From positions 1 to 28,095 of the forward strand of contig JBCCQY010000118.1 of assembly GCA_039208735.1 (NCBI GenBank): a stretch of DNA of 28,095 bases, given 5' to 3'. Below, piece after piece: positions 1 through 28,095 of the stretch. The stretch's first letter is position 1. Each line of letters opens with the position of its first letter. Source of the stretch: Myxococcota bacterium (GTDB lineage: Bacteria; Myxococcota_A; UBA796; GCA-2862545). Both the position numbers and the translations under genes were made by a program. The notes under the pieces are model-generated. The model worked only from the letters and a program-made list of their open reading frames with translations, was not told the origin of the DNA and searched no databases.

Positions 1-643
1 CTCCGTCGAGTTCCGGATCGGGCAGGAAGGGCTGGGGAAACGGATCGAGCGGGCCGCCGGGTTCAGGGAACGGATCGGACGCGGGGTAGCCCGCAGTGAA
101 TGCATCGGGTGCGGGCGGAACGGGACTGCGACCGGGGGCCGCAGGGAACGGTTCGATCTCGGCGTCCCACGCTCCGCGAGCCGCATGTTCACGAGGCGTC
201 ATGGCCCGTAGCGGCGCAATGTCCTTCGTCGGCGCTTCATCCGCCTCGCGGGGATCCGGTCGAAACCCTGCAGGCACCGGTCGGCTGTCTTTCGAAGGGG
301 AGGTGTCTTCGAACAGCAATTCTCCGGTGTCTTCTGCCTCCGTGCCGCGACCATCGGCCTCGGCAAGCACGGATCCTGCGTCGTTTACCGCGACGCGGTG
401 GGGGCTTGGCCCGACCGAAACTGGCGCCGGCCGAGGGGTCTCGCCGTGGGGAACCAGCGTTGCGGGCAACCGCCGAGGCGCGGCGAGGGGCGTGCCCGAA
501 CGGGCTGGCGTGGTCATGGGCGGATCGGTGTGCCGTGGCGGACGAGGCCGTGCCGGGCGGGGTCGTGGCGGCAAGTTCTCGCCAAGTCGACGAGCCAACC
601 ATTCCTTGACGCGCTCTTCGGAGTCGGGCTTGTTGTCCGGCAT
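1..643 (-). CDS. Pro-rich, probably disordered hypothetical protein (N-terminal part; runs off the left edge)
   Basis: Hand translation from ATG at 643 (MPDNKPDSEERVKEWLARRLGENLPPRPRPARP...DPFPEPGGPLDPFPQPFLPDPELDG) shows no stop before position 1. SD GGAGG (653-657) lies 9 nt upstream, next to the pheT stop. Absent from the ORF track because it is truncated. Confidence 0.7.
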   Translation of the reverse strand, partial: MPDNKPDSEERVKEWLARRLGENLPPRPRPARPRPPRHTDPPMTTPARSGTPLAAPRRLPATLVPHGETPRPAPVSVGPSPHRVAVNDAGSVLAEADGRGTEAEDTGELLFEDTSPSKDSRPVPAGFRPDPREADEAPTKDIAPLRAMTPREHAARGAWDAEIEPFPAAPGRSPVPPAPDAFTAGYPASDPFPEPGGPLDPFPQPFLPDPELDG

Positions 644-649
644 GGGGCC

Positions 650-2728
650 TTACCTCCGGTGAACGCCCACCGCGGTGAACCGTTTCAGAACGGCGGCCAC
701 GAGGGTCTCCGTCATCTGGTTGACGTCATCGGCAGTACGCTGGTTGTCGTCGTTGCTGTAGCTCAGCTCGAACGTGATGCTTCGAACTTGGCTCCCATCC
801 TCCTCACCGACAAAGACGTCCACGACATCGACGAACGAAAGCCCTTCGGGGGCGTCGGCCAAGAACGCGGCGCGCACGTCTCCGGCGGGCGTGGGGGGAG
901 GAACGGCCAACGCCACGGTGCGAACGATCGGTTGGTGAACCGCGGGCTCCACGAAGGTAGGCCGCATCCCAGGTCCAGCGAGGGCCGCCTGCTCGATTTC
1001 AAGATAGCAAGGCCGGATTCGCTTAATCTTATACCGCTTGAGCACCGCCGGATGAACCTCGCCCAGCACGCCGACCGTCTCGCCATCGAGGTGGACGACG
1101 CCGGCTCGACCCGGATGGAGGAAGGAGGCGAGAGGATGCGCTGCATCGAGGGCTTCCACCGTCAGTGCGAGCCCCGTCTCGGTGGCGATCTCTCGCACCA
1201 CGCCCACCAAGAACCGTGCGTCGAGGGCTTGACCTTGCCGCTCACCAAAGGACATCGCCCACATCAAGCTTCGTTCGGTGCAGGGGGCGGCGGCTTCGTG
1301 CGGTGGGGTGTCGGCTGCGTTCAGCACTCCGGTTGGATGAAAGGTCCTTGTCCACTCGAACATCTGGCCCGCCAGGGTGCGGCGACGTTCATTGACCACG
1401 GCGGCTTCAAGGGCCTGATGAAGCGCATTGTTCTTCAGCAACGAGTAGGCGCGGTCGAGGGCATTTTGCGTTTCGACGTGCGCGAAAAGAGGATGGTCCT
1501 CGGCAATGCCGAGCTGTTCAAAGACCTTCCGACCGTAGAAACCGTCGGTGAACACCTCGTAGAAGCCTTGCCCCAACAGGGCCTGCTCGACGCGGTCCCG
1601 CCGCAATTCCCAGTCCGAAGGTTGGGCCCCCATTTGAACGGGCGGAAGTTCGATGGGCGTTTGGTCGTATCCGATCGACTTTGCGAGTTCTTCGAGAAGG
1701 TCCGCCTCATGGTGAACATCGGGCAGCCGCCACGAGGGAACGTCGACCTCGAGCGTTTCGTCGGCGATGCTCACGCCGAATCCATACCTTCGAAGTCGAT
1801 CGCCCAACCCGGTGGCGCTCTCGTCGGTGCCCAGGAAATGCTGCGCATCGGCCAAAGACAGCGTGAGCTGACGTGGAGCGGGCAACGCGCCCACAACCTC
1901 ACCCGTCGTGCCCTCGACCTCCCAGCCCGCCTGCTGCAGCAGCTCCACGACTCGGCCTGCCCCAACCAGGGGCCGTTCATGGTCGGCTCCCCGTTCGAAT
2001 CGGGCTGACGAGTCCGTAAAGATCTGGAGAGCCCGACTTGCGATGCGAACAGCAACGGGGTCAAAGGTGGCCGACTCGAGCAGCAGGGTGGTGGTCGAGT
2101 CGGTGGTGCGCGACTCTTCACAACCGATGACCCCGGCGATGGCCAGGATCTTCTCGTCATCGGCGATCACTACGGTGCCTTCGGGCAGCGTCACCTTCGC
2201 TTCCGCGAACAGTGGCCAAGCCTGCTCACCCGATCGCGACGTGCGAATGGTGATGGGGCCCACGATGGTGTCAGCATCGAACGCATGGGTCGGCTGACCC
2301 CATTCGAGGTTCGCGATGTTGGTGGCGTCGACGGCGGGTCCGACCGGGTTGAGCCCGGCCGCCTGCAAGAGGCGCTGTGCCTCGGCGGGCAGTTCCCCGT
2401 CGCCTCGTTTCACCAGCCGGGTGGCCGTGTATCGAGTGCACAACTCCGTCTCGAGCTTGAGCTCGATCGGCGAGTCCCCGACGGTGAGTTCGGCAAAGGT
2501 GGGCTTCGTTAGCCCCGTACCCAAGCGGCCGTCCAGCTCGCGGGCAATGCCTTCGTAGCAGTGATGGTCACCGCGATTGGCGAGCAGCTCGAGGTTGAAC
2601 ACGGTGCCGACCTCATCGGTCTCCACCCGTTTGACCTCGAGGCCCTGCTCATCGAGCAACCGGCGCGTTTCGGCTGGGTCTTCCGGCACCGCAACGTAGC
2701 GGCGCAACACGTCGAGTCCGACCCTCAT
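650..2728 (-). CDS. pheT: Phenylalanine-tRNA ligase beta subunit, short form (about 692 aa, no B2 OB-fold)
   Basis: Motifs ANRGD...GIARE, VDATN...GQPTHAFDAD, LAIAGVIG, LLESATFDP, SARFERG, VPSWRLPDV..EADLLEELAKSIGYD, GVLGEVHP, and a C-terminal anticodon-binding-like domain (DVF...RSITFELSY). Start moved to ATG 2728, which overlaps the pheS stop (ATGA). Confidence 0.95.
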   Translation of the reverse strand: MRVGLDVLRRYVAVPEDPAETRRLLDEQGLEVKRVETDEVGTVFNLELLANRGDHHCYEGIARELDGRLGTGLTKPTFAELTVGDSPIELKLETELCTRYTATRLVKRGDGELPAEAQRLLQAAGLNPVGPAVDATNIANLEWGQPTHAFDADTIVGPITIRTSRSGEQAWPLFAEAKVTLPEGTVVIADDEKILAIAGVIGCEESRTTDSTTTLLLESATFDPVAVRIASRALQIFTDSSARFERGADHERPLVGAGRVVELLQQAGWEVEGTTGEVVGALPAPRQLTLSLADAQHFLGTDESATGLGDRLRRYGFGVSIADETLEVDVPSWRLPDVHHEADLLEELAKSIGYDQTPIELPPVQMGAQPSDWELRRDRVEQALLGQGFYEVFTDGFYGRKVFEQLGIAEDHPLFAHVETQNALDRAYSLLKNNALHQALEAAVVNERRRTLAGQMFEWTRTFHPTGVLNAADTPPHEAAAPCTERSLMWAMSFGERQGQALDARFLVGVVREIATETGLALTVEALDAAHPLASFLHPGRAGVVHLDGETVGVLGEVHPAVLKRYKIKRIRPCYLEIEQAALAGPGMRPTFVEPAVHQPIVRTVALAVPPPTPAGDVRAAFLADAPEGLSFVDVVDVFVGEEDGSQVRSITFELSYSNDDNQRTADDVNQMTETLVAAVLKRFTAVGVHRR

Positions 2729-3816
2729 GGCCGCCCCCGATACAGCTGGTGATGGACGCGGAGGTCCTGTTGGTAGAGGGTGGCCGCGGCTTCCACTCCT
2801 CCCCATTGAGCGCCGAGCCGCGTGGTGCCGAGGCCAAACGCGATGCCCGAGACCTCCGAGGGGTCGTACCCAAACTCTGCGAACACGTTGGGGTGGATCA
2901 TCCCTGCTCCCAACACGGTGACCCAACCCGCGCCATGGCAGGCCGGGCAAGGCTTCCCGTCGACGGTGCCCTCTCTATGGCAGGTGCCACACGAAAGGTC
3001 CATGCCCACCGAGGGCTCAGTGTAGGGGTAGAACTTGGGCTTGAAGCGGATCCGGTGCTCATCGCCAAACAAGGTGCGCGCCACAAACGCGAGCGTTCCT
3101 TTGAGGTGCGCGAACGTGAGCCCACGCTCGACCCAGATGCCCTCGAACTGGTGGAACATGGCCGTGTGCGTCGCATCGACCGCCTCGTTGCGGTACACCC
3201 GACCGATCGAAGCCACGCGGAAGGGGGGCGTGGGGCGGGTGTCTTTGGCCTGACCCGGTTGAAACGGGATCGAACCGCCAAGCACCCGAGCCTGGACCGT
3301 CGTGGTGTGGGAACGCAGGAGCCATCCGCCATTTACCCAGAACGTGTCTTGCATGTCGCGGGCGGGATGGTGCTCGGGAATGTTTAGCGCATCGAAGCAA
3401 TAGTATGGATGCTCGACCTCGGGCCCATCGATCGCCTGAAACCCAAGTTGTCGCAACATCATCATGGCATGACGTTCCACCTGGGTGATGGGATGCCGAG
3501 CCGCGCGAGGTGCGGCGGATGACGGCAAAGTCAGGTCCTGCCACTCCGCCTCGATTTGTTCGGCGATCGCCCCTTGCTCGATGGTGGTTCGAGCCGACTC
3601 GATCGCGTCTTCGATCGTGGTCTTCGCGGCGTTCAAGGCCGCCGCCACACTACGCCGCTCGGCAGGTTCGATCTTCTTTAGGTCTTTGAACGCGACCTTC
3701 ATGGCACTCTTGGAGCCAGAAAGGTGCTCCCGACGCACCTGCTCGAGGGCATCGAGATCTGAGGCGCGGGCGAGGGCGCCGCGGAACGCGTCCAGCAAGG
3801 CATCAACGTCGATCAT
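2725..3816 (-). CDS. pheS: Phenylalanine-tRNA ligase alpha subunit (about 363 aa)
   Basis: N-terminal coiled coil; FDALNIPEHHPARDMQDTF, LLRSHTT, GRVYRNE..DATH..MFHQFEG, PYTEPS, GAGMIHPNV, GIAFGLG. Start ATG 3816 (MIDVDALL) with an AGGAAG-like SD; the longer ORF-track start is unlikely. Confidence 0.96.
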   Translation of the reverse strand: MIDVDALLDAFRGALARASDLDALEQVRREHLSGSKSAMKVAFKDLKKIEPAERRSVAAALNAAKTTIEDAIESARTTIEQGAIAEQIEAEWQDLTLPSSAAPRAARHPITQVERHAMMMLRQLGFQAIDGPEVEHPYYCFDALNIPEHHPARDMQDTFWVNGGWLLRSHTTTVQARVLGGSIPFQPGQAKDTRPTPPFRVASIGRVYRNEAVDATHTAMFHQFEGIWVERGLTFAHLKGTLAFVARTLFGDEHRIRFKPKFYPYTEPSVGMDLSCGTCHREGTVDGKPCPACHGAGWVTVLGAGMIHPNVFAEFGYDPSEVSGIAFGLGTTRLGAQWGGVEAAATLYQQDLRVHHQLYRGRP

Positions 3817-3841
3817 CAGGTCTTCCTGTGGGCCCAAGGTA

Positions 3842-3873
3842 GCCGAACCCGGCGCCCAGTGAGCGGGTTCGGC
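3842..3873. promoter_or_regulatory. Perfect 10-bp hairpin about 25 nt upstream of the pheS start
   Basis: GCCGAACCCG (3842-3851) and CGGGTTCGGC (3864-3873) are exact reverse complements around a 12-nt loop. Function unknown. Confidence 0.35.
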
Positions 3874-4007
3874 GGGTTTTCGGCCGCGCCTGCGGAGTAT
3901 CATCGTGGTTACCGCAAATCCTGACCGTTTCAGACCAAGACGATCCTCGCCGATGGGCCTCCTGAACCGCGGCGGGCTTTCTGTTGGGCCCGCATCTGGA
4001 GCGTTCG

Positions 4008-4103
4008 ATGTCACACCCTCTCGTAGCCACCATGGCTCCCCGCCTCGTCGGCGTTGTCGTCGTGTGGGCAGGTACGGTTCTCGCCGTGTTTGTCGGCGCC
4101 TAA
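4008..4103 (+). CDS. Candidate 31-aa single-transmembrane small protein
   Basis: ATG 4008 to TAA 4103 encodes MSHPLVATMAPRLVGVVVVWAGTVLAVFVGA, with GGAG 6 nt upstream and a 19-residue uncharged hydrophobic C-terminal stretch. Below the ORF-track length cut-off. Confidence 0.4.
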   Translation: MSHPLVATMAPRLVGVVVVWAGTVLAVFVGA

Positions 4104-4176
4104 GCTCGCGGCGCGCGTAATCGTCTGAACCGCATTGGGCGAGCCTGGCGACCCATCTTGAAGTACATAGCCGAGT

Positions 4177-5382
4177 ATGGCCCAATTGGACCTGGATCCG
4201 GTCGTCGATGATCTGCTTGCTCCCACGATCGACCGCCTACGGGCGATCCTCGGAGCTTCTCCTGGTCCCGACCTGCGGGTCACGGTGGGCGAACGGCCCG
4301 ACTATTTCGTGATCGACGGCACTTCCGTCGTGCTGTCAACGTCGTTGTTGGGGCCGGACCTCCACCATCCTCGCGATGCGGCTTCCCTCGTGCCCGTGGA
4401 TCGGTGGCGACGCGCCGCTGCCTCGGTGCTCGAAGCGGCCACCCTGGTTCGACTTGGCGAAACGTCGCAGGTCACCTGGCAACCCTTGGGGTTCGCCATT
4501 TGGCAGGCCCACCGTTGGTACCCAGAGCTCCAGGTCGCGCTTGCGGACCTCGCTCGTGCGCGCCAGAACGGAGGATTGAGCCACGATCCGCGCGCAGGGT
4601 ACGCCGTGTTTCGCGCGATCGAGTGTTCTGGCTCGGATCCGACGGATCGGTTCGAGGCCTGGCGACAAGGCACCCCCGTTCCTGTGGAGGACTTCCTCGC
4701 GTGGGGTCGTTGGGTTCTGGCTGCAGATGGTGCCCAGGCCGAGCTGCCGGTTCCCGTCCCCCGCCCTCCTGAGGTCGACATTCCGTGCACCCTCCAACCG
4801 TTTTCGTGGCAGCGGCTCTCGGTCCCTGCCAACATGCGGGGAGGCCAGATCGAAGTGGCCGGGCCGGGGCTTGTAGACGACCCGTGGGGCGTTTCAGACC
4901 AGCCATTGACCGCCCTCGCTTGCGCCACCGAAGCTGAGGTTCGCTTGACCGCCGCCCCTGGCGGTCCGGTAGGGCGTTGGCAACTCCGTAGTGCCGATGG
5001 GTTTGGACAGGTGATGGGGGCCCGCGGGTTCACGCTTACCTTCGAACGCAATGGCACGATCACCTTTGAACTCGCCGATGCGTTCGTCGGTCCCATCGCC
5101 GCCCTCGAGATGGCCGAACGAATGGGCACGAGCGGGTTGGTGCGGGGCCGATGGCAGGTGGCGGGCCCGTTTTTGGTGAGCTTGACGGGCCTCGATACCT
5201 CGGCACTCACCATGCACGGCCACCAAGACCCCTTTGTGCTGCCCGCGCAGGGATTGGGGCTCGCCCAGTCAATTCAGGCCATGACCGCGAGCCCCTGGCG
5301 ATGGCAAATCGCCGAGGATCTGCTCTCGCTCAAGGGAAGCCTGCAGGGAGCCTCCGTCGAGGTGCGACTCGCTCGGGCCTGA
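4177..5382 (+). CDS. Hypothetical protein (401 aa)
   Basis: Long ORF of ordinary protein composition, 14 nt upstream of the next gene. No family recognised with confidence. Confidence 0.75.
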   Translation: MAQLDLDPVVDDLLAPTIDRLRAILGASPGPDLRVTVGERPDYFVIDGTSVVLSTSLLGPDLHHPRDAASLVPVDRWRRAAASVLEAATLVRLGETSQVTWQPLGFAIWQAHRWYPELQVALADLARARQNGGLSHDPRAGYAVFRAIECSGSDPTDRFEAWRQGTPVPVEDFLAWGRWVLAADGAQAELPVPVPRPPEVDIPCTLQPFSWQRLSVPANMRGGQIEVAGPGLVDDPWGVSDQPLTALACATEAEVRLTAAPGGPVGRWQLRSADGFGQVMGARGFTLTFERNGTITFELADAFVGPIAALEMAERMGTSGLVRGRWQVAGPFLVSLTGLDTSALTMHGHQDPFVLPAQGLGLAQSIQAMTASPWRWQIAEDLLSLKGSLQGASVEVRLARA

Positions 5383-5396
5383 GCGAAACTGCAGGT

Positions 5397-6143
5397 GTGA
5401 GCACCCTGCACGACTGGATCCGATTCTTCGACGACCCTCAAGGGGCGCCTCCAACGCTCACCGAGCGTGATCCCCTAGGCACCCTACTCGTGCATCTGGC
5501 CTATGCGGATGGCCTGGTTCAAGGTGATGAACTCGCCTTTTTCGAGAGATTGCTGCCGCGGGACTCCGACGCCGCCCGGTGGGTGAGCAGCCAGGCCACT
5601 CGGCCTGTCGACCTCGATGCATTGGCCCCGCTGATGGCGACCCCCGACGACCGCCGAGCCCTCCTCGCAGTTGCGGCACGCGTCGTGGGCCTCGATGGAG
5701 CCATTGCGACCGAAGAGGTGATCGCCCTGCACCGCATCGCGGACCACTTTGGCTTCGATCGCAGTGCCATCCGAGTCGCGTTGGACGAGGTCATCGGGGC
5801 CGGAGGCGCGATCGATGCTTCGGCGGTCGAGCATGCGGTAAACACCATGGTTTGGCGCCATTTGGTGGTGCGTAAGGCAACCGAACCCGACGCGTTGGTC
5901 GTGCTGGGTCGGCCCGAACATGACGCGGCGGACGTGATCGTGCGCACGGACGGGCTTTGGGCGCGCTTCGATGAGGGGCCCGCGACCATCCCCTTCGCGG
6001 ATATCGTGGCCTACACGCGACTCCCCGTACGAGGACGAGCGTTCCATCTCCGTACCGACGGAAGCGACCACAGCTTGGTCCATCCCTCGTTCCGCGATCT
6101 GGGGTGCTTGCTCGACAGGATCTACGGTCGTTCGGCGGCCTAA
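5397..6143 (+). CDS. TerB-like domain protein with an extra C-terminal domain (about 248 aa)
   Basis: Two TerB-type half motifs, LAYADGLVQGDE and VVGLDGAIATEE..ALHRIADHFG. Start inferred at GTG 5397. Confidence 0.75.
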   Translation: MSTLHDWIRFFDDPQGAPPTLTERDPLGTLLVHLAYADGLVQGDELAFFERLLPRDSDAARWVSSQATRPVDLDALAPLMATPDDRRALLAVAARVVGLDGAIATEEVIALHRIADHFGFDRSAIRVALDEVIGAGGAIDASAVEHAVNTMVWRHLVVRKATEPDALVVLGRPEHDAADVIVRTDGLWARFDEGPATIPFADIVAYTRLPVRGRAFHLRTDGSDHSLVHPSFRDLGCLLDRIYGRSAA

Positions 6144-6209
6144 GCCTTTCTTCCGCAGGATGACCGACCCGCCGCCCGACCTGCATTACCACGGTCCGAT
6201 GGAGGTCCG

Positions 6210-7223
6210 ATGGCCCACGATCGGCAATTCGAGGAGGGGACAACCCTCGACCGCTTCCTGATGGACACGCTCGCCGACCGTCCGAGCGCGACCGGGACGT
6301 TCGTCAACCTGTGCCAGAGCATTGGGCTCGCGGGCAAGATGATCAGCGCGCAGGTCAACCGCGCGGGTCTGGCCGGAATGTTTGGTTCAACCGGCGATGT
6401 CAACGTGCAGGGCGAATTCGTCCAGAAGCTCGACGCCTATGCGAACACGACGTTCGCCAATGCGCTCCTCCATCGCGGTCACACGTGCATGGTGGTCTCC
6501 GAGGAAGAGGATGATCCGGTTTACGTCGATGAGCGCTACCACTCCGGCCGCTACGTCGTCACCGTCGATCCCTTGGACGGTTCGTCGAACATCGATTGCA
6601 ACGCGACGATCGGAACGGTCTTCGGTATCTTTCGCCGAATCACCGATGAAGGAGGCCCCGCGGAGCTACGCGACGTGCTGCGGCCCGGGCGGGAACTCGT
6701 AGGGGCCGGCTACGTAATCTACGGCTCCGGAACCGTCTTGGTGCTCGGCACCGACGCGGGGGTGCATGGGTTCACCCTCGACCCGACCGTCGGAGAGTTC
6801 TTCTTGTCCCACCCGAACATTCGCTATCCTACGGGCAAGACCTACAGCTGCAATGAGGCGTACTCGGAACGCTGGGCTCCGGGCGTTCGAACGTGGCTTC
6901 GGCGCGCGAAAGAACGGGGGTTTAAAGCCCGCTACATTGGGAGCCTGGTCGCCGACGTTCACCGCAACCTGCTGAAGGGCGGCATCTTCTTTTACCCTGC
7001 CGATACGGGTGCACCGCAAGGCAAGTTGCGCTTGCTCTATGAGGGATCCCCGCTTGCCTGGCTTATCGAACGTGCCGGAGGAGCCGCGACCGACGGGAAG
7101 ATGCGTATTGTCGACAAGACGCCCAGTGAACTCCATGAACGGACCCCCCTGGTGCTTGGGGACGCCGCGCTCGTCGCCGAACTGACCGAGCTGATGGTGG
7201 CCGATCCGCTATCTGTCGAATGA
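6210..7223 (+). CDS. fbp: Class 1 fructose-1,6-bisphosphatase
   Basis: NVQGEFVQKLD, SEEE, DPLDGSSNID, GYVIYG, RYIGSLVADVHRNLLKGGIFFYP, GKLRLLYE, LHERTP; SD GGAGG upstream. Confidence 0.97.
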   Translation: MAHDRQFEEGTTLDRFLMDTLADRPSATGTFVNLCQSIGLAGKMISAQVNRAGLAGMFGSTGDVNVQGEFVQKLDAYANTTFANALLHRGHTCMVVSEEEDDPVYVDERYHSGRYVVTVDPLDGSSNIDCNATIGTVFGIFRRITDEGGPAELRDVLRPGRELVGAGYVIYGSGTVLVLGTDAGVHGFTLDPTVGEFFLSHPNIRYPTGKTYSCNEAYSERWAPGVRTWLRRAKERGFKARYIGSLVADVHRNLLKGGIFFYPADTGAPQGKLRLLYEGSPLAWLIERAGGAATDGKMRIVDKTPSELHERTPLVLGDAALVAELTELMVADPLSVE

Positions 7224-7276
7224 AGCAGGCTCGCCCAAACGTTACCTCGCCCGGATAGCAACCAAAGGGAGCACGC

Positions 7277-9790
7277 GTGGCTTGCATCGGGCATGGCTGG
7301 GAGGCCAGCACCGAACGACTTCCGTTCGCCGAACCAGGGGTTGGCCCCACCTATGCACCGGATCGGGTCGTTCGCATCACCCACCTCGAACTGCGACTCG
7401 TCGTGCATCCAGAGGCCCATCGGTTCTCGGGCACCGCGCTCATCAGCCTCGAGGCACTGCCCACATTCCGGGGTGAATTCGGATTTGACCTCGACGACGT
7501 CACGCTTGAGGCCGTCACCGACGATGCCGGGAACCCGCTCACGGCGGCCTATGTCGACGGGCAAGTCCGGATCAAGGCAGATGAGGTGCCTCGCCAGGTT
7601 CGCATTCGGTGGGCGGGTGACAGGCCACGGCGCGGTCTGTTCTTCACAGGTCCCTCCGAGGCTCATCCGCAGCGTGAACCGATGGCATGGACCCAGTGCC
7701 AGGACGAAGATGGCCACTTCGTGTTCCCCTGCCATGACCACCCTTCCACCAAGCACCCCTGGACCATCGAAGTCGTGGCTCCCAAGGGCTACACCTTGCT
7801 TTCAAACGGGCAGCTGGTCGATGAAGGCGAGGTGACGGAAGACGCCCTCGAGATGGCGTGGGCCCGCTACGAACAGCCGGAACCCATGCCGGCGTACCTC
7901 GTGACCGTCGTGGCGGCGAAGCTGTCGGTCATCGAGACCGATTGGCGAGGCCGTCCCGTACGGTACTATGTGCCGACAGGGCGAGAAGAGAATGTTGAAC
8001 GCGCATTCTCGCGTACGCCAGAGATGATCGAGCACTTCTCGACGCGCCTCGGGGTGGACTACCCCTGGCCCCGCTACGACCAAGTGGTGGTCGATGATTT
8101 CATCTTCGGAGGAATGGAGAACGTTGCCTGCACGACCATGACGGACGCTCTGCTCGTGGACGAAAAGGCCGCCGTCGAGTGGCAGCCGGACAGTCTGGTG
8201 TCCCACGAACTGGCCCACCAGTGGTTTGGCGATCTCGTGACGTGCCAGGATTGGTCTCAAGGATGGCTCAACGAATCGTGGGCCACGTTCTTGGAAGCCG
8301 TGTGGTGGGAACACACCCGGCCCACCGCCGAAGCGACTTGGTACCGCTGGCAGACCGCCGCTGGCTACCTCGCGGAGCACCACAGTCGGTACCGACGCCC
8401 GATTGTCAGCTACGACTTCAGAGAGCCCATCGACGTCTTCGACCGGCACCTCTACAACAAGGGGTCGTGCGTGTTGTGGACGCTTCGGACGAAGCTCGGG
8501 CCCGACGCGTTTTGGACGGGCGTGCAGTCCTACCTCACGCGACACGCGAATTCAACAGCTCACACGCGGCACTTCCAGCGAGCCATCGAAGACGCAACCG
8601 GGACGAACCTCGACGGCTTCTTCGCCCAGTGGATTTTCGAGACCGGACACCCCATGGCGACCGTGACCGTGGGCCGGGAGCATGACGGTCATCGCATCAC
8701 GGTGAAACAGTCGGGCGACGCAAAGTCCTTCGAACTGGTGGTGGAAGTCCAGGATGGCGATGACGCTCGCGAGGTCAAGCTTCACGTCGATTCCGCCAAG
8801 CAGACCTTCGTGGTTCCAGGGTCATCCGAGGCACATCTCCGCATCGATCCTGGCTACCGCGGGCTCGCCGAGCTGAAGCTCCGTGGGCCCGACCAATGGC
8901 TCGAGCGTTTGCTCCTGGACGCTTGCCCGGTCATGGCGGTTCGAGCTGGAAAAGCACTCCTCGCCCGCGATGGTCGGCGCCATCGCGAGGCGGTACGCAA
9001 CGCCATGGAGACTCACCCCTTTTGGGGCGTCCGAGGTGCGCTCGCGACCGCGCTGGCGAAGGCGGGCACCGACTCGATTCGTGATCACCTTCGGGAGCGT
9101 CTCCTCGCCGAAACCGACCCCCGTGCCCAACGTGCGATTGCGCAGGCATTGGGACGCTGGCGGAACAGCGAGGTTGCGGACACCTTGGTCGAACTGTTGG
9201 ACCGCAACGACCTGCCCAGCTGGCACCTCGAAGCGGCCGCCCTCAAGTCGCTGGCCAAGACGCGAGACGATCGTGCAGAGGCTGTGATTCGTGGCCGGCT
9301 GGGACAGAAGGGATGGACGTCGTTCGTGTGGCGTGCAGCGCTGATCGCACTGGGCGAACTCGACGGGGATGGAATCCTCGAGACGCTGATGGCTCACACG
9401 CGCAACACCGTCCCTGATCTTGTACGGATGTCCGCCGCGACGGCGCTTGGCAGCCTTGGGGACCGAGGCGATGCGACGGAGCGCCGTGAGATTGTTGACC
9501 GCTTGGTGGAAATGTTGAAGGAGCCAGGCTTCCGGTCGCAGCTTGCGGCGATCGGGGCGCTGGCCAAGATGCGAGACAGCGCGGCCCTTGAAGGGCTGGG
9601 CGAGATCCATCGGACCGCCCCCGATGGCCGGACCCGCCGGATGGCGTACGAGGCCATGGCGCGAATTCGTCGTGGACGTACGACAGAAGCGGGCCTTAGT
9701 GCCCTTCGAGACCAGGTGACCGCGTTGTCAGAAGCCAATGCGCAGCTTCGCGAGCGAATCGACCGTCTGGAACGGACAGACGACGCGTAG
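7277..9790 (+). CDS. M1-family zinc aminopeptidase with C-terminal HEAT-like repeats and a coiled coil
   Basis: GGMEN exopeptidase motif, HELAHQWFGD...WLNESWATF (HExxH-18x-E), YNKG. The C-terminal half has repeated R..A..ALG helices and ends in a heptad-like LRDQVTALSEANAQLRERIDRLE. Confidence 0.93.
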   Translation: MACIGHGWEASTERLPFAEPGVGPTYAPDRVVRITHLELRLVVHPEAHRFSGTALISLEALPTFRGEFGFDLDDVTLEAVTDDAGNPLTAAYVDGQVRIKADEVPRQVRIRWAGDRPRRGLFFTGPSEAHPQREPMAWTQCQDEDGHFVFPCHDHPSTKHPWTIEVVAPKGYTLLSNGQLVDEGEVTEDALEMAWARYEQPEPMPAYLVTVVAAKLSVIETDWRGRPVRYYVPTGREENVERAFSRTPEMIEHFSTRLGVDYPWPRYDQVVVDDFIFGGMENVACTTMTDALLVDEKAAVEWQPDSLVSHELAHQWFGDLVTCQDWSQGWLNESWATFLEAVWWEHTRPTAEATWYRWQTAAGYLAEHHSRYRRPIVSYDFREPIDVFDRHLYNKGSCVLWTLRTKLGPDAFWTGVQSYLTRHANSTAHTRHFQRAIEDATGTNLDGFFAQWIFETGHPMATVTVGREHDGHRITVKQSGDAKSFELVVEVQDGDDAREVKLHVDSAKQTFVVPGSSEAHLRIDPGYRGLAELKLRGPDQWLERLLLDACPVMAVRAGKALLARDGRRHREAVRNAMETHPFWGVRGALATALAKAGTDSIRDHLRERLLAETDPRAQRAIAQALGRWRNSEVADTLVELLDRNDLPSWHLEAAALKSLAKTRDDRAEAVIRGRLGQKGWTSFVWRAALIALGELDGDGILETLMAHTRNTVPDLVRMSAATALGSLGDRGDATERREIVDRLVEMLKEPGFRSQLAAIGALAKMRDSAALEGLGEIHRTAPDGRTRRMAYEAMARIRRGRTTEAGLSALRDQVTALSEANAQLRERIDRLERTDDA

Positions 9791-9851
9791 GACAGGTTCA
9801 GGACGGGTGTCACGCGGCCAGCCACGCTACGACGAACGGACGGAGGGCCGT

Positions 9852-10403
9852 GTGACGACACCGACGCTGCGACTTGCTCACATCGTCGAGAAAACCCAAT
9901 CCGAAGGGCCGGGCCTGCGGACCGCCATTTGGGTTCAGGGTTGTACCATCCGTTGTCCCGGTTGTTGCAACCCCGAGCTGTTCACGAAGAAGGGGGGCCG
10001 ACAGACCTCACTCGACGAGGTCATCGCGGCGTGCGATGGCGTCGAAGGGCTCACGGTGGTCGGTGGCGAACCCTTCGAACAAACCGAGGGGCTCGCCGCA
10101 CTGATGCAAGCCCTACCCTCGTCGCTTTCGCGACTCGTCTTCTCGGGCTACCGCCGTGAGGAACTTGAAGCGCGTGGGTGCCTGCACACCGACACCATTC
10201 TCGCCAACATCGATGTGTTGGTCGACGGCCAATACGACTCATCAAAGCCCGATGATTCGCGTCGCTACATCGGTTCCACAAACCAACGTGTCCATTTTCT
10301 GACCGACCGCTATGGTCCGGACGATTTTCGGGGCGAAGCGACCATGGAGCTGCGCTACAAGGACGGCAAGCTCGTTGTCGTGGGGTGGCCAGCGTGGCGA
10401 TAA
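9852..10403 (+). CDS. Small NrdG/activase-like radical SAM protein (about 183 aa)
   Basis: EGPGLRTAIWVQGCTIRCPGCCN (CxxxCxxC), GLTVVGGEPFEQ, FSGY, IDVLVDGQY, GSTNQR. GTG 9852 follows SD GGAGG (9842-9846). Confidence 0.9.
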   Translation: MTTPTLRLAHIVEKTQSEGPGLRTAIWVQGCTIRCPGCCNPELFTKKGGRQTSLDEVIAACDGVEGLTVVGGEPFEQTEGLAALMQALPSSLSRLVFSGYRREELEARGCLHTDTILANIDVLVDGQYDSSKPDDSRRYIGSTNQRVHFLTDRYGPDDFRGEATMELRYKDGKLVVVGWPAWR

Positions 10404-11350
10404 CCGTCTACGAACGCGACGTACTAACGCTCGCTATCGCGCTGGTTGAAGACACCGACCCCCGCCTGCACGTGCCTGCACTCGTCCGTGAGGGGCACAA
10501 GACCGGGCTATCCTCGGAGTGTCTTGCCGCGGTCGAACGGGTGTTTTCGCGCGGCTTGGCCCGTCGCCTGGCCCGTGGAGGCGCCACGCGGCTGTGGGAA
10601 CAGGCTCCTCCACTCCGCTTTGGCTCGGCGAGCCTCGACCTGTTGCATTGGCTCCACACCACCCCCATCTCCCATACAAAGACCCCGGCGTTGCGCCTGC
10701 GCTCGAAGCCGACCGTGGTCGAAACGCTGCTGTTTGCGCGAGCGGTCGACCTCATCGAGGCCGCGGGGGTTCGTCAGTTGCCCGAGCCCTTCTTCGAAGT
10801 GCCGTGGCTTTGGATGTTTCGAGGCGAGCAGCTTGCGGTGCATCAAGAACCGTCGGTGTCGCTCGTGGAGCGTCTCGATAGCGAAGACTGGCTGATCATT
10901 GCTTGCCACCGCGAACTTCGCGGCATTTGGGCACGTTGGTCGCGTCGGGCACGCGCCGAATCCGTTCCCAACACCGTTCGCCATGGCACCGTGCAGGCGG
11001 GATTGGCGGAAGCCATCGTGAACAGCAGTGCCGATAAGCCAGAGCGAGTCGCTTTTCTCATCGATCTGGTGACCTTGCTTGCCGACCTGCCCCACGAAGT
11101 GTGGGAGGTGAACCGCGGACGCGCTACCTTGTCCATGTGGCAACGCGCCCGCCAAGCTCGGGTCGCCATGCTTCGTGTGATGACCGAACAGGTCGGTCGC
11201 TGGCGCGATGTTTGGCGTGCGACGGGCTTTCTTGATGACGCCTATGAACAGACGCAACTGTGGCTGCGTCGATACGAGCCCGGGTTAAGGGCTCTGAACT
11301 TGCTTCGACACCCCGTCGAACGCGCTCGCCAACTGCCGGAGGTCGCATGA
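10385..11350 (+). CDS. Uncharacterised helical protein of the FtsH/MoxR cluster (321 aa)
   Basis: Overlaps the radical SAM stop and the next start (ATGA). Start is GTG 10385 or 10394. Cluster membership inferred from position. Confidence 0.8.
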   Translation: MASVAITVYERDVLTLAIALVEDTDPRLHVPALVREGHKTGLSSECLAAVERVFSRGLARRLARGGATRLWEQAPPLRFGSASLDLLHWLHTTPISHTKTPALRLRSKPTVVETLLFARAVDLIEAAGVRQLPEPFFEVPWLWMFRGEQLAVHQEPSVSLVERLDSEDWLIIACHRELRGIWARWSRRARAESVPNTVRHGTVQAGLAEAIVNSSADKPERVAFLIDLVTLLADLPHEVWEVNRGRATLSMWQRARQARVAMLRVMTEQVGRWRDVWRATGFLDDAYEQTQLWLRRYEPGLRALNLLRHPVERARQLPEVA

Positions 11351-11907
11351 GCCGTGCCTACGAAATTCGAGTGGCCCGGTCGCTCACGTCCCACAAGCGG
11401 ATCGAAGACGGCATCGAAGCCCGGCTGGAGCTGTTGCCCATTTTGGACCGGGAACGGACCGGTTCGTTGCTTGCCGAGCAATTGAAGGAGCGCGGCTGGA
11501 CCATCGAAGAGGGTGTGGCCAAGCGTGAAGTCGACGGGGTGAAGGTCGAAGTCGACACGACCACGGGTACCATCACACTGCGCACCGACAAAGACCTCAC
11601 CATCACGGTCGAAGGGGAGCGCCGGAAGCGCAGCTGGGATGAACGTGCGACTCAGGACCAGAAGGTGCTGGAGCAAGAGCTGGACCAGGCGCTCGAACGT
11701 TCGGTTGAAGAGAAGACCCAAAAGGAGCTCGACCAGCTTTCCGAGCAGCTCGAACGCGTGCTTACCGAAATCAAGCCGGAACTCGACCAGGCTACCGATG
11801 CGGTCAACCGGACCGCCCTCCGCGAGAAGGCCGCACAGCTTGGCCAAATCATGGACATCGCGGAAGACGGTGAGTCCGGAGAAATGACCATTCGCGTAAA
11901 GGTGTGA
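11347..11907 (+). CDS. Coiled-coil-containing protein of the FtsH/MoxR cluster (186 aa)
   Basis: ATG 11347 with SD GGAGG (MSRAYEIRVARSL...GEMTIRVKV); central E/Q/K-rich helix. From memory it resembles an FtsH ternary system accessory (X5-type) domain; not searched. Confidence 0.85.
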   Translation: MSRAYEIRVARSLTSHKRIEDGIEARLELLPILDRERTGSLLAEQLKERGWTIEEGVAKREVDGVKVEVDTTTGTITLRTDKDLTITVEGERRKRSWDERATQDQKVLEQELDQALERSVEEKTQKELDQLSEQLERVLTEIKPELDQATDAVNRTALREKAAQLGQIMDIAEDGESGEMTIRVKV

Positions 11908-11910
11908 TTC

Positions 11911-14007
11911 GTGAGTGAGATGACCGCGGCCGAGGCGGACCTTCCGAGCTCGCTCGACGAGTTCCAGGCAGCCGCGGCGGCCTACCCGACCGAGCTGGCG
12001 GCAGCGCGAGATGCGCTTGTCTCCGGACTTCCTGTACTCGTCGAGTGCGACAAGCAGCTGGTTCCGTTCTTCTATCGGAACCTTCGTGACCGTTTGCGGG
12101 CCGACGAAATCGCCATGCTCTACCTCGATGGGCGTCCTCAACCCGACGACCCCCCGGGTTTGGGCTTGATGGGCCGCATCCTCTTCCACCTCGGCAACGC
12201 GGTGCGAGGGGCGGTGGACCGTCGAGTCATCGTGTTGCCCCACCTCGACCTCGTGATGGGCGGGGGCGCCGGGGGCGGCATCTCGAGCGAAGCACGCGAG
12301 GTCATCGCGTTGCTCTATGAAAACCCAAGCATCGTGTGGCTTGGCTTCAAAGACCTGTCGCTCGACTTGCCCACCGTTGCGATGAACCTGTTTCCTCGTC
12401 GACTGTCGATCCTGGGCGTACCCCGAGACCGGTTGGGTCAGCTCGTGACCCAAGCCGAGGCACGGAAGTTCGGGCGCGGCCTCAACACCTTTCAGATGTA
12501 CAAATTCGTGTCGGGCGTCAACGCGGTGCAGCTGCGGCGCGTGCTGTCGGCCATCGATGGTGAGGACTACCCGACCGACCCGCGACCCGCGTGGGATCAG
12601 CTCCGGCAATCCACGCTGACGTCCGACATCACGTTGCCCGACCTCGATCTGCACAACGACATCGGCGGGTACGAGAACGTCAAGAAACAGCTGCAAAGCG
12701 AGATCATCGATCTCGTCAATGCACACCATGATGCCACGAGCGCGGAACAGGCGCGGCGTCTCGAATCGCTTGTGCCTCGGGGCATCATCTTCTGGGGGCC
12801 CCCGGGCACCGGTAAGACGATGTTCGCCAAGGCAATGGCCCGGTCCCTCGGTGCGGCCGTCATCGTCGTCAGCGGGCCTGAACTCAAGAGCAAGTGGGTC
12901 GGCGAATCCGAGTCGAACCTACGACGTGTGTTTGTGCAGGCGCGTCAGAGTGCGCCAGCCGTCATCATCTTCGACGAGATGGACTCGTTCGCATCGGCAC
13001 GCGGCACCTATGAGGGCTCGGGGGTCGAGCACTCGATGGTCAACACGCTGCTCACCGAACTCGATGGCTTCCGCTCCAACGAGATGGTCTTTGTCGTGGG
13101 CACGACGAACTTCGTCGAGTCCCTCGACCCCGCGCTCATGCGACCGGGCCGCTTTGAGTTCAAGCTGCACATCCCGTTTCCGAACAACGATGATCGACGC
13201 GAGATCTTGAAGATCTACGATCAGAAGTTCAGCCTGGGGCTGAATGAAGAAACGCTCGAATATGCGGTGAAGCGTACGGCCGACCCCGTAGAGGGCAGTT
13301 TCCAGCCCTATTCCGGTGACCACATTAATGCGGCGTGCCGGGCCCTGGCTCGACAGCGCATGCGCAAGGGCAACACCGGCGACACGACGGTGGCCGACGT
13401 AGAGGCGGCCCTCACCGCACACGTCGAGCGCCCCAAACTCACGCCCCACGAAGAACGCGTCGTGGCCATTCACGAGTGCGGTCATGCGGTGACGGCGCTC
13501 TACTGCGACAACGTGCCCACGGTCCAGCGCATTACCATCCTGGGCGACCTCGGGGGCACGCTGGGTCACATGCGGCTCGAGGACCCGGTGAACCGCGAGG
13601 TCACGACCCGCAACCAGCTCCTCGATCGCTTGGTTGTCGCCTTTGGTGGCCGAGCCGCTGAACAGGTCATTCTCGACGACATTTCCACCGGTGCGGCGGG
13701 TGATGTCGAAAATGCCACTCGCATCGCGCGGTATTGCGTTGAAATCGCCGGTCTGTCGGACCTCGGGCTCACCTCGTTCGCGGTCGGCAAGCCGTCCGAC
13801 CAGACCAAAGCGATGGTCGACGAGGCCGTGCGTCAGCTTCTGCAAGAGGCCGAAGAACGTGCCGTGCGAATCATCACCGATCATCGAGCCGAAGTCGAGA
13901 CGCTCGCCAGCGAGTTGCTGCGCCTAAAGACGCTCGACGCGACGGCTCTCGCCCAATTCACCTCGGCGCGCACCCCCGCGACCGAGGCCGGAGGTTCCCT
14001 TGGCTGA
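11911..14007 (+). CDS. Soluble FtsH-like AAA+ ATPase / M41 metallopeptidase (698 aa)
   Basis: Walker A GPPGTGKT, pore loop KWVG, Walker B IIFDEMD, SRH TTN..SLDPALMRPGRFE, HECGH (HExxH) and ISTGAAGD (third Zn ligand region). No transmembrane helix in the N-terminal 240 aa. Confidence 0.92.
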   Translation: MSEMTAAEADLPSSLDEFQAAAAAYPTELAAARDALVSGLPVLVECDKQLVPFFYRNLRDRLRADEIAMLYLDGRPQPDDPPGLGLMGRILFHLGNAVRGAVDRRVIVLPHLDLVMGGGAGGGISSEAREVIALLYENPSIVWLGFKDLSLDLPTVAMNLFPRRLSILGVPRDRLGQLVTQAEARKFGRGLNTFQMYKFVSGVNAVQLRRVLSAIDGEDYPTDPRPAWDQLRQSTLTSDITLPDLDLHNDIGGYENVKKQLQSEIIDLVNAHHDATSAEQARRLESLVPRGIIFWGPPGTGKTMFAKAMARSLGAAVIVVSGPELKSKWVGESESNLRRVFVQARQSAPAVIIFDEMDSFASARGTYEGSGVEHSMVNTLLTELDGFRSNEMVFVVGTTNFVESLDPALMRPGRFEFKLHIPFPNNDDRREILKIYDQKFSLGLNEETLEYAVKRTADPVEGSFQPYSGDHINAACRALARQRMRKGNTGDTTVADVEAALTAHVERPKLTPHEERVVAIHECGHAVTALYCDNVPTVQRITILGDLGGTLGHMRLEDPVNREVTTRNQLLDRLVVAFGGRAAEQVILDDISTGAAGDVENATRIARYCVEIAGLSDLGLTSFAVGKPSDQTKAMVDEAVRQLLQEAEERAVRIITDHRAEVETLASELLRLKTLDATALAQFTSARTPATEAGGSLG

Positions 14008-14269
14008 AGTCACGCTCCGCCTGCGGACGGATCCCCAAACCGGGAAGAAGTCGGTCGTGATCCAGTACTCGAGCGACACCGACGCCCTGCCAATGGAGCA
14101 CGAAGCCGACCACAAGAGAATTGTCGATCAGCTGATCGAAGCCGGAGCGCTTTCGGAAGACGACCGTGACGCCATCGTCATCGAGCGGCTGCCCGAGGAG
14201 TCTGAACCCCAGGCCGAGACCGGCACCGAAGGGGAGTCCGAGCGCCAGGCCCTGGACGAGTCGAGCTAA
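14000..14269 (+). CDS. Small acidic protein of the FtsH/MoxR cluster (89 aa)
   Basis: TTG start with SD GGAGG (13990-13994), 8-nt overlap with the protease stop, ends 1 nt before the next ATG. From memory it resembles the X3-type domain. Confidence 0.8.
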   Translation: MAEVTLRLRTDPQTGKKSVVIQYSSDTDALPMEHEADHKRIVDQLIEAGALSEDDRDAIVIERLPEESEPQAETGTEGESERQALDESS

Positions 14270-14270
14270 C

Positions 14271-17200
14271 ATGACCCTCCGGTTCTCCGACGACGACGCG
14301 ATTCGCGCCGCGTTGGGTGTCGTGCCGCCCGACGTTCAGGCGCGCGGCGGGCACTTCTGGCGCGAAGACGATGCGATTGTGGTGCAGGCGGACCTCCCCG
14401 CGGAGGTCTGTAAAGCGCTCGTTGCAGCTGGGATTTCCGAGGTCGATCCTCGCGACCCCAACGACGGCGAGGCCTTTCTACACTGGTTGGCCCTCGTGCC
14501 CCCGGTTGCCGAGCCAGATCCTGATCTCCGTGAAGTGTTGTTCCTGTTGCCACCTGGTGAAGGCTGGATCGGGCTTGCGTCCGAGCTTGTTCGGCTGGGA
14601 TGTGACGACCAGGAACTGTTGCGGCTTGATCAAGGAGACTGGCTGATCAAGGCGCGGAATCCGCCATATTACACCGTGGCCAAAGCTGCAGACGGCGCGT
14701 TTGTGGCCTTCACCCGAGATGGTCCCGATCTTTGGGTGGAAATGGGCTTCCACCACGAGATGGCGGAGCGGGTCTCTGCGCCAGACGGCACGATCCTGCT
14801 TGCCCGCCGGTCGGGTTGGCGAGCGATCGAGGCGACGGAGTGGACACCGCTCGACACTCGACTTGAGTTGTTGGCCCAACCGGCCACGACCTACACGGCC
14901 GAGCCGCCAGACGAACCCCTGGTCGTCAAGCTGCGCCTCATTCCTACGCCCAAAGCGCACCGGCCGTCGTTGTGGGTGGTTCCACCACCCGTGGCGTCAC
15001 GCCTCGAAAGCTTGCTCCGCACGCTTCCTGAGGCCACCGTCGAGCAGCTTGAGCTGGCCCGGTTCATCGGTGAGGCCGAGGACCATGGAGCCTTGCTTCG
15101 AGCCCGGCCCGGCACCCCTCCGCCCATCCTCGAAGGGCTCGACGCGTTCGTACCTCACCCGCATCTTGCCTCGCTCTTTGTGCCTTGGGGCATGGCCATC
15201 GACCCCCCGTTGCAGGCGCGCACCATTCAGCGGTTGCTCGATCCAGGTTCCGGTCGCGTGGCTTGGGTGACCCCGCTCGACCAAGGGATGAGTACGCACT
15301 TCGTGGAAGAGGGTGCATTTCAGCGTCTTGCGGACCACGTGCTGTACGTCGCAGAGACCGATGAGGGAGCCCTCGATGCCTGGATGGGCAACGCGGCCTT
15401 CGAATGGGAGCCTCTGAACCTTGAAGTCGTAGGCGCCACCGAGCGTACGCCTCGGTCGCGACGCTTTACCACCGAAAGCGACCGCGGACCCGTGGTGGCG
15501 TCGACTGGGCCCGCCACCCCACGCCCTCGGACCACACCGCGCACTGAATCTGCACCCGCAACGCCGGCCCCTCGAACGTTCGAAGTGCAATTGAGCGAGC
15601 CCGGCGAGATCGAGCAGGCACTGCAGGACCTTCAGGCCGAATGGACGGAAAACCCCGATCGCACGGATCTGTGGGCACCGATGGCGATGCTTCATCACCG
15701 GCTCGATCAGCCACGTGAAGCTGCGCTGTGCTGGACACGGGCGCTGTGGGACGCCGATGCCGAGAGTCGATCCCAGCTCATCCAACAGTGGGCCGGCGAA
15801 CTGCCGCAAGTAGACGAGCTGCCCGCTGAGCCCGATCCGACCCAGCTCACCGCCGTCGTGGCCCACCTGCTGGCTGAAAACCTCGAGTCCGACCCTCCCG
15901 AGATCCAGCGTTGGCTCGATGAGCACGATCCCGTGCTCGATGTGCGGAGCCGATGGCTCGCCCGCCGTCGGGTCGCGCAGCTTGCAGGCGGGGACGAACT
16001 GGCGCTCGCCCGTGCGCGCGATGACATCCTGGCGTCGATCCGCTCGGGCCTCATGCCGGTACGTGACGTGCCCGCGTTCATGCGCACCTCGACCACGCCC
16101 GAGGACCGGCGTCGGCTTGCGGAGAGCTTGGCCGGGATCGAGCAAGGGTTGCTGCCCCTCACGCCCAAGACCGCTCCCCAAGCGTGCACGCGCGCCTATA
16201 CGCGTCTGACACTCGCCTGGGCCAACGCAAGGCTTGGGATTGCGGAACCTGCGGTCCAGGCGCTCGGCCAAGCCGAAGAAGATTTGCCCGCGGAAGACGC
16301 GATTCACATGGTGTTGCTCGGTTTGTACCGGGCGGGCATCGATGAGGCGCTCCGAGGCTTGCCGGAGGAAACGCCGCCACCAGCGGCGGTGCAACAGCAG
16401 TTGTCGGCGCTGGCGAAGTTCGACCGGTACAAGATCGACCGGCTCCGCAACGTATCGATGGGGGTCTTGCGGGAACCCCAAGCTCAGAACCCATTCGAAG
16501 CCTTCGTCAGCGAAGATCGGCAAGAACTCGCCGCATTGCCTCCCGATGCGCTCCTGCCCGCGTTGAACGAGCGCCTCGAGAACTTGTCCGAAGATCGGCC
16601 CGACCGGGACCTCAAGGAGATCTTGCAGGGCATCGTCGCGCTGGACGAGTCGGACGGTGCGCGACTGCTGGACCGGGTTCTTGACCAGGCACAGGCATTG
16701 CCTGGCTTGGTAGCGGTCCCCGTGCTGGTCGAAGTGGTTGGGGTGGCCGCAGCGCTACGACGTCCGTCGGCGGGTGAAGCGACGCTGTCGCGCCTGGCCG
16801 AAGGCCTCGCCCAAGCCATGGATGAAGATCCGACCGACATCGCGCAGCCGGCCATCCAGTCCTTGGCTCGCCATCTGGCTCGATGTGGACTCATGACCCA
16901 GGGCCGGGTCTTGTTTGCGGGTCTTCAGGAGCGCTGTCCTGCCGAAGAGCAGGTGCTCCGCCTGCGGCTCGCGGGGGCACTTGCCCATGTCGGCGGTACG
17001 GTCACGGACGAGGCGGAGGCTGGTTTGCGGCTGCTCGAGCAGCCCGAATTGCCCCTGCCCGAACGACTGCGGTTGTTGTCGGCTGTGGCCGACCTCGCTG
17101 CGCCCATGCCGCTCACCAACGCCATTGAGTTGTGGGCATCCATCGTGCCCCAAGCGCGCCGCGTCGAAGACGCGTATTCCACGAATACGCACTTTGCCCT

Positions 17201-17339
17201 TTCCTTTCTCCATGTCGTCGAAATTCTTGCGGGGGCCCATGTGCACCCCGACCGCTTGCTCTCGGCTGAAGGACGTTCGCGCCTCGATGCTGACGAGCAC
17301 CGCGTCCGGCTGCGCATCCACCAGGAGGGACACCTCTGA
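14271..17339 (+). CDS. Large uncharacterised protein of the FtsH/MoxR cluster (about 1022 aa)
   Basis: ATG 14271. Alpha/beta N-terminal region, Pro/Thr/Arg linker (about 15430-15580), long helical-repeat C-terminal region. From memory it resembles the X7-type component. Confidence 0.85.
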   Translation: MTLRFSDDDAIRAALGVVPPDVQARGGHFWREDDAIVVQADLPAEVCKALVAAGISEVDPRDPNDGEAFLHWLALVPPVAEPDPDLREVLFLLPPGEGWIGLASELVRLGCDDQELLRLDQGDWLIKARNPPYYTVAKAADGAFVAFTRDGPDLWVEMGFHHEMAERVSAPDGTILLARRSGWRAIEATEWTPLDTRLELLAQPATTYTAEPPDEPLVVKLRLIPTPKAHRPSLWVVPPPVASRLESLLRTLPEATVEQLELARFIGEAEDHGALLRARPGTPPPILEGLDAFVPHPHLASLFVPWGMAIDPPLQARTIQRLLDPGSGRVAWVTPLDQGMSTHFVEEGAFQRLADHVLYVAETDEGALDAWMGNAAFEWEPLNLEVVGATERTPRSRRFTTESDRGPVVASTGPATPRPRTTPRTESAPATPAPRTFEVQLSEPGEIEQALQDLQAEWTENPDRTDLWAPMAMLHHRLDQPREAALCWTRALWDADAESRSQLIQQWAGELPQVDELPAEPDPTQLTAVVAHLLAENLESDPPEIQRWLDEHDPVLDVRSRWLARRRVAQLAGGDELALARARDDILASIRSGLMPVRDVPAFMRTSTTPEDRRRLAESLAGIEQGLLPLTPKTAPQACTRAYTRLTLAWANARLGIAEPAVQALGQAEEDLPAEDAIHMVLLGLYRAGIDEALRGLPEETPPPAAVQQQLSALAKFDRYKIDRLRNVSMGVLREPQAQNPFEAFVSEDRQELAALPPDALLPALNERLENLSEDRPDRDLKEILQGIVALDESDGARLLDRVLDQAQALPGLVAVPVLVEVVGVAAALRRPSAGEATLSRLAEGLAQAMDEDPTDIAQPAIQSLARHLARCGLMTQGRVLFAGLQERCPAEEQVLRLRLAGALAHVGGTVTDEAEAGLRLLEQPELPLPERLRLLSAVADLAAPMPLTNAIELWASIVPQARRVEDAYSTNTHFALSFLHVVEILAGAHVHPDRLLSAEGRSRLDADEHRVRLRIHQEGHL

Positions 17340-18364
17340 GCACCACGACCCACGAAACCGTCGCCGCGATGGACTTCGAGACCCTGGCGAGCGAAGCGCA
17401 GGCCATTCGGGAGCGAATCAATCGCTTCCGCACCTCGCTTTCGCAGTACTTCGTCGGCAAGAAGGACATCGTCGACCTGATGACCCTCTGCGCGGTCGCC
17501 CAAGAGCCGCTCTTGCTCGTAGGGCCTCCGGGAACGGCGAAGTCGGCGCTCGTCCTAAAGTTCAAGGATGCGCTCGACATCGACGACCAGCGGTACTTCG
17601 AGTACATGCTCACCCGGTTCACCGAGCCGTCCGAGGTCATGGGACCCATCGACATCGCGCGACTGCGCGGAGGGGAGTACATCCGGCGGGTCCAGGGGAA
17701 GTTGCCCACCGCCGAACTCGTCTTCCTCGATGAGATTTTCAAGTCGAACTCAGCCATCCTGAACTCGTTGCTCACCGTCATCAACGAAAAGAAGTTCTAC
17801 CAGGACGGACGGGCAGTACCCGTCAGCCTGCGCATTCTCTTTGCGGCGACCAACGACATTCCTGAGCAAGCCGAACTTGCTGCGCTGAAAGACCGCTTCT
17901 GCTTGAAGGTGGCATGCCGCTCCGTGCAGCAGGATCACTTCATGGAGCTCGTGGATTCGGGCCTCGAAGACGCGACGAACCGCGACCTCGGGAGGCGACC
18001 GTGGTCCGAGGGTCACGCAGACCTGGGGGACTTCTACAAGGCCCATCGCTACCTGTCGCTTCAGATGTCGAAGCGGGACGTCGACCCCGACGGCAAGGTG
18101 GTTCGCGATCGGCATCTGTTCTTCCCCGACGAGCTGCTCGTTGAACTGCGGCGCCTGGTGAAGACGCTTGTGCTCGAAGATGACGTCTTCGTCAGTGACC
18201 GGAAGGTGGTCAAGCTCTACCGCCTGCTTCGGACCCGGGCCTGGCTGCACCGCGGCGGTCGCGTCGAGCGAGTAGATCTGGTGCTGCTGTCGTACCTGGG
18301 CGAGACTCAGGCGGAGATGGACCTCCTCGAAGAGAAGGTCCCGAAGTTGCTGGGCATCCAGTGA
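17336..18364 (+). CDS. RavA/MoxR-family AAA+ ATPase
   Basis: LLLVGPPGTAKS, YFEYMLTRFTEPSEVMGP, VFLDEIFKSNSAILNSLLTVINE, AATN, ALKDRF, SDRK. Start is CTG 17336 (good SD, overlaps the upstream stop) or ATG 17369. Confidence 0.92.
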   Translation: MSTTTHETVAAMDFETLASEAQAIRERINRFRTSLSQYFVGKKDIVDLMTLCAVAQEPLLLVGPPGTAKSALVLKFKDALDIDDQRYFEYMLTRFTEPSEVMGPIDIARLRGGEYIRRVQGKLPTAELVFLDEIFKSNSAILNSLLTVINEKKFYQDGRAVPVSLRILFAATNDIPEQAELAALKDRFCLKVACRSVQQDHFMELVDSGLEDATNRDLGRRPWSEGHADLGDFYKAHRYLSLQMSKRDVDPDGKVVRDRHLFFPDELLVELRRLVKTLVLEDDVFVSDRKVVKLYRLLRTRAWLHRGGRVERVDLVLLSYLGETQAEMDLLEEKVPKLLGIQ

Positions 18365-19674
18365 ACGAGGCCGAGCTTGCGGCCGGGCTCTGCCTGGCCC
18401 GCATCGACCCACCGTCTTCCGATCTCGTCACTCGCGCCAAACCGGGCATCGCAGCGGCGTTGGAGCGGTCGTTTCGCTTGCCCCCGCTCGGGTTGGTGGC
18501 CGACATCGCCGCGATGCTCGAAGACCCGAGCCCGACGTTGTCACGCGCGTCCATGCCCTTCATGGACCTCCGCAAGTATGACGACCGCATCGTGGGGCCG
18601 TTGCTCATGCACCGGTTGCGGACGTCATTGGCGGATGCCTATGCAGGGTTGCCCGATAGCTGGCGGGGAGCCGCGGTGGCGGCGCTTGCCGAACGCCTGT
18701 GTGATGACCTCGACCCGCAGGCCCCCTGGTGGGAAGCTGCCGGACTTCGCAAGTGGCTCGGCCAGCCCACCGACGAAGTGTGGGAGCACGGGTTGCGGGC
18801 GCTCGCCACCGAGGCTGCGCGGTCGGCGCTGGGCGACCGCCTTCAGGCGATGATCGCATCGGGCACTGCACGCTGGACCCCCGCGGACGTGCATCTGGTG
18901 CGCAACTTGCCTGCCATGGCCACACGAGCTCAACGGGTGGCGGTTCGACAGGTGCTCGAAGCCGCGGCAACGCTCGATCAGCGCTTGCCCCGGTCGGTCC
19001 GTCCTCGCGTGCGTACCGGTCAAATCGCAAGTGGGCTCGAAGAGGACGACGCCTATCCCACCGGGGGGTTCTCGGCGCTCACCAATAGCGGGAGCCCCGA
19101 GAATCTGGTGACCTCTGAACTCGTCTACATGGACGATGGCGACGGCATTGATCTGTTCGATGTTCGGTTCGCCGAGGGCGAATTGCTCTACTATACGCGC
19201 GACGAATCGATCTACACCCGAGAGCGACGCCGCATCGGGATTGGGCTCGCTGCCGACTGCATTTCGGCGCGGGTGAAGGACGTGGAGTTGCCGTTCCAGC
19301 GCCTGGTGTTGGCGCTCGGCGTGTTGCACGCGGTTGTCGAACGTGTGGTGAACTGGCTCGGTCGGGTTGAACTCGAGATTACGATCCATCCCATCGGTAG
19401 CGAACTTGCGGATGAAACCCGGCTGCTCGACTTGGTGTTGCGGACCTGGATCGACGCGGGAGTCGTCCAGATCGAACCCCTTTCCAAGGCCGAGGACTTT
19501 GGGCATCGAATCAACGAAAAAAGCCAGCGGGTGCAGACGGATGCGGTGTGGATCACCACCGATCCTGAATCCACGCCAGAGGTCGTCATCGAGCCGTTCG
19601 TGTTCGGGATTGGGGCTGCGACGGTCGACCAGTGGAGCCGCGATGCCACGGCTTTAGCCCGTCACCTCGCGTGA
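18361..19674 (+). CDS. MoxR partner with a ViaA-like pre-vWA motif and degenerate vWA domain (437 aa)
   Basis: YPTGGFSALTNSGSPENLVTSELVY...LFDVRFAEGELLYY resembles the segment preceding vWA domains in MoxR partners. GTGA overlap with the ATPase. No DxSxS motif visible. Confidence 0.7.
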   Translation: MNEAELAAGLCLARIDPPSSDLVTRAKPGIAAALERSFRLPPLGLVADIAAMLEDPSPTLSRASMPFMDLRKYDDRIVGPLLMHRLRTSLADAYAGLPDSWRGAAVAALAERLCDDLDPQAPWWEAAGLRKWLGQPTDEVWEHGLRALATEAARSALGDRLQAMIASGTARWTPADVHLVRNLPAMATRAQRVAVRQVLEAAATLDQRLPRSVRPRVRTGQIASGLEEDDAYPTGGFSALTNSGSPENLVTSELVYMDDGDGIDLFDVRFAEGELLYYTRDESIYTRERRRIGIGLAADCISARVKDVELPFQRLVLALGVLHAVVERVVNWLGRVELEITIHPIGSELADETRLLDLVLRTWIDAGVVQIEPLSKAEDFGHRINEKSQRVQTDAVWITTDPESTPEVVIEPFVFGIGAATVDQWSRDATALARHLA

Positions 19675-20771
19675 ACGCCCCTCGCCACTGGATTCTCATC
19701 GGAAATCCCGAGAACCGACGGGTTACCGGGTTTGTCGACGCGGTAGCCCGTGAAGACGCAGGCACTGTCACCGTGGTCCCTTGGACCGAGGTGGTCGCCC
19801 GCCCCGACTTCTGGACGGAACTCGACCCCTCCCCTGCGTTCGTTCGCATCGAGTCGCTGGGTGAAAACCCCGAAGTTCAGAACGCCATGCTGCGGCTCGG
19901 TGGGATGCCCGCTCGGCGACCGTTGCCCTTTGGGGCGTTCGTCCCTCCCGCGCCAAGCCATCAGGGCTTCTTGGCGCTCCTCGATCGGGTTGCCGCAGGC
20001 TTGCGCGAACGTCCGCAATGGACCCCGCTCGCGACCCCCGAGGCCATTCGGCTGGTCTTTGACAAGTCTACGTTTCACCGTCACTGTCGCGACTTGGGAG
20101 TTGCGGTCGCCGAAACGATCGAAGCGTCGTCGCGGTCCGAATTGGAAGCGGTGATGCAAGCGGAAGGGTGGGGGGCCGCCTTCGTAAAGATCCGCACTGG
20201 GTCGTCAGCGGTGGGCGTTGGCATCTATGCCTTGCGGCCCCGGCCGACGTTCACGACGACCGTCCACATGAGCGCGGCAGGATGGTTCAATTCGCTTCGA
20301 TTGAGGCGCTATACGCAGGAAGCAGACCTCGACCGCATCGTCCACGGCCTGATGTCGCACGGGGTGCACATCGAGCGTGCGATCGAAAAAGCCCGTCTCC
20401 ATGGAGCCAACTTTGATTGTCGGGTGCTGATGATCCACGGCGAGCCCAAGTTCGTGGTGGTGCGTCAGAATCGTCACCCCATCACCAATCTGCATTTGGG
20501 CGGATGGCGGGGTGATCTCCAGGCGCTGCGCGAGCAGTGCCCTCCCCTCGTGTGGGACCACGCCATGGACGATGCGCGTCGGATCGCCAAGGCATACGGC
20601 GGGCTTCACCTCGGCCTCGACATCCTGTTCACATCGGGATTTCAACGGCATGTCGTGATCGAAGCCAATGCGTTTGGCGACTTGCTGCCGCGTCTGACGC
20701 ACGAAGGCCGGGACGTCTACGCCACGGAAGTGGCGGCCGCCCCGGCCTGGTGGTCACAACAGTTGGCGTGA
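19671..20771 (+). CDS. ATP-grasp protein, STM4014-like (about 366 aa)
   Basis: GNPENRRV, RIESLGE, FDK, FVKIRTGSSAVGV, FDCRVL, PITNLHLGG.RGD, GLDILF, IEANAFGDLLP (ExN). GTG 19671 overlaps the upstream stop (GTGA). Confidence 0.85.
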   Translation: MNAPRHWILIGNPENRRVTGFVDAVAREDAGTVTVVPWTEVVARPDFWTELDPSPAFVRIESLGENPEVQNAMLRLGGMPARRPLPFGAFVPPAPSHQGFLALLDRVAAGLRERPQWTPLATPEAIRLVFDKSTFHRHCRDLGVAVAETIEASSRSELEAVMQAEGWGAAFVKIRTGSSAVGVGIYALRPRPTFTTTVHMSAAGWFNSLRLRRYTQEADLDRIVHGLMSHGVHIERAIEKARLHGANFDCRVLMIHGEPKFVVVRQNRHPITNLHLGGWRGDLQALREQCPPLVWDHAMDDARRIAKAYGGLHLGLDILFTSGFQRHVVIEANAFGDLLPRLTHEGRDVYATEVAAAPAWWSQQLA

Positions 20772-20772
20772 C

Positions 20773-21585
20773 CTAGAGTTCCGGCTCTTCGTCATCCCAT
20801 TCGCCGAACTCGTCATCGATTTCGTAATCGCGCCAAGACCGTCCGCTTTCACGCTTGTTGCGTCGCGGTGATGGGTTCTTAGACCGAAAATCGGTCTCTT
20901 CTTGCGGCTTCTTCTTCTTGACCTGCTTCCGGTCTCCACGACGTTCTCGATCGTCCCAGCCGGTCGGCGCGTCGGCTTGCCCCGGAGGCGGCAAGCTCGG
21001 TCTACCTGCCCCTCCTGGGCCACCTCGACCCGGTCCACGCGGGCCTCCTGGTCCACGCGGGCCTCCTGGTCCACGCGGGCCTCCCGGTCCACGCGGGCCT
21101 CCCGGTCCACGCGGGCCTCCCGGTCCACGCGGGCCTCGATCCATCGAGCGGGGGCCTCGCGAATCACCACGATACCCGCCACCCGGCCGATCACGGTCGC
21201 CACCTGGACGACCTCCAGGACGACCCCGCACCGTCACATCGGGTGGTCCCCCGCGCGAATCCCGGCGAGGGCCCCGCGGCGGACGGTCTCCGCGAGGCGG
21301 TCCCCCAGGACCACGGGGGCCCCGTCCTCCACCGCGTGGTCGGTCCTCGGCTTCGTTTACGCGAATGGTACGACCGTCGAGCGTCGCGCCATTCATATTG
21401 GACATGGCGTCCTGCGCATCGCTTGGAGTCTCGAAGGTGACAAAACCGAAACCGCGGCTTCGCCCCGTATCTCGATCCAAAATGACCCGTGCTTCGCGAA
21501 CCGCCCCGAAAGATTCAAATGCGGTTCGCAGAGAATCGTCGGTGGTATCCCAGCTCAGTCCACCAACAAACAGCTTGCTGCCCAT
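20773..21585 (-). CDS. RRM RNA-binding protein with long G/P/R low-complexity tail (about 270 aa)
   Basis: RNP2 LFVGGL, RNP1 [19 protein letters not shown]. Start ATG 21585 (MGSKLF). Confidence 0.93.
21032..21137. repeat. 18-bp tandem repeat, about 6 copies, encoding (GPRGPG)n on the minus strand
   Basis: GGTCCACGCGGGCCTCCY starts at 21032, 21050, 21068, 21086, 21104 and 21122 (last copy 16 bp). Only the final base varies. Confidence 0.97.
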
Positions 21586-21631
21586 GTCCTCACATTCCGC
21601 CAGGGTGTTGTCCTGGCAACAGTCCATGCCG

Positions 21632-21640
21632 AGTGTAGCA
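21632..21640 (-). promoter_or_regulatory. Candidate extended -10 promoter for the RRM gene
   Basis: Minus strand reads TG-C-TACACT (TGnTAnnnT) about 46 nt upstream of ATG 21585. No convincing -35. Confidence 0.45.
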
Positions 21641-21672
21641 TGTTCCACCTGGATGAACCGAGAACCCCTTGA

Positions 21673-22608
21673 TCAGACCGAACCGTCGAGGTCAAGGAAC
21701 CCCAGATAATCTGGCTGCTCTGCGAACTCGTCAAGGGAATTCGGTTGGACGTCGTGAAGACGTTGAGCCTCGGGCGCGAGCGTTGGGGCAAGGGCTTCGA
21801 TCACGGCAAATGCGACGTCGACCTCGATCAACCTTCGCTGCACTGCATCGGCGAACAGGTCGAGCCAATGTTCGGGCGTCTCGGCAAGCCGACAATCCAC
21901 CGCAACGTCGGCCACCTTCTCGAGGGGCAACCGCCCCCGCGCATGAAGCACCAAAGCAGCTTGGAACCAGCTTGAAACGGGATGGACCTTTGAGCCCAAC
22001 CGCGCGAACCGTTTGGGTGCGGTTCCTCGATCGAGTCGGATGAAGATGTCCTCGACCGCATCGGCGCGCTCAATCCGTTCGATCGCGCGAACAGCCTTTT
22101 CGATCGCATCGGGGTAGGCGCGGCAGCGCGTGAGGAGTTCTGTCACATCCTCGGCTCCGAGTTCACCAGCCACGACCCCGGCATAGACGGCGTAGATCAG
22201 GCCGTCCTTCTCGGAGTCATCGCCAAACCACGTCTCGGTGGTGTCGACCGACAATGCCACACGATCCGCCAGCAGCGTGGGGAGTTTGTACCCGACCTGC
22301 GCCCGCAATGCGCGAAACCGACCCCGCCGCAAGTTTCGCAAGTTGTCTTTCAGCGTGAGGCGGTCGAACGTGATGCCGTCGATCGCGAGCTTTTGCTCGA
22401 TGGCCGGTCGCAGTTGTCGAGGTGAGCCAGAGAGAAAGCGGATTCGCGCTGCCTCATCCGCCGCGAGAAGGCCTCGCGCCAGGGGTGCGGCACCGGGAAC
22501 GGTGCGCTTTTGACTCGGGCGCTCGACAGCGGCCCGCAGAAGTCCACTCAACGAGTGGATTTCTGTGTCGAGGTAGGTACGATCGAGGTCCCAGCCGAAG
22601 ATATGCAC
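21673..22608 (-). CDS. HAD-superfamily App1-like phosphatase domain protein (311 aa)
   Basis: N-terminal WDLDRT (DxDxT), FLSGSP, LK and [10 protein letters not shown]. Exact start uncertain. Confidence 0.8.
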
Positions 22609-22674
22609 GGCAGCACACGTAACTCTTTCCCTGCCTCCAAGGATCGAGAGCGGACCGCCGGTTACCGCTCCGTC

Positions 22675-23157
22675 GTGGATCCCGATCCGTTCTCGAGCCC
22701 GCCCCTTGCGCTCGCCCCCGGTGCGACCGCCGCTCTTAGCCGTGCCTTACGCAGGCTCCGACACGATCTCGGCAAGAGCATGTCACTGCAGCTTCGCTTC
22801 GCGGGACCCCAGGCTACGGCACAGGAACGATCCTCTGCATTGACCGAAGATCTCTGTCGCACGCGACGGGGCCCTCGGGGGACCCAGAGTGCGTTTGATC
22901 TGTACGACGAAGCGCGAACCTGGCTCATCGGAGAGGCCGACCTACCAGGGGTTCCAGGGCAACGTGCCAAGCTCACCGACGATCCGGTGTGGAACGTGAT
23001 TGACGATGCCTTTCAGCGGCTCCGCCCTCATCGCGAGGCGATCGCCGCGGGAAGCGTCCGTCCTCCGCTACTCGACGAGTTGGTGGCTACCGTGTTCGAG
23101 GCCAGCGATGGGTTTCGAAGGCTTGCCCAACGCTATTCCGAGGCCTCACATGGCTGA
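22675..23157 (+). CDS. Small helical protein with a histidine-kinase H-box-like motif (about 160 aa)
   Basis: LRRLRHDLGKSM, no ATPase boxes; stop overlaps the next ATG by 8 nt. Start inferred at GTG 22675 to avoid overlapping the divergent gene. Confidence 0.6.
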   Translation: MDPDPFSSPPLALAPGATAALSRALRRLRHDLGKSMSLQLRFAGPQATAQERSSALTEDLCRTRRGPRGTQSAFDLYDEARTWLIGEADLPGVPGQRAKLTDDPVWNVIDDAFQRLRPHREAIAAGSVRPPLLDELVATVFEASDGFRRLAQRYSEASHG

Positions 23158-24739
23158 GATCTTGATTGTCGACGACCAGGACCGGTACGCCGACCTCTGT
23201 CGTCGTGCGATGCCCGAACACCACTTTGTCGGCCCTGCACGGAGCTATCGCGACGCGGCGAAGCTGCTTCGCTCGGCGCGCGGACGAGTGGACGCCGTGT
23301 TGCTCGATGTCCATTTCGACATCCAGGACGACGAGCTGGTCGAGTTCGCCGACGGCCCTCGGGATCCCGAAGAACTCCGGCGAACCCAGGGCATTGCGAT
23401 CCTCGCTCGGATCCGTGAATCGTGGCCGGACCTACCGGTGGTGCTCCTGACGAGCCGCGATGAGGTCTCGCTCGACACGCTTCCCGGAGACCAGGAATAC
23501 ACCTACTTCTTCGACGACGAAGCGGTCGATGCCCAGACGTTGCGCGGGCAGATCGAGAGCATCGTCGCCGGTCGAGAAGCGATGTCGGAAGGGCCGGTGT
23601 ATTGGGGGCGTTCTCCGCGGATGCATCGGTTGAGGCGACGTTTGGCGACCCTTGCTCGCGGCCGACTGCCGGTGGTGCTCCTCGGCCCGACAGGAACGGG
23701 CAAAAGCCTGATCGCGCGGCACTTCGTGCATCAACGCTCGGGTCGCTCCGGGCGCTTTGTCGCGGTCGATCTGTCGACGATCCCTTCCGATTTGGGAGCG
23801 GCGCACCTCTTTGGCGCCGTGAAAGGCGCTTATACGGGTTCCACCGCGGACCGGATGGGGGCCTTTGAGGCGGCATCGGGGGGCACCTTGTTCCTCGACG
23901 AGGTGGGGAACCTGTCGCCTGACGCCCAGAAGATGTTGCTCACCGTGCTTCAGGAGAGCTGCGTGGTTCGTCTGGGAGATCTCCGGGAGCGCGCCGTCGA
24001 CGTAAAACTCGTGGTGGCGACCAATGAAGATCTGGCGTCTCGCGTAGCGAAGGGCGAGTTCCGGGCCGATCTCTTCATGCGACTGAATCCGGCGGCCGCC
24101 ATCACCTTGCCTCCACTCGAGGACCGGGGGCTCGAGCTGGGCCACCTGTTGACCTTCTGCCTCGATCAGGCGCTCCAGCGGCCCTATCTGCGAGGGTTGG
24201 TCGAGGAATACCGCAGCGCGGCAAACCTCCCCGGCACGCGGGTCACGGTGGTGCCTGGCGGACGAGCCCCGCCATCCGAACCTGGAGTGCTGCACCTCGT
24301 GTTCCCGGATCGAACCATGGGCTTGCTTCAGCGCCACCATTGGCCGGGCAACCTGCGAGAATTTTCGATGGTCGCAGAGAATGCGGCCCTCTTCGCCCTT
24401 TCGGAACTCACGGCGGTCCCTCCTGGAATGCGCCCGGATGTGGTTCAGGTTCGCCCAAAGCTGGTCCAGGATCTTCTCGCCACCGCCCCCGCAGCCCACC
24501 CACCATCGGATGGCGTGCGCATGACCGTGACCTTGCGACCCCAGGAGACGCTCAACAAGGTCGCCGTCGATTGCGAGCGCCAGTATTTCGAGGCCTTGTT
24601 TCATGAGCATGACGGCGACTTTGGACGGATGGCCGCCCAGCTCCTTGGCGATGGCGCGCAAGGCCGAAAGATTCAACTCCGGTTCAACCAGCTTGGCCTT
24701 CGCGTTCGCGACCTCAAGAAGCGCAGGAATCAGCCATGA
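23150..24739 (+). CDS. Sigma54-dependent response regulator (REC + AAA + divergent HTH, about 529 aa)
   Basis: ILIVDDQ and VLLD; GPTGTGKS, LFGAVKGAYTGS, GGTLFLDEVG, FRADLFMRLN, WPGNLRE; Fis-like end. ATG 23150. Confidence 0.9.
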   Translation: MAEILIVDDQDRYADLCRRAMPEHHFVGPARSYRDAAKLLRSARGRVDAVLLDVHFDIQDDELVEFADGPRDPEELRRTQGIAILARIRESWPDLPVVLLTSRDEVSLDTLPGDQEYTYFFDDEAVDAQTLRGQIESIVAGREAMSEGPVYWGRSPRMHRLRRRLATLARGRLPVVLLGPTGTGKSLIARHFVHQRSGRSGRFVAVDLSTIPSDLGAAHLFGAVKGAYTGSTADRMGAFEAASGGTLFLDEVGNLSPDAQKMLLTVLQESCVVRLGDLRERAVDVKLVVATNEDLASRVAKGEFRADLFMRLNPAAAITLPPLEDRGLELGHLLTFCLDQALQRPYLRGLVEEYRSAANLPGTRVTVVPGGRAPPSEPGVLHLVFPDRTMGLLQRHHWPGNLREFSMVAENAALFALSELTAVPPGMRPDVVQVRPKLVQDLLATAPAAHPPSDGVRMTVTLRPQETLNKVAVDCERQYFEALFHEHDGDFGRMAAQLLGDGAQGRKIQLRFNQLGLRVRDLKKRRNQP

Positions 24740-27429
24740 CGCCATGGTGGCTGGGGTTGGCAGCGCTTGCGGAACCGCCATCGCCCCAAGATGCCCTCAA
24801 CCCTGTGTTGGCCACGCTGTACGTCGAAGCCCGCGCCGATGAAGCGGCAGGTCGGTACCGTGAAGCCGCCAATGGGTATGCCGTGGTTCTTCGCGGCGAT
24901 CCGTGGTTCGACAACGCGGTCCTGGACTTGGGCCGCGTCCTCGAACGGTCGGACCGGTATGACGAGGCCATCGAGGTTTATGCCAAGCGTCCCGACGACC
25001 CCGATGCAACCGAAGCACGCGCCCGCCTACTGCTCGATCTGGGGGATTTCGATCGGGCTCGAGCCCTCATTCGCGATTTGCGGCAACTTCGGCCCAATCG
25101 ACCAGACTGGAGGCTCCTCGATGCGCGGGCTCGGGCGCGTACCGATCCGGTCGCCGCCTCCAATCGCCTCGAAGACTATTTGGCGTTCTACGGTACAAGC
25201 GTGGACGATCCAGGTTTCGAGATCGCATGGTCCGTGACGCTGGAGGCGCTGCGTCGGGAAGGAGAGCATGCGGTGGCTCGGCAACGGCTCGATGGCTGGA
25301 TCGCCCGCTTTCCCAAGGCCGAACACACCGAAGGACTCACTCGAGCCCGTCGAGACCTCGACATCGATCGGGCGGCTCGGGCCTTAGCCGCATCGGGCTC
25401 CGATGCGTTGTCCTCCGATCAGATCCATCAGTTGACGACCGCGCGGCGCGCCTTCGCAGAGCGCGACTATCCTCGGGCGGCGGCCCTCCTCGAAGAACTC
25501 CTCCAAGCGAGTCCTCGATCCGCCGTTGCATGGGCTACCCTCTCCGATGTTCGAGCGGCGCAGGGAGCGCTCACGGCCTCAGTCGAGGCGATCGATGCGG
25601 CCATCGAACTGGCTCCACTCGATGCCGACCTTCAGGTTCGTCGTGGCGACCGGCTGCTGGAAGGCTTTGGCGGCCGCCTTGATCCACAAGCCCTCGAGGC
25701 CTATCGGCGAGCCGTGGAGCGAAGGCCCACCGATGCGGCCATCTGGCTCGCCAAGGCCTCGGCGGAACGACGGACCGGACACTGGCAACAGGCACTGGCA
25801 AGCTACCGAGAAGTGCTTCGCCTCGAGCCACACGGCCCGCTTGCCGACAAAGCTCACCGCGCCATCGAAGGAGCGGTGCGGCCCCTGCCGTCTCCTCCCG
25901 AACAGCTTCCCGCCCGAGGACGACCCCCAGGAGTGCCCGAAGCCGCATGGTCGGCCTACTTTCGAGCTTGGGCGTGGCGGGAGTACCGGCCGAGCGACGC
26001 CGAGTCCATGGCACTTGAAGAGGCGGAAGAGCGCGCGTGGAATGAGGTGAAGCAGGCCCGCGCCCTCGCGCCTCGCTTTACGCCTGCGATGAACCTCGAA
26101 GCGACCCTCCTCGCCGATCGGGGGTCGATCGACGAGGCCATCGCCTTGATTCGAGCGTCGCTCGCGATCGATGCCACCCAGCGCGAGACCTGGTTCACAC
26201 TCGCACAGGTGCTGGAGGACGAAAACGACCCCGAAGCGGTGACGGCCTATGCCAAAGCTGCGGAACTTGGCCATCCTGAGGCACTATGGCGACGGGCCGA
26301 GGCTCAAACCGACGCGCGCCAGTGGTGGGCGGCCCGGGAGACACTGGGCACCTACTTCGCGGCGACGACTCACGGGCCTCGGTACGAAGCGGCCCGCCAG
26401 CTCGATGCGGCCTTGGATCGACGGGTTCGCCTTCTCACGGGATTGGGCGGGCTGGGGCTGGGGTTTAGCTTTCTCACCCCGCTCTTCCTCCGTTGGTGGC
26501 GCCGATCGGGCGTTGGCCTGCAAGGGTTGGCCGAGCAGGTTCCCCGCGAGACGGCAGCCATCGCCCGCCTGCTGTCTGCGATTCGGCACGAGGTGCTCAA
26601 ACACCACACTTCCGTCCTGCCAAGCGTCGCCAAGGCCTTGGATCAAGGCGACGACGGACCGGCATCCTGGGTCGCGGACCGCTTGTACGGATCCGACGGC
26701 GCGCTGGCCCGGCTTGACCGCTATCTGGCAGAACTCGCGGTGATTGGCAGACGCCACGACACCAGGCTCAACCTTCGCTATCGCGACGCCGACCTCGGCC
26801 GACTCATCGATGCGACCCGCCGGTTGCGACGACTCGAGTCCTCGCTTCGCCGGCCCCGAGACCCGGCTCGCCTCGCCGATCGGTTGCGCGCGATCGTCTC
26901 CGATCTTCATGACCACGTGTACCCCGCGCTGGGGCGCCGCATCGCGCGACTCTCCACCCGCCGACTCCAAGCCGCGGCCATCGAGCGAGTGGTTGCCGAG
27001 GTCGTGGCAGAGCCCGCATTCGTGGGTATCGAAGGGTTGGCCGGAACCGTGGAATGGCCCACGGAACCTGTCTACGTCCAGGTGGACCCTGGCGATTTGG
27101 CGGATGTCCTCGGCAACCTGGTGCGGAATGCGTTCGCCGCGAGTTCAACGCTCGAGGACTTCGAACACCGCAGGATTCTGCTTCGAGGAACCATCGAGTC
27201 CGATCCCATCACCGGACTCGAACAGATCGCCATTGCCGTGGCCGACCATCATCCCGCCCCCTTGACCACCGCAATGGTCCGTGGCCGGTACATCGCACGA
27301 GGGCTTGGGCTCGCCGTGGATCTCACGTCGCGCGCGGGCGGCGCGATCACCGTTGAACCGTGTGATGGCTACGCGAAGGCGGTGGTGGTGCGTCTGCCAT
27401 CGGTGGAATCCCCAGAGGAGTTCCCGTGA
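24736..27429 (+). CDS. TPR-repeat membrane histidine-kinase-like protein (897 aa)
   Basis: Short hydrophobic N-terminus, many TPR-like repeats, one TM (LLTGLGGLGLGFSFLTPLFL then RWWRR), H-box-like IRHEVLKH, N box VLGNLVRNA, G2 RGLGL. Confidence 0.8.
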   Translation: MTPWWLGLAALAEPPSPQDALNPVLATLYVEARADEAAGRYREAANGYAVVLRGDPWFDNAVLDLGRVLERSDRYDEAIEVYAKRPDDPDATEARARLLLDLGDFDRARALIRDLRQLRPNRPDWRLLDARARARTDPVAASNRLEDYLAFYGTSVDDPGFEIAWSVTLEALRREGEHAVARQRLDGWIARFPKAEHTEGLTRARRDLDIDRAARALAASGSDALSSDQIHQLTTARRAFAERDYPRAAALLEELLQASPRSAVAWATLSDVRAAQGALTASVEAIDAAIELAPLDADLQVRRGDRLLEGFGGRLDPQALEAYRRAVERRPTDAAIWLAKASAERRTGHWQQALASYREVLRLEPHGPLADKAHRAIEGAVRPLPSPPEQLPARGRPPGVPEAAWSAYFRAWAWREYRPSDAESMALEEAEERAWNEVKQARALAPRFTPAMNLEATLLADRGSIDEAIALIRASLAIDATQRETWFTLAQVLEDENDPEAVTAYAKAAELGHPEALWRRAEAQTDARQWWAARETLGTYFAATTHGPRYEAARQLDAALDRRVRLLTGLGGLGLGFSFLTPLFLRWWRRSGVGLQGLAEQVPRETAAIARLLSAIRHEVLKHHTSVLPSVAKALDQGDDGPASWVADRLYGSDGALARLDRYLAELAVIGRRHDTRLNLRYRDADLGRLIDATRRLRRLESSLRRPRDPARLADRLRAIVSDLHDHVYPALGRRIARLSTRRLQAAAIERVVAEVVAEPAFVGIEGLAGTVEWPTEPVYVQVDPGDLADVLGNLVRNAFAASSTLEDFEHRRILLRGTIESDPITGLEQIAIAVADHHPAPLTTAMVRGRYIARGLGLAVDLTSRAGGAITVEPCDGYAKAVVVRLPSVESPEEFP

Positions 27430-27881
27430 TTCGTGTCCTCGTGATCGAAGATGGCACCGAGTACACCGACACGATGCATCGGTTTGTCGCACCTAAGGGA
27501 TTCGAGTTCGTCCGTGCAGGGTCGGGCGTGGAGGCGCTTGCGGCAGTCCAACGATCGGCGTTCGACGTTCTCTTTCTAGATATGCGGTTCGACCGCGTAC
27601 CCGACCACGAACTGATTGGCGACCTCACCGCGGCAACCGAGCGGTGCAACGGCGACCCTGTGGCCGGCCTTCGGTTCTTGCAAGATCATCAGGGCACCTA
27701 CATTCTGGCCGCAATTCGAGAGGCGGGCTCGACCCTGCCCGTCCTCATGTCCTACGACTTCGACAATGAAGGACGCCGATTGGCCCGGCTCGTGGAGCGT
27801 TACGGGCCGCTCGAGGCTTGTCGAGATGTGGCGTCACCCGATGAGGTAGCGAACCAACTGCGGCGTCTCGCGCGAAGCTAG
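27426..27881 (+). CDS. Single-domain response regulator (151 aa)
   Basis: RVLVIEDG, FDVLFLD, LPVLMS; GTGA overlap with the kinase stop. Confidence 0.85.
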   Translation: MIRVLVIEDGTEYTDTMHRFVAPKGFEFVRAGSGVEALAAVQRSAFDVLFLDMRFDRVPDHELIGDLTAATERCNGDPVAGLRFLQDHQGTYILAAIREAGSTLPVLMSYDFDNEGRRLARLVERYGPLEACRDVASPDEVANQLRRLARS

Positions 27882-28095
27882 GGAGGCGTGGGCCCGTAGT
27901 CGTCGTCAAAGCAATACTCCGCCGCTCCGGTGCAATCGATGCTGTACGCCTCGGTCACGAAATCGGAGTAGCACTCAACAAAATCGGCGTCTGGCTCGTT
28001 AGCTAGACAGCCTGCGACCAGGTCGTCGAACTCCCCCTGTGTACACTCGTAGGTCGAGTACTCTTGGAGGCAGAAGCAGACGGCCGCGGCCCCAA
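27878..28095 (-). CDS. C-terminal end of a Cys-rich acidic protein (partial)
   Basis: Hand translation GAAAVCFCLQEYSTYECTQGEFDDLVAGC...EYCFDDDYGPTPP*: 7 Cys in 71 aa. Stop shares the CTAG at 27878-27881 with the convergent gene. Confidence 0.6.
   Translation of the reverse strand, partial: GAAAVCFCLQEYSTYECTQGEFDDLVAGCLANEPDADFVECYSDFVTEAYSIDCTGAAEYCFDDDYGPTPP

Follow-up and report, generated by a model that had tools for sequence, protein, structure and literature searches.

The window, that is, the whole 28,095-nucleotide stretch of Myxococcota DNA that was analyzed, carries nine plus-strand open reading frames (ORFs) between positions 9852 and 20771, as follows.

9852..10403, plus strand: short NrdG-like radical SAM protein (rSAM), 183 amino acids (aa), with CxxxCxxC at C31/C35/C38; PF13353, 103.9 bits
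10394..11350, plus strand: fvmX6 protein (X6), 318 aa; PF20004, 41.8 bits, cutoff 27
11347..11907, plus strand: fvmX5 protein (X5), 186 aa; PF20003, 139 bits
11911..14007, plus strand: soluble FtsH-like AAA+/M41 protein, 698 aa; PF00004, 137 bits, and PF01434, 125 bits
14000..14269, plus strand: fvmX3-analog, 89 aa; PF20002, 88.5 bits
14271..17339, plus strand: fvmX7 protein (X7), 1022 aa; PF20005, 122 bits
17336..18364, plus strand: MoxR AAA+ ATPase (bpMoxR, RavA-like core), 342 aa, CTG start; PF20030, 217 bits
18361..19674, plus strand: ivWA protein, 437 aa; PF19997, 110 bits
19671..20771, plus strand: STM4014-family ATP-grasp protein, 366 aa; NF038074, 307.6 bits, cutoff 175

The junction gaps are, in order, −10, −4, +3, −8, +1, −4, −4, and −4 nt, the sixth (X7/MoxR) being counted from the CTG start of MoxR. 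The initial annotation had described nine ORFs overlapping or lying no more than 3 nt apart with this CTG, and the gaps of −10 to +3 nt bear this out. The CTG at 17336 is preceded by AGGAGG and overlaps the X7 stop codon as CTGA, an arrangement kept in all three congeners checked; an alternative ATG at 17369 lacks such a ribosome-binding site and would leave a 29-nt gap. Upstream, pepN is separated from the operon by 61 nt, while downstream a convergent RRM gene lies 1 nt from the operon end. Because the genes are so tightly coupled, we infer from this coupling that all nine form one transcript. Promoter and terminator scans of the operon gave no signal above shuffle level, no separate peptide gene fits inside it, and its GC content (0.639) equals that of the genome (0.639).

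The locus had been linked to the FtsH ternary systems, which were predicted computationally by Kaur, Burroughs, Iyer, and Aravind (eLife 2020; PMC7159879). Profile searches upheld this match: six system-specific Pfam models (fvmX3-analog, X5, X6, X7, bpMoxR, and ivWA) scored over their cutoffs, and the four proteins previously listed as unknown turned out to be fvmX6, fvmX5, fvmX3-analog, and fvmX7. By profiles and motifs, the operon contains the fvmX-type accessory proteins, a stand-alone radical SAM protein, and an active FtsH-type AAA+ protein, in the order Fer4_12 rSAM, fvmX6, fvmX5, AAA+M41, fvmX3-analog, fvmX7, bpMoxR, and ivWA. This sequence evidence supports the assignment of eight of the nine genes to a complete simple-type FtsH ternary system. 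No complex-type gene (β-propeller-vWA fusion or Ubl/E1/E2/E3/JAB) was present among the 22 window ORFs scanned, no profile named after NEFF1, an effector listed for the simple type alongside a peptide-effector gene, occurred among their Pfam matches, and fvmX1 was not found in the genome. In the literature searched, we found no experimental study of the family; the passages of PMC10910872 concern VMAP systems rather than the FtsH ternary system.

The FtsH-like protein consists of a system-specific N domain, an AAA+ domain (GPPGTGKT, FDE) with a conserved arginine finger, and an M41 zinc protease domain with HECGH at 521 to 525 and D598. Among complete homologous ORFs, Walker A was intact in 70/70, Walker B in 69/70, and HExGH in 68/70. 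No transmembrane helix was detected (peak 19-residue hydropathy, 1.37). The N domain is a conserved, P-loop-less region of 240 aa with 50 to 78% identity across two phyla. The simple type has an inactive second AAA+ copy in this position; comparison of the profile of the N domain here with that of the active AAA+ domain was not significant, and a PDB search returned no relative. The MoxR core matches RavA (3nbx) over residues 7 to 301 (E = 5e-40). The ivWA protein combines a helical N-terminal half with a divergent vWA domain lacking the MIDAS DxSxS motif, which was not conserved anywhere in a 20-row alignment; the divergent vWA domains of the simple type may lack the metal-binding aspartates. 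PF19996, the model of the helical N terminus, did not match ivWA itself; its residues 73 to 283 are, however, 38% identical (E = 1e-19) to a protein of locus L019 that matches PF19996 at 131 bits.

Among the accessory proteins, the fvmX3-analog carries a near-invariant D28-x4-E33-H34-E35-x-x-H38 motif (D28 in 143, E33 in 151, H34 in 150, E35 in 150, and H38 in 149 of 151 sequences); the ESM Atlas held nothing usable for it. X5 was modeled (pLDDT 94.5) with a predicted TBP-like/helix-grip half-fold made up of two strands of 23 residues each and a helix of 68, and it aligned with TBP chains at Z 8.0 to 8.5 (74 residues aligned, rmsd 1.8). Foldseek found no X5 match at E ≤ 0.001 in the PDB or in viral models, and in the ESM Atlas only fvmX5/fvmX2 clusters exceeded TM 0.5. 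X7 comprises small ferredoxin-like α/β domains, a Pro/Thr linker, and a long helix-rich C-terminal half, the latter judged from sequence. In the model of residues 1 to 385 (pLDDT 91.5), the N-terminal domains appear ferredoxin/ACT/HMA-like, and the best match, weak, was the MecA C-domain (Z 6.7); Foldseek gave no PDB match at E ≤ 0.001, and an internal repeat in the N-terminal part had a probability of only 5%. X7 is likely a scaffold or adaptor, and the middling fold matches of X5 (Z 8.8) and X7 (Z 6.7) do not indicate a function. X6 had no sequence relative in the PDB. Its "RATGF" resembles the loop of glycyl-radical enzymes; this candidate was rejected, as the Gly is often replaced in a 74-row alignment and X6 occurs without rSAM in L150/L151. 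Separately, by eye and from a similar layout (a tandem-AAA protein with two small proteins), we noted a resemblance to the Ycf46-DUF1257-DUF2997 set. The pairs FtsH N domain/Ycf46 N domain, X5/DUF1257, and X3-analog/DUF2997 gave hhalign probabilities of at most 2.3%; X5-DUF1257 scored above 30/30 shuffles in three of four modes and the other two pairs did not, leaving homology unsupported.

The rSAM protein scored 98 bits against the NrdG model TIGR02491, under the cutoff of 126, and CxxxCxxC was kept in 47/49 homologues. Neither NrdD nor a Gly_radical domain was found in any of five system-bearing genomes (two of them single-contig, and the window's own 92.7% complete), with positive controls.

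A comparison of neighborhoods, as had been proposed for this locus, showed that Myxococcota and Planctomycetota have retained the gene order. Among 80 loci with sufficient flanking sequence (10 kb), order was kept for X5 in 62/69, X6 in 56/64, rSAM in 45/62, X3-analog in 48/55, X7 in 46/54, MoxR in 18/47, and ivWA in 13/47. The length of the flank and the presence of a second X7 copy (9/47) restrict the last two counts; related genomes are not independent in these or any other counts. Genomes with a split operon retain ivWA at another location (5/5). The system has a patchy spread (7/41, 19/251, and 7/251 genomes), and there are cultured carriers (Limnoglobus roseus and Gemmata algarum). In the congener G001, the system occupies the same chromosomal site, between housekeeping genes. 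Three scans revealed no viral relatives. Directly upstream of the operon, rtcA was present in 23/80 loci; outside one planctomycete group the link hardly occurs, and it may reflect a single inherited event, and rtcA is unlinked to the operon in the window's genome.

The ATP-grasp gene had been placed within the ternary-system cluster. This part of the initial annotation did not hold. The gene is not a core one, being a member of STM4011-15, a separate cluster; in G001 the same chromosomal site lacks it, and it was not found anywhere in that genome. Its product is a predicted peptide ligase, in which residues K132, K173, E235, D249, R251, N273, D317, E331, and N333 are conserved in a five-row alignment. 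STM4011-15 genes abut the operon at either end in 5/80 loci; STM4014 itself adjoins it downstream in L051, L079, L121, G267, and the present window and upstream in L085 and L100. STM4014 was detected in 6/7 X5-positive relatives versus 0/34 X5-negative ones, 11 of the latter being at least 7 Mb, and in 36/80 system-bearing genomes versus 16/251 and 4/251 in phylum samples; many of the 44/80 system-bearing genomes in which it was not found are incomplete MAGs. It was unlinked in six genomes, occurred without X5 in 6/251, and was found in only 1/10 genomes with a more distant X5 type. The gene appears to be an optional adjunct from a second cluster that may supply a tagging step. A literature search retrieved no functional paper on STM4011-15, only passing mentions in PMC3844500 and PMC2784778.

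We consider it somewhat probable that the operon encodes a soluble, ATP-driven remodel-and-degrade machine that acts on proteins under stress from damage or infection and has the ATP-grasp protein as an optional, predicted tagging module. Building on the observed gene set, order, coupling, catalytic motifs, absence of an FtsH transmembrane anchor, and lost MIDAS, we infer five steps. X7, X5, X6, and the X3-analog would form a client-holding scaffold, with the X3-analog binding metal via EHExxH; the MoxR ring and the MIDAS-less vWA adaptor would pry the complex apart in the manner of MoxR-vWA pairs (mechanism reviewed in section 8 of PMC7159879); and the FtsH AAA ring would thread the client into the M41 protease. 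The NrdG-like enzyme could generate a protein radical on one of the operon's products, to serve as a mark or as a trigger. This fourth step would be dispensable, since G002 has a degenerate rSAM and G004 lacks it upstream. Finally, STM4014 may act with STM4011/12/13/15, encoded elsewhere in the genome, to ligate a small tag or make a modified signal feeding this route.

The role had previously been inferred to be possibly defensive; several tests speak just as much for a conserved role in the damage response. A dedicated anti-phage conflict system, in which sensing would either free an effector or set off abortive proteolysis, would follow the proposal of Kaur et al. that ternary systems counter invaders, and it overlaps the remodel-and-degrade reading, differing mainly in the trigger. 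The patchy spread, the enrichment in multicellular bacteria reported in that paper (63/79), and the rtcA and WGR-domain neighbors, which fit nucleic-acid damage, are consistent with it. Nevertheless, we regard it as unlikely: a variable effector slot is absent among the nine genes, the FtsH N domain is 50 to 78% identical across two phyla, GC content equals the genome average, and the system lies at the same housekeeping-flanked site in G001. Moreover, PADLOC returned only generic AAA-domain matches (IetA/TRIP13), on FtsH (1/9 proteins), and no defense neighbor recurred among the clusters present in at least 3 of 80 loci (nine cluster representatives scanned).

RavA-ViaA, CoxD-CoxE, and NorQ-NorD act as assembly or metal-insertion chaperones. 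The operon might likewise be a chaperone set for one specific enzyme or structure, the X3-analog carrying the metal and FtsH providing quality control; RavA being the closest MoxR, the invariant His/Glu/Asp cluster of the X3-analog, the ferredoxin/ACT/HMA-like X7 N-terminal domains, and the retention of the gene set even when dispersed all agree with this. It is very unlikely, however, given that no client enzyme gene except rtcA recurs near the operon in the 80 loci and that PMC7159879 describes caspase-like effectors and a Ubl system in the complex subtype. As for the ninth gene, it is conceivable, if on the doubtful side, that it is a hitchhiker, i.e., that two unrelated modules favor the same lineages and sometimes lie side by side. 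Its unlinked copies, its occurrence without X5, its absence in G001, and the scattering of the other four cluster genes over three contigs in the window's genome favor that explanation; against it stand adjacency at both operon ends, in differing gene orders and in two phyla, the same few genomes carrying both genes in four families (3/15, 2/3, 1/18, and 1/17), and STM4014 in 0/11 large X5-negative genomes.

A further reading, quite unlikely as it stands, joins the simple ternary system and STM4011-15 as the two halves of one pathway, about 13 genes in all, that would tag and destroy without ubiquitin. In it, a WGR-LRR sensor, the radical SAM enzymes, and the ATP-grasp ligase would covalently mark damaged or foreign macromolecules, MoxR-ivWA would extract them, and soluble FtsH would degrade them; the ATP-grasp module would take the place that the Ubl-E1-E2-E3 cassette has in the complex subtype. 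For the tiny HExxH protein, the role would be that of a metal-dependent switch or of one half of a composite peptidase. The recurring link ties together two unstudied gene clusters and suggests a way in which substrates could be marked without ubiquitin-like proteins in the simple subtype. Testable residues are E356 and H521/E522/H525 in FtsH, E133 in MoxR, C31/C35/C38 in rSAM, H34/E35/H38 in the X3-analog, and E331/N333 in STM4014.

With the simple-type FtsH ternary system, the locus shares a MoxR protein with GxxxTAKS (here GPPGTAKS), a divergent vWA protein with a helical N terminus, an FtsH-type AAA+ protein whose N domain has no P-loop, a stand-alone radical SAM protein, and the absence of β-propeller and Ubl genes. 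The coupled STM4014 gene sets it apart from the simple type of PMC7159879, whose main text contains neither "ATP-grasp" nor "peptidase M41." The STM4014 link, the intact M41 motif, EHExxH, the lack of a glycyl-radical partner, and the rtcA neighbor are additions relative to that main text, although the paper's figures and source data may show some of these features. Membrane FtsH proteases share AAA+ plus M41, HExxH, and the downstream Asp ligand; in contrast, the protein here lacks transmembrane helices, has an extra N domain and a KWVG pore loop of the Cdc48/PAN type, and scores 266 bits against TIGR01241 (cutoff, 600). Escherichia coli RavA-ViaA likewise has the MoxR core and an adjoining vWA partner, whereas MoxR here is about 160 aa shorter and lacks the C-terminal region, its vWA partner lacks MIDAS, and six or seven further genes are coupled. 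The NrdG activase has the same size and the motifs GPGxR, CxxxCxxC, GGEP, DGxY, and GSxNQ, but rSAM falls below the NrdG cutoff, and no NrdD or Gly_radical partner turned up in the five genomes searched. The ninth gene scores above the STM4014 cutoff of the STM4011-STM4015 cluster (NCBIfam NF038073-NF038076 and NF006067). Unlike the clustered arrangement, the present locus has STM4014 only, with the other four genes on contigs C13, C31, and C134, whereas in G002 STM4014, WGR-STM4015, STM4013, STM4012, and STM4011 lie right behind ivWA.

The initial annotation described nine tightly coupled open reading frames, which were borne out, all on the plus strand, by ORF calls and by junction gaps of −10, −4, +3, −8, +1, −4, −4, and −4 nt in gene order; this coupling suggests that the nine genes are co-transcribed. 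The CTG start proposed for MoxR is preceded by AGGAGG and overlaps the preceding stop, as it does in three of three congeners checked. The assignment to the FtsH ternary systems also held, with a Pfam check of each ORF returning, over cut-off for the first eight, Fer4_12, fvmX6, fvmX5, AAA plus Peptidase_M41, fvmX3-analog, fvmX7, bpMoxR, and ivWA. The ninth gene, which encodes the ATP-grasp protein, matched NCBIfam STM4014 (307.6 bits; cut-off, 175). Housekeeping genes (pheS/pheT, FBPase, and pepN) lie upstream; downstream come an RRM gene in convergent orientation and a sigma-54 activator. The GC content of the operon equals that of the genome (0.639 each), and the close homologues of X5 are labeled as Myxococcota.

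9852-20771 (+), nine-gene operon
5151-6143, protein with a TerB-like domain, encoded upstream of FBPase (PF05099, 28 bits)
21673-22608 (−), ORF adjoining the RRM gene, with a weak APP1-like phosphatase match under cut-off (23.5 bits)

GTDB genomes were scanned with the FtsH N domain, yielding 203 relatives, and the best 80 of these were kept; their N domains are 50 to 78% identical, and their labels are mostly Myxococcota or Planctomycetota. The proposed synteny comparison across these groups gave, for those of the best 80 loci with enough flank, X5 in 62/69, X6 in 56/64, the radical SAM gene in 45/62, X3-analog in 48/55, X7 in 46/54, and, within a 10-kb flank, MoxR in 18/47 and ivWA in 13/47. 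In 9/47 loci, the last genes fall outside this flank because two X7 copies push them out, and ivWA was kept elsewhere in five of five genomes that did not show it next to the front genes. The relatives include 7/41 with fvmX5, which is also present in 19/251 own-phylum genomes and 7/251 genomes of a second phylum (that of G269). In congener G001, the same chromosomal site is occupied by the eight core genes, and gene 9 is missing there. Tandem fvmX7 duplicates are seen in Gemmataceae-type loci (L059, L087, L102, L111, L114, L115, L117, L122, L123, and others).

Among complete FtsH ORFs, Walker A is kept in 70/70, Walker B in 69/70, and HExGH in 68/70, both ORFs without HExGH being truncated. 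D598, which corresponds to the third zinc ligand of FtsH, shows at least 90% conservation, and no transmembrane helix was found in the FtsH-like protein. PMC7159879 claims that the N-terminal part of FtsH is a second AAA+ copy that has become inactive; here, a profile comparison of this domain with the active AAA+ domain was not significant, and no PDB relative of it was found. MoxR is RavA-like with the P-loop GPPGTAKS, and in the alignment ivWA lacks DxSxS.

X3-analog, in a set of 151 sequences (150 being representatives clustered at 50% identity), retains D28 in 143, E33 in all 151, H34 and E35 in 150 each, and H38 in 149, likely forming a metal site. The X5 model (pLDDT, 94.5) predicts a TBP-like half-fold in which a long ribbon is combined with a helix of 68 residues; its best structural match, at Z 8.8, scores near what unrelated folds commonly reach. 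The modeled part of X7 (1-385) consists of small ferredoxin-like domains, and its best match, the C-terminal domain of the ClpC adaptor MecA (Z 6.7; rmsd, 2.6; 74 aligned), is a weak lead. Pairs of fvmX5 and fvmX3-analog-like genes with no FtsH between them occur at G000:C2:31-893 (L020, at the start of a contig) and L155:9168-10078, and their X3-like proteins lack the second His of HExxH. Four proteins (P0203, P0206, P0227, and P0237) carry the fvmX3-analog domain after an N-terminal extension with repeated RRNP motifs and have lysine-rich tails; P0206 had no match among viral contigs. Operons of an AAA gene (Ycf46-like), DUF1257, and a small protein (L024-L048; 40/151 own-phylum genomes) resemble FtsH-X5-X3 in layout, with no significant homology in profile comparisons.

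The radical SAM CxxxCxxC is kept in 47/49 homologues. Of the other two, one is a cut ORF, and one is the degenerate copy of congener G002 (L013:5042-5620), which still sits before X6. G002 also has the entire STM4011-15 cluster attached, in the order STM4014, WGR-STM4015, STM4013, STM4012, an inserted gene, and STM4011. Searches of five genomes, with positive controls that worked, turned up neither NrdD nor a glycyl-radical domain; therefore, the substrate of the NrdG-like protein is likely something else.

In this genome, STM4011, STM4012, STM4013, and STM4015 lie on three other contigs. Cluster genes adjoin the operon in 5/80 loci (best 80 of 203 relatives), downstream in L051, L079, and L121 and upstream in L100 and in L085, the latter with all five genes; they are also downstream in genome G267 and unlinked in G003, G013, G036, G201, G257, and G259. 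STM4014 is present in 36/80 system-bearing genomes and in 6/7 X5-positive relatives versus 0/34 X5-negative ones, 11 of the latter being at least 7 Mb. Among 251 own-phylum genomes, X5 occurs in 19, STM4014 in 16, and both in 10 (Fisher P = 2e-8 with this genome left out, overstated because kin are not independent). STM4014 accompanies close-type X5 (at least 130 bits, a split chosen after scores were seen) in 9/9 of these genomes and distant-type X5 in 1/10. In the second-phylum sample, two genomes, one being the centre genome, have both. These counts are not additive because the sets overlap. The link recurs without being obligatory. An unrelated ATP-grasp gene (PF02222 type) sits right behind FtsH at L010:10793-12022 (G013) and L148:7181-8455 (G201).

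Because of known MoxR-vWA and FtsH biochemistry, we lean toward a soluble remodel-and-degrade machine. By this analogy, MoxR-ivWA would remodel a scaffold made of X7, X5, X6, and X3-analog and pass the client on to the FtsH ring, which would unfold and cleave it; a radical mark from the NrdG-like enzyme and, optionally, a tag from the ATP-grasp protein would act upstream. A possible stress or damage trigger is supported by the WGR domain often carried by STM4015 and by rtcA directly preceding the radical SAM gene in 23/80 loci, nearly all from one planctomycete group. This RNA 3′-terminal phosphate cyclase gene is on the radical SAM strand at L087:6550-7629 and 22 other loci.

A dedicated anti-invader (phage) conflict system appears less likely. 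Patchy spread and the multicellularity statistics of PMC7159879 speak for it. Speaking against a classic defense island are strong conservation, GC similar to that of the host, a stable chromosomal site, and the lack of a variable effector, of a specific PADLOC match, and of relatives in viral sequence scans. It is rather unlikely that the FtsH ternary system and STM4011-15 form a single ubiquitin-free tag-and-destroy pathway.

Neither the text of PMC7159879 that was covered nor the literature searched mentions the recurrent link to STM4011-15, the EHExxH invariance, or the intactness of the protease; "ATP-grasp," "peptidase M41," and "WGR" are absent from the main text of PMC7159879, although its figures or Figure 1 source data might show them. 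In that paper, the complex subtype combines a beta-propeller vWA with a Ubl system, while the simple subtype combines a helical-N vWA with a stand-alone radical SAM protein. The present locus is of the simple subtype, and its eight-gene core is of an already known, uncharacterized kind.
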